64,000 bases of DNA from Candidatus Velthaea sp. (GTDB taxonomy: Bacteria; Vulcanimicrobiota; Vulcanimicrobiia; Vulcanimicrobiales; Vulcanimicrobiaceae). The notes beneath the pieces were generated by a model. It was not told the origin of the DNA and ran no database searches. It saw only the letters and a program-made list of their open reading frames with translations. Made by a program: the position numbers and the translations under genes. This document shows, in pieces, positions 1 to 64,000 of the stretch (positions within the stretch are counted from its first letter, which is position 1; every line of letters begins with the position of its first letter). The DNA lies in assembly GCA_050012475.1 (NCBI GenBank), contig JBEKHC010000007.1:1-64000 (forward strand). Reading direction: 5' to 3'.

Positions 1-2
1 AA

Positions 3-344
3 GTCAAGGACTATTCGCGCCAAACGGCGATCGCAATGCTCGGCATGCCGGGCTTTCTCGGTTTTACGGGTGCCACTGTCGGGTCGCGGATGATCACGGT
101 CACCGCTTGGGAGGATGAGGACGGCCCCGCCAGACTCAGAACCGACCCCGTTCATCGCGAGGCGATGGCGAAGTTCTTTGGAACTGACATTGGGAGCAGC
201 GGGTTCGTGAGCACCTGGGTTCCTCGCTACGTCGCTCCGATGCGAGTGCGTTGCGAGTCCTGCGGGGCGATGGCAGCCGTGCAGCCCAGTGAAATGCGTT
301 GCCATTGCGGCGCGCGGCTGCCCGAACCGCCTCCGTATTTTTAG
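3..344 (+). CDS. 5'-truncated protein: dimeric alpha-beta barrel (ABM-like) segment plus C-terminal zinc ribbon
   Basis: Frame is open from the window edge (VKDYSRQTAIAMLGMPGFLG..TVTAWEDED..H). It ends CESC-x12-CHC then LPEPPPYF*. Family assignment is by resemblance only. Confidence 0.55.
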   Translation, partial: VKDYSRQTAIAMLGMPGFLGFTGATVGSRMITVTAWEDEDGPARLRTDPVHREAMAKFFGTDIGSSGFVSTWVPRYVAPMRVRCESCGAMAAVQPSEMRCHCGARLPEPPPYF

Positions 345-687
345 CAGGCGGCTGCAGCCCACGTTTCGGTGCCGCCCGGAACGAAATAACATGCGTTCGC
401 GCGCGGTCCGGGCGCGGCCGGGATCGGCACGTGCACCTCGGCTGACGGCATCGGGATGATGCGCTGGCCGAGCATTTGAAGGCGGCCCGGTAAGCGGGCG
501 AGAGTCGGCGGAAACCACTCGCTGCGAGCAGCGAACGTCGAGGGCCGCCATCAGCCGGCGACGATCGCGCGCAAGCTCGCCGCGACCGTCGTCGTGCCGG
601 ACTACGAACGTCGTTCTGGGGTCGGACGCTTATCGGACGCTGCGGCAATACGCTAACGCTATCAGCTCACGTTGGAGAGTGACCGCG

Positions 688-3501
688 ATGGCGAAACCCG
701 CTGGATATGAGCCCGTTCCCGGCAGCGAACGTCCGAACGTCCCGGAATCAACGTTGGTCGGACCGGTACAAGGATCGGAAAAGATCGCTTTTACGGTCCT
801 GTTACACCAACGCCCGAACAGCCCGAACCTCCATGATTTCGAGCATTGGCGAAACACGCCGCCGAACCAGCGGACGTTTCTTTCGTCCGAGGACTTCATG
901 CGCACGTACGGAGCCGCCGACGAAGACTTGCGTGCGCTTGTGGACTTTTTGGAGTCGCGCGAACTGCGCGTGATCGAAGCGGATGCAGGCCGCCGGCGCG
1001 TCGTCGTCGAGGGAACCGCGACGCACGTCAATGAGGCGTTCCACCTCGTGCTCCACCGGTATCGTACCAACTTCCAATTTCCGCGGCGTCCGACTCGCGT
1101 GAACGACCATACGGTTCAAGCCAAAATTGAGCCGCGCCGCGAGCACCGCGGGTTTGACGGGCCGGTATACGTGCCTTCCAATCTGATCCACGTCGTCCGC
1201 GCGGTGATCGGCCTGGATAACCGGCGCGTGGGGGGTCCGGCGGGCGCAGGCACCGGTGATCCGCCGGGCGCCGGATTTCTCGATCCGACACAGGTAGCGC
1301 AGCTCTATAACTTTCCGACGAGCGGAGCGTCCGGTCAAACGATCGGCTTATTTGCTGCCGCCGACGAAGGGTCGGCGTATTTACCCGCAGACATTTCCGA
1401 GTTCATTACGTCATTGCCGCCCGGTTATAACACGCCGCCGAATGTCACCCCTATCGGATTAACGGTGGGCGCGACCGTGTACGGCAACAACACGGCACTC
1501 ATTACGGGCGGCTCCGCGTCGGGCGCCGCCTATGAAACTACGCAAGACATCGAAACCTCGGCGGCCATCGGACAAGGCGCGAACATCAACGTCTATTTCA
1601 CCCAAAACTCCGAAGCCGGATGGGAAGCGTTCTTTTCGCGCGCCATCTTCCCGCAGCCCGGCGATAATCCGCCGTCAGTGCTGTCCGCAAGCTGGGTGCT
1701 GTACCTCGATGATGCCCAAACGCCCAATGCCGCTGCCGGCAGCCCCGGCATCGGGAATCCTAGTGCCAGTGGAAGTCTTTCGAACATCCTGTCGGGGTAT
1801 CTTCAGACTGCCGCAATGCGCGGAATCAGCGCGTTGATCGCGATCGGTGATTGGGGTGCGGCCAACCAGGTCGTCGACAGCGAATGCCATGTCAGTTATC
1901 CGAATTCCGATCCCTGGTTTACCGGCTGCGGTGGCACGATTATCGGTGCCGTCACGTCGGTCGCGCCGCCCGGGTTCGAAGAGTACGCGTGGAGCGACGC
2001 CAATACGGCCTCGCAATTCAACGGCAGCCCGTACGACGCGACCGGCGGCGGCGTGAGCGATACGTTTCCGATACCTCCGTATCAAACGGCCGCCGGCATT
2101 CTGCCGATCTCGAAAGTCGACGGGAATTCGCGGCGAGGCGTCCCAGACGTCGCCGGCATGGTTGCCATGGAGGGCTTCGTCCTCAACGGCGGCGGCTACA
2201 CGTTTCTTGGAACAAGTTGCGTCGCGCCGCTGTACGCGGGGCTCGTGGCGACGATCAATGCTTTCCTTGGACACAGCGTCGGCTTCCTGAACCCAACGCT
2301 CTACCGGTATGGGCCGGAAATTTGCAAAGACGTCACGGTCGGCAATAATGACTCGGGCTACGCGCCGGATTCGCCCTTCTACACGACCGACATCGGCTGG
2401 GATCCGTGCACGGGCTGGGGCAGCATCGATGGATTGCGCTTCCTGGCGGCGCTCGCGCCGGGAGCGATCATCGCGACTGCGATCACGACGGCAGGCGATT
2501 TCGGGACGGTTTGCGTTGGTTCATTCACCGATGAACCCTTGACGATCAACAATGCCGGCTTCAGCGACTTGCTGATTACCGGCATTTCGATCGCGCCCGC
2601 AACGGAGTTCAGCGCGCCGGCGGTCGCATCATATCCGCTCGTCGTCAGCCCCGGCGCTTCGATCGATCTCCCGATCCGCTTCAAGCCGACGAGTTCCGGT
2701 CTGGCAAGCGCGACCGTTACGATTTCGAGCAATAGCATCTTCGGTGCAGCCACGCTTGAGGTTACCGGGATCGGGGGAGCGCCTCGGCTGGCACTTGCGA
2801 TTGCCGATCAGGGCAACTTCGGGCACATCTGCCGCGGAAGCTTTGCCGACGAGCCGCTGCTGCTGAGCAATAGCGGTACCTGTCCGTTGTCAATTACGAA
2901 CATCGCCTCCGACTCGCCCGAGTTCGTCGTTCCGCAGGTCGTCTCGTTCCCGCTCGTCATCGCGCCAGGCGGCTTTCTTCCGCTTCCGATTCGCTTCGAA
3001 CCGAGTGCGGCCGGTGCCGCGTCAGCGACGATCACGGTCACGAGCAACAATCCAGCCGGCCCGCTAAGTGTCAGCGTCGCGGGTGATGCTCCCTCGGGAA
3101 AGCTCGCGGTTTCAGGTTCGACGTCCTTTGGCGGCGTGCAAGCCGGTTGCTGCGCGGATCGGACGGTCTTCATCTGCAATGTCGGCAAGTGTGCGTTGGA
3201 TGTTACGAGCGTGGCTTTCAAACGCAAGAGCCGGCAATGGAAGCTGTTGAACAGTCCCTTCCCGACGACCGTTCCGCCCGGGACCTGTCTGCCGCTCGTG
3301 CTTCAGTATCACGCGCTCGATAAATGTTCGCGGCCCTGCGAACTCGTCATCGAAAGCGACGATCCGGCGACGCCGGTGAAATCCGTAGAAGTGCTGGCCT
3401 ATACGGTCGGCGGCGACTGCGGATGCGGCGACGACCAGCGCAAGCCGCAGTGCTGCCGCCAGGGCTATGAGTGCTGCGGCGACGACGGCGATGACTGCTG
3501 A
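688..3501 (+). CDS. S53 (sedolisin/kumamolisin) peptidase with pro-domain, three Ig-like (ASH/choice-of-anchor-D-like) repeats and a Cys/Asp-rich tail
   Basis: Pro-kumamolisin region (YGAADEDL..V..F, VIGLDNR), ETTQD, GDWG, RGVPDVAG, GTSCVAPLYAG and GWDPCTGWGS motifs. Three ~105-aa repeats start G(D/N)FG. GGAG at 674-677 precedes ATG 688. Confidence 0.92.
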   Translation: MAKPAGYEPVPGSERPNVPESTLVGPVQGSEKIAFTVLLHQRPNSPNLHDFEHWRNTPPNQRTFLSSEDFMRTYGAADEDLRALVDFLESRELRVIEADAGRRRVVVEGTATHVNEAFHLVLHRYRTNFQFPRRPTRVNDHTVQAKIEPRREHRGFDGPVYVPSNLIHVVRAVIGLDNRRVGGPAGAGTGDPPGAGFLDPTQVAQLYNFPTSGASGQTIGLFAAADEGSAYLPADISEFITSLPPGYNTPPNVTPIGLTVGATVYGNNTALITGGSASGAAYETTQDIETSAAIGQGANINVYFTQNSEAGWEAFFSRAIFPQPGDNPPSVLSASWVLYLDDAQTPNAAAGSPGIGNPSASGSLSNILSGYLQTAAMRGISALIAIGDWGAANQVVDSECHVSYPNSDPWFTGCGGTIIGAVTSVAPPGFEEYAWSDANTASQFNGSPYDATGGGVSDTFPIPPYQTAAGILPISKVDGNSRRGVPDVAGMVAMEGFVLNGGGYTFLGTSCVAPLYAGLVATINAFLGHSVGFLNPTLYRYGPEICKDVTVGNNDSGYAPDSPFYTTDIGWDPCTGWGSIDGLRFLAALAPGAIIATAITTAGDFGTVCVGSFTDEPLTINNAGFSDLLITGISIAPATEFSAPAVASYPLVVSPGASIDLPIRFKPTSSGLASATVTISSNSIFGAATLEVTGIGGAPRLALAIADQGNFGHICRGSFADEPLLLSNSGTCPLSITNIASDSPEFVVPQVVSFPLVIAPGGFLPLPIRFEPSAAGAASATITVTSNNPAGPLSVSVAGDAPSGKLAVSGSTSFGGVQAGCCADRTVFICNVGKCALDVTSVAFKRKSRQWKLLNSPFPTTVPPGTCLPLVLQYHALDKCSRPCELVIESDDPATPVKSVEVLAYTVGGDCGCGDDQRKPQCCRQGYECCGDDGDDC

Positions 3502-3699
3502 CGATGACTGCGAGGACACATTCAAAAGGAACGGACGCATCACCGCACTTCAGCTTGCTGTTGTTTGTACGGAAGCGGCTGCGCTCGCTTCGAGTCTACC
3601 ACTGAGCCTTTTCGCCTGGCATGATAGGTGAACGCGAGCAGGCCCGGGTAAGGCGCGCGCCGAGCCGTGGTCTTCGGGGGATGCGCTGCCGGTGGCTAC

Positions 3700-4101
3700 A
3701 TGCTTCCCGGTAACGGACTCGAAAGATGTTTCGAAAGATGTTTCTACGATGGTTCATGTGAAGTAGCCGCCGTGCTGGCCGCTCTCGCGTCGCTAGTCTC
3801 GATCGTTGCGCTCTGGGCGGTCACGGCATGAACGAACAACACGTGGGTTAGTGCTGGCCGTGCGGTAACGTTTCTGTTGCTGGCGGCCGCGCTGTATATC
3901 GGCCACCCGTGCTGGAGCATACAGAACATCCTTATGGTCGCAGCGGTGCTGATCTCGATCGCCGCGCTCGTGGTACCGCCTCGGCACCGCAACGGCAATC
4001 CACGCTCGCAGAACCGACGCGAGGTCTTCGTCAGTTCGGAGCCTAGCCCGCTCGATCACACGGTCCTTGCGTTGGCCATTGTCCGGGATGATCTAATTTA
4101 G
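3700..4101 (+). pseudogene. possible small multi-pass membrane protein interrupted by an in-frame TGA
   Basis: One frame gives hydrophobic segments VAAVLAALASLVSIVALWAVTA, then TGA at 3829-3831, then AVTFLLLAAALYIG and ILMVAAVLISIAALVV. Confidence 0.35.
3719..3744. repeat. 12-bp tandem duplication TCGAAAGATGTT x2 with internal dyad TCGAAA-N4-TTTCGA
   Basis: Read directly from the sequence. Confidence 0.85.
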
Positions 4102-4122
4102 CCCTGGACGTCTTCGCTTTAT

Positions 4123-4155
4123 CTGCTGAAGCAAACTTCTGCTGAAGCAAACTTC
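4123..4155. repeat. 16-bp tandem duplication CTGCTGAAGCAAACTT x2 with dyad GAAG-N4-CTTC
   Basis: Read directly from the sequence. Confidence 0.85.
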
Positions 4156-4450
4156 GCCGCATCCCTGGAGCTGCCTGAACCGGACCAAGTCGGCGGTCTA
4201 AGGCCGGCTCAACGGTCGCGCCGCGGGCGAATCGTGCCGGCGCGAAGCCGTGCTTTCGTTGGAACTCCGCCGGCGCTCCGGAATCGAGCTGTTTGAGAAT
4301 CGACACGATCCGGCTTGGGTGAAGCGCCTCTTACGCGTGCGGTCCCGTTGCCCGGGCCTGACCCCCGGAAAAAACTCACCGTCTCCGCCTGTCCGACGTC
4401 GCCGCCTCAGTCCACGCGGTTGACGGCGCGGCCGAACGGCTTGGGGCGAA

Positions 4451-4474
4451 AGCGGTAGGGTTTTCCCTACTGCT
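4451..4474. promoter_or_regulatory. inverted repeat AGCGGTAGGG-TTTT-CCCTACTGCT (operator or leader hairpin) upstream of the lipoprotein gene
   Basis: 10-bp stem with one G-T pair, ~190 nt upstream of the 4664 start. Function is inferred. Confidence 0.35.
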
Positions 4475-4663
4475 CAGCCGTCCGTCCCGTCACTACGATG
4501 AGTGAAGCACCTGCGACCAAACTGTCCCTTTTTGGGCGCCGAGACAGCAACGGCCGCCTTCTCGACGCGCAAATATAACGAAGCCGCCCTTCTTGGTCGG
4601 GCTTCGCGCTATTTGCAGGCACTCGCGCCCGGTGCTTCGATTTTCTAAAGGAGGTTGGGACCT

Positions 4664-5818
4664 TTGACACGTGTACGTCTACTGGCGGTAGCGCTATTTG
4701 CTGCCAGCCTTGTTGCCTGCGGCGGCGGCGGGAGTAGTGTCAGCACGCTGCCGCCGTCCTCGAATACTTCAATATCACCGCAGAATGCGGCGACGAGTAC
4801 GAGCGCGAGCACCAGCGATGCGACAATCCAGGATTGGCAGCGCAACCCCAACCCCACGCCCACGCCATGTCAGGGATATTGGAAGTGGGAGGGGTGGCAT
4901 TGGACCTGGTGCGGGTGTTCCTCGCCGAGTCCGTCACCCTCGCCGACCGTCAAACCAACGATTGCGCCAACGGCGAAGCCGACGGTTACGCCGACTGCTG
5001 CTCCGACGTCAACCGAAGAGCCGACACAAGCACCGACGACTGCCCCGACCGTGAGGCCGACTGCAACAGCCAAACCAACCGCTACACCCACCACTACCCC
5101 AACGGCCACGCCGACTGCAACGGCGAAACCAACCGCTACACCCACGGTAGCGCCCACCGTGGCACCGACGACCACCCCGACCGCCAAGCCGACTGCGACC
5201 CCGACGGCGAAGCCGACTTCGACGCCGACTACGGCACCGACAACGGCACCGACGTCGGTACCAACGGCTGCACCAACGCCGCTCTGTACAATTGAACCAG
5301 GTGCGCCGGGGAATATCCAGCAAAAAGCCTTTACTTTCACTTTCAACCCGGCCGGTGGTACGGTTCCCATTCAACCTCTTGGCGGATTTTCAACCACGAT
5401 GAACTATCCGTCCAATACGAACACGGTGGGTGGCCCCGTTTCAGCTTGCGTCATCGAACAAGTTAATAGCGAAGGCGTATCGAGCAACGGGCATACCGAA
5501 GCAACCTTTAATGCTGGATTCACCTTATATGGTGGCACGACCAATGGTACGATAACCTTCGCTCTGGGCGGAGGTAACGTAGACGGTACCATCACTCCTG
5601 GCGCAATAACATCTACTGTTACCAATTCGGGGTTTGTTAACGGAGATGCGATTATCCAATCATGGAGTACGGTGGATATTTACTTTACCGAAACAGCCAG
5701 CGGTGGTTCAGCAACATTTATCTCGCCATGGGATAATGCAACACAACCTGTGCCAACAAATATTAGCCAAAATATGCTCCCGCCAATGAGCATCACTTAC
5801 TATGATGCGACACAGTAG
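4664..5818 (+). CDS. lipoprotein with long Pro/Thr/Ala stalk and beta-rich C-terminal domain
   Basis: AAGGAGG at 4648-4654 precedes TTG 4664. Signal peptide with lipobox LVAC-GGGG, then ~120 aa of PTATP/PTTAP/KPT repeats. Confidence 0.85.
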
Positions 5819-5836
5819 CACAAGGTAGTTGACGAA

Positions 5837-5869
5837 AAAGCTCCCTCGGAAAACCACCGAGGGGGCTTT
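5837..5869. terminator. probable (bidirectional) intrinsic terminator
   Basis: Stem AAAGCTCCCTCGG / CCGAGGGGGCTTT with a 7-nt loop and A/T flanks, between convergent genes. Confidence 0.75.
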
Positions 5870-5879
5870 GTCGCCGCCA

Positions 5880-5963
5880 GAGGAACCGAAGATCGAGCGC
5901 CGGACGGGTAAGATTTCCGTTGAGGAACCGAAGATCGAGTGCCGGACGGGTAAGATCTCCGTC
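5880..5963. repeat. 42-bp tandem repeat x2, each unit with a small hairpin
   Basis: GAGGAACCGAAGATCGAG(C/T)GCCGGACGGGTAAGAT(T/C)TCCGT(T/C) at 5880-5921 and 5922-5963. Confidence 0.9.
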
Positions 5964-6099
5964 CCGACGGTCGCCCGTAAGTAGCGGGTTTCTCTAGCGC
6001 AAGTGTCGTCAAGGGGCCCACGAGTTCATGCGCCGGTGTCGAATCGCTCAAACGTCGACAAGGAGGGAGGCCCCGAGTATCGTGCCTCGTTAACTAGCG

Positions 6100-8559
6100 T
6101 TATGGCCTGACGAGGTAAAAGTCGTTGGTGTGGTGCCCGTTGAGGTCGCGCAACAGACGGGGCACGTCATCGTTCGGTCGCGGCCGGCTAAACAGGTAGC
6201 CCTGGGCTTCGATACAGCCCAGTCGCCGCAGATTCTCGAGTTGCGCGGGTGTTTCGACGCCTTCACCGGTCGTAACGAGGTCGAGATTGACGGCCAAGCC
6301 GATAATCGCGCGAACGATTGCTTCCGCGTTGTCGGATGCGTCGAGGCCCGCGACGAACGTGCGGTCGATTTTGAGCTTGTCGAACGGGAATCGCAGAAGG
6401 CTCGACAAGGACGAAAAGCCGGTCCCGAAATCATCGAAAGCGACGGTGACGCCCATGGCCCGCAAATCGTCGAGGACGTTGCGCGTCGCAAGACTTTCTT
6501 GCAGTACCGCCGCTTCGGTAATCTCGATCTCCAGTCGCTTCGCCGGCAAGCCCGATGAAGCCAGGCAGCGGATCACGTCGGTCACGAGATTCTCGTTTTG
6601 AAATTGGAGCGGCGAAATATTTACGGCCACTTTTACCGGTTCCGGCCAGCGCGCGGCCTGCTCGCATGCCGTGCGCAGCACGCCTAACCCCAATTCGATG
6701 ATCAAGCCGCGCTCCTCGGCGAAGGAAATGAAACGGTCCGGGCCCAGAAGGCCGTGCTCCGGATGGTTCCAACGCAGGAGCGCTTCAAACGCGGTGACGC
6801 GCCCTCGTCCAATATCGATGATGGGCTGATAGAAGACTTCGAACTCACCGTAGTCGAGTGCGTGACGTATGTCGCTTTCAAGCTTTCGCCTTGCTTCAAT
6901 CTGCAAGCGCAGGTGGGTCTCGAAGAAGCGATAGGTGTGGCGCCCTGCGCGCTTTGCTTCGTAAAGCGCAAGATCAGCTTCTTTTAAAAGGCTTTCGGCG
7001 GTCGCCCCATCGCCTGGTAATGCAATGCCGATGCTTACGCTCACGACCGCGGACTGGCCGTCGATCACCAGCGGTTGACTGACGTCAGCGATAAGCCGCT
7101 CCGCGGCTTGGGCGATGAAATCGGGGGTGTCCGTGTCGGCGAGAATTACCGCAAACTCGTCGCCGCCGAGTCGAGCGATCGTGTCGCCGGCGCGCAGGCA
7201 CTTCGTTATCCGCTGGGAGACGCTGCACAGCAGCTGGTCACCTGCGCCATGTCCGAGCGTATCGTTGACATCTTTGAAATGGTCGATGTCGAGATACAAG
7301 AGTGCAAACGGCGCATTGCGCCGGTAGCGCGCGATCGCTTCGTCGATTCGCTCGCCAAAAACAAGCCGGTTCGACAGCCCGGTCAACGCATCGTGTCGTG
7401 CCAAATGAGAGATCTGTTTGTCGTGACGTTCGAGATCTTCGGCTTTTCGATGCAGATCCTCAGTCGTCGCGTGCAGGCTGGCGGTGAGGTCCTCGAGCTG
7501 AATCGAGCGGCGCAACGACAGGAGGAGATACGCGACGAGCAGCGCCGTCATCGTCAAACCGGTTGCGAGCGCAATTAACGCATACAGCTTCCCGCGGTTC
7601 CAACTCGGGGCATAAGCCGGCGTGACGATTGCTCCCCAGTGCTGATCTATCAGCGTTACTGTGCCTTGCCAATACATCGAAGCGCGGAGCACGTGCTCTG
7701 CCGAAACGCTTTTCGCTGCTGACGACGAGTAAATGCGGCGATGGTCGAAGTGTCCGGCGGGATCATAGAGGTATAACGCAAAGCCGCTCTCGCGCATCTT
7801 GTCCGCGATGATGTTGTCGATCATCGGTGCAATCTCGAAGGCTGCGAGCACAAGTCCCGTGTGGTGCCGCGTGCCACCGTGTTCGGCATCCGGTCCGCCG
7901 GTCGCCATGAACGCCACGACGCCCGCCCGCGCTCCCGAAACGCCGATGATCCCGAGCGGAATCGTCGCTGCGGGACGCCGCGTCCGGATGGCGCGCGCTA
8001 TTGCCGCTCGCCGCAGCGGCTCGGAGGCCAAGTCAAAGCCCAGTAGGCTGGGCAAGGCGGTTTTGCTGTACTGGGCACTGGTCTGCACATAGACGATCGG
8101 ATAATAGGCCGGCCGATCGCGGGCGGGCACGACCGTACCACGGGCATTGCGTTCGACGATCCGGTCATGACCGGCGATCGCGGCAGCGGCGAGGACCACA
8201 TGCTCGAATGAGCGTCGCTGAGAGCGGCTCACTCGCGGTGCCCAGCAGATGTTGCGCACGCCGACCACGCGATTGTGCAAGACCTGCGCGAAGCGCTCGA
8301 ATTGCGGGGCGCTCACCATTTTTCCGTTGGTGTCGACGTAGGCGCCCATCGTGTAAAGTAACGTCCGAGCGTCTGCAAGATCGGCGTTGATAACTTCGAG
8401 ATAGCTTCTGGCCTTGCTTTGAAAGTCGATCTCCGCGACGCGACTTTCCCATGATAAGACAAGTAAAAACGCACCGACCGAGGCGATTGTTCCTAATACG
8501 GCAGTCATCACGATCGCGGCGTAGCGCGATCGCGCCGGTTCGTGTCTGGGGTCTTTCAT
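6100..8559 (-). CDS. membrane CHASE-GGDEF-EAL protein (diguanylate cyclase/phosphodiesterase)
   Basis: Two TM helices flank a CHASE domain (YYPIVY, LGFDLASEP.RR.AI..A). HDALTGLSNR, RAGD I-site, GGDEF, EAL, DDFGTGFSSL and EGVET motifs. Start chosen at MKDPRH; the ORF is open to 8730. Confidence 0.93.
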   Translation of the reverse strand: MKDPRHEPARSRYAAIVMTAVLGTIASVGAFLLVLSWESRVAEIDFQSKARSYLEVINADLADARTLLYTMGAYVDTNGKMVSAPQFERFAQVLHNRVVGVRNICWAPRVSRSQRRSFEHVVLAAAAIAGHDRIVERNARGTVVPARDRPAYYPIVYVQTSAQYSKTALPSLLGFDLASEPLRRAAIARAIRTRRPAATIPLGIIGVSGARAGVVAFMATGGPDAEHGGTRHHTGLVLAAFEIAPMIDNIIADKMRESGFALYLYDPAGHFDHRRIYSSSAAKSVSAEHVLRASMYWQGTVTLIDQHWGAIVTPAYAPSWNRGKLYALIALATGLTMTALLVAYLLLSLRRSIQLEDLTASLHATTEDLHRKAEDLERHDKQISHLARHDALTGLSNRLVFGERIDEAIARYRRNAPFALLYLDIDHFKDVNDTLGHGAGDQLLCSVSQRITKCLRAGDTIARLGGDEFAVILADTDTPDFIAQAAERLIADVSQPLVIDGQSAVVSVSIGIALPGDGATAESLLKEADLALYEAKRAGRHTYRFFETHLRLQIEARRKLESDIRHALDYGEFEVFYQPIIDIGRGRVTAFEALLRWNHPEHGLLGPDRFISFAEERGLIIELGLGVLRTACEQAARWPEPVKVAVNISPLQFQNENLVTDVIRCLASSGLPAKRLEIEITEAAVLQESLATRNVLDDLRAMGVTVAFDDFGTGFSSLSSLLRFPFDKLKIDRTFVAGLDASDNAEAIVRAIIGLAVNLDLVTTGEGVETPAQLENLRRLGCIEAQGYLFSRPRPNDDVPRLLRDLNGHHTNDFYLVRP

Positions 8560-9112
8560 CGATACCGCGTCAGGCTTGCTCCGCACCTTCGCTGCATGTC
8601 TTTCGCTTCGTTTCAAGACCGTAAAGATGCGGCCAGGCATGTCGTCCACAATCTTCATCGGCAGAAGGAGGAGCAAAGTAAACGCAAAGCGCGCCGCCTT
8701 CCTCGCGAGCGCAGGTTCGATCGCCCGCAAACGGTCGATGGTGCGGCCTTAACGCGGGAACTCAGGGGAATTCGCAACGCTGCGGACCGCCGAAAACCAT
8801 CGGCAGCCACAAGAAGCTATCACCGAGCCAAGCGAATTACGGGTTTCTCCGCTGACGATGAGGTTGAGGGTCTCCAGACTCCTTGTATCGCGCCGAAGTG
8901 AAACGCCTTAACCCTTGCGGCACGAAGCTGCCCGGACCGCCGCCGTAGTTCTCGTCGCCGGTCGCAGCCCGCTCCTCGCTGACCGATTCGAGCGAAACGG
9001 CCGCATCCCGCGCACTCCGCGGTCCCTTCAGCCGAAGAAGGGTTCCGTATGGACGCTGAGGTCAGCTCCCGAGTGCCAAGCCCGACCGATCGGAAGCCGA
9101 CCGAATCGTCGC

Positions 9113-10729
9113 TCAGTAATCCCGCCACAACATCGCCGCGATCGTGCCTTCGTCCTGGAAGACATTCGTGACGTCGGGAATTCCCGTGATGGGCACGTCG
9201 TTGACGACGAGCTCAAAGGTCAGGTGCCGCCCGCGCTTTGTGGTGACATACCCCCCGAGCGCCTGTGCTTTGAGCACGATGGTCTTGCCGACCGAGTCGA
9301 TGAACGTTCCTGTCTTGGCGTGAACGTTTCCCATCGCACCGGCGAGAGTCGGGTCCGACTCGAAGTCCTTCACGAATGCGAGCGAACCGTCAACGCCCAG
9401 GATTGGAAGCGAATCATAGAACGCCGATGAGGCGCGACTGCGTTCGAGCACTTCGAGCATGCGTGTCACGGCGGCGTTCGTCGCGGTCGTGTAGCCGCCG
9501 CCGCTGCCGTCAACGAACGTGTATTCCCCGCTCGGAATGCCGTATTGCGACCAAAGCGTCCGACGTTCGATTGCAAGCGCGGCAAGGACGGTATCGACAT
9601 GGTGCGCGAGCCCAAACAGCATCAGGGTCGTGTCCGCACCAATGTTGTAACTGATCTTCATCACGAGCTTCGCGTCGTCTGCGTATGGCAAGCCCTTGAG
9701 TTCCGTGAGTTCATCGGCTCGCCGATACGATTGTTTCGCTGGCAGCAGTTCAACGGGATTGACTGCGACGGCCGGTGCGTCGACCGACACGCCTGCGGCT
9801 GCCAGCTGCTCGATGAGCACGGTGCGCGCGTAGTTCGATGGCTGGACGATTCGCACGGCTTGCACGAGCGTGGGCTGCCCCGTCAGGGGCGGAACGAAGT
9901 TGCTGGGCAGGGAACCGGAGATTCTGGCTGTGCAGCCGGGTGATCCGATACAGGCTGGGAAGACCGGGTCGAGCGTTAGCGTGTTGCGCGAATTCGCGGC
10001 ACCGGTTCGGAGCTGGTTGTCGATCTCGAGCGCGGCAGAATGGGGGCGCCAGCCGACGTCCGCGCGCGCTCCCGACGCCCGGCCTGGAACGATCGACAGA
10101 TCGACGAGATCGTCGTTGACGAAAATCGGTCGAATGTTGAACTGGCCGCGAAAAGGAAAGGGCGGAAACAGCCGGTCGTCGATGATGACGTTGCCCGCGA
10201 TCCGTTTGATGCCGTACGCGCGCATGGCACTTGCGAGCCTCCGATAGCCGGCTAACGGATCTGGGTCGGTCAGTATCGCGTTGCCTAAACCGTCGGCCTC
10301 ATTGTGGTCCCAGTTGCTGATCGCGATGGATCCGTCCGGGTTGGTGCGTCCGCCCATCGTCAAATCACCCGACGCCACCAGGATCAGATTGCCGTGCAAG
10401 GTGCCGTTGGTGATCGCACCCGTGCGGTACACCGGCGTGTCGTACGTGTGCCCCGGGCCGATGGTATTGAGCAGCTCGCCGACGCTGAACACTTTGCGCA
10501 CCGAACCGATCAGGAACGGGTGCTCGGAGTTCAAGTCCACCAGCGTTCGCGATCCGTCCCGGACGCGAAGTCCCCACGTTGCCTTTGCATACGCCGGCTT
10601 GTCAAAAACGGCTCGGATATCCACGGGAACGGTCGACCAGAACGGTGTCGCCGTCCGGGCGATGGCGGGCGTTGCCCCGCCGAGACTCGCAATAACGGAA
10701 AAGGCCAGGAAGCGAAAGACCCTCTGCAT
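9113..10729 (-). CDS. dacB: D-alanyl-D-alanine carboxypeptidase/endopeptidase (peptidase S13, PBP4)
   Basis: Signal peptide MQRVFRFLAFSVIASLGGATPAIA. SVRK (SxxK), SYN (SxN), DGSG and HAKTGT motifs. Confidence 0.9.
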   Translation of the reverse strand: MQRVFRFLAFSVIASLGGATPAIARTATPFWSTVPVDIRAVFDKPAYAKATWGLRVRDGSRTLVDLNSEHPFLIGSVRKVFSVGELLNTIGPGHTYDTPVYRTGAITNGTLHGNLILVASGDLTMGGRTNPDGSIAISNWDHNEADGLGNAILTDPDPLAGYRRLASAMRAYGIKRIAGNVIIDDRLFPPFPFRGQFNIRPIFVNDDLVDLSIVPGRASGARADVGWRPHSAALEIDNQLRTGAANSRNTLTLDPVFPACIGSPGCTARISGSLPSNFVPPLTGQPTLVQAVRIVQPSNYARTVLIEQLAAAGVSVDAPAVAVNPVELLPAKQSYRRADELTELKGLPYADDAKLVMKISYNIGADTTLMLFGLAHHVDTVLAALAIERRTLWSQYGIPSGEYTFVDGSGGGYTTATNAAVTRMLEVLERSRASSAFYDSLPILGVDGSLAFVKDFESDPTLAGAMGNVHAKTGTFIDSVGKTIVLKAQALGGYVTTKRGRHLTFELVVNDVPITGIPDVTNVFQDEGTIAAMLWRDY

Positions 10730-11334
10730 AACGCACGTCGCTTTCTCATGCTCATCGTCCGGTTTCACTCGACGGTTCGCGCCATCCGTCATGCGTCCTC
10801 GAACGAGCCGGAGTCGTGATTCGCCGACGGGTCGCGATCGTGCAGACTCCAAAGCGGCGTCGCATTGACGTCCGATGACGAGCTCCCTCGCGGAGGGCGT
10901 CGAGCGCTGCACCTAAGGAGTAGCTCCGAGCTACGGCACGCTCATTTGCAACGATGGTTTCGGGACACGCCTTCGTGATGTCGACATCCGTACCGCGGCC
11001 CGTGCCGCTGCGCTTCCGGCTTTGCTGAATTGAAGTCATTTCGCCCGGCGCCGCCTACCGGTCCCGGAAGACCGAGCGTTTCCAGCCTCAGGCATACGCG
11101 CCGCGCGCGTAGGAACGCTCCCTCTCTCACGAAGCTGCGCATGCTCTCCCGATCGCTCCGACGACTCCTGGGGGAGCGGCTTCATGGGGCGAAGGTCTTG
11201 TCCTAGGAACGCTGGTCCTGGGAACGATTCGTCGCTTTCGCTCGCTGACGCTACGGTGGTAGTGTCAGTCCCATAACGATCCGACGAAACGCACGTGCAC
11301 GACGCCGGTTGTCCTCGCGAAAACAGGAGCTAAT

Positions 11335-11675
11335 TTGGATATTCAGCGCGTTGGTTCGCAACATTCGATAAAGGTCCCGAAGATTATTTCGCCGGTACCG
11401 TTCGGATCGATCCGGTCTTTCCGCTCGTGGAACCGTCACGCCTCAGCGCCGGCTGGTTACCTTCGAACCGTGTGCGCGCTTCGCGCGGCACACGCATCCG
11501 CTGGCCAGCGGTTCATCGTCACGTCCGGCTGCAGGCGGGTGCAGCGCCGGGGCAGACGCACTGGCCCGGCGCGGCTTCCACGGCTGCGATGTCGTACATT
11601 GCAATTCAAGAGTCGCTCAACGGCCGCAACGTCGATTTGCTCGAAAAAGTCACGGACGAAGAATATAATGGCTGA
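11335..11675 (+). pseudogene. frameshifted cupin-domain protein
   Basis: Pieces across frames: MDIQRVGSQ / GPEDYFAGTVRIDPVF / VTFEPCAR / GQRFIVTSGCRRVQR / HWPGAASTAAMSYIAIQESLNGRNVDLLEKVTDEEY. CAGGAG RBS upstream. Confidence 0.8.
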
Positions 11676-11682
11676 GTCCACG

Positions 11683-11780
11683 ATGCCCGGCACTGGACTT
11701 CAAGGACCAGGTAACGTGCGCTTTGAGGAGCGGTCGCCTCCCGAGTCGTGCAAGCCACCCATGCCGTCATCCGGATAAAC
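11683..11780 (+). pseudogene. N-terminal remnant of a Zn-dependent alcohol dehydrogenase
   Basis: MPGTGLQGPGNVRFEERSPP, then shifted frame THAVIRI. This resembles the MDR-family start M....L.GPGDVRFEERPDP.I..PTDAVIR. Confidence 0.55.
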
Positions 11781-11898
11781 GATCGAATCGACGCGGCGTA
11801 CCGCGCGAAATACCGCGAGAGCGCATACCTCAGCCCGATGATCGCTGCCGGACCCCGCGCGGCGACCGTCGAGGTCGTACCAACGGAGATTTTGAAAC

Positions 11899-12219
11899 AT
11901 GACTGACAAGCCCACGGCCGCACGAAACTCCTTCGGCGACATCGCGCCCGCCTTAGCAATGTACACCGACGAAGTTCTCTTCGGTGATGTGTGTGAACGC
12001 ACTGGACTTTCGAAGCGCGACCGCAGCCTCGTGACCGTCGCCTGCCTGGTCTCGCTCTACCGCACCAATGAACTGCCGTTTCACTTAAAACGTGCGATCG
12101 AAAACGGCGTGACCAAAGATGAACTGATCGAAGCCATAACGCACCTCGCGTTTTACGCCGGGTGGCCTGCAGCGATGACGGCGGTGCAGGCGGCTCGTCG
12201 CGCGTTCGAGGAGATCTAA
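11899..12219 (+). CDS. carboxymuconolactone decarboxylase (CMD/AhpD-like) family protein
   Basis: DEVLFGDV.ER.GLSKRDRSLVTVA, ELPFHLKRAIENGVT..EL.EAITHLAFYAGWP. GGAG RBS. Confidence 0.92.
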   Translation: MTDKPTAARNSFGDIAPALAMYTDEVLFGDVCERTGLSKRDRSLVTVACLVSLYRTNELPFHLKRAIENGVTKDELIEAITHLAFYAGWPAAMTAVQAARRAFEEI

Positions 12220-12329
12220 GTGCGTCGGCGTCCTCGGCAGCGCGAATGTCGGAAAGACGTTCGCACGAGCATTCCGCTCCCGCGGACACCACATGATGAT
12301 CGGTTCGCGCAAGCCTGCGAAGCTCGAGG

Positions 12330-12615
12330 AGTTTGTGCGCGAGCATCGCGGCATGCAGGCGGGTTCAACTTTGCTCCGAGCGCCTGGGCCTCGTGCGACG
12401 GCCGGCTGCTCCCGATAAAGCTAGGCTGGAAAATAGAGTACGATCTCTATCAGGCTCTGTTTTCATTGCTGGGCACTACCTTTGGCGGCGACGGAAAGAC
12501 GAATTTCGCGGTGCCCGACTTGCGCGGCGCAGTCGCACCATTGAAGTCGCTAACGTTTTCCAACGCAGCGGAATATTCTACAGGCGAATTTCCTCAAAGG
12601 CCTCCGGGTGCTTGA
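12330..12615 (+). pseudogene. phage tail-collar domain protein (short form) with disrupted N-terminus
   Basis: GFNFAPSAWASCDGRLLPI..YQALFSLLGTTFGGDGKTNFAVPDLRG..GEFP. The expected N-terminal F.GEIR segment is out of frame or degenerate. Confidence 0.7.
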
Positions 12616-13508
12616 GCGGGGATCGTCTCGGGCCGTGCGGCACGGGGTCGCCGGTTGCTGCGGCGTCTCGTTAAAGCCCGAGCGCGTCGCGGCTCCGTTT
12701 TGCTGGATTTTGATGCTGCCATGGGAAAGCGGTTGAAGGCGGCTAAGCCTGTCCGCTAGGCGCCTCTCCGGTTTCTTTCACTTAGCGCGATTCGGCCAAT
12801 AGGACTTCGGCGTAGGCCGCTAATGTTTTCGCGGCAGCTTCAACCAATAGTGCGAAAGTTCGGCCCCGACATCAGCTGACGTGAAGAGCAAGCGCGGGGA
12901 CATTGGTTGTTTTCCGAGTGCGACCGAAGCCGCCCGCACGTCCGATGTCAATTGCCGGACACGCCGGTCGATCCGCGCCAGGACTCGGCCGCGTCCGAAT
13001 CGGCGCCTCTCCCTTGTCGGCGATGATAGCATCCGGTGTTGGCGACGATGCGTCCGGCCTTGCGATGCGCCCGGTGTTGCGATGATAACGTCCGCCGTGA
13101 GGTCGGCCAATTTTGGCTTGCCGGGCCAGCGGCAACCGATCTCGTTGACCGGGCGGGGCGTGTTCGAGGACGCGTTGCGGTTGGTGCTCTCGGCGCAGCC
13201 CGTCGTCTGTCCAAGGAGATGTCCGCCGTAATCGCGTGTCAGCCGACCGCACGCCGCAAAGAACGAGCTTTCGTCAGGCAGTCACCGATTCGTAGTTGCG
13301 ACCTTGCGGGATCAAGCGCCTGCGGCTCGCTGGGCATACAAGCGTACGAGGGTTAGAGCCGTTTGGCAGTGCCGCCGTAAGACCTTTGATTCAAGGCCTC
13401 GACCGCGGTTCGACGCTAACTGAGGGGGGCGAATGGACACTCCGCAAGTTTGCTTGGCCACTCTTCAAACCGATGGCTTGGCGTAAGGCTCGACAGAGAT
13501 GGTGCAAA

Positions 13509-15338
13509 ATGAAAGCAGCGATCGCAAGCATCGTGAAAGCCGGAGGACTCTTCACCTGCAGTCTGTTGCTGCTTCTGGGCGGCTGCTCGGGCGGAAGCAG
13601 CACCAACTCGACGCTTCCGATCGCCCCTGCACCGTCGCCGGTTGGCGCGCAGACGCCCAAGCCGGGAAGCTCGCCCACGGCTGTGCCCAGCGTGAAACCG
13701 TCGGCAATCCCCAATCCGGTCGTTAGCCCAACGCCGACACCTGCCCCAACTCCGATCGGGTTCAATGATTACGTGACGTTCGGGTACGATAACCAGCGCG
13801 ATAGCTTCAATCCGAATTCGACGGCGATCACGTCGGCGAGCGTGGCCGCCATGCATCTTGTCTGGCAGTCCGCGTTGAGCGGTGACTTCGACACGCAGTC
13901 TCAACCGATTCTGGCGACGGAGATTCCCGGACACGCCGGCGTGCTGTTCGTCGCCGGCGGTTCAGGGAGAATTTACGCTTTCGATGCGTTGACTGGGAAG
14001 TCGATCTGGACGACGACCACCGGCCAGGCACACTACGCCTGCCCCGACAGCACCGGCGCGTTGAACAAGTTGTCCTCGTACGGCATCGGCGGCACCCTCG
14101 CATACGATGCCGCCTCGAAGTCGCTCTATGCGGTCGGGAATTACAGTCCCGGAACCACCGCGTATGCAAGCAACATCTTATATCACATCGACGCGGCCAG
14201 CGGGACGGTCATCGGTCAGGTGAACTTCGCCCCGGCGCAAGTCAGTGCCGGAGAGTTTAACAATCACGCGCACACGTCAGTCGCGCTGAGCAACGGTACT
14301 GCGTATGTCGGCATCGGCTCCGCGTGCGACGTTTCATCGTGGCGCGGAAGCGTCGTCGCCATCAGCGTTCCGTCGATGGCCGTTATCGGCACGTTCTTGA
14401 CCCTTTGGGACCCGAATAACACCAGAGGGCAGGGCGCGCAACCGTGGAGCGGTGGCGGCGTCTGGGGTTGGGGCGGCGTGTCGCTCGATGCCGCGGGCAA
14501 CGTCTTTACCGGTGTAGGAAATGCGGACAACGGGACCAACGTCGGCACGATCCAGGCGCCGTTTACGTCCGCCCCTCAGGAATATAGCGGTTACGCAGAG
14601 ACGCTGCTGGAACTCGCGCCAAACCTTTCACAGGCAATCGCGAGCCATCATCCGATCGGGCTGGGTTTCTATAACAGCAGTACGGGAGCGATCGATCTCG
14701 ACGTGCAGGGCACGCCGGTGCTTTTCACGCCGACTGGCTGTGGCCCGATGGTTGCTCTGCAAGCGAAGTCTGGTGAATTATCAGTCTACAATGAGGGAAC
14801 GCTGAGCAATGGGCCGGCCGCGCAATATGTAATGGGGCCCGCCAATGGCGACGACAGCTATTTAGGTAATCCGGCATACTCGCCAGCTACGGGTTTGTTG
14901 TATGCCGACATTTCGTCGAGCACTGCTCCGACATTGCTCCCTCCGGGTCTCATCGCCATCAATCCGGGCTGCGGCAACCCTTCGACAGCTTGGCACGCGC
15001 AATTCGGAACGGATTCAAGCCTGGCTAGCGTGTCGCGGCCGGTCCCGGCGGCCAGCGCGGGCGGCGTCGTCTTCGCGGGTTCGACGAACGGCAACGGCGG
15101 GAGCGTCTGGGTCCTCGATGCTTCAACGGGTGCCGTTCTCAACAATGGAGCGCCGCTCTTGCAAACCAGCGGCTACCTGCGCATGCCGCCAACGCTCGAC
15201 GGCAAGTGGGTTTTCATCATCGACAACAGCGGCGATCTCTACGGCTTGACGATCGACCCAAGCTACGCGGCGATCCGCGCCCGGTATCGTGCACCAAGTC
15301 CGCTGCAGCAGTCGCGCTACGCGGGGTGGCGGAATTAG
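13509..15338 (+). CDS. lipoprotein with Pro-rich linker and PQQ-binding-like beta-propeller
   Basis: Lipobox LGGC-SGG and PTPTP linker. TFGYDNQR, IYAFDALTGKSIW, GGGVWGWGG, DLDV and VLDASTGAVL blade motifs. Confidence 0.85.
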   Translation: MKAAIASIVKAGGLFTCSLLLLLGGCSGGSSTNSTLPIAPAPSPVGAQTPKPGSSPTAVPSVKPSAIPNPVVSPTPTPAPTPIGFNDYVTFGYDNQRDSFNPNSTAITSASVAAMHLVWQSALSGDFDTQSQPILATEIPGHAGVLFVAGGSGRIYAFDALTGKSIWTTTTGQAHYACPDSTGALNKLSSYGIGGTLAYDAASKSLYAVGNYSPGTTAYASNILYHIDAASGTVIGQVNFAPAQVSAGEFNNHAHTSVALSNGTAYVGIGSACDVSSWRGSVVAISVPSMAVIGTFLTLWDPNNTRGQGAQPWSGGGVWGWGGVSLDAAGNVFTGVGNADNGTNVGTIQAPFTSAPQEYSGYAETLLELAPNLSQAIASHHPIGLGFYNSSTGAIDLDVQGTPVLFTPTGCGPMVALQAKSGELSVYNEGTLSNGPAAQYVMGPANGDDSYLGNPAYSPATGLLYADISSSTAPTLLPPGLIAINPGCGNPSTAWHAQFGTDSSLASVSRPVPAASAGGVVFAGSTNGNGGSVWVLDASTGAVLNNGAPLLQTSGYLRMPPTLDGKWVFIIDNSGDLYGLTIDPSYAAIRARYRAPSPLQQSRYAGWRN

Positions 15339-15819
15339 GCGTCGCCGTCGGTCGCAAGCGCGACCGCGCTCGACGAGCGGCGTGCGGCGCAGGTCGCGTT
15401 CAACGAGCGCGCGCCGTTGCGCCGTTCAATGCCGACGCGGCGGCGCTTCTTGCCGACTCACAGAGGACGTGATACATCGGCAACGCGCCGCTGCAGCCGG
15501 GCCGACACGCGCGATATTCTGAAATTAGAAGGTCGCAGCGACAGCCCGGATCACCGCGGGGCCGGATGCGCTCGCCGAGTCGCTTCGTTCGCGCAACCTG
15601 GACCATGCGCGGTAGATTCCTGGCCGGATGAGTCGCGCGACAGACCTGACGAAGGTGCTGCGACCGCGCCCACGAGCGCGAAGCCAGCGCGAGGCCCGGG
15701 CCTTCGCCGCGTGGCCTGTGCCCGTCGAAGGCGGCGCCCCGCGGAGTTTTCGCTTGCGCCCTCGCTGGTCGGCTGACGTCTCCGCTCCGCCTTTGCTCGC
15801 TCCCCGCTCGCTCCGTCCG

Positions 15820-16099
15820 CATAGGCCGGGCGCAAGGCCGGGCCTCGAGCGCCTCGATGCCCGTCTCGAGCCTGTCGAGTCGGGCGAAGCCCGCGCGCGT
15901 TTCTATCCGGAGTGCGTGTCTGCCCGGAGTGCGTGTCTGCGCGTACCTCGTCGACGTCCGTTTGAAGCCGGCCGACGTTGGCCGAGATTCTGTGCATCGC
16001 CGTCTCGAGTTTCCCGGCCTCTTCCGTAATGTGGTCGAGGCTCACGGCTGTCCGGTCGATCCAGTCGGCTCCGCCCTCGGCGGTCGGTTCCAGCGCCAA
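15820..16099 (-). pseudogene. degenerate small coiled-coil protein broken by a 17-bp tandem duplication/frameshift
   Basis: KLETAMHRISANVGRLQTDVDEVRAD continues in another frame as RIETRAGFARLDRLETGIEALEAR. CCGGAGTGCGTGTCTGC x2 at 15907-15940 lies at the junction. Confidence 0.45.
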
Positions 16100-16293
16100 A
16101 CGGGGCTAGATAAAGCCGTTGGACGCGCTTTTGGAACTAGTCAGCCGAGCCCCCGTCGACGCACTCTGGCGTCCGCGACGGCCCGAAAGCTGTCACATTT
16201 CTCAGGCCAGCCGCACTGCAAATCGTCTCGTCTCGATCAGATCGTCTTACTCGCCTGGGGGACGTGGTATCGGCCCATGATAGGATTGGTACA

Positions 16294-16749
16294 ATGCGAC
16301 GCGCGGCGCCGGCCGGATACGACGACGACTTCGCCCTGTGGGCCGAGGAGCAGGCCGTCGCGCTGCGCGAGGGGCGCTTCACCGAGCTCGACCTGCCCCA
16401 TTTGCTCGAGGAGGTCGACGACCTGTCAGGCAGCATTCGGCGCGAAATCCGCTCGCGGCTCAAGCAGATCACGGCGCACTTTTTGAAGTTCCAGTACCAG
16501 CCGGAACGCGCGAGCCCGTCTTGGGAGACCACGGTTCGCGTTCAATCCTCGGAGATCAACGACTTGCTCGAGGACTCGCCGTCGTTGCAACGCGAGATGC
16601 CTGAGTTCACAGCCACGGGTTATCGTCGCGGTCGCAAGCTGGCAAGTACGGAAACGGGCCTGCCGATCGCGACCTTCCCGCAAACGCCGACGCCCGAGTT
16701 CGCCCGCGTGCTGGCAGCAGCGTTAGCCGGCGACGACTTCGCGCCTTAG
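16294..16749 (+). CDS. DUF29 family protein
   Basis: YDDDFALWAEEQA..LR.GRF..LD..HL.EEV, H.LK.QYQP, SW..T, LLEDSPSL, ETGLP..TFP. Preceded by TGa-TAGGAT 7 nt before ATG, so probably leaderless. Confidence 0.9.
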   Translation: MRRAAPAGYDDDFALWAEEQAVALREGRFTELDLPHLLEEVDDLSGSIRREIRSRLKQITAHFLKFQYQPERASPSWETTVRVQSSEINDLLEDSPSLQREMPEFTATGYRRGRKLASTETGLPIATFPQTPTPEFARVLAAALAGDDFAP

Positions 16750-17239
16750 TCGCCCTCGATTTCGGCCCACATCCGGCGCCAATCTGCAAGCTGTATCTGA
16801 TACGCGGAAATCGATTCGAGTACATCATGCTCGGCAATCAGCTGAGGTCTACGTTCAATGCCGAGAGCTTTGCGCAGAAATGGTAGGCGCAATGAGCCCG
16901 CGGAGATGGCGAGTACACGAGCACTTCGACGCGTTCCCGACCATGGCGTTCGAGTAAATCGCAAAGACCGAATGGCGCTCGTAGCGCGAGCGCGCCTCGT
17001 TCAGCCTGCAATCCCTGCGCAAATTCCCGACAAGCTGGGCCAGCAACTGCAACGTGGGCAACGATCGAGCGAACCCCCATAGTGCGGCTCCGAATCTGCC
17101 ACTAGGTCTAGCTTGTCGGCTAAACACCTTGCCGTCGGCGACAGCCGACCATGGAACCACCCGCGGATATTGAACGGCGCCGACGTCGCTGGCACATGCG
17201 CAGGCAGCCTGGGGTCGAGCGCTCATCTGTCTTTGGCGG

Positions 17240-17947
17240 CTATTGACTCGCGCGCTCTTCGGCTGCGTGGAACAGGTGCAAACCGACGAGCCGAGCCAGT
17301 AGGGTCGCGGGAAACATTTGTCCGAGGACGCCTTCGAAGTTGGCGGCCGCGCGCGCCAGCGGATGCAGCGGCACAACATCGCCGAACGTAGTCGACGTCA
17401 GAGTCGATAAACTGAAATAGAGCAGCGTCCCGAACGGCGGACGCGGTGGGCCCGAGAGTGCCCCGGGAAAGAAGATTTCGAGTTCCGAATAGACTTGCGC
17501 GAACACCAGCGCGATGTCCAGATATAAGACCACGGCGCCCTGGATACGATGGACCGTAACGCGGCCCGGACCGAAGACGGCGTTCAGGATCACCCACGCG
17601 ATCGCGATGCCGAAGCAAAAGTTTATCACCGCGAGTAGCGGGAGCACCGCGCCTGATGCAGACAGTCGTAGCGCATTGGTAGCCGCCGCGAGCATTGCGA
17701 CCGCGACGACCGTCGTTCGTGCCGCGCCGGCGTCCGCGACAAAGAACGCCGCGATCAGGCCCAGCGCGAGTTGAAAGATCTGCGCTACGCTCCCGGCGAC
17801 GACGTGCATTTCGCTGAGCGGCCGCAACACAAACATCGCGAAGACCTGCATTATAAGCGTGACGGTTAGCGCACGATCGCGCCGCCGCTCCCGACGTGCG
17901 ATATCGGCGTCGGTGGCTGGCGTGTTGCCGTTCGGCCCGGCACTCAT
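17240..17947 (-). CDS. potassium-channel-family (two-TM pore, Ion_trans_2) membrane protein
   Basis: Several TM helices, then LLYFSLSTLTSTTFGDVVPLHPLAR..ANFEGVLGQMFPATLLARLV. Confidence 0.88.
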   Translation of the reverse strand: MSAGPNGNTPATDADIARRERRRDRALTVTLIMQVFAMFVLRPLSEMHVVAGSVAQIFQLALGLIAAFFVADAGAARTTVVAVAMLAAATNALRLSASGAVLPLLAVINFCFGIAIAWVILNAVFGPGRVTVHRIQGAVVLYLDIALVFAQVYSELEIFFPGALSGPPRPPFGTLLYFSLSTLTSTTFGDVVPLHPLARAAANFEGVLGQMFPATLLARLVGLHLFHAAEERASQ

Positions 17948-18545
17948 TGGAACCTGAACATTGCTGTCATGTCGGGAACGATTGCGCTATGGTGCATAAC
18001 GTCCACTTCGTGCCCAGAAGACCTGTGAAGATCGGTCGTCAGGCCCGCCAATTCTCACCACGGGCACGAATGCGCTTTCGAGCACCTAGTGAGATTCTGG
18101 CTTGGCGCCTCGACGGGGGCTTGCCCGAATAAGTTAGGAGTGTTGCGCTTGCGCGGCTTGTAGCCGTAGGTCATCGGCTGATCCTTCGGCGGGTAGGCGT
18201 CGTCGACGCAGGTCGGCGGCCTAGTGGCGAGCGCGTTCTCGGCTTTATCGGAGGACGGGATCGAGCAGCGCGCGCCGTTTGTTCGATTGACGACGCGGTG
18301 TGACGTCCTCACCAGCCGCGCCGTTGCGATATGAAGTTCGGCGATATGAAGCCAAGCGTCTCGCCCTCCAAGTTGCGGAACGCCGGTGCGTAGAAATCTT
18401 CTGGCACTCGAAGACGCGATCCACGCGTTCGAGTGCGAAGTGAATAAGGCGCAAGCGCGTCGCACTACACCGCCGGCGGCTCACGCGGATTCGCTGATCC
18501 CCGTTGATGGGGAGGAATCGGAAGCTTTCTGAGGGCCTTTTAATG

Positions 18546-18569
18546 AAAAAACCCTTACCGAATAAGGGT
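18546..18569 (-). terminator. intrinsic terminator of the tRNA transcript
   Basis: Stem ACCCTTA/TAAGGGT followed on the minus strand by a T-run, 5 nt past the tRNA-Glu CCA. Confidence 0.75.
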
Positions 18570-18574
18570 CTTCT

Positions 18575-18650
18575 TGGTAGCCCCAACGGGATTCGAACCC
18601 GTGTTACCGCCGTGAGAGGGCGGCGTCCTAGGCCTCTAGACGATAGGGCC
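18575..18650 (-). tRNA. tRNA-Glu (anticodon CTC), CCA encoded
   Basis: Minus strand GGCCCTATCGTCTAGAGGCCTAGGACGCCGCCCTCTCACGGCGGTAACACGGGTTCGAATCCCGTTGGGGCTACCA folds into a cloverleaf. Confidence 0.96.
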
Positions 18651-18656
18651 GTAGTG

Positions 18657-18727
18657 CTCCCGGGCAGAGACTCGAACTCCGATAAACGGCTTCAGAGGCC
18701 GCTGTCCTACCATTGGACGACCCGGGA
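18657..18727 (-). tRNA. tRNA-Gln (anticodon CTG), full CCA not encoded
   Basis: Minus strand TCCCGGGTCGTCCAATGGTAGGACAGCGGCCTCTGAAGCCGTTTATCGGAGTTCGAGTCTCTGCCCGGGAG. U1-A72 pair, TTCGA loop, 6 nt from tRNA-Glu. Confidence 0.95.
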
Positions 18728-19303
18728 ACGCCTATGATTCTTGGCACCGAAAGTTTCGGTCTGGCTGTGACAGTTCGGACACAGCATCCGAAGATTCTCA
18801 AGACGGTGATCGTCCCGGATGCCGTTGCGGTGATCGATTTGGATGGATAGCGGTTTACCCCTCCACTCCGTGAGGCCGCAGTCGTCGCATGCATTGATGA
18901 GTATACCAGCCTGGATCAAGCGACGCTTGATCGTCGTGCGCGACCGTGAGGTGGCAAGCACTTTGTTGATCGGCGTGAGGCGGCCGCGAGCCACCAATTC
19001 GCCGCGCTGAACGGCCTTCGTCCAGGAGGCGGGCGCAAATCGAAAGCGGTCCCGGCACTCCCGGTACGAGTGGCCCTCATCGTAGTAGCGCTGCACGTCG
19101 GCCCAGTCGTATCTGCGCCGGCGATCGGCAAAGGTTTCGCCGTCTCGCGGCACACGGAGCTCACCGCGGTTCAAGGCCTTGATCCAAGCGGTGTGCGAAA
19201 ACCCAAAAGCCTTGCAACAGGCGACGAACCGATGGCCCTCGTCGACGAACCGTTGGACAGCGGCCCAATCGTAGCGGCCACGTCGCTTGCACTGCTCTTC
19301 CAT
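18707..19303 (-). CDS. HNH endonuclease with two tandem N-terminal helical (HTH-like) repeats; 3' end overlaps tRNA-Gln
   Basis: Repeats RYDWAAVQRFVDEGH..CCKAFGF..AW.KALNRGEL and RYDWADVQRYYDEGH..CRDRFRF..SW.KAVQRGEL. CDDC..IQIDHRNGIRDDHRLENLRMLCPNCH follows. Confidence 0.92.
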   Translation of the reverse strand: MEEQCKRRGRYDWAAVQRFVDEGHRFVACCKAFGFSHTAWIKALNRGELRVPRDGETFADRRRRYDWADVQRYYDEGHSYRECRDRFRFAPASWTKAVQRGELVARGRLTPINKVLATSRSRTTIKRRLIQAGILINACDDCGLTEWRGKPLSIQIDHRNGIRDDHRLENLRMLCPNCHSQTETFGAKNHRRSRVVQW

Positions 19304-19310
19304 CCGACCA

Positions 19311-19343
19311 AGCATAGCCAACCCCTATGCCAGCCCCCTGGCA
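19311..19343 (-). promoter_or_regulatory. -10-like TATGCT plus perfect dyad TGCCAG-N4-CTGGCA upstream of the HNH-tRNA unit
   Basis: TATGCT (19316-19311) lies 7 nt before ATG 19303. The dyad is at 19328-19343, where a -35 would lie; no canonical -35 is seen. Confidence 0.5.
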
Positions 19344-19445
19344 CTCTGCCCAGAATACGAGCGAGGCGCCGGGGGAATAGGGTATCCCCAACCCGGTGGC
19401 CTACTAAGAAACCGCAGGATTCTTCTTTTTTCGAAGGAGTTGCGT

Positions 19446-20510
19446 TTGCAGGCAGTGGTCCTAGTCGGTGGCGAGGGGACGCGACTGCGTCCATTGACCC
19501 TCGAGACACCCAAACCGATGGTTCCGATCATGAACGTGCCGTTTCTAGAGCGGACCATGGAGCGGCTCAAGGAAGCAGGGATCGACGAGGTCGTGCTCCC
19601 GGCGGGATACCTGCCGGCAGCAATCAGCGATCACTTCGGCGATGGGTCCCGTTTCGGCATGACGATCGACTACGTCATCGAGGACACGCCGCTCGGAACC
19701 GCCGGCGCGGTCAAAAACGTGGCTCAATACATCAAGGGTCCGTTCTTCGTGCTCAACGGCGACGTGCTCACCAGCCTCGATCTGCGCAAGATGATCGAGC
19801 TGCACGAGCGTAAGCGCGGCATGGGCGTTCTTCATTTGATTCGGGTCGACGATCCGTCGGCGTTCGGCTGCGTCGTGCACGACGAGTCGGGCAAAGTCAG
19901 CGCGTTCGTCGAGAAGCCCAAACGGGAAGAAGCTCCAACAAACGAGGTCAACGCCGGAACATATTTGCTCGATCCGGCGGTTCTCGATCTCATCCCCGAC
20001 GGACGGATGGTCTCGATCGAGCGCGAAACGTTTCCGCTCGTCGTGGCCGGTTCACGTCCGCTGTATGCATATACGACGAGCGACTATTGGATCGATCTGG
20101 GAAACCCCAAGGCCTATCTCAGCGCCCACCACAACGTGTTCGACGGCGCGATGCCGCTGGGGATCGGGCAAGGGATCGAGGGGCCCGGGGCGAAGGATGT
20201 TCCTGCTGGTTCGTGCATTACGCCGGTCTATATCGGCGACGGCGTGCGAATCGCATCCGGCGCCAGTGTCGGGCCGTACGCCGTACTCGGAGCGGGGTGC
20301 TCGATCGGCGCGGGCGCGATCGTCCGCAACTCGGTTCTCTGGGATGCCGTCACGGTAGAAGAAGGCGCGTCGATCGACGGCGCGATCGTGGCCAGCCGCG
20401 CGCTCATTGGCGCGGGTTCGACCGTCAGGCCGGGATCGGTCATCGGTCACGGTGTCATCGTCAGTTCCGGATCGGAGTTGGGAGAGAACGCGCGCGTCTC
20501 AGCAGGCTGA
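19446..20510 (+). CDS. NDP-sugar synthase (mannose-1-phosphate guanylyltransferase-like) with left-handed beta-helix tail
   Basis: AAGGAG RBS before TTG. VLVGGEGTRLRPLT..PKPM, PLGTAG, VLNGD, FVEKP, YWIDLG motifs and hexapeptide repeats. Confidence 0.93.
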   Translation: MQAVVLVGGEGTRLRPLTLETPKPMVPIMNVPFLERTMERLKEAGIDEVVLPAGYLPAAISDHFGDGSRFGMTIDYVIEDTPLGTAGAVKNVAQYIKGPFFVLNGDVLTSLDLRKMIELHERKRGMGVLHLIRVDDPSAFGCVVHDESGKVSAFVEKPKREEAPTNEVNAGTYLLDPAVLDLIPDGRMVSIERETFPLVVAGSRPLYAYTTSDYWIDLGNPKAYLSAHHNVFDGAMPLGIGQGIEGPGAKDVPAGSCITPVYIGDGVRIASGASVGPYAVLGAGCSIGAGAIVRNSVLWDAVTVEEGASIDGAIVASRALIGAGSTVRPGSVIGHGVIVSSGSELGENARVSAG

Positions 20511-20637
20511 TGCCTCGTTTGTGAAACTATCTCTTCGGGTATTACCTTAGTAGAAGATAAGCAGATTGGCCTCAGCGAGTTTGAGGGCGGCCTCTGGTCG
20601 TCTTTGGTTCGTCGGCCATTGCAGAGGTAAAATTTTT

Positions 20638-21834
20638 TTGAACACGTCGCATCGCACGCTTTTTTTAGGATCGTTTCCTCCGCGCGAATGCGGAATTGCT
20701 ACTTTCATGAAGGACGTCGTCGATAGTCACGATACGTTCTTCCGAACCAAGAGCAGAATTGTTGCGGTTGACGAGCTGGGCGGCGAAAGCCGTGTTTATC
20801 CCCCGCAAGTGATGGCCCGCTTTGGCCAGAACGATCGTGAAGCATACACCTCGATCGCGCGTTTGATAAATGCCGACTCGTGTGACGTACTTAACATTCA
20901 ACATGAATACGGCCTATTCGGCGGCGAAGACGGCGAGTGGATCGTCGACCTCATCGTAGCCGTCAACAAGCCGGTCATCGTCTCGCTGCATACCGTGCTG
21001 CCCGTGCCGTCCCCCAACCATTTGCGCGTCGCACGGCGGATTTGTGCGGCGGCCAGCGCGATCGTGGTCCTCTCACAGACCGGTCGCGATATTTTAGTTC
21101 AGCGCTACGGCATCGATGAGTCGAAGGTCCGCGTCATCCATCATGGCGTGCCCGATGTTCCCTTCCGCGCCAGCGATGTTCCCAAAGAATCGTTCGGATT
21201 CGGCCAGCGCATGGTTATCTCGACCTTCGGTTTGATCAACCGCGGTAAGGGACTCGAGTATGCCATTGATGCTATGCGCGAAATCGTCAAACGCCATCCC
21301 GAAGCCCTGTATCTCATCTTAGGGGAGACGCACCCGGTCATTCGCCGTAACGAAGGCGAGACGTATCGGGAGTCGTTGCAAGCATCGATAACTGAGCACG
21401 GTTTACAAGATAACGTCAAACTGGTCGATCACTATCTGGAATTCAACGAGTTAATCAATTATCTGCAAGCAACGGACGTTTATCTTACGCCCTATCTGAA
21501 CCCGGTTCAGATCGTGAGCGGCACCTTGGCGTACGCCGTCGGCTGCGGCAAGGCGGTCGTCTCGACGCCCTACCTGTACGCTGAGGAACTGTTGGCGCAC
21601 GGCCGCGGCTTCCTGGTCGATTTCCGCGACGCCGCGTCGATCGCCGAAACGATCACGTCGCTGCTCGACGATCCTGAGCTGCGGCATGCGACCGAACGGC
21701 GCGCTTATCGCTTCGGGCGGCAGATGACCTGGCCCCATGTCGCCGATGCCTACGGCCGGCTGTTCGTAGAACTCACCCCGCGGCACCAGCGGACGCTGCG
21801 CGTGCAGCCCGCGCCCGTCGCGTTGCCTGCGTAA
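20638..21834 (+). CDS. glycosyltransferase family 4
   Basis: FLGSFPPRECGIATF, IQHEYGLFGG, IHHGVP, TFGL..GKGLE, TPY..Q..SGTL.YA, STPY.YA.ELL. Confidence 0.93.
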   Translation: MNTSHRTLFLGSFPPRECGIATFMKDVVDSHDTFFRTKSRIVAVDELGGESRVYPPQVMARFGQNDREAYTSIARLINADSCDVLNIQHEYGLFGGEDGEWIVDLIVAVNKPVIVSLHTVLPVPSPNHLRVARRICAAASAIVVLSQTGRDILVQRYGIDESKVRVIHHGVPDVPFRASDVPKESFGFGQRMVISTFGLINRGKGLEYAIDAMREIVKRHPEALYLILGETHPVIRRNEGETYRESLQASITEHGLQDNVKLVDHYLEFNELINYLQATDVYLTPYLNPVQIVSGTLAYAVGCGKAVVSTPYLYAEELLAHGRGFLVDFRDAASIAETITSLLDDPELRHATERRAYRFGRQMTWPHVADAYGRLFVELTPRHQRTLRVQPAPVALPA

Positions 21835-21840
21835 AGCGGC

Positions 21841-22896
21841 ATGATCGCAAAGTCGTACCCCATGCTTGATCATCTCGTGGCGATGACCGACGACACCGGG
21901 ATGATCCAGCATGCAACGCACGACATCCCCAATCGCGCGACGGGCTATTGCACCGACGACATTGCGCGCGCGCTGATCGTCGCGGTCAACGCCAGCCGCC
22001 GGGGCGCAACCGAAGCGACCGGCAAACGGCTGGTGACCACGTACCTCGCGTATCTGCACGATTCGCAGACGCCCGACGGCTGGTTCCACAACTTCATGGG
22101 TTACGACCGCAGCTGGCAGGACCATCGCGGCACCGCCGACTCGTTCGGCCGGGCGCTCTGGGGTCTGGGCCATTGCATGCGTTTTGCCCCGCGTGACTCG
22201 TGGCGGCGCATCGCCGCCCGCCTTTTTGTTGCGGCGCTGCCGCACGTCGACGATCTCGAACACCTTCGCTCGCGCGCCTACGCTGCGCTGGGCATCGTTC
22301 ATGCGCTCGAAGCGCCGGACACCGATCGATTGGTCCTCCGCGCGGCGCTAGTCGCAGCAGTCCGGCCGATCGCCGACGCGTTCGCCCGTGAAGCAAGCAC
22401 CGATTGGCGCTGGTGCGAACCAGTCATGACCTACGACAACGCCCGCCTGCCCGAGGCCTTGATCCGAGCCGGTCAGGCACTCGATGACGTGCGTTTGACC
22501 AACGCCGGCCTGCAGATGCTCGCATTTTATGCTTCGGTCGTGATCGAAGGCGAGACGTTCGTCCCAGTGGGCAACGACGGCTGGTTCCCGCGCGGGGGCA
22601 CCAAAGCGCGTTACGGACAGCAACCGATTGAAGCTGCGGGGATGATCGATGCCTCCCTTGCCGCCTACGCGGCCAGCGGTGACCCGGCCAATCTCCGCCA
22701 CGCCGAGATTGCGCTCGACTGGTTCTTCGGCGGGAACACCGCCGGTGCGCTGCTGGTGTCCAACGGCGGCTGCTGCGACGGGATCGACCCGCAAGGCGCG
22801 AGCTGCAACATGGGCGCCGAGTCCACCTTGGCCTATCTCCACAGTGCGATGGCGCTGGTCCGGCCCTCGGTGGCTCGGCTGCAGATCGTCCGCTAA
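21841..22896 (+). CDS. six-hairpin-glycosidase-like protein (the C-terminal module commonly fused to GT4)
   Basis: HL..MTDDTG.IQHA, GYCTDD.ARAL, FHNFM.YDR.W, DS.GRALWGLG, TYDNARLPEAL, QQPIE, N.GAESTLA. Confidence 0.85.
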   Translation: MIAKSYPMLDHLVAMTDDTGMIQHATHDIPNRATGYCTDDIARALIVAVNASRRGATEATGKRLVTTYLAYLHDSQTPDGWFHNFMGYDRSWQDHRGTADSFGRALWGLGHCMRFAPRDSWRRIAARLFVAALPHVDDLEHLRSRAYAALGIVHALEAPDTDRLVLRAALVAAVRPIADAFAREASTDWRWCEPVMTYDNARLPEALIRAGQALDDVRLTNAGLQMLAFYASVVIEGETFVPVGNDGWFPRGGTKARYGQQPIEAAGMIDASLAAYAASGDPANLRHAEIALDWFFGGNTAGALLVSNGGCCDGIDPQGASCNMGAESTLAYLHSAMALVRPSVARLQIVR

Positions 22897-23042
22897 ATTC
22901 CTCGGTCCTCACACCGGGGATAGCTCGGCGGATTTTCTCCAGGTCGTTCAAAGACCGACTGGGAAGAGCGCAAGTCGGGCCTTTCGCGCAATGGCCCGCG
23001 ACGCTATAGGCGAAATTCGCCTGTTTGGCGAAGATACACGCG

Positions 23043-25205
23043 ATGATTGTCGAGAGCGAACTTCTTAACGACGTTCAGCGGGCTGCTGTCGAACGAACGG
23101 ATGGCCCGGTCCTGATCTTCGCCGGAGCGGGTTCCGGAAAAACCCGAGTCCTCACCCACCGCATCGCGTACCTGCTCAATACCAAGAACGTTTTCCCGGA
23201 CCGCATCCTCGCGGTGACGTTCACCAATAAGGCCGCCGGCGAAATGAAAGCCCGGCTCGAGCGGATGGTGGGCGAATCGGCCCGCGACCTTTGGGTCGGC
23301 ACGTTTCATTCCATGTGCGTGCGCATCTTGCGCCGCGACGGCCGCAAGATCGGCATCGCGTCGAACTTTGCGATCATGGACGACACGGATCAGCGCGCGA
23401 TCGTGCGCGACATCCTGCACGATTTGGATTACGACGAACGGCAGATCGCGCCCGGCGCGGCGCTGGCCGAGATCTCGAAGGCCAAAAACAACTTGTGGTC
23501 GCCCGACGTGTACGAGTCGAAAAACTCGTCGTTCATCGGTGAGCGCTACGCGACGGTCTATCGCGAATACGAACGCCGCCTCAAAGAATCCAACGGGCTG
23601 GATTTCGACGATCTCATCGGCCGCACGATCGAGCTGCTCGAAAACGACGCCGATACGCGCGTGCGCTACCAGTCGAAGTTTCGCTATGTGCTCGTCGACG
23701 AATACCAAGACGTCAACTACGCGCAGTACAAGCTCGTTTCGATTCTGGCCGGCGAGCACAAGAATCTGACCGTCGTCGGCGACGACGATCAATCGATCTA
23801 TTCGTGGCGCGGCTCCGACTACAAGATGATCCTGCGCTTCGAGGAAGACTTCCCGGGCGCGACGGTCTTCAACCTCGAGGAAAACTACCGCTCGACACAA
23901 TCGATTCTCGAAGCCGCCAACGAACTCGTCGGCAACAACGCTTCGCGGCATCCCAAGAAGCTGTTCACCAGCCGTGCCGCCGGCGAGCCGATCACCGCGT
24001 ATCAAGCGGAATCCGAGCGCGCCGAAGTGCGCTACGTGCTCGAGAAAGTCAAAGAACTCGTGCGCGAAGGCGCGGCCTACCGCGACTTCATCGTCCTCTA
24101 CCGCACCAACGCGCAGTCGCGCGTATTCGAAGAAGGCTTCCTCGCCGAAGGCATTCCCTATCGCGTCGTCGGCGGCGTCGGCTTCTACGCGCGCACCGAG
24201 ATCAAAGACATGCTCTCGTACCTGCGCTACATCACCAATCCGTCCGACGCCGTCGCGTTCCGGCGGATCGTCAACGTACCGCGCCGGTCGATCGGACAGC
24301 AGACGCTGGCGTCGCTGCTCGAAGCGGCAAACGCGGCGAATATGTCGGTCGGCCAAGCCGTGTTCGACAGCAATCTGCTCAAGCGCGCCGTGCCGAAGAA
24401 GCAGCGCGAACTCGAGCGTTTCGCCGAGCTCATCAACGATCTGCGCACCAAAGCCGAGTCGTTCTCGATCTCCGATCTGCTCGTCGCGGTGATGGAAGAG
24501 TCGGGCTACCTGCGCGAACTGCAAGCCGATGAATCCAACGACGGCAAGGCCCGCATCGAGAACCTGCAAGAACTCGTCGGCGTTGCGCGCGAGTTCGAAG
24601 CCAACCCCGAAAACGGCAGTTCGCTCGAAGACTTCCTGGCCAACATTGCGCTGGTCAGCGATCTCGACGCGCTCGATCCCGAAGCGTCGTTCGTCACGCT
24701 CATGACGATGCACGCCGCCAAAGGCCTCGAGTTCGCCAACGTGTTCTTGACCGGCCTCGAGGAAGGCGTCTTCCCGCACACGCGCGCGCTCACCGACATG
24801 ACCGAACTCGAAGAAGAACGCCGGCTGGCCTACGTCGGGGTCACCCGGGCGATGGATCGCCTGTACTTGTCCTTCGCTGGCCGCCGCACGTTGTTCGGCA
24901 ATACCTTCAGTCATCCCAAGTCGCGCTTCATCGACGAGATGCCGTCGGTCGAAGTCATCGGCGGGATCGGAATGGGTCAACGTCCCACCGGCGGCCGCTG
25001 GCGCGAAGTGGCGATCCACGAAAACGCCGGCGCGGGCATCGGGCTCGACTTGCAAGAGGGCGACAAAGTGCGGCATCCCAAGTGGGGTGAGGGCACTGTG
25101 GTCTCGGCGGCCGGTGCGGGCGGCGACGGCCTGCTCACGATCAACTTCCCCAACGTCGGGCAGAAGATGGTGATGCTCAAATACGCCCCGCTCGAACGCG
25201 TCTGA
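23043..25205 (+). CDS. pcrA: ATP-dependent DNA helicase PcrA/UvrD
   Basis: AGAGSGKT, TFTNKAA, VDEYQD, VGDDDQSIY, NYRS, HAAKGLEF, EEERRLAYV motifs and a C-terminal Tudor domain (V.HPKWGEG). Confidence 0.97.
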   Translation: MIVESELLNDVQRAAVERTDGPVLIFAGAGSGKTRVLTHRIAYLLNTKNVFPDRILAVTFTNKAAGEMKARLERMVGESARDLWVGTFHSMCVRILRRDGRKIGIASNFAIMDDTDQRAIVRDILHDLDYDERQIAPGAALAEISKAKNNLWSPDVYESKNSSFIGERYATVYREYERRLKESNGLDFDDLIGRTIELLENDADTRVRYQSKFRYVLVDEYQDVNYAQYKLVSILAGEHKNLTVVGDDDQSIYSWRGSDYKMILRFEEDFPGATVFNLEENYRSTQSILEAANELVGNNASRHPKKLFTSRAAGEPITAYQAESERAEVRYVLEKVKELVREGAAYRDFIVLYRTNAQSRVFEEGFLAEGIPYRVVGGVGFYARTEIKDMLSYLRYITNPSDAVAFRRIVNVPRRSIGQQTLASLLEAANAANMSVGQAVFDSNLLKRAVPKKQRELERFAELINDLRTKAESFSISDLLVAVMEESGYLRELQADESNDGKARIENLQELVGVAREFEANPENGSSLEDFLANIALVSDLDALDPEASFVTLMTMHAAKGLEFANVFLTGLEEGVFPHTRALTDMTELEEERRLAYVGVTRAMDRLYLSFAGRRTLFGNTFSHPKSRFIDEMPSVEVIGGIGMGQRPTGGRWREVAIHENAGAGIGLDLQEGDKVRHPKWGEGTVVSAAGAGGDGLLTINFPNVGQKMVMLKYAPLERV

Positions 25206-25230
25206 CATGGACGCTTTCCGAGCTAGGACA

Positions 25231-25337
25231 GGCGGCTTGGGCGAAGCCCAAACGCGATGGATTGCGCGCAGCGCAATCCTCTAAACTCGCCGCTCTAAAA
25301 CGATGATGAAGAAGCGAGCGCACGAGCCTCTCGCTTC
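25231..25337. repeat. cluster of intergenic hairpins (REP/BIME-like)
   Basis: TTGGGC-GAA-GCCCAA (25237-25251), GGATTGCGC-GCA-GCGCAATCC (25259-25279), GAAGCGAG..CTCGCTTC (25311-25337). Confidence 0.55.
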
Positions 25338-25372
25338 GAGGGCGATGAGGCGAGGAACCGGGGTCACGGAAT

Positions 25373-26110
25373 TTGGCTGCTGAAACGATTCGAGTCGGCG
25401 TGGCGGGGGCGCACGGCCGGCTCGGACGCATTGCTTGCGCGGCGGTCAGCACCGCGCCTGGCTTGACGTTGGCGGCGGGGTTTGTCCGCACGCTGCCGGC
25501 GGGCGTCGGCGACGGCGGCCCGGCGCTCTTCGACGACATCGGCGCGTTCTACGCCGCCGGGCTGGACGTGGTCGTCGACTGCACCGTGTATCCGGTGTCG
25601 CTCGACGTTGCGCGGCGGGCCGTCGCGGCCGGCGTCGCGCCGGTGATCGGCGCGACCGGTTGGACCGACGCCGACGTCACGGGTTTTGCCGAGCGCTGCG
25701 AGCAAGCCGGAATCGGCGCGCTGCTCGTGCCGAATTTCTCGATCGGCGCGGCCCTGATGATGCGCTTTGCGGTCGAAGCGGTGGCGTTCATGCCGCACGT
25801 CGAGATCATCGAACTCCACCACGACGGGAAGCGCGACAAGCCCAGCGGAACCGCGCGCTTGACGGCTCGCCGGATCGCGGAAGCCGGTGGCCCCGCAGCG
25901 GTCCCGATCCACAGCGTTCGGCTGCCGGGACTGGTCGCGCATCAAGAGACGATTTTCGGCGGGACGGGCGAAACGCTGACCATTCGGCACGACTCGAACG
26001 GACACACCGCCTACGCCGCCGGGATCGTCCTGGCGGTGCGCAACGTCCGAGCCCAGCGTGGTCTGGTCAAGGGGCTCGACGCCTTGCTTTTCGCGCAAAG
26101 GACAGCATGA
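25373..26110 (+). CDS. dapB: 4-hydroxy-tetrahydrodipicolinate reductase
   Basis: GAHGRLG, IGATG, PNFSIG, EIIELHH..KRDKPSGTA, HSVRLPG..AHQE. Confidence 0.96.
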   Translation: MAAETIRVGVAGAHGRLGRIACAAVSTAPGLTLAAGFVRTLPAGVGDGGPALFDDIGAFYAAGLDVVVDCTVYPVSLDVARRAVAAGVAPVIGATGWTDADVTGFAERCEQAGIGALLVPNFSIGAALMMRFAVEAVAFMPHVEIIELHHDGKRDKPSGTARLTARRIAEAGGPAAVPIHSVRLPGLVAHQETIFGGTGETLTIRHDSNGHTAYAAGIVLAVRNVRAQRGLVKGLDALLFAQRTA

Positions 26111-27132
26111 GAGTAGCGATAGTCGGCGCAACGGGCGTCGTCGGACAAACCATCTTACAGATCCTCGACGAACGCGCGATCGCGATCGACACGTTGTTGG
26201 CGTACGCGTCGCGCGACCGCGAAACCGGAATCGTCTTTCGCGGCAAAGCGGTGCCGGTCTTCGCGGCGTCGACCGAGCGCATCCGAGCCGACCGGCCCGA
26301 CGTCGTGTTCTTCGCCTCGAGCGACGACGCGTCGGAAGACATGGCCGAGGCACTGGCGGCCGGCGGCGCGTTCGTGATCGACAACAGCGCGACGTTCCGG
26401 CTCGATCCGCGCGTCCCGCTCGTCATCCCCGAAGTCAATCCGCACGCGATCGGCGCCGACCACCGCATCTTCCCGGTCGCAAACTGCACGGCGATCGTGC
26501 TGTGCGTCGCGCTCGCGCCGGTCGAACGCGCGATCGGCTTGGCCAGCGTTCGCGTCGCGACGTACCAGGCCGTCAGCGGTGCCGGCCGCGCCGGCTTGGA
26601 GACGTTGGCCAACGAAGAAGCGGCGGCGCTGGCCAAAGGCCCGCAGCCTGGCCGCGGCGCGTTCGCGGCGCCGATCTTCCGCAACGTCGTGCCCCAAGTC
26701 GGTTCGTATGACGGCGACGGCGACACGGGTGAAGAGCAGAAGGTCGTGGCCGAAACCCGCAAGATGCTCGAGCGGCCCGATCTGCATGTCGCGGCGACCA
26801 CCGTTCGCGTTCCCGTCCGACGGGCGCACAGCGAAGCGGTCTTCTTCGAGACCAAGCGCACCACGACGCGCGACGAACTCGAAGCCGTGTTCGCTGCAGC
26901 GCCGGGCGTCGTGTATCATCCGCGCGGCATCGTCACGCCGCTGGACGTCGAGGGCACGGACCTCGTGCACGTCGCGCGCGTGCGGCCCGAACCCGATTCG
27001 GACACGCATTGGCAGATGTGGATCGTCGGCGATCAGCTGCGCAAGGGCGCGGCGACCAACGCCGTGCAGATCTTACAGACGCTCGTCGAGCAAGGCCGCT
27101 TTGCAGTCGCGGCGGGAGCGCCGCAGCGGTGA
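26107..27132 (+). CDS. asd: aspartate-semialdehyde dehydrogenase
   Basis: ATGA overlap with dapB. VGATGVVG, IDNSA.FR, PEVN, ANC, YQAVSGAG, RVPV...HS, DQLRKGAA.NAVQI. Confidence 0.96.
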   Translation: MRVAIVGATGVVGQTILQILDERAIAIDTLLAYASRDRETGIVFRGKAVPVFAASTERIRADRPDVVFFASSDDASEDMAEALAAGGAFVIDNSATFRLDPRVPLVIPEVNPHAIGADHRIFPVANCTAIVLCVALAPVERAIGLASVRVATYQAVSGAGRAGLETLANEEAAALAKGPQPGRGAFAAPIFRNVVPQVGSYDGDGDTGEEQKVVAETRKMLERPDLHVAATTVRVPVRRAHSEAVFFETKRTTTRDELEAVFAAAPGVVYHPRGIVTPLDVEGTDLVHVARVRPEPDSDTHWQMWIVGDQLRKGAATNAVQILQTLVEQGRFAVAAGAPQR

Positions 27133-28343
27133 GCCGCATCGTCGTGCAAAAATTCGGCGGCTCGTCGCTGGCCAGCGCGGAGTTGCGCGAGATCGCCGCG
27201 TCGCGCGTCTTGGCGGTGCTGCAAAACGGCGGCTTTCCCGTCGTCGTGTGCTCGGCGATCGGGCGCGCCCCCGATCCGTATGCGACCGACTCATTGGCCA
27301 AGCTCGTCGAACCCGCGCGCGGCGGTCCGAATCGCGACGCGCTCATTGCCTGCGGCGAGACGATCGCCTGCGCGGTCTTTGCCGAACTCCTGGTGTCGTT
27401 GGGGGCAGCCGCGCAGACGGTGACCGGGGGTCAAGCCGGTTTCGTCAGTGACGAACGTTGGGGCGACGCCAAAATTCTGCACGTCGATCCAACCCACGTG
27501 CTGCGCCTGATCGAAAACGGCATCATTCCGGTCGTGACCGGGTTTCAGGCGCTCTCGCAGAACGGCGCGGTCACCACGCTCGGCCGTGGCGGCAGCGACT
27601 TGACCGCGATCGCGCTGGGCGACGCGCTGTCGGCCGAAAGCGTCGAGATCTACACCGACGTGAGCGGCGTGATGACCGCCGATCCGCGGCGGATCGCCGG
27701 CGCGCATACCGTCGAGCGCGTGAACTACGCCGAGATGGTCGAACTCGCAGGCAACGGTGCGAAAGTAATGCACCACAAGGCCGCGCAGCTCGCGCACGAC
27801 ACCTCGACGCCGTATCTGGTCAAGGGCCTGCGTTCCAACGTGGGCACGACGATCGACGACGGTGCGCCGGCCGACCGCGAACAGCCCGTTACCGGCATCA
27901 CGTCGCTGCGCAACGTGACGTTCTTTCGCATCATTCAAGGCGAAGACGTCGAGCATCGCGCCGATCTCGATCTGATGATCTTCGAGCGGCTCGCCGAGCG
28001 CGGCATCTCGGTCGACATGATCAATGTCAATGCGGCCGGCGTGTTTTTCGTCTGCGACACGGAGAACGTCGACGCGGTGCGCGCCGAACTGAGCAATCTC
28101 AATCTGGCGCTGCGCGTGCGCCCCAATTGCGCGAAGCTGTCGATCGTCGGCGCCGGCATGCGCGGCACGCCCGGCGTCATGTACCGCATCGTCCGGGCCG
28201 TCACCCAGGCCGGCGTCGAGATCATCCACTCGACCGACTCGAACATCACGGTTTCGGTGCTGGTGCCGGAAGATGACACCGCGCGCGCCGAACAAGCACT
28301 TCACGATTTCTTTCGGCTAGGGCGCGAGGCGGCGGTTTCATGA
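27129..28343 (+). CDS. dapG: aspartate kinase (DapG-like, two ACT domains)
   Basis: GTGA overlap. VQKFGGSS, GFQ, TTLGRGGSD.TA, YTDV.GVMTADPR, GAKV.H, SIVGAGMRGTPG. Confidence 0.92.
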   Translation: MSRIVVQKFGGSSLASAELREIAASRVLAVLQNGGFPVVVCSAIGRAPDPYATDSLAKLVEPARGGPNRDALIACGETIACAVFAELLVSLGAAAQTVTGGQAGFVSDERWGDAKILHVDPTHVLRLIENGIIPVVTGFQALSQNGAVTTLGRGGSDLTAIALGDALSAESVEIYTDVSGVMTADPRRIAGAHTVERVNYAEMVELAGNGAKVMHHKAAQLAHDTSTPYLVKGLRSNVGTTIDDGAPADREQPVTGITSLRNVTFFRIIQGEDVEHRADLDLMIFERLAERGISVDMINVNAAGVFFVCDTENVDAVRAELSNLNLALRVRPNCAKLSIVGAGMRGTPGVMYRIVRAVTQAGVEIIHSTDSNITVSVLVPEDDTARAEQALHDFFRLGREAAVS

Positions 28344-29236
28344 AATCACTTGGGCGAATTCTCACGGCGATGGTCACCCCGTTTGCTGCCGACGGTTCCG
28401 TCGACATCAACGAGGCGTGCCGGATCGCCGAACATCTGATCGAGAACGGACACGACGGAGTAGTCGTCAGCGGAACGACCGGCGAATCGCCGGCGCTCGA
28501 GACGCACGAGAAGCTCGAGCTGTTCGCTGCGATCAAACGCCGGCTGGGCAATAGCGGCACGGTCGTGGCCGGAACGGGCGGCAACAACACCCAGCATTCG
28601 GTCGAACTCACCAAGCGCGCCGTCGAAACGGGCGTCGACGCGGTGCTCGCGGTCGTCCCCTATTACAACAAGCCGACCCAGGACGGGCTGCTCGAACACT
28701 TCGGGGCGATCGCCCAGGCGGCCGATATCCCCGTCATCATGTACAACATCCCCGGCCGGACGGGCGTCAACATGCTGCCCGAAACGACCCACGAGCTGGC
28801 CCGCCGGCATCGCAACATCGTCGGGCAAAAAGAATCGACCGGCAACGTCGAACAGCATGCCCAACTCGTGAGCGGCAACCCGCGGCCCGATGAGTTCTCG
28901 CTGTGGTCGGGCGACGACTATTTCTACCTGCCGGCGCTGGCCCTGGGCGGCTACGGCATCATCAGCGTCGCCGGGCACGTCGTCGGCCGGCGCATCCGCG
29001 CGATGACCGATGCGTTCGATCACGGCAACATGGCGGCGGCCGGTGCCATTCATCGCGAATTGCAGCCGCTGTTCACCGCGCTGTTCACGATCACCAGTCC
29101 AATCCCGATCAAATGGGCGGTGAACCGGCTCGGTTTTGCCGCCGGGCCGTGCCGCTCGCCGCTCGGTGCCATGCCCGAGTCACTCGCGCGCACGCTCGAA
29201 CCGCTCATCGCGCCGTATCTCCGGGTGCCGGCTTAG
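28340..29236 (+). CDS. dapA: 4-hydroxy-tetrahydrodipicolinate synthase
   Basis: TAMVTPF, GTTGES, PYYNKP.Q, YNIPGRT, KES, SGDD. Confidence 0.97.
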   Translation: MKSLGRILTAMVTPFAADGSVDINEACRIAEHLIENGHDGVVVSGTTGESPALETHEKLELFAAIKRRLGNSGTVVAGTGGNNTQHSVELTKRAVETGVDAVLAVVPYYNKPTQDGLLEHFGAIAQAADIPVIMYNIPGRTGVNMLPETTHELARRHRNIVGQKESTGNVEQHAQLVSGNPRPDEFSLWSGDDYFYLPALALGGYGIISVAGHVVGRRIRAMTDAFDHGNMAAAGAIHRELQPLFTALFTITSPIPIKWAVNRLGFAAGPCRSPLGAMPESLARTLEPLIAPYLRVPA

Positions 29237-29253
29237 CGCTCCACCTGCCCAGC

Positions 29254-29991
29254 GTGGCCTCGATCGACATCCTGGGCTGCCGGGTCGATGCGCTCGACCG
29301 AGCCGGCGCGGCAGCGCGCGTCGCCGCGTTGGCCAACGAACCCGGTCCTTCGCTGGTGGTGACGCTGGGCGTGGAGATGGTCATGCGCGCGCAGCGCGAT
29401 GCGGAATTCCGCGCGCTCATTAACGCCGCCGCGCTGAGCCTGTGCGATACGATCGGCTTGCTGTTGGCCTCGCGCGCCCGCCGGGGCCCGCTGCGCACCC
29501 GGGTGACCGGCGTGGAACTCGTGGTCGACCTCGCGGCCCGTTCGGCCCGGCTTCACGACGTCCGATTGTATTTTTTGGGCGCGAGCGGCGACACCGCGGC
29601 GCAGGCGGCGCGCGCGCTGGCCGATCGCTTTCCCGGTGCCGTCGTCGCGGGTGCGCGGAACGGCTATTTTTCCGAGGCAGAGAGCGCGGCGGTCGCCCAA
29701 GCCATCGCCGCATCCGGTGCGAACGTGCTGTGCCTGGGCCTGGGCAGCCCAGAGCAGGAGCGCTGGTTCGCCCACTACGGTGCGGCAACGGGCTGCGGTG
29801 CGGGCATCGGCGTCGGCGGTTCCTTCGACGTCTTGGCGGGAACCGTTCGCCGCGCGCCGCGCGTTATCCAAACGCTCGGGCTTGAATGGGCGTACCGCTT
29901 GGTGCGCGAACCACAGCGTTGGCGCCGGCAACTCGCGTTGCCGCAGTTCGTTGTCGCGGTGACGAGAGACATGGTCGCTCGTCGGAGGTAA
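29254..29991 (+). CDS. WecB/TagA/CpsF family glycosyltransferase
   Basis: ILG..VD, RVTGVEL, YFLG, GYF, GLGSP.QE.W, GVGGSFDV.AG.VRRAP, GLEW.YRL..EP.RWRR. Confidence 0.93.
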   Translation: MASIDILGCRVDALDRAGAAARVAALANEPGPSLVVTLGVEMVMRAQRDAEFRALINAAALSLCDTIGLLLASRARRGPLRTRVTGVELVVDLAARSARLHDVRLYFLGASGDTAAQAARALADRFPGAVVAGARNGYFSEAESAAVAQAIAASGANVLCLGLGSPEQERWFAHYGAATGCGAGIGVGGSFDVLAGTVRRAPRVIQTLGLEWAYRLVREPQRWRRQLALPQFVVAVTRDMVARRR

Positions 29992-30258
29992 AAGGAGGAT
30001 GGGACCCGGTCGAGCGAGCGGGGGTTCGCGGGTGCACGGGTAGGATGAGCAGCGACACGAACGGTGAGATCAACGACCCAAACGTGAAGAATCGCCCCCG
30101 ATTAGCCGACGAGAATTGTGTCGGTGGCCGATCGTGCCGCGCGGATTCTCCAACGAGTACGAAACCTTTCCCCAATTTTTCTGCCGCGGCGAGCTTGAGC
30201 CGGGGCCTCACGCCCCTAGCGTGAGGGGCACGCAGCGGATTTGGAGCGCCCTCGATAC

Positions 30259-31284
30259 ATGAAAGCAATGATCCTCGCCGGCGGCATGAGCACGCGTCTG
30301 TACCCGCTCACCCGGACGGTTCCCAAGCCGCTGGTTCCGGTCGTCGGCGAACCCGTTTCCGCTCATCTGCTGCGCTGGCTCAAATCCTTCGGCTACGACG
30401 AGATCGCGATCAACGTCCACTACCTAGCCGAGACGATTCAAGAGCGCTTCGGAGACGGGTCGGACTTCGGCGTCAAGCTGCACTACCTGTACGAGCCCAA
30501 GTTGATGGGCAGCGCGGGCGCGCTCAAAGCGCTCGAGGATTATTTCACCGAGCCCTTCGTCGTGGTCGGCTGCGATTGTCTGACCGACGCCAATCTCGAA
30601 TCGCTGGTCACGTTCCATCGCAAAGCCGGGGCACTGGCGACGATCGGGCTCGTCGAGGCGCAAGAAGTCGATCAATACGGCGTGGTGATCACCGATGCCA
30701 ACGGCCGCATCACCGATTTTCAAGAGAAGCCTCCCAAGGGGACCGAGCGCTCGAAGCTGGTGAACACCGGCATTTACGCGTTCACGCCCGGGATCTTCAA
30801 ATACATTCCGGCCGGCGAGTTCTACGATTTCGGTAAGCAAGTGTTTCCGGCGCTGCGGGCCGCCGACGCCGAGTTCTATGGCTTCCGCCTCAACGGCGCG
30901 TACTGGGCCGATATCGGCACGCCCGAAGAATACGTGCGGGCAACTGCCGACGCACTGGCGGGTCGCGTGCACTTGCGCGGGACCCGGGGTCGGGGCATCG
31001 CCGGCGACGCGCATCTGGGCGATGACGTTCGTATCGAAGGCGACGTCCGGATCGGTTCGGCAGCCCGGCTCGGCGCCCGGGTCCGGATCGTCGGACCCAG
31101 CGTTATTGGCGACGGCGTGACCGTCGGCGACGACGCGCGCTTGGAACGGACCATCGTGTGGGACAACGCCGAGGTTGGCGGCAGCGCCCAGCTGACTGAC
31201 AGCGTCGTCGGCATCGACTACCGGGTTCCGCCCGGCACGGTTTTGAACGACACGATCGTCGCCAACGAGCCCGTCGCCTCCTAA
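30259..31284 (+). CDS. second NDP-sugar synthase (nucleotidyltransferase plus beta-helix)
   Basis: MKAMILAGG..TRL.PLT..PKP, GSAG, YGVV, FQEKP, NTGIY, DFGK.VFP, YW.DIGT. Confidence 0.93.
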   Translation: MKAMILAGGMSTRLYPLTRTVPKPLVPVVGEPVSAHLLRWLKSFGYDEIAINVHYLAETIQERFGDGSDFGVKLHYLYEPKLMGSAGALKALEDYFTEPFVVVGCDCLTDANLESLVTFHRKAGALATIGLVEAQEVDQYGVVITDANGRITDFQEKPPKGTERSKLVNTGIYAFTPGIFKYIPAGEFYDFGKQVFPALRAADAEFYGFRLNGAYWADIGTPEEYVRATADALAGRVHLRGTRGRGIAGDAHLGDDVRIEGDVRIGSAARLGARVRIVGPSVIGDGVTVGDDARLERTIVWDNAEVGGSAQLTDSVVGIDYRVPPGTVLNDTIVANEPVAS

Positions 31285-31289
31285 CGTTG

Positions 31290-31390
31290 CGGCTCGGCGC
31301 GAAGCGCCGAACCCCACGGGCTCGGCTCGGCGCAGTCGGGGCCGCCCTTCAAACGCCGCGGCTCGGCGCGGTTCTTCGAACGCCGCCGCA
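31290..31390. repeat. REP-like GC-rich palindromes
   Basis: TCGGCGC-GAA-GCGCCGA (31294-31310). GGCTCGGCGC occurs three times. Confidence 0.5.
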
Positions 31391-31455
31391 GGTGGGAGCA
31401 GTCGAGCCTTGCTGCTGCCGCTAGGTGCTCGGGCCGCTCGGCGTGATGGGACGGC

Positions 31456-32154
31456 GTGTGGGAGCGCCTCCGGCGGTGGTTCTTTCCGGTCAGTTGCGTG
31501 GGCTGCGACGTCCCGGACGTGGCGCTGTGCCCAGCCTGCGCGCCGGCGCCCGCCCAGCGCGTAACGGGCGACGTTGCGAACGTCGCGGTCACCGCAGCGG
31601 GCAGCTACGACGGCGTGCTGAGGCGGGCGATCGTGGCGATGAAGCACGGCGAGCGCGCCTATCTCGACCCTTTCGCCGAGCTCATCGCGGGCTTGATCGC
31701 GCCGGGGGTTCCGCTCGTTCCGCTGCCGACGAGCCGGCGCCGTCGAGCCGCGCGCGGCTTCGACCAAGCCATCGAACTCGCGCGCCGGGCGGCCCTGCGC
31801 CGGCAGGCGCCCTGCTGCGACATCTTGCTCAAGCGCGGGAGCGCGCAGCGCGGTCTGAACCGCCGCGCGCGCCTCGCCGCCGGCGGGCGCTTTCACCTCA
31901 AAGCCGGCGCCGTCGCGCCCGAATTGGCCGTCGTCGTCGACGACGTTTGGACCACCGGCGCGACCCTGGCGGACGGCATCGCCGCGTTGCGCGCGGCCGG
32001 TGTCGCGGTCGTCGGCGCCGTGGTGCTCGCTCGAACCGCGCCCGGGCGGAACTCTCGCTTCGAGCGTGCGGTCTTGTCAGCGGATGGCGTCGAAGCGACG
32101 CCCGGCCGGCGAGGAGACCGACGCCCATGCAAGCCATTTGGAACGGACAAGTGA
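31456..32154 (+). CDS. comF: ComF family amidophosphoribosyltransferase-like protein
   Basis: FP..C.GC..LC..C zinc ribbon, VP.P, RGFDQ, Q.GL, VVDDV.TTGATL. Confidence 0.88.
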   Translation: MWERLRRWFFPVSCVGCDVPDVALCPACAPAPAQRVTGDVANVAVTAAGSYDGVLRRAIVAMKHGERAYLDPFAELIAGLIAPGVPLVPLPTSRRRRAARGFDQAIELARRAALRRQAPCCDILLKRGSAQRGLNRRARLAAGGRFHLKAGAVAPELAVVVDDVWTTGATLADGIAALRAAGVAVVGAVVLARTAPGRNSRFERAVLSADGVEATPGRRGDRRPCKPFGTDK

Positions 32155-32408
32155 TCGCCCAAAGCGACGCGACCGAGGTGGTCGAGGGAAACCACTATTT
32201 CCCCGTCGGGGCCATCAAGGGCGAGTTTTTTCGCCACAGCTCGACCCACAGCAACTGTCCGTGGAAAGGCGTCGCCAGCTACTACACGCTGGAAGTCGAT
32301 GGAAAAGCCAACCCCGACGCAGCGTGGTATTATCCCGACCCCAAACCCGCGGCGAAGAATATCGCCGGCCATATCGCGTTTTGGAAAGGCGTCGAGGTCA
32401 AGCCATAG
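32127..32408 (+). CDS. DUF427 family protein
   Basis: GAGGAG RBS. A.WNG.VIA.SD..VEGNHYFP, CPWKG.ASYY, AAWYYP.PK, IAFWKGV. Confidence 0.93.
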   Translation: MQAIWNGQVIAQSDATEVVEGNHYFPVGAIKGEFFRHSSTHSNCPWKGVASYYTLEVDGKANPDAAWYYPDPKPAAKNIAGHIAFWKGVEVKP

Positions 32409-33520
32409 AGCTCGAACGAGCTTATCTCGCGCGAGCGTATGAACTCGCGGCGCGTGCGATCGCCGACGCATCGCCGAATCCGCCGGTCGGTGCGGTCGTC
32501 GTCCGTGATGGCCGAACGTTGGGCGAGGGCTATCACCATCGCTGCGGCGAGCCGCACGCGGAAGTCGAAGCCTTGCTTGCCGCGCGCGCCGGCGGTGCCG
32601 ACGTTCGCGGCGCAACCCTGTACGTCTCGCTCGAGCCGTGCGACCATCACGGCCGGACCGGGCCTTGCACGCAGGCGATCCTCGCTGCCGGCATCGCGCG
32701 CGTCGTCGCCGGCACGCTCGATCCCAACGCGGTCGCGGGCGGCGGTGCCGCTCGTTTGCGCGCGGCAGGCGTCGCGGTCGACGTCGTCGACGATTCTGCG
32801 GCGCGTGCGCTCATCGAGCGCTTCGCCTTCGCAACCGCGCACGCGATCCCGTTCGTCACGCTCAAGATGGCGATGTCGCTCGACGGCGCGATCGCTCCCC
32901 GCCCCTGCGGCAACTACGCCGTGTCGGGCGCGCCCGCGCGCGAGCTCGTTCGCGATTTGCGCTATGAGTACGACGCGGTGATGGTCGGAGCGGGCACGAT
33001 TCGCGCCGACGACGCGCAGCTGACGGTCCGCCCGCACCGCACCCGGCGCAAACCGTACGTGCGCGTCGTCGTGTGCGAAAACGACGCCGTGCCGGCGCAC
33101 AGCCGCGTGTTCGCCGCCCCGCCCGACGCCCCGGCCGGTGCTTACGCGCCGACGATCGTGCTGGCTCCGGCGGGGATTCGCGAACGTTTCACGGCGCTCG
33201 AGACGATCGCGGACGTCGTGTACGTCGGGCCGTCCGCTGCGCGCACGCTCGATCTCGCCGCGGCGCTGCGGGCGCTGCGCGAACGCGACCTGTGCAGCGT
33301 TCTGTGTGAAGGCGGTCCGACGCTGGGGGGCCGGCTGCTCGAAGCGCACCTGGTCGCGCGCATCGTGTGGTTCATCGCGCCGCGCTTTCTTCAAACACCG
33401 CAGGCGGTGCCGGTGCTCGCCGGCGCCGATCTCACGCGCGCGTTCGACGGGTGGCGCTTCGATCGGGTCGAACGCGTCGGCAACGACATGCTAGTGAGTG
33501 CTCGAGTCGATCGTGTTTAG
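32405..33520 (+). CDS. ribD: bifunctional riboflavin deaminase/reductase; start uncertain (ATA 32405 or TTG 32381)
   Basis: PNPPVGAV, HAE, LYVSLEPC.H.GRTGPC, K.A.SLDG, VG.GT..DD, EGG..L. Confidence 0.93.
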   Translation: MELERAYLARAYELAARAIADASPNPPVGAVVVRDGRTLGEGYHHRCGEPHAEVEALLAARAGGADVRGATLYVSLEPCDHHGRTGPCTQAILAAGIARVVAGTLDPNAVAGGGAARLRAAGVAVDVVDDSAARALIERFAFATAHAIPFVTLKMAMSLDGAIAPRPCGNYAVSGAPARELVRDLRYEYDAVMVGAGTIRADDAQLTVRPHRTRRKPYVRVVVCENDAVPAHSRVFAAPPDAPAGAYAPTIVLAPAGIRERFTALETIADVVYVGPSAARTLDLAAALRALRERDLCSVLCEGGPTLGGRLLEAHLVARIVWFIAPRFLQTPQAVPVLAGADLTRAFDGWRFDRVERVGNDMLVSARVDRV

Positions 33521-34157
33521 CGGGTTAATCGCGTATCTCGGCCACGTTCGGCGGGTCGACGGCGATCGTCGCACCGGAATGCGGCTGGTGATCGACGCGC
33601 CCGAAGCGACGGCCGAGGGCGTCGCGATCAAAGATTCCATCGCAGTGAACGGCGTATGTCTGACTGCGGTTGCCGTCGACGGCGTGGCGGTCAGCTTCGA
33701 CGTCGTGCCCGAAACCGTCCATCGCACGACGTTCGGCACGCTGCGCGCCGGCGATCCGGTCAACCTCGAACTCTCGCTGCGGCTCGGCGACCGGCTCGGC
33801 GGCCACTTCGTTTACGGCCACATCGACGCCACCGCGCAGATTCTGGACAAACGGCCCGAAGGGCAGGGCGACCGGCTCACGATCGCCACGCCGGCCGCGC
33901 TCGACGCCATGATCGTCGAGAAGGGCTATCTCGCCGTCGACGGGGTGAGCCTGACGGTCGCGTCGGTGGCACCGGGCCGGTTTACGATCGCGCTCATCCC
34001 CGAGACCGCGAAGCGCACGACCCTGGGAACCAAAAGCGTCGGCGGCCAGGTCAACCTAGAAATCGACCCGATCGCACGCTATGCGCAAGCCGCGATCGCG
34101 GCCTACGCGCAAAACGGCGCGACGAACGACGAACTCGCTTGGGCGTATGAGATTTAG
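33513..34157 (+). CDS. ribE: riboflavin synthase
   Basis: MFSGLI, SIAVNGVCLT, VNLE, RLGGH.V.GHID, KG..AVDGVSLTV, IPET, VNLE.D. Confidence 0.96.
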   Translation: MFSGLIAYLGHVRRVDGDRRTGMRLVIDAPEATAEGVAIKDSIAVNGVCLTAVAVDGVAVSFDVVPETVHRTTFGTLRAGDPVNLELSLRLGDRLGGHFVYGHIDATAQILDKRPEGQGDRLTIATPAALDAMIVEKGYLAVDGVSLTVASVAPGRFTIALIPETAKRTTLGTKSVGGQVNLEIDPIARYAQAAIAAYAQNGATNDELAWAYEI

Positions 34158-34171
34158 TCGGGCGGCGCGCC

Positions 34172-34648
34172 GTGAACGACGGTGAACTGCGCCCGGCCGC
34201 GGCTACGGGCATCCGCGTCCGCGATCGGGTCAGGTGGAGTGACATCGACATGATGGGCGTCATGTACTTCGGACGCTACGTGCGCTTTGCGGAAATGGCC
34301 GAGGCGGAATTTTTCCGCGCGATCGGCTACTCGTATGACGAGTTGCATGCGCAGTACGCGATCTGGCTGGCACGGATCCATCTCGACATCGATTTCCGCT
34401 CACCAGCCCGGCTCGATGATGAAGTGGAATGCCGCGCCCAACTCATCAAAGTCGGCGCGTCGTCGATGCACTTCAATTTTCCGGTCGAGCGCGCGAGCGA
34501 CGGCACCCGGCTCGCCGACATCGGCTTGGTGATCGCTTCGCTCGACGCCGTCACGTTGAAGACCACGCGCACACCCGCCGCCTTGCGCGATCGACTGCGG
34601 CCGCACGTCGCAGCGCACGCGCGGCAAGAAGCTGCGGGTTCGCCGTGA
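34172..34648 (+). CDS. hotdog-fold acyl-CoA thioesterase (YbgC/4HBT family)
   Basis: RVRWSDIDMMGVMYFGRY..E, F.SPARLDD. Confidence 0.88.
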   Translation: MNDGELRPAAATGIRVRDRVRWSDIDMMGVMYFGRYVRFAEMAEAEFFRAIGYSYDELHAQYAIWLARIHLDIDFRSPARLDDEVECRAQLIKVGASSMHFNFPVERASDGTRLADIGLVIASLDAVTLKTTRTPAALRDRLRPHVAAHARQEAAGSP

Positions 34649-36141
34649 ATGGAACACTGTTGGAAACGCAGGACATCATCGCGGCGATGCGCAGCTGGAT
34701 CGAAACCGTTGCCGTCGTTCCGCCCGCCTATGATCGCTACGCGCCGTTGGTTACCGATGGGCTGCTGTATTTTTTGGCCCGGCTGCCGGCGGCGCGTTTG
34801 GAAGCGATCGTCGCCGATCAAATGCTGCTCGCCCCCGATGCTTCGGCGGACGAACGGCTCATCGCCGTACTGCGCCAGTGTCCGACGCTGCACAAGCTCG
34901 GCCAGGTCGTGGCCCGTCAGGATGGCTTGCCGCTCGAGCTCCGGGTGCGGTTGCAGGCGCTCGAATCACTTGCGCCGCCCCCCGGCGGTTATGATTTTGA
35001 CGCGCTCGTCGCGCGTGAACTCGGCAGCGTCAGCGGTTTGACGGTCTCCAAGGCGACGCTGGCCGAAGGCAGCGTGGCCTTCGTCGTTCCGTTCGAATGG
35101 CGCTCGGCGCCCGGCGCGGCCCCGCGGCGCGGCGTTTTCAAGGCGCTCAAGCCGGAAGCCGAAGCGCGGCTGCTCGAAGATCTGGCGATTTGGCCCGACT
35201 TGGGGGACTACCTCGAAGTGCGCAGCGTGGAGCTGGGACTCGAGACGCTGGATTTTCGTTCGTTGCTCGACGGGGTCGCGCGCTTGCTCAGCAACGAGAT
35301 TCGGCTCGACCGGGAGCAGGAACGGCTCGAACAAGCGCGGCGCTTCTACGCCGACTCACCCGACGTCGTGATTCCCGAGCTCTTTCCGTTTTGCACGCCG
35401 CGGCTGACCGCGATGCAGCGGATCGACGGCGTGAAGGTGACCGATCCATCCGTCCCGCCAGCCAAGCGGCGGCGCCTCGCGCAAACGATCGTGGCAGCGC
35501 TGTTGGCCAAGCCATTTTGGACGGCTGCTGCCGCCCAACCATTTTTCCATGCCGACCCGCACGCCGGAAACCTGTTCGCGATGCCCGACGGCAAGCTCGC
35601 CATCTTCGATTGGGCGCTCACGACCCAGCTCACCAGCGCCGAATTGGCGGCCGTCGTCCAAGCCTTGCTCTGCGCCGCGGCACTCGACGAGCCCGGCGTC
35701 ATCGGCGCGCTGGTCAAATTGGGTGCCCTCAAGCGCGAACCCGATTTGCGCACGGCGGTCGGTCGTGCGCTGGCTGACGTTCGCCACGGGAGCTTTCCGG
35801 GCTTCGCCTGGCTGACGCCCTTGCTCGACGATCTGGGCCGATCGGGGGCGCTTGCGTTTCCCGAGGAAACCGCGCTGTTCCGCAAGTCGCTGTTGACCCT
35901 CACCGGGGTCATTCGCGACGTCTGGCCCCATGCGTCGATCGACGAAGTGCTCCTGGCCAGCGGCGGCCGTCAATTCGTCGCCGAGTCGTGGCTTCGCCCG
36001 CTGGCGCCCCTCGAGTCGCGGATTTTCGGGACGCATCTCTCGAGCGAGGACCTGCTGCGCCTGCTTAGCACGTTTGCTTGGACGCCGGCCCGCTATCTGC
36101 TTGGTACCTATCGCGATTCGCTGAGAACGAGCGCGCCCTAG
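34645..36141 (+). CDS. AarF/UbiB/ABC1 family atypical kinase
   Basis: PTLHKLGQ..A, L..L, LAEGSVA.V, VFK..KP, E..L.RE, FHADPHAGNL, DW.L. GTGA overlap with the thioesterase. Confidence 0.88.
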   Translation: MNGTLLETQDIIAAMRSWIETVAVVPPAYDRYAPLVTDGLLYFLARLPAARLEAIVADQMLLAPDASADERLIAVLRQCPTLHKLGQVVARQDGLPLELRVRLQALESLAPPPGGYDFDALVARELGSVSGLTVSKATLAEGSVAFVVPFEWRSAPGAAPRRGVFKALKPEAEARLLEDLAIWPDLGDYLEVRSVELGLETLDFRSLLDGVARLLSNEIRLDREQERLEQARRFYADSPDVVIPELFPFCTPRLTAMQRIDGVKVTDPSVPPAKRRRLAQTIVAALLAKPFWTAAAAQPFFHADPHAGNLFAMPDGKLAIFDWALTTQLTSAELAAVVQALLCAAALDEPGVIGALVKLGALKREPDLRTAVGRALADVRHGSFPGFAWLTPLLDDLGRSGALAFPEETALFRKSLLTLTGVIRDVWPHASIDEVLLASGGRQFVAESWLRPLAPLESRIFGTHLSSEDLLRLLSTFAWTPARYLLGTYRDSLRTSAP

Positions 36142-36319
36142 GGGCATTCGCCGAACGGCGACGGCTTGATTGGCCTGCCGCCGGAGCCTGATTGGATCGG
36201 TCGGCGAACTCAGTTTTCTCCCCTTTTCCGCCGATAATGTCGATTGACCGGCGATAAAAGGAGCCGGCAAACGGGCGTTTCTTCCCCTTGATCGGCAGTG
36301 AGCTTGGTAAACCTTGCAA

Positions 36320-36438
36320 AAAGTGGAACACTTTACGCTTTGGTACGCGTTATGCTGTGTAAGCCAACCGATAGAGCAATGAGAATCCCCCTCATACGGA
36401 AATCGGTCGGCCCAGTGCCGCTGAGTTGGCCCTTACAC
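36320..36438 (+). promoter_or_regulatory. dyad AAAGTG-GAA-CACTTT, -10-like TATGCT and a structured leader upstream of GNAT
   Basis: Dyad at 36320-36334, TATGCT at 36351-36356, nested stems at 36357-36438. Confidence 0.45.
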
Positions 36439-36505
36439 GTAGACCGAGAAACGAAGTGAACGGCTGAAGAGTGGGGTAGCACCATCGAAGCGGAGTTGAT
36501 CAATC

Positions 36506-37057
36506 GTGGCAAAGCTTGAACCCAAACCTAGCGGCGTCGCACCGGGCGAGCCTCTTCCAACGCCCACAATTTCGTGTTGTACCGCGCGTCCGCCATCTTG
36601 CCCGCAAATTCGGCCGATCGCGCCGACGGACTCGGATTCGTACCGGAGCATCCTCGAGCGGACGACGCCCGAAGATCTGTATTGCCGGTTCTTCCATGTG
36701 GTCGATCAAGCCGAACTCGACGACGTCAAGCCGTTCGTCGAGCTGCGCCCGGACACGATCGGCTTCATCGCCGAATACGAGTCCAAACCGCTGGGCGTCG
36801 CGCACGCCTTCCTCTCGCCCAACCGTGCCGAAGCCGAGATCGCGATCGTCGTCGCCCGGGATGCCCGGCGCTGCGACGTCGGGCACGCGCTGCTCGAGCG
36901 GCTCATCGACGAGCTGCGTGCGCGCAAATGCCGCGTCGTTTCGGCCTATTCGCTGTCCGGCAACAGTGCGTTTTCCCATCTCGCCCGTTCGGTCGGGATG
37001 CGTCCGATCGGGCCGCCGAGCGATGTCATGACCTGGACCTTGGCCGCCTCCGCCTAA
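36506..37057 (+). CDS. GNAT acetyltransferase resembling the GNAT domain of Pat/PatZ protein acetyltransferases
   Basis: IRPI.P.D, PEDLY.RFF, AEIAIVV, G..LL..LI, N.A...LAR.VG. Confidence 0.85.
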   Translation: MAKLEPKPSGVAPGEPLPTPTISCCTARPPSCPQIRPIAPTDSDSYRSILERTTPEDLYCRFFHVVDQAELDDVKPFVELRPDTIGFIAEYESKPLGVAHAFLSPNRAEAEIAIVVARDARRCDVGHALLERLIDELRARKCRVVSAYSLSGNSAFSHLARSVGMRPIGPPSDVMTWTLAASA

Positions 37058-37188
37058 AGGGCGCGCGACCCCGGGGCCGTTGCGGCAGTCATCGCCGATC
37101 GCCCGTAGCCAACAACTCGAACGACGTTCGCCCCTCGGCGGACGTCGTTTTCGTATGACCGCCGTTAGCCGCGGCTTACGCCAGTTGG

Positions 37189-37224
37189 GCGGTTTGCCCC
37201 TATTCAGCGGTTTGGCCCTATTCA
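37189..37224. repeat. 18-bp tandem repeat GCGGTTTG(C/G)CCCTATTCA x2 upstream of acs
   Basis: Read directly from the sequence; one mismatch between the copies. Confidence 0.85.
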
Positions 37225-37414
37225 AATGAAGCGTCAATTTCATACCACGGCGAACGCGTTCGTGCTTTGTCGCACCGTTTGGCGACCGTCGGCGCAACCT
37301 AGGGAGGAACCAAGCACGATGGAAGAAATGTCTCTCATCCGCTGCACCTGCTAGTTGCTGCGCCCGCAAACATTTCGTTTCTTCTCCCCGCCAATTATGA
37401 GGGAACTCGTCAAG

Positions 37415-39379
<1,965 letters not shown>

Positions 39380-39420
39380 GAGCAGCTCGTCGGGTTTACC
39401 CGACGGGCGACGATAGGATG

Positions 39421-39644
39421 GGTGCCCTCGGCTCCGCTCGGTACACCGGGCGGCTCGGGGGTAGCCCGAACACGGCGGATCGACGAAGTCGATCCCCTCG
39501 ATCCGGCAACAAGTCGGGGGCCGCAGAACAGCACTGCGGCCCCCAGCTTCCCGGCTCTGCGCTTCAAGCGCCGCGCCGGAGCTGCAGAACGGCTCAGCGG
39601 CCCCCAGCTTTCCGGCTCTGCGCTTGAAGTGCCGCGCCGGAGCT
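39421..39644. repeat. intergenic palindrome array including a 61-bp tandem repeat x2 (REP/BIME-like)
   Basis: GGATCGAC-GAA-GTCGATCC (39477-39495) and GGGGGCCGCAG..CTGCGGCCCCC (39516-39544). Units 39523-39583 and 39584-39644 each carry an AGCT.CCGGC..GCCGGAGCT stem. Confidence 0.85.
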
Positions 39645-40932
39645 AGAGCGCGTTCAGCAGTCGCTGAGGGCTTGCGGCGGCGAACAGCCGGACGAACTCA
39701 TCGACCGCAATCCGGGCAAAGTCGCGCGTATCGAGATTGACGTCGAGTTCGACGACGGCGCCGCCGTTGTCGATTTTTTCTTTGAGACGGTGCGCGAATG
39801 CGGCGTCCGCCGCCGGATCGAACATCGGCCGGCCTTCCCGGTTGAGCGACGACCAGCCCTTGCGCGGGATCAAGAAGGTGAACGGCCCTTTGGCTTGGTT
39901 GAGGCGCTGGGCGATCGTATCGGCGGCGAAGGTCAATTCGTCGGCGCTCGCGCGCACCTGCACGCGCAGCGCGTTCTGTTCGACGCGGTTCTTGCGCGCG
40001 GACCCGGTGCGGTTGTCGCGCGAACCGCCGTAGCTGAGGATGTCGAGCCCGCACGGCGCGAGCACGGCCGGTATCCCGCGGCAGACGGCGCCCGCCAACC
40101 GGCCCGGGCCGGGGTCGCGGTTCCCCATGAAGAGATGCTCGATGACGCCGCCGGTGCAGAGATCGAGCACGCCGGCAAAGGCGCCGTCGCGGATCATCTC
40201 TTCCATCGCCCGATCGCCTTTGCCGTCGGCCTCGAACACGACCGGGAGGAAGCCTTCCTCTTCGAGCATGCCGAGCGCGGCTTTCACCGCGACGGCGGCG
40301 CAGCCGGACGACGATACGGCGACAACCGGCTTGTCGAAAACGTAGTCGTTGCCGCGCGTCGTATCGACCATCCCGCAGATCGCGCCGACGGCGTTGGTAA
40401 GTTGTGTCTTGAGCAGCGGGTTCATCTTGCCGATGTCGAGCACGGTGTGGTGCAACGTGATGTCGCGCGTCCCGACGAACGCCGCGATCGCTGCCGGATC
40501 GGCCGCGAGCGGCGACGCCATCAGCTTGGGCAGACCGAACGGCAACGTCTTCATGATGCTCGTGGCGACGTGCGACGCGATGGCGCCGCCGATGCCCATG
40601 ATGCCGTGGACGCGGCCCGCGCGAAGCAGGTCGTGGACGATCGCCGCGGCGCCCGCGATCTGGTTTTCGATCGCTCGCGTCCGATCGGAACGGTAGAAGA
40701 CGCGGACTTTTTCGACCGGCACGCCGCCGCGCGCCGCGACCTGTTCGCAGGTGATGTCGCCGGCAAACGGCGGCGCCGCCTCCAGGCTGAAATCCAGCAG
40801 CAGCGGCACGTGTCCGCGGCGGCGGATGAGATCTTTGACTAGCCCGACATTCTCGCTTTGCGCATCGAGGCTGCAAGCGACGACGATGCCCTTCTTGGGC
40901 GTGTCGGTTCCCAATGTCCAGGCGGACCGCAT
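39643..40932 (-). CDS. Tm-1-like ATP-binding domain protein (UPF0261), divergent
   Basis: LPFGLPKLM.S, VGT.DIT, NAVGAI.GM, G.GDRAME, GVLDL, P.V..P.GLD, P.KGWS, FDP.AD. The N-terminal TLDTK motif is altered to SLDAQ. Start uncertain. Confidence 0.88.
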   Translation of the reverse strand: MRSAWTLGTDTPKKGIVVACSLDAQSENVGLVKDLIRRRGHVPLLLDFSLEAAPPFAGDITCEQVAARGGVPVEKVRVFYRSDRTRAIENQIAGAAAIVHDLLRAGRVHGIMGIGGAIASHVATSIMKTLPFGLPKLMASPLAADPAAIAAFVGTRDITLHHTVLDIGKMNPLLKTQLTNAVGAICGMVDTTRGNDYVFDKPVVAVSSSGCAAVAVKAALGMLEEEGFLPVVFEADGKGDRAMEEMIRDGAFAGVLDLCTGGVIEHLFMGNRDPGPGRLAGAVCRGIPAVLAPCGLDILSYGGSRDNRTGSARKNRVEQNALRVQVRASADELTFAADTIAQRLNQAKGPFTFLIPRKGWSSLNREGRPMFDPAADAAFAHRLKEKIDNGGAVVELDVNLDTRDFARIAVDEFVRLFAAASPQRLLNAL

Positions 40933-41493
40933 GCGCATCTACGTCCGAACCGCGGCTCGGGCCGCGAGCTCGCTGCCTTTCCGATCCGCGCAGTTGATCG
41001 CGCCGATCTCGCGATCGTGTGGAGCGAACGACTGCCGATTCGTCATCAGGTATACGGCCTTTGCAATGTCGACGGTACGCTTGAGGGGGAAACACGCATC
41101 CGCAAAGCGCACGTTCTGCGCTCGACCGACGGTTGAAAGATGAAACCGTCGTTTAATTCTTGTGAAAGAACTTTACTTCAAAAATACGTAGTAGCGCAAG
41201 ATGTAACGCAAACTATTTTCATGTTACCCAGTAAGACAAAAGTTAGTCTTCCGACAATTAACACACGAAGTGCGGGCCGGAGCCTGCAATTCGGCATTAC
41301 ACCTACCGTAACCGCAGAATTCCTCGAGTCTAAATGCGACGTAAGTGGTAACTTTCGTTAGCGGCCATCGAAGACATTTGTCATGTCGGTCGACCGGGTT
41401 GGAGCTGCCGTTCCGCTGCGGGGCGGCGTTTTGGTGTGCGCTGTTGTGCGCCCAGTGGTGTCGTGCCGGCGACGGTCGCGAAACGAAAGCACG

Positions 41494-41910
41494 ATGAAAC
41501 GTTCGACGTCGACAACGGCCGGATTGCCGCGATGCATTTCCGTTCAAACCGCCGGATCGACGTGGCGGGTGCACGCTGAAGCGATGTGCTTCGGCGACGT
41601 TCTTGTCGCGATTTGGGGCGGCGAAAAACTACACATCGGGGCAGTTGCTGCTGCGTCGTGGCCAGTTGAACCGACCCGCGACGTCGAGTGCGACGTCGTC
41701 GGTACTGACGTCTATCGGGCACAAAGAGGACGTCGTGGTAAAGCCGGTAGCGGAAGCGCTGTGCGCCGGCTCGGCACCAATGTCGTCGTTACCTCCGGCC
41801 TCCATTGGGATGACCTCCCAGAACGCGGAATCGCCGCCATTCGCGCGAGCTGCACGGAACTCGTCGACTTGGTCGCGCTCGCGCTAACCAGAGACCCGCC
41901 AGCAGGCTAG
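41494..41910 (+). pseudogene. LpdD-like (prenylated flavin chaperone family) gene with two compensating frameshifts
   Basis: VLVAIWGGEKLHIGAVA, then shifted frame SATSSVLTSIGHKEDVVVKPVAEALC, then back to RLGTNVVVTSGLHWDDL. Confidence 0.7.
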
Positions 41911-42249
41911 TTTACCGCCACACGTCCCACCAGACGCCGACCGGATGACCCAGGCAGCGAGCGAATGGCGTGCCGGGAGCCGACGTTTCCATCGGGTAGC
42001 AAAGTAGGCCACTGCGACAGCGAGGAAGTCGTGCCGGAAGTCAACGTCCCACTGGGGGAGTAACGGATGACCGCGGTAGCGAGCGAGCCATGCGCAAAGT
42101 CGCCGACCTTAAATCGGGCAGCAAGCCGATGACCGAGACGTACCGGACTAATGGTGCCGCAAACCGACCTTCCAGCGGGCAGCAAATCAACCATCGTGGC
42201 CATCAACCGATCGGCCGAAGACGGCCTCAATCGGCGATGAAGGTCCGCC

Positions 42250-42286
42250 TTGACATTTGTTAACTCGGGCTTGTAGGCTTGAAGCC
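42250..42286 (+). promoter_or_regulatory. sigma70-type promoter, apparently leaderless, with a dyad over the -35
   Basis: TTGACA (42250-42255), 18 nt, TAGGCT (42274-42279), 7 nt, GTG 42287. TTGACA-TT-TGTTAA is an imperfect inverted repeat. Confidence 0.7.
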
Positions 42287-43711
42287 GTGGAGAATTTTTC
42301 AGCCGAGCTGTGCGCGGCAATGAGCGAGGCCGGCGTTTCCGCCGCCGAGCTTGCGCAGCGCTCGGGATTGACCGAGGGCGCGATCTCCTACCTCCGGTCG
42401 GGCCGGCGCGAGCCCTCATTCCGCTCGATCCAGGCGCTCAATGCGGCGCTGCCCGAACTTGCGGCGCGCTTCGATACGGAACGGAGAAAAATGGACTCGA
42501 TCGAGTCGGCCATCGCCGACATCAAAGCCGGCAAGATGGTGGTCGTGCTCGACGATGAGGAGCGGGAGAACGAAGGCGACCTGGTGATGGCCGCCGAGCG
42601 CGTCACGAGCGAAGCGATCAACTTCATGCGCAAGGAAGCGGGCGGCCTGATCTGCGTCGCCTTGACGGGCGAGCGCCTCGACCGCCTGCAGATTCCGCCG
42701 ATGGTGAACGACAACACCACGCCTTTGGGCACGGCGTTTACCGTCTCGGTCGAAGCGCGCGGCCGGGTCACCACCGGCATCTCGGCCCAAGACCGCTCGA
42801 ACACGATTCTGGCCCTGATCGATCCGGCGGCGACGCCGGCCGACTTTCTCCGCCCAGGCCACACGTTTCCGCTGCGCTCGCGCGACGGCGGCGTGCTCGT
42901 CCGGGCCGGACAAACGGAAGCATCGGTCGACCTCGCGCGGCTGGCCGGCCTCAAGCCCGCGGGCGTCATCTGCGAAATCATGGATGATGACGGCTCGATG
43001 ATGCGCTTGCCGCATTTGCGCGAATACGCGAAGAAACACGATTTGCGGCTGGTCACCGTCAAAGATCTCATCGCGTACCGGATGCGTCACGAGAAGCTCG
43101 TGCAGCGGATCGCCGAGTTCAATTTGCCGACGCCCTTCGGCTTGTTTCGCGGCTTTGCGTACGAATCGAAAGTCGACGACGTCGCGCACGTTGCGCTGGT
43201 CATGGGTCACATCGGCGACGGCAAAGACACGCTGGTGCGCGTCCATTCGGAATGCCTGACCGGCGACGCACTGCATTCGATTCGCTGCGACTGCGGCGCG
43301 CAGCGCGATGCAGCGATGGAAGCGATCGCGCGCGAAGGCCGCGGCGTCTTTCTCTACCTGCACCAGGAAGGCCGCGGCATCGGCCTCGCCAACAAGCTGC
43401 GCGCCTACGCGCTCCAAGATGCCGGCGCCGATACGGTCGAAGCGAACGTTGCCCTGGGGCTGCCGGCCGACAAACGCGATTACGGCATCGGTTCGCAGAT
43501 TCTCGTCGATCTGGGTGTCCGCGAGATGCGCCTGCTCACCAACAACCCCACGAAGATCGCCGGACTCGAAGGTTTCGGGCTGACGCTGGCCGGACGGGTG
43601 CCGATTCAGACCAACCCCACCGTGCACAACTCGCACTATCTCGACACCAAGCGCGACAAGATGGGCCACTTGTTTGCCGGCGCGCCGGCGACCGTGCCGG
43701 TCGTGCCGTGA
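42287..43711 (+). CDS. ribBA: XRE-family HTH fused in frame to bifunctional DHBP synthase/GTP cyclohydrolase II
   Basis: N-terminal GVSAAELAQRSGLTEGAISYLRSGRREPSFRSIQAL. Then DDEERENEGDL, FTVS, TTGISA.DR, RPGH.FPL, RVHSECLTGD..SIRCDCG, QEGRGIGL.NK. Internal GGAG plus ATG at 42491. Confidence 0.95.
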   Translation: MENFSAELCAAMSEAGVSAAELAQRSGLTEGAISYLRSGRREPSFRSIQALNAALPELAARFDTERRKMDSIESAIADIKAGKMVVVLDDEERENEGDLVMAAERVTSEAINFMRKEAGGLICVALTGERLDRLQIPPMVNDNTTPLGTAFTVSVEARGRVTTGISAQDRSNTILALIDPAATPADFLRPGHTFPLRSRDGGVLVRAGQTEASVDLARLAGLKPAGVICEIMDDDGSMMRLPHLREYAKKHDLRLVTVKDLIAYRMRHEKLVQRIAEFNLPTPFGLFRGFAYESKVDDVAHVALVMGHIGDGKDTLVRVHSECLTGDALHSIRCDCGAQRDAAMEAIAREGRGVFLYLHQEGRGIGLANKLRAYALQDAGADTVEANVALGLPADKRDYGIGSQILVDLGVREMRLLTNNPTKIAGLEGFGLTLAGRVPIQTNPTVHNSHYLDTKRDKMGHLFAGAPATVPVVP

Positions 43712-44205
43712 AGAAGACCGCCGCGGCAACCTCCTATCCCGACGCCAAAGGCAAACGTTTCGCGATCGTTTCGGCCCGGTTTTACGGCGATCTCGCCGAC
43801 TGGCTCGAAGACGGGGCGCGCCGCGGACTGCGCGACTGCGGGGTGAGCGAAAGCGACATCGACTTCGTTGCCGTGCCGGGCTGCTTCGAGATTCCGCTCG
43901 TTGCGCGGAACCTCATCGTCGGCGGCGAGTACGACGGGATCGTCGCGCTGGGCGTCGTCATTCGCGGCGACACGCCGCACTTCGACTATGTCGCGGGTGA
44001 ATGCGCGCGCGGGATCATGAACGTGCAGCTTACCACCGGCGTGCCGATCGGCTTCGGCATTCTGACGACCGAAAATCTCGCGCAAGCTGAGGAGCGTGCC
44101 GATCCGCAGCGGCTCGATAAAGGGCACGAAGCGGCGGTTGCGGCGGCCAGCGTCGCCGTCATCGAACCGTCCAAGCGCGACAAGCAGCGCGTCGGATTCC
44201 GCTAA
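43708..44205 (+). CDS. ribH: 6,7-dimethyl-8-ribityllumazine synthase
   Basis: GTGA overlap. AIV.ARF, VPG.FEIP, LG.VIRG.TPHFDYV, P..FG.LT..QA.ERA, KG.EAA. Confidence 0.96.
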   Translation: MKKTAAATSYPDAKGKRFAIVSARFYGDLADWLEDGARRGLRDCGVSESDIDFVAVPGCFEIPLVARNLIVGGEYDGIVALGVVIRGDTPHFDYVAGECARGIMNVQLTTGVPIGFGILTTENLAQAEERADPQRLDKGHEAAVAAASVAVIEPSKRDKQRVGFR

Positions 44206-44257
44206 ACCGGGCCGTCAATCTTGCGCTGAGAAATGCCCAGCGTTGCGGGCGTAGCAC

Positions 44258-45280
44258 ATGCCGCCAGCGAACGCTCCAGGCGTGGAATCGGTATGGTTCG
44301 ACGGCGGAGCCGTTGGTTTTGTCGATCAGCGTGCGCTCCCGCAGGCAGTCGAGCGAAAGCAAGCGACCAGCGTCGATGAGGTGGTCGATGCCATCGCAAC
44401 GTTAGCGGTTCGCGGCGCTCCGGCGATCGGTATTTTCGGCGCGTACGGAATCGCGCTCGCCGCCAGCCTGCACGGCGGGCAGCACTTCGACGTCGCCGCC
44501 CAACGCATTCGCAACGCACGGCCGACGGCGGTCAATCTCGCTTGGGCCGTCGATCGCGTGCTGGCGCGCGAAGACGGCGAGTATCTCGCCGAAGCGCGCG
44601 CTATCCACGACGAGCAGCGCGAGATCGATCGCCGTATCGGCCGAGCCGCCGTCGACCTCTTCCCGGCGGCGGGAAACGTGCTCACCCATTGCAACACCGG
44701 GCCGCTCGCAACCGGCGGCGACGGGACGGCGCTGGGCTGTTTCATCGCGGCATTCCGCAGCGGGAAAGCACTGCATGTTTACGCCGACGAAACCCGGCCG
44801 CTATTGCAGGGCGCGCGCCTGACGATGTTCGAGTTGCACGAAGCGGGCGTGCCGTGCACGCTCATCGCCGATTCGGCGGCGGCGATCACCATGCAGCGCA
44901 AAGCGATCGTCGCGGTCGTCGTCGGCGCCGATCGCATTGCCGCCAACGGCGATGCGGCAAATAAGATCGGCACCTACGGCGTCGCCATCGCCGCCGCGCA
45001 TCACGGCATTCCGTTCTACGTCGCCGCGCCGCGTTCGACGATCGATTTCTCGCTGGCCGACGGCAGCGGCATCCCGATCGAGGAGCGCTCGCCCGACGAG
45101 ATCCGGATCGCTCCGGGCGACGATGTCTACAATCCGGCGTTCGACGTCACGCCCGCTTCGCTCATCGCCGGGATCGTCACGGAATACGGCGTGATTCGGG
45201 CGCCGTACGCGCAAACGATACCGGAATTACGGCAACGGCCTGCGGTCGCCGCGGACCATGCCGAACACGTTCGGTCCTGA
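44258..45280 (+). CDS. mtnA: S-methyl-5-thioribose-1-phosphate isomerase
   Basis: DQR.LP, VRGAPAIG, RPTAVNL, LTHCNTG.LAT, ETRP.LQGARLT, GADRIA.NGD.ANKIGTY, NPAFDVTP. Confidence 0.96.
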   Translation: MPPANAPGVESVWFDGGAVGFVDQRALPQAVERKQATSVDEVVDAIATLAVRGAPAIGIFGAYGIALAASLHGGQHFDVAAQRIRNARPTAVNLAWAVDRVLAREDGEYLAEARAIHDEQREIDRRIGRAAVDLFPAAGNVLTHCNTGPLATGGDGTALGCFIAAFRSGKALHVYADETRPLLQGARLTMFELHEAGVPCTLIADSAAAITMQRKAIVAVVVGADRIAANGDAANKIGTYGVAIAAAHHGIPFYVAAPRSTIDFSLADGSGIPIEERSPDEIRIAPGDDVYNPAFDVTPASLIAGIVTEYGVIRAPYAQTIPELRQRPAVAADHAEHVRS

Positions 45281-45292
45281 GCGCGGCACGAC

Positions 45293-46294
45293 ATCAAGTA
45301 TTTCGATTTCGTCGACAAGGAACCGAAGCTCGACGGGCTGATCGTCGTCGAGGGAACCGACGTGCTGCTCGCGCAGCGGGCCATCGATACGGTCGTCGAG
45401 CGCGCCTTGCCCGCCGATATGCGCGCGCTCAACCTCGACGTGATCGCCGGCCCCGAAACCGACCACGTTGGGCGCGCGGTCGCCGACGCATCGACCGCGA
45501 TGCCGTTTCTCGCCGAACGGCGAGTGATCGTCGTGCGCAATTGCCAGCAACTGCGCGCGCAGCCGCGGCGCGACGTGTGGGCCGCGGCGCAAGCGCTGCC
45601 GGCCGGCAACACGCTGGTGCTCGAAGACCTTTTCCCGCCCAATAAGAAGACGAAGCCCGAGCCGTTCGGCGTGCTGGCCGGGCGCAAAGCGCTGCGCATC
45701 GATACGACCCTGAGCGCCGACGCGCGCGAGCGCTTCGTGCACGAAACCCTGGCGCGGTTGGGCGCGCGGGCCGAAGCGCGCGCCGTCGCGGAGCTCGCCG
45801 CCAGCGCCGCCGACCTCGGCTCGATCCAAAACGATCTCGAGAAGCTGGCCCTCTCCGGCAAGCCGATCACGCTCGCAATGCTCCAGAGCGAGAGCCTCAC
45901 GATCGAAGATCCAAAAGCCTGGCAGTACGCGCAATCCTTGGTCGAGGGGCGAGCTCAAGAAGCCCTCGCCATCGCCTACGAACTGTTCGCGACCGATCCG
46001 CGCGGCGCGGCGGTCCCCCTCGCGAGCGCGCTCGCCGGCGAGATGAACTTGCTGTGGGAACTCGCGCGACCGGGCGGCGGCGACGCGGTCGAGCCGCGCC
46101 ATCGCTGGCGTGCCGGCAAGCTGCAGGGTCTGGCACGCCGGATCGGGGCCGCGCGCGCCCGGCGCGGCTACGAAGCGGCCGTGCGCGGATTCGAAGCCGT
46201 CGTGACCGGGCGCATCGACGACGGCCGGGCGATGATCGAACTCCTCACCGCCGATATCGCTGCCAACGTAACTGCTGTCCGCACTCCCGCCTGA
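45293..46294 (+). CDS. holA: DNA polymerase III delta subunit; start uncertain (ATC 45293 versus GTG 45362)
   Basis: LIVVEGTD.LL, LN..V, MPFLAERRVIVV, DL..I.NDLEKL.L and a C-terminal helical collar. Confidence 0.82.
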   Translation: MKYFDFVDKEPKLDGLIVVEGTDVLLAQRAIDTVVERALPADMRALNLDVIAGPETDHVGRAVADASTAMPFLAERRVIVVRNCQQLRAQPRRDVWAAAQALPAGNTLVLEDLFPPNKKTKPEPFGVLAGRKALRIDTTLSADARERFVHETLARLGARAEARAVAELAASAADLGSIQNDLEKLALSGKPITLAMLQSESLTIEDPKAWQYAQSLVEGRAQEALAIAYELFATDPRGAAVPLASALAGEMNLLWELARPGGGDAVEPRHRWRAGKLQGLARRIGAARARRGYEAAVRGFEAVVTGRIDDGRAMIELLTADIAANVTAVRTPA

Positions 46295-46360
46295 GTGCCC
46301 AGCGCGTCGCGCGATCATCGAGGCGCGGCGCGAACGCAACGCGAAGAGCGGCCACGACGC

Positions 46361-47764
46361 ATGAACGAGACAACGTACGCCTCGCCGTTTTCATGGCGCT
46401 ACGCGCGCATGGAACTCCGCGAGCTTTTTTCCGAGCGCGAACGGCGCAAGCTCTGGCGCGCGGTGTGGATCGCGCTGGCCGAGTCGCAGCTGCGCAGCGG
46501 TCTCGTATCGCAAGCCGAACTCGACGATCTGCGCGCGCACGCCGGCGACATCGATCTCGCGGCGGCGCTCGCCATCGAGCAGGAGATCGGCCACGATCTG
46601 ATGGCCGAGATTCGCGTTTTCGCGAAGCAGGCCACCGTCGGCGGCGGCAAGATCCATCTCGGCGCCACGTCGATGGATATCGAAGATACGGTCGAGATCT
46701 ATCGCATGCGCCTCGCGCTTCATCAAATCGTGGGTTCGATCGATGCGTTGCTCGTCGCGTTTGCGGCCCAGATCGACGCGCATGCCGACACGGTGTGCAT
46801 GGGCTACACCCATCTCCAACCGGCCGAACCGACGACGATCGGTTACCGGCTGGCCGTCTACGCGCAAGACGTGCTCATCGATCGTGCGGCGCTGCTCTTC
46901 AGCCTCGAACAACTGACCGCCAAAGGCATTCGCGGCGCGGTCGGCACGTCGGCCTCGTATTCCCGGCTGCTCGCGGGCACCGGACGTTCTGCGGCAGATC
47001 AGGAAAACGATGTGCTCGGCGCGTTCGGTTTGAGCGCGCGCGATGTCGCAACGCAAACGTACCCGCGCAAACTCGATTTTCTCTTGCTCTCGCAGCTCGC
47101 GGGCCTGGGTGCGTCGCTGTCCAAATTCGCCGCCGACGTGCGGATCCTGGGTTCAGCGGGTTTCGGCGAAGTCTTCGAGCCTTTCGGCGCCAAGCAGGTC
47201 GGCAGTTCGGCGATGCCGTTCAAGCGCAATCCGGTCATGTCGGAGCGCATCGACTCGCTTGCGCGGCTGCTGCCCGGGTATGCCGACGTCGCCTGGCAGA
47301 ACGCGGCGACGAACTACTTGGAACGGACGCTCGACGACAGCGCGAACCGCCGCACGATCTTGCCCGAAGCCTTGCTGTGCAGCGACGAACTGTTATCGCT
47401 CGCGCGCAAGATCGTGACCGGCTTGCGCGTCGACGAACGCCGGATCGCCGAGAATCTGCGCACCTACGGACCGTTCGCGGGGACCGAAGCGGTCCTCATG
47501 GAAGCGGCGAAGGCCGGTGCGGATCGTCAGGAAATGCACGAAGCCATTCGCGAGAGCGCGATGACGGCGTACGCCGCGCTCGCGCGCGGCGAAAGCAATC
47601 CGCTCGCCCGGCTGATCGCCGACGACGAGCGCATCGCTCGTTACGTCGACCCGGCCGAGATCCGGGTGCAACTCGATCCCACCGGGCACACCGGCGATGC
47701 CGCGCAGCGCGCGCGCCGGCTGGCTGCCCGCATCCGCGAAACGCTGGAGATTACCGGTGAATAA
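46361..47764 (+). CDS. purB: adenylosuccinate lyase
   Basis: Y.SP.SWRY, HDLMA, IHLGATS.D, GYTH.QPA, G.RGAVGT.AS, QVGSSAMPFKRNP..SE, LERTLDDSA.RR. Confidence 0.96.
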   Translation: MNETTYASPFSWRYARMELRELFSERERRKLWRAVWIALAESQLRSGLVSQAELDDLRAHAGDIDLAAALAIEQEIGHDLMAEIRVFAKQATVGGGKIHLGATSMDIEDTVEIYRMRLALHQIVGSIDALLVAFAAQIDAHADTVCMGYTHLQPAEPTTIGYRLAVYAQDVLIDRAALLFSLEQLTAKGIRGAVGTSASYSRLLAGTGRSAADQENDVLGAFGLSARDVATQTYPRKLDFLLLSQLAGLGASLSKFAADVRILGSAGFGEVFEPFGAKQVGSSAMPFKRNPVMSERIDSLARLLPGYADVAWQNAATNYLERTLDDSANRRTILPEALLCSDELLSLARKIVTGLRVDERRIAENLRTYGPFAGTEAVLMEAAKAGADRQEMHEAIRESAMTAYAALARGESNPLARLIADDERIARYVDPAEIRVQLDPTGHTGDAAQRARRLAARIRETLEITGE

Positions 47765-48980
47765 GGGCCATGAAATAACGCGCGGCAAGACCAAGGTTTT
47801 GCACGAATACCCCGGTCAGCCCGACGTGCTCGTCGTGTCGCAGCTCGACGCGATCAGCGCGCGCGACGGCGAACGGCGCGACACGATCGAAGGCAAGGGC
47901 CGGATCGCGGCCAAAACGACGGCGCGCGTCTTCCGGCTGCTCAATCTGTGCGGCCTGCCGACGCATTATCTGAGCGGCGGCGAAGACGACGACGACAACG
48001 AGATGCTCGTGCGGCGCGCGCAGATGATCCCGCTCGAAGTCGTCGTGCGCGGCGTCGCCGCCGGCTCGCTGGTCAAACGAAAACCGGGCATCGCCCGCGG
48101 CGCCTTGCTCGTGCCGCGCCTGATCGAGTTTTTCATCAAGGACGACGCCAACCACGATCCGCTCATCGAAGCCGACGAGATCGTCGGCCGCGGGCTGGCG
48201 TCGCCGCAAGAACTCGGCACGATGAGCGAACTCGCGCGCATGACGTACGAAATTCTCGCGCATGCGTGGCGCCGGCGCGATACGCTGCTGGTCGACCTCA
48301 AGATCGAATTCGGCCGCATCGCCAGCGGCGAAGGCAAAGGCTCGCTGGTCATCGCCGACGTCATCGACAACGATTCATGGCGCGTCTGGCCGCAGGGGCG
48401 CGAAGAGCTGATGCTCGACAAACAGATTTACCGCAATCTCGAAACCGTGACGCCGGCCGATCTGGAGTTGCTGCACGACAATTACGAACGCGTCGCCGAG
48501 ATCGTCGGGACGTTTCCCCAAATGCGCCCGGGGATGATCGCGATCCTCATCGACGGCCCGCCGTTTGCCGAACTGGGCAACAACGTCGCACGCGCCGTCG
48601 GCCAATTCGGTTTGGCCTCGGTTCGGCACATCGTATCGGTCGAACGCACGCCGGGATACGTGCTCCAACTCGTCGCGCAGCTCGACGCGACCTTTCCCAA
48701 GATGGTGCTGATCGCGGTGGGGGCAACCAGCAGCACGCTGGCGGGGATGCTCGACAACGTGAGCGCGAATCCCGTGCTGCGGGTTGACGCGGCAGCGCTC
48801 GATCTGGACGGCGTCGCGTTCAGTTGCGCGAAGGCGCTGGGGCTCGAGGACACCGTCGTCTATGGGCGCGTCATGCTCATGCAGGCCAACGTGCGGTCGT
48901 CGGTGATGCAGGCCGACGCGCAGCTTCAAGCCCAGCAGCAAGCGCAGCAGACACCGGCACCGGGCGCCACTCTTGCTTGA
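47757..48980 (+). CDS. purC: SAICAR synthetase fused to a degenerate PurE-like domain (PAICS-like architecture)
   Basis: GKTK, MIPLE.V.R..A.GS, E.F.KDDANHDP, LVD.KIEFG, ADVIDNDSWR.WP and DKQ.YR. The C-terminal PurE-like fold has SVERTP. Confidence 0.9.
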   Translation: MNKGHEITRGKTKVLHEYPGQPDVLVVSQLDAISARDGERRDTIEGKGRIAAKTTARVFRLLNLCGLPTHYLSGGEDDDDNEMLVRRAQMIPLEVVVRGVAAGSLVKRKPGIARGALLVPRLIEFFIKDDANHDPLIEADEIVGRGLASPQELGTMSELARMTYEILAHAWRRRDTLLVDLKIEFGRIASGEGKGSLVIADVIDNDSWRVWPQGREELMLDKQIYRNLETVTPADLELLHDNYERVAEIVGTFPQMRPGMIAILIDGPPFAELGNNVARAVGQFGLASVRHIVSVERTPGYVLQLVAQLDATFPKMVLIAVGATSSTLAGMLDNVSANPVLRVDAAALDLDGVAFSCAKALGLEDTVVYGRVMLMQANVRSSVMQADAQLQAQQQAQQTPAPGATLA

Positions 48981-51297
48981 GGAAGCGTCGCTCGAAAGCG
49001 ACGTCCTGCGCATCATCGAGCGGCGCAAGCAACTCGCGATCGGGTTGTCGGACGCCGAGATTCGCAGCATCGTGCGCAAGCTCGGGCGGCTGCCCTCCGA
49101 CGTCGAGCTGTACGCGTTCGATGCGCAGTGGAGCGAGCATTGTTCGTATAAATCCAGTCGCCGTCATCTGCGCAAGCTGCCGACGGACGGTCCGACGGTC
49201 ATGCAAGGACCGGCCGAGGATGCCGGCATTCTGCACCTCGGCGAATGGCAAGGCGATGCCTACGGCGTGGTGATCGCGCACGAGTCGCACAACCATCCCT
49301 CGCAAGTGGTGCCGTTCGAGGGCGCGGCGACGGGGATCGGCGGGATCGTCCGCGATGTCTTGTGCATGGGCGCCGAGGTGATCGCGATCGCGGACCCGCT
49401 GCGGTTTGGCCGGCTCGACGATCCGCATTGCCGCTACGTTGCGCAAAGCGTGGTCGACGGCATCGCCGCCTACGGCAACGCGATCGGCGTGCCCAACATC
49501 GGCGGCGACGTGTACATCGATGCGTCGTTCGACGACAACGTGCTCGTCAACGTCGTCGCGCTGGGTTTGGTCAAGCAAACCGACATCATCCATTCCAAAG
49601 CACCGGCCGATTCGCTGGGCTGGGACATCGTGCTCGTCGGCAAGGCCACCGATCGCAGCGGGTTCGGCGGCGCGTCGTTTTCGTCGGTCACGCTCGATGA
49701 AGCCGATGCGCAAGCCAACAAGGGAGCGGTGCAAGTCCCCGATCCGTTCTTGAAAAACGTGATCATCCGGGCGTCCTACGCGGTGTTCGCCGAATTGCGG
49801 CGGCGCAAGATCACTGCCGGCTTCAAGGATCTGGGTGCCGGCGGGTTGGCCGGCTGCAGCGCCGAGCTGGTCGCCGCCGGCGGCTTCGGCGCGCAGATCG
49901 ATCTGGGGCGCGCGCCCACCGCGCAGCCCAACCTGCCCGCGCCCGTCATCGCGATCGGCGAAACCCAAGAGCGGCTGTGCTGGATCGTTCCGCCCGCGTT
50001 CACCCCGGAGCTGCTGCGCATCTATAACGAAACCTTCTCGCTGCCCGCCATCGCGCGCGGCGCGTGTGCAGCGGTGATCGGCACGGTAACCGGCACCGGC
50101 CGCTACGTGGCAACCCATCACGGCAGCGTGGTGATGGACGTTCCGCTCGATTTCCTGACCGAGGGCGTGCGCTACAATCGTCCCTACACCATCGCTCTGC
50201 CGGATGCCGAGCCGATCGACGCGCTGCGCGAGCGCATCGGTTCCGCGTTGCCGCCTTTGACCCGCGCCGAAATTCTGACGCGGATCGTGGCCCACCGCGA
50301 CGTGTGTTCGCGCGCGGCGATCTTCGAGCGCTACGACGCGGTCGTGCGCGGCACGACCGCGGTGCCGCCGGGCTACGCGGATGCCGGCGTGATCGTGCCG
50401 ATTCCGGGCGCGCCGCTGGCGATCGCCCTGGCGGTCGACGGCAATCCGCGCTACGGCAAAATCGACGCTCAGCGCGCCGCCGAACTCGCCGTCGTCGAAG
50501 CCGTCTGCAACGTCGCGGCGGTCGGCGCGCGGCCGCTGGGGATGACCGACTGCCTCAACTTCGGCGATCCGACCGATCCGCGTCAGCTCGGCGAATTCGT
50601 CGCCGCGGTCGACGGCTTGGCGCACGCCGCGCGCGAATTGGGCACGCCGTTCGTCTCGGGGAACGTCAGCCTCTACAACCAATCCAAAGCCGGCCGCGCC
50701 GTGGCGCCGTCGCCGATCGTCGCCTGCGTCGGCGGGATCGCGGACATCGCGCTCACCGCCACCTCGGCCTTCAAGCGCGCGGGCTCGACGCTGCGCTACA
50801 TCGGCGCGCCGCAAGCGGCGCTGGGCGGATCGGTGTATGCGGACGTCATGGGCTTCGCGACCAACGCCCTGCCGGTGCCCCACTACGCGCAGATTCGCAA
50901 AGCCTTGGCCTTGCTGCAGACGGCATATGCCCGCAATCTGGTGTACGCGGCGCACGACGTGAGCGACGGCGGGTTGCTCGCCTGCACCGCCGAGATGGCG
51001 TTCGCGACCCTCGACGGGACGCCGGTCGGCGCGCGCTTGGACGCGCCGCACTGGGCCGGCGACTTGCTCGAACGCGAGATCTGGTTCGCCGAGTACGGCG
51101 GTTTCGTCGTCGAAGTCAGCGACGACGCCGCCTTCGCCCGGCTCGCCGCCGAACTGCAAACCGACGCTCCGGCGATCGGGGTGACGCTTGCACGCGCCGA
51201 ACTCGTGCTGAGCGCGCCGGACGAAACGATCGGGCTGGCCGAATTGCGCGAAGCCTGGTCCGCGCCGCTGCGTGACTTTTACGGAACGGCCGCGTGA
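48973..51297 (+). CDS. purL: phosphoribosylformylglycinamidine synthase subunit PurL (small type)
   Basis: WSEHCSYKSS, ESHNHPS..PF.GAATG.GGI.RD, DLGAGG, ETQER, DCLNFG.P, SGNVSLYN, HDVSDGG. Confidence 0.97.
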   Translation: MLEEASLESDVLRIIERRKQLAIGLSDAEIRSIVRKLGRLPSDVELYAFDAQWSEHCSYKSSRRHLRKLPTDGPTVMQGPAEDAGILHLGEWQGDAYGVVIAHESHNHPSQVVPFEGAATGIGGIVRDVLCMGAEVIAIADPLRFGRLDDPHCRYVAQSVVDGIAAYGNAIGVPNIGGDVYIDASFDDNVLVNVVALGLVKQTDIIHSKAPADSLGWDIVLVGKATDRSGFGGASFSSVTLDEADAQANKGAVQVPDPFLKNVIIRASYAVFAELRRRKITAGFKDLGAGGLAGCSAELVAAGGFGAQIDLGRAPTAQPNLPAPVIAIGETQERLCWIVPPAFTPELLRIYNETFSLPAIARGACAAVIGTVTGTGRYVATHHGSVVMDVPLDFLTEGVRYNRPYTIALPDAEPIDALRERIGSALPPLTRAEILTRIVAHRDVCSRAAIFERYDAVVRGTTAVPPGYADAGVIVPIPGAPLAIALAVDGNPRYGKIDAQRAAELAVVEAVCNVAAVGARPLGMTDCLNFGDPTDPRQLGEFVAAVDGLAHAARELGTPFVSGNVSLYNQSKAGRAVAPSPIVACVGGIADIALTATSAFKRAGSTLRYIGAPQAALGGSVYADVMGFATNALPVPHYAQIRKALALLQTAYARNLVYAAHDVSDGGLLACTAEMAFATLDGTPVGARLDAPHWAGDLLEREIWFAEYGGFVVEVSDDAAFARLAAELQTDAPAIGVTLARAELVLSAPDETIGLAELREAWSAPLRDFYGTAA

Positions 51298-52091
51298 CCG
51301 CGCGCGTCGCCGTGCCGGTCTTCCCCGGCACCAATAGCGAAGACGAGACCGTCCGGGCGCTGCAAGCCGCCGGGCTCGCTGCCGAAGCCGTGCACTGGAG
51401 CCGGGGCGGCCGGGCATTGCAGGCGTTCGACGCGTTCGTTTTGCCGGGCGGATTCGCGTACGAAGACCGGGTGCGCGCCGGTGCCGTCGCGGCCCACGAC
51501 GAGATGACCGATGCGGTGATCGCCGCGGCGCAAGCGGGAAAATTCGTGCTCGGCATCTGCAACGGCGCTCAGATTCTGCTCGAGACGGGCCTGGTGCCGG
51601 GGACCGGGCCGATCCGCCGGCCGACGGCCGCGTTTACCCCCAATCGCGACGGCGGCCGCTATCTGTGCCGGCACGTCTACGCGCGCTTCGCGGTCGCGCC
51701 CGAGCGCGTGCCGGCGCTGGGCGGTCTTGCGCCGGGCGCCGTCATCCCGATGTGGCTCTCGCACGGCGACGGCCGGCTGGCGGCGCGGCCCGATGAACTC
51801 GCCCGGCTCGCTGCGGGCGGCTACGTCGCCTTCGTCTATTGCAACGCTGCAGGCGAGCCGGCGGCGGCGCCGCAAGGCTCGGCGCTCGACTGCGCGGCAC
51901 TGACCAACGCCGCGGGAACGGTGGTCGCGATCATGCCGCACCCCGAACGCGACGCTTGGACCTTCATGCATCGCGACGGACCCGCGAAGTTGCGCGCGCG
52001 CGGCGTGACCGGCGAGATGCTGGCGCCCGCGGGCGGCAGTGTGTTCTTCAGCGCGTTCGCGCAAGCGCTGCGCAGCGGCGCGGTGCGCTGA
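51294..52091 (+). CDS. purQ: FGAM synthase glutaminase subunit
   Basis: FPGTN, LPGGF.Y.D..R.G, GICNG.QIL.E.GL.PG, HGDG, MPHPER. Confidence 0.96.
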   Translation: MTARVAVPVFPGTNSEDETVRALQAAGLAAEAVHWSRGGRALQAFDAFVLPGGFAYEDRVRAGAVAAHDEMTDAVIAAAQAGKFVLGICNGAQILLETGLVPGTGPIRRPTAAFTPNRDGGRYLCRHVYARFAVAPERVPALGGLAPGAVIPMWLSHGDGRLAARPDELARLAAGGYVAFVYCNAAGEPAAAPQGSALDCAALTNAAGTVVAIMPHPERDAWTFMHRDGPAKLRARGVTGEMLAPAGGSVFFSAFAQALRSGAVR

Positions 52092-52555
52092 TGGAGGTGC
52101 TCGAGAAGGCGTTTGCCGTCGCGCTGACCATCCCCGACAACGAAGCGTTCACCGCGCTCGAAACGCTGCGCCGGTTGGGCTTTGTGCTGGGCGGCGTCCG
52201 CCGCGCCGACATCTGGTCCTTCGAGGTGGACGCGCCGGCGGCCGCGGCGCTGGCCGACACGATTGCGACCATCGAGACGCTTTTCAATCCCAACAAACAC
52301 GAGATCGCCGAGCGGCCCGGCGCGCGGCCGCAAGCCGGCGAGGTCTGGATCGCGCCGTTCGACGACCCGGGCGTGGGCAGCATCGGCCGCGGCTCGATCC
52401 CCGGCGTGCACGCGGTACGGCGGCGGGTCGCCTGGCAACTGCTCGATGAGTCCGGCAGCATCGTCGCGCCAAACGTGCTCGAGCGCGCCGTTGAGACATT
52501 TCTGTGTAACCCCGCGTTTCAGAAAGCAATAGGATGTGGATCGATGAACTGGTGA
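52091..52555 (+). CDS. purS: PurS-like protein with two tandem PurS-like units
   Basis: Lies after purQ with TGATG coupling. Unit 1 is PDNEAFTALETLRRLGF..VRR..LFNPNKH. Unit 2 is DDP..PGVHAVRR..FLCNPAFQ. Confidence 0.68.
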   Translation: MEVLEKAFAVALTIPDNEAFTALETLRRLGFVLGGVRRADIWSFEVDAPAAAALADTIATIETLFNPNKHEIAERPGARPQAGEVWIAPFDDPGVGSIGRGSIPGVHAVRRRVAWQLLDESGSIVAPNVLERAVETFLCNPAFQKAIGCGSMNW

Positions 52556-52559
52556 CGCG

Positions 52560-53636
52560 ATGAGCATGATGGTGGAGACGCAACGCGATCAGCTAGGCGA
52601 GGACGCCGAAGCGCGGCAATTCTACACGATCGCTACACTGGGGTCGCACTCCGCCCTGCAGATCCTCAAAGGCGCGCACGACGAGGGCTTCCGCACGCTG
52701 GCGATCGCGACGCGTGACACCGAGCGTTTGTATCGAAGCTTCGCCTTCGTCGACGAAGTCATCGTGATCGCTCAGTACTCCGACTTCATCAAGCTCGTGC
52801 CCGATCTGGAGCGGCGCAAGATCATCGTCGTTCCGCACGGTTCGTTCGTCGCTTATCTGTCGCTCGACGATCATAAGAAGATGCGCATTCCGTACTTCGG
52901 CAACAAGGCGGTGCTCGATTGGGAAGCCAGCCGCGAACTGCAGCGTCAGTGGCTGACGCGCGCCGGTCTGCGCGTACCGCGTCAGTTCCGCACCGGCGCC
53001 GAAATCGATCGCCCTGTGATCGTCAAGCTCTACGGCGCGCAAGGCGGCAAGGGGTACATGTTCCTGCGCGACGCGCTGGATTTTGAAGAACGCGCCAGCT
53101 TGCTCGCCCGGCAGAATTATATTCTGCAAGAGTACATCATTGGCGTGCCGCTCTACATTCACTATTTTTATTCGCCGCTGACCGGCCGGCTCGAGATCAT
53201 GTCGATGGACCGGCGCTACGAGACCAACGTCGATTCGCTGGGGCGCATCCCGTCGCGTGCGCAAGAGAGCATGGACATCGACCCGTCGTATGTCGTGGTC
53301 GGCAACTCACCGCTGAGCCTGCGCGAATCGATGTTGGCCGAAGCGTATCGGATGGGTGAGGACCTGGTGCGCGTCAGCCAGGAAATCTGCGGTCCCAAAG
53401 GGCTGTTCGGCGCATTCTGCATCGAAACGATCATCACGCCGGACGCCCAGTTCTACATCATGGAAGTTTCGGCGCGCATCGTCGCGGGTACCAATTTGTT
53501 CATTGACGGTTCGCCGTATTCGTATCTCAATTACAGCGAGCCGATGTCGACCGGCCGCCGCATCGCGCGCGAAATCAAAAACGCTTTGCTCACCAATTCG
53601 CTGAGTGCCGTGCTGGATGACTCGAGCGTTCTTTGA
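52560..53636 (+). CDS. purP: archaeal-type formate-dependent AICAR transformylase (FAICAR synthetase, ATP-grasp)
   Basis: IATLGSHSALQIL.GA.DEGF.T, PHGSFVAY, GA.GGKGY, QEY..G, YFYSPL, DRRYE.N.D, VVGN.P..LRES.L, G.FC.E, E.SARIVAGTN, MSTGRRIAREIK. Confidence 0.92.
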   Translation: MSMMVETQRDQLGEDAEARQFYTIATLGSHSALQILKGAHDEGFRTLAIATRDTERLYRSFAFVDEVIVIAQYSDFIKLVPDLERRKIIVVPHGSFVAYLSLDDHKKMRIPYFGNKAVLDWEASRELQRQWLTRAGLRVPRQFRTGAEIDRPVIVKLYGAQGGKGYMFLRDALDFEERASLLARQNYILQEYIIGVPLYIHYFYSPLTGRLEIMSMDRRYETNVDSLGRIPSRAQESMDIDPSYVVVGNSPLSLRESMLAEAYRMGEDLVRVSQEICGPKGLFGAFCIETIITPDAQFYIMEVSARIVAGTNLFIDGSPYSYLNYSEPMSTGRRIAREIKNALLTNSLSAVLDDSSVL

Positions 53637-53640
53637 GCGC

Positions 53641-54735
53641 GTGAAGCGCGCGGGCTGCGCGGCCGTCGCGGCAGCCCTGGTTGCGGGCGCACCTCCGGCG
53701 GCGCAAGCCGAGCTGCAGACCGACCCGATGGTGCTCTACGGCACGATGAAGGCGGCGTACGATAAAGGCATCGCGTCGGGCTGGCACTTGGGCGACGAGC
53801 TGGATTATTTCTCAACCGTGCTCGATGCCGGCCGCGCGTTCGAACTGCGCCGCCGCGACGATCCGGAGAATGCCGCCCTCAAGGGCACGGCCGTCGATTT
53901 GGCCGCGCGGTTGCACTACGATCCGCTCATCAATCGCGATGCCGCCGAGTGGTACGTTCGGCTGGCGGCGCAAACCTACGCCAACGATCCCGCCCGCGGC
54001 GCCGCCGCGCAGGCGCTGCTTGCCAAGCTCGACGCTGAGGACGCGAATTTCACCACGCTCGCGCACGACGCCGATGCCGACGCGAGTGCCAACGCCGCCA
54101 ACTATGCCGGCGACGTCCAAGCGTTGCTCGGCCGGGTCGACGCCGACGTGCGTGCCTACGATTTGACGAAGGATTCGTATTACCGGTCGCTGGCGCTGCA
54201 GCGCGCGGCGGAGCCGGATTTCCCGATCGCACTCGTGCCGCCCGAAACGGCGAAGGACCTCAACGTGTTCACCGATGCCGCGCGGCTCGGGCGGATCGGC
54301 TACTCGACGAACGATCAGGAAGCGGCCAAGGCGATCGTTTCGCATCGCGCCACCGCGAAAACGATCCCGACGATCGGCCACGTCTTGTCGCACCAAGCGT
54401 ACTTGGTCGTGACGGCGCCGGCCGACGAGTATTTCGGTCAAACCAAGCTCTCGCCGCTGGGCGTGCGCAATGCGCTCCTGCACATCACGAAATATCTCGA
54501 CGCCGGGTGGGGATCGCAGATGACCGGCGAGGCGCTCTACGTCGTCGATGCACTCGACGATTGGCGTCAGCAATATCCGCGCGACTACGAGCTCCCGCGG
54601 TTGCTGCTCAATGCCTACAAAACACTCGACCGCATCAACTCACCGCAAGCCCGCGACGCCGAGATCCGGGTGAAGCGGCTGCTCACCGTCGAATACAACG
54701 CCACGGACGAAGCACGGTCGCTGCTTGAAGGCTGA
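53641..54735 (+). CDS. secreted alpha-helical hypothetical protein
   Basis: Signal-peptide-like MKRAGCAAVAAALVAGAPPAAQA-ELQ and host-like codon usage. C-terminal APADEYFG..KLS.LG.RN and W..QYPRD..LPR.L motifs. Confidence 0.75.
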   Translation: MKRAGCAAVAAALVAGAPPAAQAELQTDPMVLYGTMKAAYDKGIASGWHLGDELDYFSTVLDAGRAFELRRRDDPENAALKGTAVDLAARLHYDPLINRDAAEWYVRLAAQTYANDPARGAAAQALLAKLDAEDANFTTLAHDADADASANAANYAGDVQALLGRVDADVRAYDLTKDSYYRSLALQRAAEPDFPIALVPPETAKDLNVFTDAARLGRIGYSTNDQEAAKAIVSHRATAKTIPTIGHVLSHQAYLVVTAPADEYFGQTKLSPLGVRNALLHITKYLDAGWGSQMTGEALYVVDALDDWRQQYPRDYELPRLLLNAYKTLDRINSPQARDAEIRVKRLLTVEYNATDEARSLLEG

Positions 54736-54747
54736 CGTCGAGCGTCC

Positions 54748-55887
54748 ATGACCGCCGCCTTCGACGTTCGTGCTGCGCTCGCGACCTACGAGCCGGCGGC
54801 GCTGACGCTGTGCTCGATCGGCAGCCACTCGGCGCTCGAAGTCGCCGCCGGCGCGCGCGCCTGCGGTCTGCGCAATCTCATCGTTACCGAGAGCGGCCGC
54901 GAGCGCACGTACACCGAGCACTATTTTCGCAAGCCCGCTCCGCCGCGCGGCTGCGTCGATGCGGTCTTGGCGCTGGCGAAGTTCAGCGACGTGCTCGATC
55001 CGGGCGTTCAAGACCGGCTGCTGGCGCAGAACGTGCTCTTCGTGGCGAACCGTTCGTTCGAGGTGTATTTGCGCCAACGCTACACGTACCCCGAGATCGA
55101 ACGCGGGATGCGCGTGCCGTTCTTCGGCTCGCGCACGCTGCTGCGCGCCGAAGAGCGCGACGAGGCCGACAACCAGTATGCGCTGCTCGAGCGCGCCGGG
55201 GTCCGCTATCCCAAACAATTTGCCCACGCCCGCGACATCGACCGGCTGTGCATCGTCAAGGCGCCCCACGCGAAGGTCTCATTCGAACGCGCGTTTTTCC
55301 TGGCGCGTTCGAGCGCGGATTACGAACGGCAGTGCGCGCTGTTGCTGGCCGACGGCATGGTCGATGAAACCGGCTTGCGCGGGGCGGTGATCGAGGAGTT
55401 CGCGCTCGGGCCGTCGGTCAATTTGAATTTCTTCTATTCGCCGATGCTGGGTGAACTCGAACTCATGGGCACGGACACGCGCCGTCAAACCAACCTCGAG
55501 GGGCTCAAGAATCTGCCGTTCGCACAAGCGCAGGCGCTCGCCGACGAGCCGGTGCGTTTGGAAGAAGCCGGACATATCTCGGCGACGCTGACCGAGTCGA
55601 TGCTGGAAAAAGCCTTCGCGATGGGCGAACGGTTCGTGCGCGCGACGCAGGCGAAGGGCCGGCGCGGCATCATCGGCCCGTTCGCGCTGCAATGCATCAT
55701 CGTCGCGGGCCCGCCCAAGGACTTCATCGTCTACGACGTCTCGCTGCGCATCCCGGGCTCGCCCGGCACGCGCTTCACCCCCTATTCGTCGTACCGGTGG
55801 GGCCGCGACGTTTCGGTCGGCGAACGCATCGCGATGGAAGTGGTCTGGGCGCGCGACGCCGGCCGGCTCGCGGATATCTTGACCTAA
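54748..55887 (+). CDS. purP: second PurP-family (DUF1246/DUF1297) ATP-grasp paralog
   Basis: SIGSHSALEV..GA, NRSF.VY, FG.R.LLR.EER, DIDR..IVK, FERAFF, IEEF..G..NLNFFYSP, D.RRQTN..G, GH...T..ES.LEK, GIIGPFALQ, DVS.RIPGSPG, GERIA.E. Confidence 0.88.
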   Translation: MTAAFDVRAALATYEPAALTLCSIGSHSALEVAAGARACGLRNLIVTESGRERTYTEHYFRKPAPPRGCVDAVLALAKFSDVLDPGVQDRLLAQNVLFVANRSFEVYLRQRYTYPEIERGMRVPFFGSRTLLRAEERDEADNQYALLERAGVRYPKQFAHARDIDRLCIVKAPHAKVSFERAFFLARSSADYERQCALLLADGMVDETGLRGAVIEEFALGPSVNLNFFYSPMLGELELMGTDTRRQTNLEGLKNLPFAQAQALADEPVRLEEAGHISATLTESMLEKAFAMGERFVRATQAKGRRGIIGPFALQCIIVAGPPKDFIVYDVSLRIPGSPGTRFTPYSSYRWGRDVSVGERIAMEVVWARDAGRLADILT

Positions 55888-55889
55888 CC

Positions 55890-55920
55890 GGATTCGCGGC
55901 GCTGAACGCGCTGCGAATCC
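55890..55920 (+). terminator. 13-bp hairpin closing the purine operon (no T-tract)
   Basis: GGATTCGCGGCGC-TGAAC-GCGCTGCGAATCC immediately after the stop codon. Confidence 0.5.
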
Positions 55921-56186
55921 ATGGCGTTTGACGCTGCGCGCCAAGCGGCGCGCGTCCCTTGGCGTTGCGCGCAAGCTGCGCGTTCGGACCTACATGTTTG
56001 GGCTGCGCGGTCGGCGACGGTCGACCGTTCTCGGCGCGGCCCGCGCGGCGTTCGCCAAGCGGTGTCTGCGCTGCGGCGTTGGGGAATGGCAGGACGTGCG
56101 TTCAAGTCGGAATCCAAACGAAGGGAGCGCCGAACGGCTATCCCTAAAGGGCGGCGTATGCATCGATCTTTTTAGAGGAGAACTCC

Positions 56187-56396
56187 ATGAGCGTTTATCG
56201 CGTGACTGAGATCATCGGTACGAGTTCGAAGAGCTGGGAGGATGCGGCCCAGACGGCGCTGTCCACCGCCGCCGGAACATTGCGCGACTTGCGGGTCGCC
56301 GAAGTCGTCGAACAGGACATTGCCCTCGACGAGAAAGGCGGGATCGAAGCGTTCCGTATCAAGTTGAAGATCAGCTTCAAGTACGAAAAAGAGTAA
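56187..56396 (+). CDS. dodecin family flavin-binding protein
   Basis: GAGGAG RBS. VY.V.E.IGTS..SWEDAA..A...A..TLRDLR.AEV...D, R.KL..SFKYE. Confidence 0.93.
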   Translation: MSVYRVTEIIGTSSKSWEDAAQTALSTAAGTLRDLRVAEVVEQDIALDEKGGIEAFRIKLKISFKYEKE

Positions 56397-56539
56397 CGCC
56401 GCTTCGACGTGAAGCGGTGCGCGCGTCGCGAACGAGGCCGATGTTCCGGCTCGAGCCGGCATCGCCAGCGTTCGCGGCCAGCCGGCGAACGCGTTCTACT
56501 GAAACCGGTGGGCATGCCCGGTGGGGCGGGGAGAGGTGT

Positions 56540-58279
56540 ATGTCGACAAATGCGGCGTTTACGATCCAGCACGTTGGAAGTTCCGAGGTGGTCGAAACCG
56601 ATCTCACGGGCGTCGATCTGCTCAACGTTCCGCTGCTCAACAAGGGCACGGCATTCTCTGAAGACGAGCGCGACGCATTTCTGCTGCACGGTCACTTGCC
56701 ACCGCACGTGGGTACGCTCGAAGAACAGGTGCGGCGGCGAATTCAAGCGCTGCGCGGTTTGGGTTCCGATCTGGAGCGCTATCTGTTCGTTCGCACGCTT
56801 CAGGACACGAACGAAACGCTCTTCTACGCGCTCGTGACCAAACACCTCGAGGAGCTCAATCCGATCGTCTACACGCCGACGGTCGGTGCGGCGTGCCAGC
56901 GGTTCAGCCAGTTCTTTGCCCGGCCGCGCGGTTTGTTTCTGAGTTGGCCGCAGCGTGCAAAGATCGAGCAAATCTTGTCCAATACCCGGTTCGACGCCGT
57001 CGAGGCGATCGTGGTGACCGACGGCGAGCGCATTTTGGGCTTGGGCGATCAGGGCGCGGGCGGCATGGGAATTCCGATCGGCAAGCTTGCGCTCTACACC
57101 GCGTGCGCCGGTCTGCATCCCCGAACCACGCTGCCGGTGATGCTCGACGTGGGCACCGACAATGCGGAGCGGTTAGAGGATCCGCTCTACATCGGTTGGC
57201 GTCACGAGCGGCTGCGCGGCCAAGTGTACGACGATTTCATCGAGGCGTTCGTGAGTGCCGTGGAGCGCCGCTGGCCGCACGTGCTGCTGCAGTGGGAGGA
57301 TTTCGCGCGCGATAACGCCGGCCGGCTGCTGGACAAGTATCGCGACCGGTTGTGTTCGTTCAACGATGACATCCAGGGCACGGCCGCGATGGCCGCCGGA
57401 ACGCTGTTGGCGGCCATCGCAGTCACCGGCGGAACCTTGCGCGACCAGCGCATCGTCATCTTCGGCGCGGGTTCGGCCGGCTGCGGCATCGGCGGCCAAT
57501 TGCAGCGTTTGATGGCCGCGGCGGGATTGTCGGCGGACGAGATTGGCCGCCGTTTCTTTGCCGTGGATCGCAACGGATTGCTCGTCGAAGGCGACCCGGA
57601 TCTGCAATCGTATCAGCTGCCGTTCGTGCAGCCGCGCAGCGCCGTCGCGGACTGGCGGCTGGAACATCCGGGCCGGATAATGCTCGACGACGTGATCGAG
57701 AACGTCAAGGCGACGGTCCTCATCGGGGTGTCGGGGCGCGGCGGCACCTTCACCGAACACGTCGTTCGAACGATGGCGCGCGACACGGCGCGGCCGATCA
57801 TCTTTCCGCTCTCGAATCCGACGGCGAACATTGAGGCAAAGCCCGAGGACCTCATCGCCTGGACCGAAGGCCGCGCGATCGTCGGTACCGGCAGCCCGTT
57901 CTTGCCGGTCAAATACGGCGGCACGTTGATCAAGATCGATCAAACGAACAATTCGTATACCTTCCCCGGGATCGCGCTGGGCGTGCTTGCCGTGCAAGCC
58001 CGGCGCGTGAGCGATGGTATGCTCGAAACCGCGGCGGCCACGTTGGCCGCCGCCTCGCCGGCGCGCCGCAACCCCGGAGCGACGCTGCTGCCGCCCGTCG
58101 CCGATTTACGCAAGGTCGCGGTGTTGATAGCGGAAGCCGTCGCGAAACAAGCGCGCGACGAAAACCTGTGCGACCCGCTCTCGAACGCCGAGATCAGCGA
58201 GCAGATCGCGCGCAAAATGTGGACACCGGTCTATCCGGCGTTTCGCCGCGGGTCAAAAGGCCGCGACGCCGTTGGGTGA
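56540..58279 (+). CDS. maeA: NAD-dependent malic enzyme
   Basis: P.LNKGTAF, NETLFY, PIVYTPTVG.AC, VTDGERILGLGDQG, QWEDF, FNDDIQGT, GAGSAG.G, FPLSNPT, GSPF, NN.Y.FPG. Confidence 0.96.
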   Translation: MSTNAAFTIQHVGSSEVVETDLTGVDLLNVPLLNKGTAFSEDERDAFLLHGHLPPHVGTLEEQVRRRIQALRGLGSDLERYLFVRTLQDTNETLFYALVTKHLEELNPIVYTPTVGAACQRFSQFFARPRGLFLSWPQRAKIEQILSNTRFDAVEAIVVTDGERILGLGDQGAGGMGIPIGKLALYTACAGLHPRTTLPVMLDVGTDNAERLEDPLYIGWRHERLRGQVYDDFIEAFVSAVERRWPHVLLQWEDFARDNAGRLLDKYRDRLCSFNDDIQGTAAMAAGTLLAAIAVTGGTLRDQRIVIFGAGSAGCGIGGQLQRLMAAAGLSADEIGRRFFAVDRNGLLVEGDPDLQSYQLPFVQPRSAVADWRLEHPGRIMLDDVIENVKATVLIGVSGRGGTFTEHVVRTMARDTARPIIFPLSNPTANIEAKPEDLIAWTEGRAIVGTGSPFLPVKYGGTLIKIDQTNNSYTFPGIALGVLAVQARRVSDGMLETAAATLAAASPARRNPGATLLPPVADLRKVAVLIAEAVAKQARDENLCDPLSNAEISEQIARKMWTPVYPAFRRGSKGRDAVG

Positions 58280-59485
58280 ACCCATGCCGGCCGGACCGTT
58301 GTAGCCGGCGCCGGCGTTGCACAGATACGGCGCGAGCAGGCAGATGCCGTTGGACCCGCTCACGATCGAAAACAAACCGGTGGGATTTGCGTACAACGAG
58401 GCGGCGCCGTTGAGTTGCGCGCCGTTTGCCGCCAGCCCGTAGATCGCGGCGACGATCGGCGTCGAGACGCTCGTGCCGCCGACTTCGATCCAGCCCTTGT
58501 CCTGATACGAGTCGTAGACCGCGACGGGCGTTGCCGGGTCGCCGACCGCCGCGACGTCCGCGAGCGTCCGCTTCGCGCAGCCCGTATCGTGCTGCCAGGC
58601 GGGTTTGGGCGCGACCGAACTGCAGGCGCTGCCCGTGTTCGACCAAGCGGTTTCGCGCCAACCGCGCGTTAACGTGGAATCGGCGGCGAGCGTCGTCGCG
58701 CCCACCGCAATGCTCGTCGATGCCGCGGCCGGCCAATAGGCCGCACCGTATCCCAGATCGCCGGTTGCGGCGACGACCGGCACACCCGGATGCGCCCACA
58801 TCGCATTTGATTCCGAAGCGTCCTCGGGGATGACGAAGCTGTTGCTGACGGACGTCGCGCCGGCAGCGACCGCTGCCGATACGGCTGCGGCGAGATCGGT
58901 GGCCTTGGTGCTTGCCGCTTGGGACAGCAGCAGACTGCAATTGGGGCAAACCGCCGACGCCATCGCCAGATCGGTGGCGGCCTCGCGCGCCCAATCCTTA
59001 TCGCCCGCGTTGCTGCCGGCCGAAATCACGTGAAAACAGCCGGTCGCCGAGGCACAGGCGGGAAGCCCGAACGTCGACCGGTACACCGCGAGATCGCTTT
59101 CGGCGTTCGGATCGGCAGCCGCGATGACGACGCCGATCGTTTGACCTTGGCCGGCGCCCGCGGAGGGCAACGCATACGCCGATTGCAGATCGAGGGGATG
59201 AAGGCCCGGCACCGCCTGCGCCGGCGTGCCTGGTCCCAACGTCGGTCCGCCCGCCAGTTCGATGTTCGTGCACAGCGCGATATTTAAAATTGGTATGGTC
59301 AGCGAGCAATTTGCGGCAAACGCGCGCAGCTCTTGCGCGTGACGCGCGTTCTGCGTCCCGGGGTTGCTGCCGATGGGGAGCGGCGGCTGGGCCGACGGTG
59401 AACCCGCCCCGCATGCCGCAAGACCAACGATCGCGACGCTTGCAATGCAGCGAACCAACGTGCGCGGTTCAAAGAGTTTTTTCAT
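58253..59485 (-). CDS. S53/S8-like serine peptidase lipoprotein
   Basis: Lipobox LAAC-G. P.DLQ.AY.LP, AE.DL..YR..FGLP.C, W..EAATD..M.SA.CPNC, TGD.GY, DVAAV.DP, VGGTS.STP, YNGP.G.G.P.G..AF. Confidence 0.9.
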   Translation of the reverse strand: MKKLFEPRTLVRCIASVAIVGLAACGAGSPSAQPPLPIGSNPGTQNARHAQELRAFAANCSLTIPILNIALCTNIELAGGPTLGPGTPAQAVPGLHPLDLQSAYALPSAGAGQGQTIGVVIAAADPNAESDLAVYRSTFGLPACASATGCFHVISAGSNAGDKDWAREAATDLAMASAVCPNCSLLLSQAASTKATDLAAAVSAAVAAGATSVSNSFVIPEDASESNAMWAHPGVPVVAATGDLGYGAAYWPAAASTSIAVGATTLAADSTLTRGWRETAWSNTGSACSSVAPKPAWQHDTGCAKRTLADVAAVGDPATPVAVYDSYQDKGWIEVGGTSVSTPIVAAIYGLAANGAQLNGAASLYANPTGLFSIVSGSNGICLLAPYLCNAGAGYNGPAGMGSPNGVAAF

Positions 59486-59557
59486 TGACACTCATTCCTC
59501 ATCGCTCCGGCGCGGCAGCCGGTGGATCGCAAGGTGCTCGTCGCGCTGCGGACCGCG

Positions 59558-62500
59558 CTACGCGATCGAATGCACCGTGGGCCGGAAATGCAACACGCCG
59601 ATCATGGCGGCGACGATCTCCGGATCGAATTGGGTCTCGCGATTCCGCTGGAGTTCTTCGAGCGCCGCGTTGGGCGCAAGCGGGGCGCGATACGGACGAC
59701 GAGCGATCATGGCGTTGAACGAGTCGGCGACGGCCACGATCCGGGCTGCCAGCGGGATCGCGCGCAGGCGCAGACCGTCGGGGTAGCCGCTGCCGTCGAG
59801 CCGTTCGTGATGGCCCCGCACGATCGGGATGAATGGACGCAGGAGATCGATGTCGCCGACGACTCGGGCGCCCTCCGCCGCATGATTCTTCATGGTCGAC
59901 CATTCGACTGGGCTCAGCCCGCGCGGCGCATTCAAGATTTCCAGCGGCGTCCGCATTTTGCCGATGTCGTGAACGAGTCCGCACCGGCTGACGAACTCGA
60001 CCTGCGTTTCGCCAAGGCCCAAGGTTCGCGCGATTCGCGTACACCAGGCCGAAACGGCCCGGGAATGCTCGGCCGTGAGCGGCGATGCGATCTCGAGCTG
60101 GTCGATCAGCGTGGCGATCGATGCGTCGACGTCATCGACGAAACGGAGCAACGCCGGTGCCGGGAGCGCCGGCTGCGCGAGCACCGTGCCCACGGTTTGG
60201 CTTGGCCCCGCAAGCCCGCGCCGATACGGCAGCGTCTCGATCAGCCGCGCCATGCCGCCGAACGAGGCCGTCCGCAGCTCGGCCAGCGCGCTGCGCGCGG
60301 CCGCCGTGACGGCTGGTGACTCGAGCGATCCGGCAAGCAGCGCGTCGAGCACGCTGCGCAAGGCGGCGTTGCGCGGCGGCCGTTCGACCGCCGTGCGATC
60401 GGCCCGCTCGATCCAAGTCCGCGTTTGGTTCAGATCGCCGCCGGCCCACGCGGCAAGCGCCAGCGTCAAGAGGGTGAGGTCCGACATCGACGTCGGAACG
60501 TCGACGGCCTCCTGCTCGTGCTGCGCGCTGCGCGCGGCGTGTTGCGCGCGTCGCGCCTCGCCTTGGGCCGCGCGATACACGCTGATCTGCGCCCAGCTCA
60601 ACGCACGTCGCTGCGGAGTCGCATAGCGCTCGGCCGTCGGCTGCAGCAGTTCCGCAGCGGCGGCGAAGTTTCCCGAGTACGCGACCCGCAACGCTCTCGC
60701 CGGCAAAAACGACTCGACGATTTCGACCCCAGCATCGTGTTTGTCGACGGCGGCAAGCTGCGTCTCGAGCGCAGCGAGGGCCGCCTCGTCGCCGGCTTCT
60801 GCCTGCAGCTCGTACATCCCCAGCAGCGAATAGCGTTCGAGCCGCAAGGTCCCGGACTTCACCCCCATCGCGCGCACGCGGCGCAGGTATTGGAGGCTCG
60901 CGATCGCATCGCCGCTGCGATAGGCGATGTTGTATAACACCGAATACGTCGAGGCGGCAACGTCGTACAGCGATTGGGCTACCGCCAGCGGCGCGGCAAT
61001 CGATGCCCGTTCGCGAGCGAGTTCGAGTGCTCCGCATTCCAGCGCGACATACGCAGCGCGAGCGAATACCCGAGCGCGCAAAGCCGGCGGCAGGTCCGCG
61101 TCGAGCATCGTGAAGACTTGCTCGGTGCGCGAACGCGCTTCGTCGAGTTGGTTTGCCGCCGCCAATGCCTGCGCGAAGGACGAGCGGACGTCGATGAGGA
61201 CCGCGCGCGGCAGCGTCGTCGAGTCGGCGAAGGGTTGGAGCACGGCGCACGCGTCGTCGCGCCGGCGCACTGCAAGTTCACGCGCGTAGTACAGCGCGAT
61301 CGTAACCCGCGTGCTCTCGTCGTTCGCGCTTTCCAATCCAAGCCGAAACCAGGCCTCGGCCGCATCGAAGCGGCCCCGCTGAGCGTCCAGATAGCCGCGC
61401 AAAGCGTGCGCCTTCGCGCCCGGCGATGCTTCGGAGCCGTCGCCGGCGTCGAGTGCCTCGCTGATGACGTCGATCTCGCCCGACTCCAGCAGTTGAAAGC
61501 CGTATTCGTCGAGTAACGCGCAGCGTTCGGTGCTCAGCCCCTGGCGGGTTGCAACGTCCAGCGCGTCCCCGACGTGCCCGGCGCGCCGCAGCGACTGCAC
61601 CGCTTGGCGCGCAATCGTCGACCGGAACGCGGGCTCGCAAGCGGCAAAGCGCCCGGCCAAGTATGCGCGGAAGCGATCGTGAAAACGAAGATTGCCCGCG
61701 GAGTCCCGTTCCCACATGAACGGCGCGTCGCAGACCATGGTGGTCCGGATCTCGAAGGCGTCCTGCCAACCGGACAACGCCAGCACATCGTCGTCGATCC
61801 GCGAGCAAAGCGCGGCGTTGAAGAGCAACGCTCGCTGACGTCCGGAACGGCGATCGAAGATCGCCGTCGCAATGCCCTCGAACGTGTCGGGCAGGGGCGC
61901 GCGGGCAAACGCCTGCGGATCGCGGCACAACCGCGTCAAGGCATACATCACCGCGATCGGCAGCCCGCGCGTGGCGGCCAGGATCTGCGCGATCGCGCCA
62001 GGCTCGAGCGGCACGCCGAACTGCGCTGCGGCCGTCGCGACGTCGAGATCATCGAAGCGTAAATCGGCTTCGTCGATTGGACGATCCATCCGGCCGGTGG
62101 CCATCCAGAGCGCAACGGGGAGTTCCCCGCTCGTGCGCAGCGCGATCGTCAGCGCATGTTCGGACCGTACATCCGCCAGCGCGGCGATGAACGCGGCGAT
62201 GCACGGATCGGACGCCGCATCGTGAAGGTCGTCGAGAACGATCGCCCGATCGATGCCGGCGAGATGCTCGCCCAGCCAATGCGCGAGCACCATTCCCGGC
62301 GAGCGCGATTGGAGCGCTCGCTCCCAGGCCCGCGGGAACGATGCCTGCGCGCCGGGTGCGATCGGCGCGATCGTTTCCGCGAGTCCGTGAACGAAGCGTC
62401 CGAACGTGCCGTGTTCTTCGCCGGCGCGGAAATAAATTGTGTCGGGATCGATGCGCAAGCCGCGCAGAAGTTCGCTCTTACCGCAGCCCGCCGGGCCCTG

Positions 62501-62587
62501 CAAAAGAACGATCCCGGCCGACGCCGGCAAGCGGCACTCGAGCCGCGGGCGTTTGACGCGCGCCGCTGCGGTGCATGTCATCGCCAT
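59558..62587 (-). CDS. MalT-like STAND ATPase with TPR-like region and C-terminal HD-GYP phosphodiesterase domain
   Basis: RPRL, Walker A GPAGCGKS, Walker B IVLDDLH, LRF, T.G.P.A, RFHD.FR. C-terminal HS..V, HDIGK, HHERLDGSGYPDGL..IPL.ARIVAVADSF.AM...RPY..QFDP. Start uncertain (62587 or 62614). Confidence 0.9.
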   Translation of the reverse strand: MAMTCTAAARVKRPRLECRLPASAGIVLLQGPAGCGKSELLRGLRIDPDTIYFRAGEEHGTFGRFVHGLAETIAPIAPGAQASFPRAWERALQSRSPGMVLAHWLGEHLAGIDRAIVLDDLHDAASDPCIAAFIAALADVRSEHALTIALRTSGELPVALWMATGRMDRPIDEADLRFDDLDVATAAAQFGVPLEPGAIAQILAATRGLPIAVMYALTRLCRDPQAFARAPLPDTFEGIATAIFDRRSGRQRALLFNAALCSRIDDDVLALSGWQDAFEIRTTMVCDAPFMWERDSAGNLRFHDRFRAYLAGRFAACEPAFRSTIARQAVQSLRRAGHVGDALDVATRQGLSTERCALLDEYGFQLLESGEIDVISEALDAGDGSEASPGAKAHALRGYLDAQRGRFDAAEAWFRLGLESANDESTRVTIALYYARELAVRRRDDACAVLQPFADSTTLPRAVLIDVRSSFAQALAAANQLDEARSRTEQVFTMLDADLPPALRARVFARAAYVALECGALELARERASIAAPLAVAQSLYDVAASTYSVLYNIAYRSGDAIASLQYLRRVRAMGVKSGTLRLERYSLLGMYELQAEAGDEAALAALETQLAAVDKHDAGVEIVESFLPARALRVAYSGNFAAAAELLQPTAERYATPQRRALSWAQISVYRAAQGEARRAQHAARSAQHEQEAVDVPTSMSDLTLLTLALAAWAGGDLNQTRTWIERADRTAVERPPRNAALRSVLDALLAGSLESPAVTAAARSALAELRTASFGGMARLIETLPYRRGLAGPSQTVGTVLAQPALPAPALLRFVDDVDASIATLIDQLEIASPLTAEHSRAVSAWCTRIARTLGLGETQVEFVSRCGLVHDIGKMRTPLEILNAPRGLSPVEWSTMKNHAAEGARVVGDIDLLRPFIPIVRGHHERLDGSGYPDGLRLRAIPLAARIVAVADSFNAMIARRPYRAPLAPNAALEELQRNRETQFDPEIVAAMIGVLHFRPTVHSIA

Positions 62588-62938
62588 GAGCGGCTCGTCC
62601 CCCGTTTCGCGCATCGCGCTGCATCGCGTCTCGCCATGCTGGGTAACGTTCTCAATGCGAGCTCCATTTGCCAGCCGTTTTGGCGCCTGTTCGTGTTTGT
62701 CGCCCGAAAGAGCGGTAGCAGTCTCGATTGCCGTGCGGGAGTCTATCCCTCCGCTTGAGTTGCTTGCGCTTCGCTTGCGTTGCTTCGAACGAAAGGTCTG
62801 ACGCAACCAGAATTCTCGCTGCACGGGTGGCGGATTTTTCCGCGGGCCGAATACGCGGAATGCAAGCGCGCGGTTCGCCATCGGCGATCCCGCGAGGCTT
62901 TCACGGAGAGGCGGCCTCGCGCGGCGAAGGCCGAGGGA

Positions 62939-64000
62939 ATGCCCGCTGTTTCGACCCGTCCGGCAACCGTCGTCATCCTGGATTTCGGCGCCCAATATAG
63001 CCAGTTGATCGCGCGCCGCGCTCGGGAAGCGCGCGTTTACAGCGAGCTGCTTCCTTACGACACGCCCTGGAGCGACATCGAAAAGCGCCGCCCGGCGGCG
63101 ATCATCTTGACCGGCGGGCCCGAATCGACGCTCGCGCCCGGTGCTCCGGGACTGGATCCCGGCGTGCTGGCCAGCGGGCTGCCGATCCTGGGCATTTGCT
63201 ACGGCATGCAACTCTTGGCGCGGGATTTGGGCGGCGAACTCACGCCGCTGCAGCACAGCGAATTCGGCCCCGCGCAGCTGAGCGTCGACCGGCACGACAG
63301 CGCGTTGTTTTTCGGCGTACCGCCCGAGAGCCGGGTCTGGATGTCGCACGGCGATTCGGTCGTCACGCCACCGGCGGGGTTTGCGGCGCTGGCCCACACG
63401 TCGCGCTGCGCGATCGCGGCGATGGGAGATCAGACGCGCAAGATCTTCGCGGTTCAGTTCCATCCCGAAGTGGTCCACACCGACTACGGCGCGACGGTGA
63501 TCGAAAACTTTCTGCATCGCATCGCCGGCATCGCCGGCGATTGGGAGATGGGCGCCTTCGTCGAGCACGCGATCGACGACGTGCGCGCGCAGGTCGGCGA
63601 CGCGAACGTGATCTGCGCGCTGTCGGGCGGCGTCGATTCAGCGGTCGCCGCGACGCTGGTATCGCGCGCGATCGGCAAACAGCTGACCTGCATCTTCGTC
63701 GACACCGGTTTGATGCGCAAAGACGAAGCGCGCAACGTACTGGCGGCTTTTCGCGACGTGCTGCACCTCAACGTCATCGCCGTCGACGCCGAAGACCGCT
63801 TTCTGACGCGGCTGGCCGGGATCGAAGATCCCGAAGAGAAGCGGATTCGCATCGGTCACGAGTTCATCGCGATCTTCGAGGAAGAAGCGAAAAAAATCGC
63901 GGGCGTGAAGTTTCTGGTGCAAGGCACGCTCTATCCCGACGTCATCGAATCGAAAACTCCGGGTTCCAAAGCCGGGCACAAGATCAAATCGCACCACAAC
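62939..64000 (+). CDS. guaA: GMP synthase (glutamine-hydrolysing), 3'-truncated by the window edge; absent from the ORF track
   Basis: My translation from ATG 62939 gives ILDFGAQYSQLIARR, GGP.S, GICYGMQ, WMSHGD, QFHPEV, LSGGVDS, DPE.KR..IG, QGTLYPDVIES, IKSHHN. Confidence 0.97.
   Translation, partial: MPAVSTRPATVVILDFGAQYSQLIARRAREARVYSELLPYDTPWSDIEKRRPAAIILTGGPESTLAPGAPGLDPGVLASGLPILGICYGMQLLARDLGGELTPLQHSEFGPAQLSVDRHDSALFFGVPPESRVWMSHGDSVVTPPAGFAALAHTSRCAIAAMGDQTRKIFAVQFHPEVVHTDYGATVIENFLHRIAGIAGDWEMGAFVEHAIDDVRAQVGDANVICALSGGVDSAVAATLVSRAIGKQLTCIFVDTGLMRKDEARNVLAAFRDVLHLNVIAVDAEDRFLTRLAGIEDPEEKRIRIGHEFIAIFEEEAKKIAGVKFLVQGTLYPDVIESKTPGSKAGHKIKSHHN

Follow-up and report, generated by a model that had tools for sequence, protein, structure and literature searches.

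The window analysed here, 64,000 nt of a Candidatus Velthaea contig, encodes a 198-aa HNH endonuclease whose gene runs into tRNA-Gln(CUG). We consider it probable, at roughly 0.6, that this protein is a DNA-damage-induced, free-standing homing-type endonuclease, kin to HegA of phage T5 and analogous to SegB of phage T4, which cuts the default form of the tRNA-Gln(CUG) gene and spreads together with recoded alleles. That it cuts there is read from the exclusion of the default allele from genomes carrying the gene.

A nuclease gene between a constant host gene and two tRNA genes

The layout described in the first-pass annotation is correct in every element and position. On the minus strand, a dyad TGCCAG-N4-CTGGCA, better written as TGCCA-N6-TGGCA (19343-19328) and predicted to be a host DNA-damage-type promoter element, is followed after 11 nt by TATGCT (19316-19311), the putative -10 box of an inducible promoter, and 7 nt further on by the ATG of the nuclease ORF (18707..19303; ATG at 19303, TAG at 18709-18707; 198 codons). 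The spacing between dyad and -10 box is conserved among homolog loci, and an mRNA from this promoter is probably leaderless, judging from its predicted start site. Downstream lie tRNA-Gln(CUG) (18657..18727; gene anticodon CTG), a 6-nt spacer, tRNA-Glu(CUC) (18575..18650), and a hairpin with a T-run at about 18569-18545 that resembles an intrinsic terminator by sequence and fold (the terminator scan listed the plus strand only). The locus is framed upstream by a divergent mannose-1-phosphate guanylyltransferase-like gene on the plus strand (19446..20510; best NCBIfam match E 1e-98, below the family cut-off), a constant anchor found in 109 of 115 homolog loci with this tRNA-Gln, and downstream by tRNA-Glu, a conserved homology anchor (mean identity 0.966 in 28 genomes). 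The nuclease gene is single-copy in the 204 contigs of the genome that were searched.

The protein has, as first described, two repeats of about 40 aa ahead of a CxxC/HNH/CxxC core. Repeat 1 (aa 11-52; 19148..19273) and repeat 2 (aa 65-106; 18986..19111) are modelled by AlphaFold2 as three-helix, HTH-like modules (helices 13-21, 26-33 and 37-46, and 67-75, 80-87 and 91-100; pLDDT >90), with an uncertain placement of the domains relative to each other (pTM 0.44). These tandem modules look like DNA readers, and DNA binding is deduced from that resemblance. The core, CxxC/DHxNG/CxxCH (aa 139-179; 18767..18889), matches Pfam HNH barely above the cut-off (21.7 vs 21.4 bits) and HEase as the first match in PADLOC (E 2e-13). 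It aligns with T5 HegA at 35% identity over 69 aa (query aa 121-189; pairwise E 2e-17); both N-terminal repeats lie outside this alignment, and the whole-protein architecture differs from that of HegA. A homing-family nuclease domain and putative DNA-binding modules are thus both present. No NCBIfam family was matched by the protein, a PDB fold search with its model gave no match at E<=0.001, and the 20 viral matches in BFVD, mostly named HNH endonuclease, include none tied to a characterised enzyme.

Homologs of similar length number 1,737, and the superfamily around them has 20,740 representatives; judging by those relatives that have names, the family belongs to Vulcanimicrobiota (Eremiobacterota). 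Some relatives lack repeat 1 (13 loci were scored as shorter, one-repeat forms). The gene is under purifying selection: dN/dS is 0.06-0.15 in 7 of 10 carrier pairs, 0.51 and 0.66 in two near-identical pairs, and saturated in one pair.

Gain, decay and loss at a single tRNA locus

Scoring of homologs for adjacency to tRNA 5' ends found tRNA-Gln(CTG) beside the gene in 80/80 of the best loci among 247 confirmed genome loci, an association far beyond chance. The accompanying idea that different tRNAs are used does not apply within the Vulcanimicrobiota family, where only this tRNA is used, and does apply to distant viral relatives, which lie by many different tRNAs (a tRNA at <=600 nt in 56 of the 64 best-scoring loci of 79). 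No motif of a second HNH gene was found at tRNA-Gln(UUG) in the loci scanned.

For a sample chosen independently of the nuclease, tRNA-Glu was searched in 171 family genomes, of which 145 matched; 127 regions were analysed and the tRNA was called in 125. These 127 comprise 100 regions from this search plus 27 others; the sample overlaps with the homolog loci, and kin within it are not independent. Of the 125 genomes, an intact two-repeat gene is present in 49, a shorter intact gene in 13, a fragment in 21 and no gene in 42, so that filled (62 intact), decayed and empty alleles exist at one conserved intergenic locus. The search for relatives with an empty tRNA-Gln junction yielded a clean empty site in genome G146, compared with an insert of about 470 nt in G073, whose upstream flank is 97% identical. 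Decayed HNH remnants (scars) are present in G001 and G017, and orphan LexA boxes at 6 of the 42 gene-free sites. The HNH gene thus cycles through gain, decay and loss. This patchy presence, with decayed copies and empty sites, and the HNH protein with two helical repeats at a tRNA locus bear out the suggestion that the element is of a selfish type. G001 also has a duplicated leader and an integrase-like remnant past tRNA-Glu. Unpublished genomes were left out of this sample, of the comparison of ten tRNAs and of the 74-locus set used below; one of them, G032, is included in the 108 homolog loci and the 107 carrier alleles, and no claim depends on it.

A hypervariable tRNA and the exclusion of its default allele from carriers

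Across 28 family genomes, tRNA-Gln(CUG) has a mean pairwise identity of 0.785 with 28/28 distinct sequences, the lowest of ten tRNAs; the other nine range from 0.844 to 0.989 (10-29 genomes each), among them Gln(UUG) at 0.909, Glu(CUC) at 0.966 and Lys(CUU) at 0.941. tRNA-His is also fairly variable (0.844). Within this genus the contrast is sharper, with 0.68-0.90 for tRNA-Gln(CUG) vs 0.99-1.0 for Gln(UUG) and Glu(CUC), and in three genera without the nuclease tRNA-Gln(CUG) shows an identity of 0.89-1.0. All four stems are 98.6-99.9% paired across 102/102 tRNA-Gln(CUG) alleles.

We defined a default allele, W, as the medoid, label-free and genus-weighted. Exact W is found in 8 of the 42 nuclease-free genomes (six genera, scattered on the host-gene tree), in 0/62 genomes with an intact gene and in 0/21 with a fragment. 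Alleles within 5 nt of W occur in 17/42 nuclease-free genomes vs 2/62 intact carriers, and permutations that redefined the centre at each shuffle reached this gap in 0/2000 cases overall and in 1/2000 within genera. No such split is seen for tRNA-Glu, which is equally distant from its consensus in carriers and non-carriers. The exclusion is concentrated in one part of the tRNA: 14-18-mers of W over tRNA nt 17-40 are present in 12-14 of the 42 nuclease-free genomes and in none of 107 distinct carrier alleles. Among these 107, the D-arm of W is retained in 13, the T-arm in 7-16 and the anticodon arm in 0-1; in gene-free genomes the three arms of W persist at similar frequencies (11-17/42). A W 20-mer occurs in 15 genome loci, 14 of them gene-free and one with a fragment. 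The allele in the window stands at a distance of 13 nt from W and has its anticodon stem recoded, and the end of its D-arm and its anticodon arm (18685..18711, minus strand), a candidate recognition site, differ from W. These patterns suggest that the nuclease cuts the W form, which is thereby replaced again and again by recoded alleles. Derived alleles more than 5 nt from W are also found in 25/42 nuclease-free genomes, one intact carrier (G121) is only 3 nt from W, and in each of two genome pairs (G101/G021 and G181/G161) one member has the gene and the other lacks it, with the same allele in both.

The same exclusion could arise if the target were RNA. The protein would then be a tRNase, induced by damage, that cleaves W-type tRNA-Gln(CUG) in its anticodon arm, with the recoded neighbour tRNA as its antidote in a toxin-antidote or abortive system. 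The part of W excluded from carriers is indeed the anticodon arm, nearly the same protein accompanies very different alleles, and the HNH-containing Septu PtuAB is described in PMC13096335 as cleaving tRNA-Tyr. We nevertheless regard a tRNase as improbable: the neighbours here are a sugar-nucleotidyltransferase gene and tRNAs with no ATPase partner, PADLOC ranks HEase first with no Septu model, the tandem three-helix repeats resemble DNA readers, and an RNase alone fails to explain precise gene replacement or the invasion of empty sites.

Pairwise maps of close loci show a mosaic of short tracts, differing only in the tRNA, only in the anticodon stem or only in the HNH gene. Two loci, L013 and L015, have genes 96-99% identical, tRNA-Glu 98% identical and tRNA-Gln only 56-80% identical, in one short-read assembly in which a chimera is possible; in two further pairs (L041/L057 and L037/L040) the differences lie mainly in the anticodon stem. 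Among the matches listed for the tRNAs of this genome, the longest exact matches to other host tRNAs are mostly 6-12 nt with few of 14-16 nt, and gene conversion from these tRNAs was rejected as a general source of alleles.

In the 74 loci, tRNA allele distance is hardly related to HNH distance (Mantel r 0.11; partial 0.07, p 0.05), whereas HNH distance tracks host gene distance (r 0.54), indicating that much of the inheritance is vertical. The best window for residue-level covariation between HNH protein and tRNA reached a partial r of 0.16, uncorrected, and is given no weight here. Seven cross-genus pairs with near-identical alleles have an HNH identity of 0.61 vs 0.58-0.59 otherwise, which gives no hint that gene and allele moved together recently. 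The weak covariation and the derived alleles of gene-free genomes are compatible with an ancient element that has gone through bursts of replacement and subsequent loss; they are not compatible with a cassette that is transferred as a unit every time.

One might instead ascribe the pattern to a nuclease that does not act on the tRNA at all, at a recombination or integration hotspot with relaxed constraint, where gene and allele are linked through shared history. The UUG tRNA can decode CAG through wobble, HNH-allele covariation is weak, many nuclease-free genomes have derived alleles, and the duplicated leader and integrase-like remnant of G001 would suit such a site. We find this very unlikely, because the stems of tRNA-Gln(CUG) remain paired, which argues against relaxed constraint, and the other C34 tRNAs, Glu(CUC) and Lys(CUU), are conserved. 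Moreover, the exclusion of W holds in the within-genus permutation, and nuclease-free genera keep one allele.

The stop codon within the tRNA and the predicted promoters of the tRNAs

The final seven codons of the ORF, SRVVQW and the stop, are exactly nt 1-21 of tRNA-Gln, being the last 21 nt of the ORF, as the first-pass annotation had noted. RNase P cleaves at the 5' end of a tRNA and tmRNA tags the products of mRNAs without a stop, and the annotation had proposed that the gene was selected to lack a stop of its own, so that RNase P would generate a non-stop mRNA and tmRNA would remove the nuclease, with the dyad as an autorepression site. The overlap is real in this copy, tmRNA is present in the genome, and PMC2330249 has the same idea for segB and the T5 F-Tfl genes. 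The device is not conserved across the family. In 108 de-duplicated homolog loci the stop lies ahead of the tRNA in 65 and inside or past the tRNA start in 43; the exact 21-nt overlap is found in only five, and overlap lengths vary from 10 to 241 nt, as does the frame. Intact carriers of the tRNA-Glu sample likewise stop upstream in 39 of 60 cases and inside the tRNA in 21 (2 of the 62 were left unscored). Since most upstream stops are the TAG of the -10 box of a tRNA promoter (TTGCAA-17/18-TAGTAT), the ORF runs on into whatever follows.

Loci without a promoter at the junction do run into the tRNA in 38 of 46 cases, and their tails contain 8 stops in 322 codons vs 4.9% stop triplets in the other frames. 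This could favour a selected overlap, but coding tails are poor in stops anyway; the mild deficit is what coding sequence predicts and does not decide the question. Selection for stop borrowing seems to us very unlikely, and the stop inside the tRNA is best explained as a by-product of tight abutment, although RNase P cutting may shorten the mRNA of this copy as a side effect.

The source of the tRNA transcripts points in the same direction. An mRNA that serves as the ordinary pre-tRNA leader, as had been supposed, is at odds with the predicted sigma-70 promoter within the last ORF codons, at the gene-tRNA junction, in 62 of 108 homolog loci. Of the 46 loci without it, 26 have an extended -10 box, TGGTATA(C/A)T, about 180 nt upstream of the tRNA, which occurs in none of the 62 with a junction promoter; the other 20 lack this motif too, related loci being counted throughout (the HNH phylogeny is a quick tree whose base is unresolved). 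In the tRNA-Glu sample the internal motif is found in 14 intact carriers, all of which overlap the tRNA and none of which has a junction promoter. The Gly-Ile at the motif is coded GGT ATA in 25/31 promoter-less loci vs 0/10 others, and this confinement of the codon choice indicates a constraint on the DNA. In G017 the gene is lost and the internal extended -10 box is intact. Together these observations suggest that where the junction promoter is missing, a promoter within the ORF supplies the tRNAs, an outcome that the first-pass annotation had itself named as counting against its model.

The window belongs to this class: its predicted internal tRNA promoter, TTG-N8-TGGTATACT (18900..18919, minus strand), lies in Ala-Gly-Ile-Leu codons of the ORF, conforms to the extended -10 type with that box at 18908-18900, and would leave a leader of about 170 nt ahead of tRNA-Gln. 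A consensus scan of 18400-19600 returned no sigma-70 site because both promoters are without a -35 box. Contigs from one of four RNA-library runs include two low-depth exact pieces, 18884-19149 and 18523-18829, which could be DNA; the second, which spans the gene-tRNA junction from 18829 to 18523, would speak for stop borrowing; an internal promoter, for its part, can supply the tRNAs.

Predicted control by the host DNA damage response

Upstream of the first HNH gene, damage-type motifs are present in 92 of 105 homolog loci: 48 have the dyad only, 40 a LexA-type box only, 4 both and 13 neither, giving the dyad in 52 and the LexA box in 44. TGCCA-N6-TGGCA occurs 10 times in this genome, and the alternative spacings that were counted occur 1-5 times each. 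With a matrix derived from the sites of homologs outside this genome there were 19 matches in the genome vs 3-7 in three shuffles. Its top matches are upstream of genes for a UvrD-like helicase, a DEDDh exonuclease, a Uma2 nuclease and two TnpB proteins, upstream of the HNH gene and ssb, and in the lexA intergenic region; several other matches are unannotated. The recA gene of this genome carries both dyad and LexA box, and the dyad is upstream of recA in 7 of 10 nuclease-free genomes (one has a variant; two of another family have none). By the genes that it precedes, the dyad is a host DNA-damage-response promoter element. The proposed autorepression is thus unlikely, given that the motif stands before recA, lexA, ssb and tnpB genes and is found also in genomes without the nuclease.

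The LexA box was assigned by its position before lexA, recA, imuA/imuB-like genes and a dnaE2-like polymerase gene and by its likeness to the consensus of Gram-positive bacteria; genome-wide, the exact palindrome shows no enrichment (40 occurrences, with 27-79 at other spacings). In the copy studied here, the promoter region 19303-19460 contains no LexA box. The promoter sequence of this copy, TGGCAC-N10-TA-N3-T, has the spacing of the PafBC motif and no -35 box, so that a PafBC-type layout, with a motif near -26 and a -10 box upstream of recA and repair genes, is present with a sequence that differs from the mycobacterial motif, tGTCgg-N10-tA-N3-T in PMC8635444. The genome has three WYL genes, and no PafBC orthologue was identified in it.

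Control by the damage response could also mean that the gene is a domesticated defence gene, which upon damage or infection cuts incoming DNA with a W-type tRNA-Gln(CUG) gene, the host allele being recoded solely against self-cutting. Purifying selection, host damage control and largely vertical descent speak for such a role, as do four viral contigs that contain the W 20-mer, each within a tRNA-Gln(CTG) gene among other tRNA genes. However, these are the only matches in 2.9 million viral contigs, and their G+C content is 44-50% vs about 63% in the host. A separate scan for viral tRNA-Gln found a genuine tRNA-Gln(CTG) in 14 of the 80 loci taken. Defence leaves frequent decay (21/83) and tandem pairs unexplained, and also the continued turnover of alleles, as one self-avoiding change would suffice. 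Damage control need not imply a benefit to the host, because TnpB genes use the same promoter. We therefore judge a defence function unlikely.

Proposed mechanism

Under the homing reading, the element would parasitise the tRNA-Gln(CUG) locus between the constant host gene and the tRNA-Gln-tRNA-Glu pair. Its motifs suggest that it is silent in normal growth and transcribed without a leader when the host damage response is on, the trigger being the dyad in this copy and, in other lineages, a LexA box. Induction would thereby be timed to the presence of RecA and of donor DNA in single-stranded form; genes for ComEC and DprA are found in the genome. The codon choice and the scar of G017 imply that the tRNAs are fed from the promoter inside the ORF, so that the insert would cost the host no tRNAs. 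The helical repeats would read the default tRNA-Gln(CUG) DNA around the anticodon arm and the HNH core would cut there, as the exclusion of W implies. Repair from a carrier template, over a tract from the upstream host gene or the leader to the conserved tRNA-Glu, would then install a recoded tRNA that is still fully paired, and the nuclease gene may or may not be copied along with it. Variants of the nuclease with shifted specificity might displace one another's alleles, making this one tRNA hypervariable. The stop in the tRNA would be a by-product of abutment, and RNase P may dampen this copy.

A wider version of this model, which we put forward tentatively and hold to be somewhat less probable than not, is a gene drive, resident on the chromosome, by which a housekeeping tRNA is edited. 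A damage-timed nuclease would cut the ancestral tRNA-Gln(CUG) at the anticodon arm, replacement would draw on a family-wide pool of recoded, functional alleles, the tRNA promoter would have been rebuilt in the nuclease's own codons, and an arms race of nuclease variants would produce a hypervariable tRNA across a bacterial class, with a dyad regulon not described before, which TnpB elements would also have hijacked, as the trigger.

Significance and relation to known systems

Phages are the known setting of free-standing homing endonucleases next to tRNA genes, and little has been described of their targets, their timing and their effects on bacterial chromosomes. The HNH family offers a predicted target, resistant alleles, a trigger and a tRNA-sparing route in a 198-aa protein. 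If the model is correct, the rapid compensatory change in a tRNA gene is due to a selfish nuclease rather than to translation, and from the 102 natural alleles one can read which sequences make a working tRNA-Gln. The dyad is a candidate for a LexA-independent DNA-damage regulon in a little-studied soil phylum. A full-text literature search, with most subscription journals outside its reach, found no description of this HNH family, the damage motifs, the internal promoter or the tRNA allele exclusion.

With PafBC and LexA regulons the dyad shares its spacing, the lack of a -35 box and its position at recA, lexA, ssb and the genes for the UvrD-like helicase and DEDDh exonuclease. It differs from PafBC in sequence and in its full dyad symmetry.

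Septu and retron-Eco7 PtuAB, an ATPase with an HNH protein, cleaves tRNA-Tyr and needs the HNH motif for defence, according to PMC13096335. It likewise ties an HNH nuclease to a conflict over tRNA; unlike the present locus, which has no neighbouring ATPase (PtuA) and no PADLOC Septu match, it acts on RNA during infection.

The anatomy and distribution of the element are those of the homing class, with cleavage deduced from the exclusion of W. It is kin to T5 HegA, which has a homologous HNH domain (35% over 69 aa). The T5 record (NC_005859) also shows genes that overlap tRNA genes as in the window: hegD overlaps the 5' end of tRNA-Gln(CUG) by 23 nt and hegC overlaps tRNA-Ser by 14 nt, and pairwise comparison detected no homology of HegC or HegD to the HNH protein. 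In contrast to the T5 Heg enzymes, also called F-Tfl enzymes, the protein has two N-terminal repeats ahead of its core, is encoded on a chromosome with its own predicted damage-type promoter and a predicted internal tRNA promoter, and seems to target one isoacceptor. PMC2330249 proposes that transcript processing lowers the expression of T4 segB and the T5 F-Tfl genes, with removal of the stop by tRNA processing.

T4 SegB is a free-standing GIY-YIG homing endonuclease in a tRNA cluster that cuts tRNA genes and homes with flanking DNA; it recognises the universal T-loop motif, and many tRNA genes, its own among them, are cut (PMC2330249, PMC13096335). With SegB the present element would share a free-standing nuclease co-transcribed with tRNAs and tRNA genes as its targets. 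The HNH protein belongs to a different catalytic family, its signal would be the anticodon arm of one allele, for which carriers are recoded, and its setting is a bacterial chromosome rather than phage co-infection.

Putative dyad promoters at other known or possible selfish nuclease genes

The TGCCA-N6-TGGCA dyad and the −10 motif that precede the HNH gene also occur elsewhere in the genome from which the window derives (G000). They lie 6–9 nt ahead of the starts of two TnpB genes, one on contig C12 (67401–68628; L412) and one on contig C37 (35831–37102; L410), so both genes are probably leaderless and damage-induced. A further dyad-plus-−10 match is found in dnaE (C72:11106–13751; L414), a gene interrupted by a LAGLIDADG-containing intein. 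Here the match falls within the first intein codons, and an in-frame ATG follows 9 nt further on. The intein may represent a second selfish nuclease on a damage promoter, or the match may have arisen by chance, which is conceivable because the CLxxGT codons of the intein resemble the dyad.

Variant tRNAs in related genomes

Among the tRNAs compared, tRNA-His(GTG) of the family (L275–L304) ranks second in variability (identity 0.844; 13 of 13 sequences distinct). In one relative (G013), a stretch of 23 nt in the D-arm is common to tRNA-Gln(CUG) (L092) and the genome's own tRNA-Gln(UUG), suggesting a possible conversion from the paralog. In another (G018), the anticodon loop of tRNA-Gln(CUG) is irregular as called, and three repeats of the tRNA-Gln(UUG) 3′ half follow tRNA-Gln(UUG) (L262; C1:1920153–1920645).

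Paired, possibly mobile and decayed copies of the locus

Several tRNA-Gln loci carry two HNH genes, either in tandem (L033, L052, L059, L060, L065, L070, L075, L088, L091 and L154) or inverted and face to face (L067 and L086), which may reflect successive invasions or a two-enzyme unit. One contig from a viral collection (L163) contains the complete HNH-promoter-tRNA-Gln-tRNA-Glu locus including the dyad. The contig may be a transfer vehicle, or the locus may simply be host DNA flanking a prophage.

In G001, a stretch of ∼115 nt of decayed HNH leader is present twice (L119:1309–1427 and 1654–1768). It ends exactly at tRNA position +1; the second copy lies past the tRNA-Glu terminator and is followed by an integrase-like remnant. 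The repeat may have arisen by att-type duplication, or it may be an artefact of the assembly.

Downstream of tRNA-Glu, the window (∼11900–18500) holds small genes of patchy occurrence, including one that we take to be DUF29-like (16264–16749). In most close pairs, identity falls to ∼50–65% past tRNA-Glu, much as at an integration hotspot.

Follow-up and report, generated by a model that had tools for sequence, protein, structure and literature searches.

A RibBA enzyme of flavin synthesis with an N-terminal helix-turn-helix (HTH) domain is encoded in the window, the whole stretch of 64,000 nucleotides analysed from Candidatus Velthaea sp. Judged from sequence comparison, this HTH-RibBA protein is quite probably an autogenous repressor-enzyme (trigger enzyme) controlling ribBA and ribH. 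Since a DNA-binding head is joined to the enzyme and a conserved palindrome lies on its own promoter, the fusion most likely switches off its own gene. Autorepression had been proposed in a sequence-only reading of the window and is supported as the likely function by the selected HTH, the dyad conserved at the own promoter and the co-occurrence of head and palindrome. In the proposed mechanism, the enzyme domains would supply the dimerisation, two heads would bind the palindrome and block RNA polymerase, and the protein would thereby limit transcription of ribBA-ribH, i.e. of the two entry steps of flavin synthesis and of lumazine synthase. A ligand read through RibB, either a flavin product or the occupancy of the active site, may gate the DNA binding; we consider such gating and a plain feedback on protein concentration about equally probable.

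A helix-turn-helix head on RibBA

The features of the locus are collected in Table 1. As the sequence-only reading had described, the HTH runs without a stop into a complete RibBA: one frame from GTG 42287 to TGA 43711 encodes 474 aa, with 68 codons preceding ATG 42491, and matches three Pfam domains (HTH_3, residues 14-55; DHBP_synthase, 73-264; GTP_cyclohydro2, 274-439). HTH_3 exceeded its curated cutoff of 23 with the head alone (29.2 bits) as well as within the whole protein (24.8 bits), and the protein passed the cutoffs of NCBIfam PRK09311 and TIGR00505. The RibB residues R93, E94, D98, H192, R206, T210 and E230, which we take to be the catalytic residues of DHBP synthase, and, in RibA, the zinc cysteines C323, C334 and C336 with the catalytic Arg/Tyr pair R397 and Y399 are kept in 94 of 94 full-length fusions. 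By its conserved residues, the enzyme portion of the window protein is an intact RibBA. The genes ribBA, ribH, ribD and ribE are each present in a single copy in the genome.

Table 1. Positions of the features in the window, with the basis or context of each assignment
Feature	Position	Strand	Remarks
Palindromic operator candidate cTTGACA-TT-TGTTAAc	42249..42264	.	14-bp core 42250-42263, overlaps -35 box
-35 hexamer TTGACA	42250..42255	+	Left half of dyad
-10 hexamer TAGGCT	42274..42279	+	18-nt spacer; 7 nt before GTG; predicted leaderless transcript
XRE/Cro-type HTH domain	42287..42460	+	Residues 1-58; HTH_3, PHROG repressor families, AlphaFold helices, dN/dS
Recognition helix TEGAISYLR	about 42371-42397	+	Within HTH domain
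Variable linker with internal GGAG (42483-42486)	42461..42490	+	Sequence comparison
Internal ATG at usual RibBA start	42491..42493	+	Confined to some lineages
DHBP synthase (RibB) domain	42503..43078	+	Pfam; expected catalytic residues conserved
GTP cyclohydrolase II (RibA) domain	43106..43603	+	Pfam; zinc cysteines C323/C334/C336 in 94/94
ribH (lumazine synthase)	43708..44205	+	Start overlaps ribBA stop (GTGA); directly downstream in relatives too
ribD (start uncertain) and ribE	32330..34157	+	Upstream half of ancestral rib operon; no operator site

An AlphaFold model predicts five helices in the head (residues 4-15, 19-26, 30-38, 45-54 and 56-66), with block pLDDT values of 75-93 for residues 1-60 and low confidence in the linker (63-67); the enzyme part is closest to RibA2 of M. 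tuberculosis (PDB 4I14). Among solved structures, none had one chain matching the HTH and RibB parts together. The complex prediction for two HTH copies (residues 1-66) scored 0.01 and counts neither for nor against a dimer of heads. One metatranscriptome contig of 300 nt is identical to 42304-42603 with zero differences and spans the HTH-RibB junction; it may be DNA, and the material, contigs only from two runs of one study, carries no transcript start.

Within the window's order, an order of soil bacteria, the HTH was detected in 195 of 209 genomes, namely in 192 of 206 from the window's family (f1) and in 3 of 3 from a second family (f2). The sister family f3 gave 0 of 22 and a further 69 genomes 1 weak match; this head-only search used one query and can miss diverged heads. 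With query residues 1-120, all three domains were present in nearly all of the best 120 of 1582 matches, and the relatives with names are Vulcanimicrobiota. In f3 (17 loci from 19 genomes) ribBA is head-less and follows ribE directly in 14 loci, e.g. in the gene order comF-ribD-ribE-ribBA-ribH. As the head-less ribBA of f3 mostly follows ribE directly, the ancestor of the order most likely gained an XRE/Cro head, together with a leaderless promoter, by insertion at the ribE-ribBA junction, with the head fused in-frame. Twelve positions distinguish the fusion enzymes from the f3 enzymes, a difference confounded with ancestry. Stand-alone relatives of the Vulcanimicrobiota head were seen as contig fragments only, with no close donor.

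Among distinct loci, which are related so that the counts do not represent independent events, 94 of 100 encode the full-length fusion; the rest are two contig ends and four frameshifts inside RibB, none at the junction. Two findings had been named beforehand as speaking against a functional fusion, a separate HTH ORF in relatives and the loss of purifying selection on the HTH. No separate HTH ORF was found at the junction in the relatives. In 38 disjoint pairs, with synonymous sites partly saturated, dN/dS was 0.14 for the HTH (0.051 within its residues 27-44) and 0.36 for the linker, with values of 0.061 in RibB and 0.069 in RibA. The recognition region of the HTH is, by these rates, under purifying selection similar to that on the enzyme domains. 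The architecture of the trigger-enzyme class, a DNA-binding domain on an intact metabolic enzyme with both parts selected, is on this comparative evidence present in HTH-RibBA.

Promoter, palindrome and insertion sequences

FMN riboswitches are considered in reviews the main regulation of bacterial flavin synthesis. The earlier claim that the fusion promoter lacks one held: RF00050 was not found in the window, in any of 61 relatives or in any of 151 genomes of the phylum, in a search whose control detected the riboswitch in 7 of 14 cases. A replacement of the riboswitch by the fusion is not established, since RF00050 was likewise not found in fusion-free lineages.

The promoter TTGACA-18-TAGGCT, ending 7 nt before the GTG and with half of a dyad as its -35 box, was recovered exactly as first read; it is missing (42250-42279) from the output of a generic promoter scan. 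The dyad of the window is the sole exact match to TT[GAT]ACA-NN-TGT[CTA]AA in the genome of 5.36 Mb, with 0 matches to the reversed control pattern, and across genomes the exact pattern occurs mostly in one copy. With an operator matrix made from the sites of 29 relatives it ranked as the top site genome-wide (25.6 vs 21.5 for the next). The runner-up (G000:C6:33647) is intergenic, downstream of an acyl-CoA dehydrogenase-like gene. A genome-wide search with the matrix revealed no regulon, and the other hits, as listed, were not at flavin genes.

Conservation of a TTRACA-N2-TGTYAA-type dyad upstream of orthologs, for which a check had been suggested, was found throughout: TTGACA-N2-TGTNAA lies over the -35 box in 100 of 100 fusion loci, each above the control maximum. 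The 70 held-out loci (80 loci minus 8 duplicates and minus 2 without upstream DNA) had a best promoter-window score of at least 11.4, and 68 of them reached 13, while 4384 control windows, drawn from the very loci scored, had a maximum of 9.8. Upstream of the HTH-less ribBA of f3 the dyad was absent in 17 of 17 cases (best score 0.6). For sigma-70 the right half of the dyad, situated within the promoter spacer, is dispensable. This half-site has G10 in 100 of 100 loci and A13 and A14 in 99 of 100 each, and the three bases together occur in only 4 of 132 promoter-like sites of the window's genome. A TAnnnT -10 box at 16-18 nt spacing was present in 67 of 100 loci, for 58 of the 67 at 6-7 nt from the start, and an SD-like motif preceded the fusion start in only 7 of 100. 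Fourteen of the 100 loci, mostly of one clade, have an extra operator copy about 29 bp upstream. A covariation of HTH residue 42 with operator bases 6/9 (13/21 vs 4/73) was discarded, as it comprises only 2 independent pairs from about one clade. Unpublished genomes contributed 3 of the 100 loci (L011 in G032, L012 in G024, L028 in G031) and 3 of the 29 matrix sites; the unpublished L295 (G022), L296 (G032) and L036 (G048) were inspected for additional dyads, and the tallies include their genomes. No conclusion depends solely on unpublished genomes.

The motif is not unique to HTH-RibBA, since similar TTGACA-N2-TGTCAA dyads occur, in fusion-free genomes or away from the fusion, at ArsR-like arsenic operon promoters of f3 (L033, L035) and at a Fur/PerR-like gene (L042, G007). 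These sites would agree with a different regulator, of CRP/FNR-like or ArsR-like type, binding the dyad in trans while the fused HTH serves something else; the dyad presumably also resembles the PrfA box. Such a regulator is very unlikely: a global regulator needs many sites and the genomes mostly have one, the site comes and goes with the HTH, two extra sites (in G004 and G023) are insertion-sequence junction copies of the ribBA operator, and other fusions have different palindromes matching their own heads. Sites over the -35 or -10 box of sigma-70 promoters block the polymerase, and the site lies over the -35 box here and over the -10 box in the alpha family described below. This position argues against an activation of its own promoter by the fusion, a highly improbable role for which the 18-nt spacer and the weak -10 box of the window could be adduced, together with the activation proposed for the archaeal RbkR (PMC5397151).

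Insertion elements recur at the palindrome. Among 27 genomes with a match, at least 6 have an IS1595 transposase (NF033547, over cutoff) beside the fusion; the window's genome contains no such transposase. In one locus (L253) a copy of the operator's 8-bp centre stands at each IS1595 end, and the outer bases are supplied by the element ends; since the outer operator bases are rebuilt in this way, operator and -35 box survive the insertion. The elements inserted at the operator centre form a subclade (L253:1420-3600, L120:1440-3400, L241, L242, L256, L091), and both tandem insertions and leftover ends are frequent. The stretch from ribE and the thioesterase gene to the promoter is an insertion hotspot. 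With a loose pattern that had no chance control, IS-like ends abutted the dyad in 24 of 100 loci. The exact insertion and these abutting ends would be compatible with a palindrome that is a mere transposon target, or else a back-to-back promoter, beside an HTH without DNA binding. We regard this as extremely improbable, since the dyad is equally well kept in the 76 loci without IS ends, a reverse-strand -10 box accompanies it in just 1 of 100 loci and the recognition region of the HTH is as constrained as the active sites. IS1595 rebuilding the operator is a clean case of harmless targeted insertion beside an essential gene. The palindrome is preferably read as the operator at which the fusion would repress itself.

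Probable extent of the regulated unit

An internal GGAG-N5-ATG had been taken as the normal RibBA start and as the source of a second isoform. The ATG at 42491 is present, but the spacing to the GGAG is N4. An ATG or GTG at the RibB start was found in 18 of 94 full-length orthologs, in 12 of 94 together with an RBS-like motif, and most orthologs have a Phe in this position. As a general feature, two isoforms were not borne out; they are possible in the window's genus only, where a head-less enzyme may be made from the internal start. The gene ribH is likely the second gene of the regulated unit. The same-strand run onward from the fusion exists as it was read (ribH-mtnA-holA-purB-purC and further), and in the window's genome ribH and mtnA are about 50 nt apart, without a listed terminator between them. 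Among 80 loci the ribH-mtnA gap is below 100 nt in 16 and at least 300 nt in 59, and a general coupling of flavin and purine supply finds no support in these distances. Between ribBA and the genes ribD and ribE there are now the new promoter and other genes spanning about 8 kb; a check for the dyad had been suggested for ribD and ribE too, and there was no strong site near either in the flanks scanned. In view of the wide ribH-mtnA gaps and of this lack of a strong site, the conserved unit is ribBA-ribH.

Two isoforms integral to the mechanism, combined with a flavin-purine coupling through one long operon, would be in line with the GGAG-N4-ATG, which the window's genus and some of its neighbours retain, with a similar internal ATG in Neisseria-type fusions and with the short gap, lacking a listed terminator, downstream of ribH in the window. 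The combination is unlikely, given an internal start that is absent in 76 of 94 orthologs and the spacing of ribH and mtnA in most loci.

Several neighbouring genes were recorded. A small zinc-ribbon gene (CxxC-x-CxxC) recurs downstream of ribH in 49 of 80 loci, often before mtnA (e.g. in L140 at about +3508 from the fusion start). A thioesterase-family gene (window 34172-34648) follows ribE in many fusion-bearing relatives and in none of the f3 loci read. The variable stretch before the promoter holds a UPF0261 gene (39643-40938, minus strand) and a PAC_bac chaperone-like gene (41383-41910). In the purine cluster there are two PurP-like genes (52560-53636 and 54748-55887; PRK13278 models below cutoff), and the PurC at 47751-48980 bears a degenerate PurE-like domain at its C-terminus. 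PurP is a formate-dependent AICAR ligase, mainly archaeal; RibB releases formate, and a link between the two is speculative.

Other HTH-RibB fusions and known systems

The proposed search for the fusion architecture, a profile search of 1.84 billion representatives, brought up distant HTH-RibB proteins in Hyphomicrobiales and Neisseria and, with weaker matches, in Novosphingobium and Dehalococcoidia. In Hyphomicrobiales (the alphaproteobacterial or alpha family; Aestuariivirga litoralis, Nordella and a Beijerinckiaceae bin; L161-L216) a Cro-like head with the helix TQGRVSQ is placed on RibBX. The motif TTAGC-N3-GCTAA (at most 2 mismatches), which like that of Neisseria was defined only after viewing the sequences, was present in 44 of 50 distinct loci with the fusion, where it precedes the ATG by about 23 nt and covers the -10 box of an apparently leaderless promoter. 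Three loci (L192, L194, L201) differ in having the palindrome immediately upstream of the -35 box. Of 100 Vulcanimicrobiota promoters, 1 had the alpha motif; in alpha promoters the Vulcanimicrobiota matrix reached no more than 5.0. Five alpha loci, probably of one or two clades, have Pro for Gln in the helix and T for A at the outer base of the operator. Stand-alone Cro genes sharing the alpha helix carry a similar site (L217, L221).

The Neisseria fusion, seen in N. gonorrhoeae (L271) and a related locus (L284), joins RibBX in frame to a head that resembles phage repressors (PHROG, E 2e-7). Both loci have a pair of TTRCY-N4-RGYAA sites, one at about -102 and the other at about -62. This motif was upstream of 5 of 5 phage repressor homologs and absent at a head-less RibB locus. 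The N. gonorrhoeae sequence (NZ_CP119142.1, L271:1360-2805) extends ribBX by about 82 codons, with an internal ATG at the usual start, and an FMN riboswitch was not found in NZ_CP119142.1. Novosphingobium is represented by two records with a weak HTH match, one locus having a 6-4-6 palindrome; on a plasmid of Novosphingobium sp. ES2-1 (L281:250-1616) a 424-aa RibBX has a weak N-terminal HTH and a palindrome upstream. A viral scan gave no match to the Novosphingobium-type fusion. Dehalococcoidia contributed one partial HTH-RibB protein. With 0-1 zinc cysteines in the C-terminal domain, the fusions of the alpha family, of Neisseria and of Novosphingobium are of the RibBX type.

In a RibB tree with 13 named references, the Vulcanimicrobiota fusions nest with the head-less f3 enzymes (98/93), the alpha fusions with Sinorhizobium, Bradyrhizobium and Methylobacterium, and the Neisseria fusions with Aeromonas. 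A single clade of Vulcanimicrobiota and alpha fusions was rejected with these 13 references (p-AU 1e-48, LG+G4); in a sparser tree without outside references a single origin of the two was not rejected (p-AU 0.68). At least three fusion origins are supported by this phylogeny, and there may be as many as five. RibB is the one domain common to all independent fusions and is the riboswitch-controlled step in E. coli (accessible part of PMC5397151), which suggests that gating passes through RibB. Tentatively, and with not quite even chances, RibB may be a recurrent platform on which riboswitch-less bacteria repeatedly captured phage repressors with their operators, RibB or RibX gating the DNA binding. 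This would cover Vulcanimicrobiota, Hyphomicrobiales and Neisseria, and probably Novosphingobium and Dehalococcoidia. If true, a protein-based regulation of vitamin B2 synthesis is widespread and hidden under plain enzyme annotations; the repeated domestication of phage repressor-operator pairs on one enzyme may also be relevant to the regulatory role of RibBX, which lacks an explanation so far. With its predicted operators, the fusion offers a testable answer to how flavin synthesis is regulated without riboswitches in one whole order, and cultured organisms are covered too (Aestuariivirga litoralis, Nordella, Novosphingobium, Neisseria).

In the open-access papers searched, HTH-RibB fusions were not found described, and the passages retrieved from three reviews (PMC13028884, PMC12542839, PMC13151069) contain no mention of a helix-turn-helix or DNA binding. 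The archaeal RbkR joins a winged HTH to a riboflavin kinase and is a proposed activator with a multi-gene regulon (Rodionova et al. 2017, PMC5397151, accessible part). RbkR thus carries the enzyme at the end of the pathway, whereas HTH-RibBA is bacterial, carries the enzyme at its start and has an XRE/Cro HTH, with one promoter and a site in repressor position; Pfam found no riboflavin kinase domain in the window protein. In Wolbachia, the protein regulators wBmxR1 and wBmxR2 bind a ribA promoter (PMC3518464, accessible part), and a regulator at a rib promoter is likewise predicted here; those two are, however, separate trans-acting proteins, reported as activators and tied to type IV secretion, not enzyme fusions. 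RibBX (PDB 6MNZ) lacks the zinc cysteines which the window protein, in contrast to the RibBX-type fusions, keeps; the RibBX passages retrieved (PMC10012899, bioRxiv 10.1101/2025.05.05.652280) do not describe a DNA-binding domain.

The fusion family has the HTH type, the short palindromic operators at the own promoter and the tandem operators in common with phage Cro/CI, and for the alpha and Neisseria heads both the helix and the operator motif recur in phage repressors that stand alone; unlike Cro/CI, the head of HTH-RibBA is domesticated onto a housekeeping enzyme. In this it resembles BirA, NadR and PutA, where a DNA-binding domain on an active enzyme acts as repressor (PMC5397151, accessible part). 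These have other enzyme partners and a ligand control that has been shown, whereas in HTH-RibBA a ligand may gate the binding, and the RibB fusion, unlike them, seems to have arisen several times. HTH-RibBA is apparently an undescribed variant of this class, and with it an enzyme of pathway entry would join the short list of enzyme-repressors.
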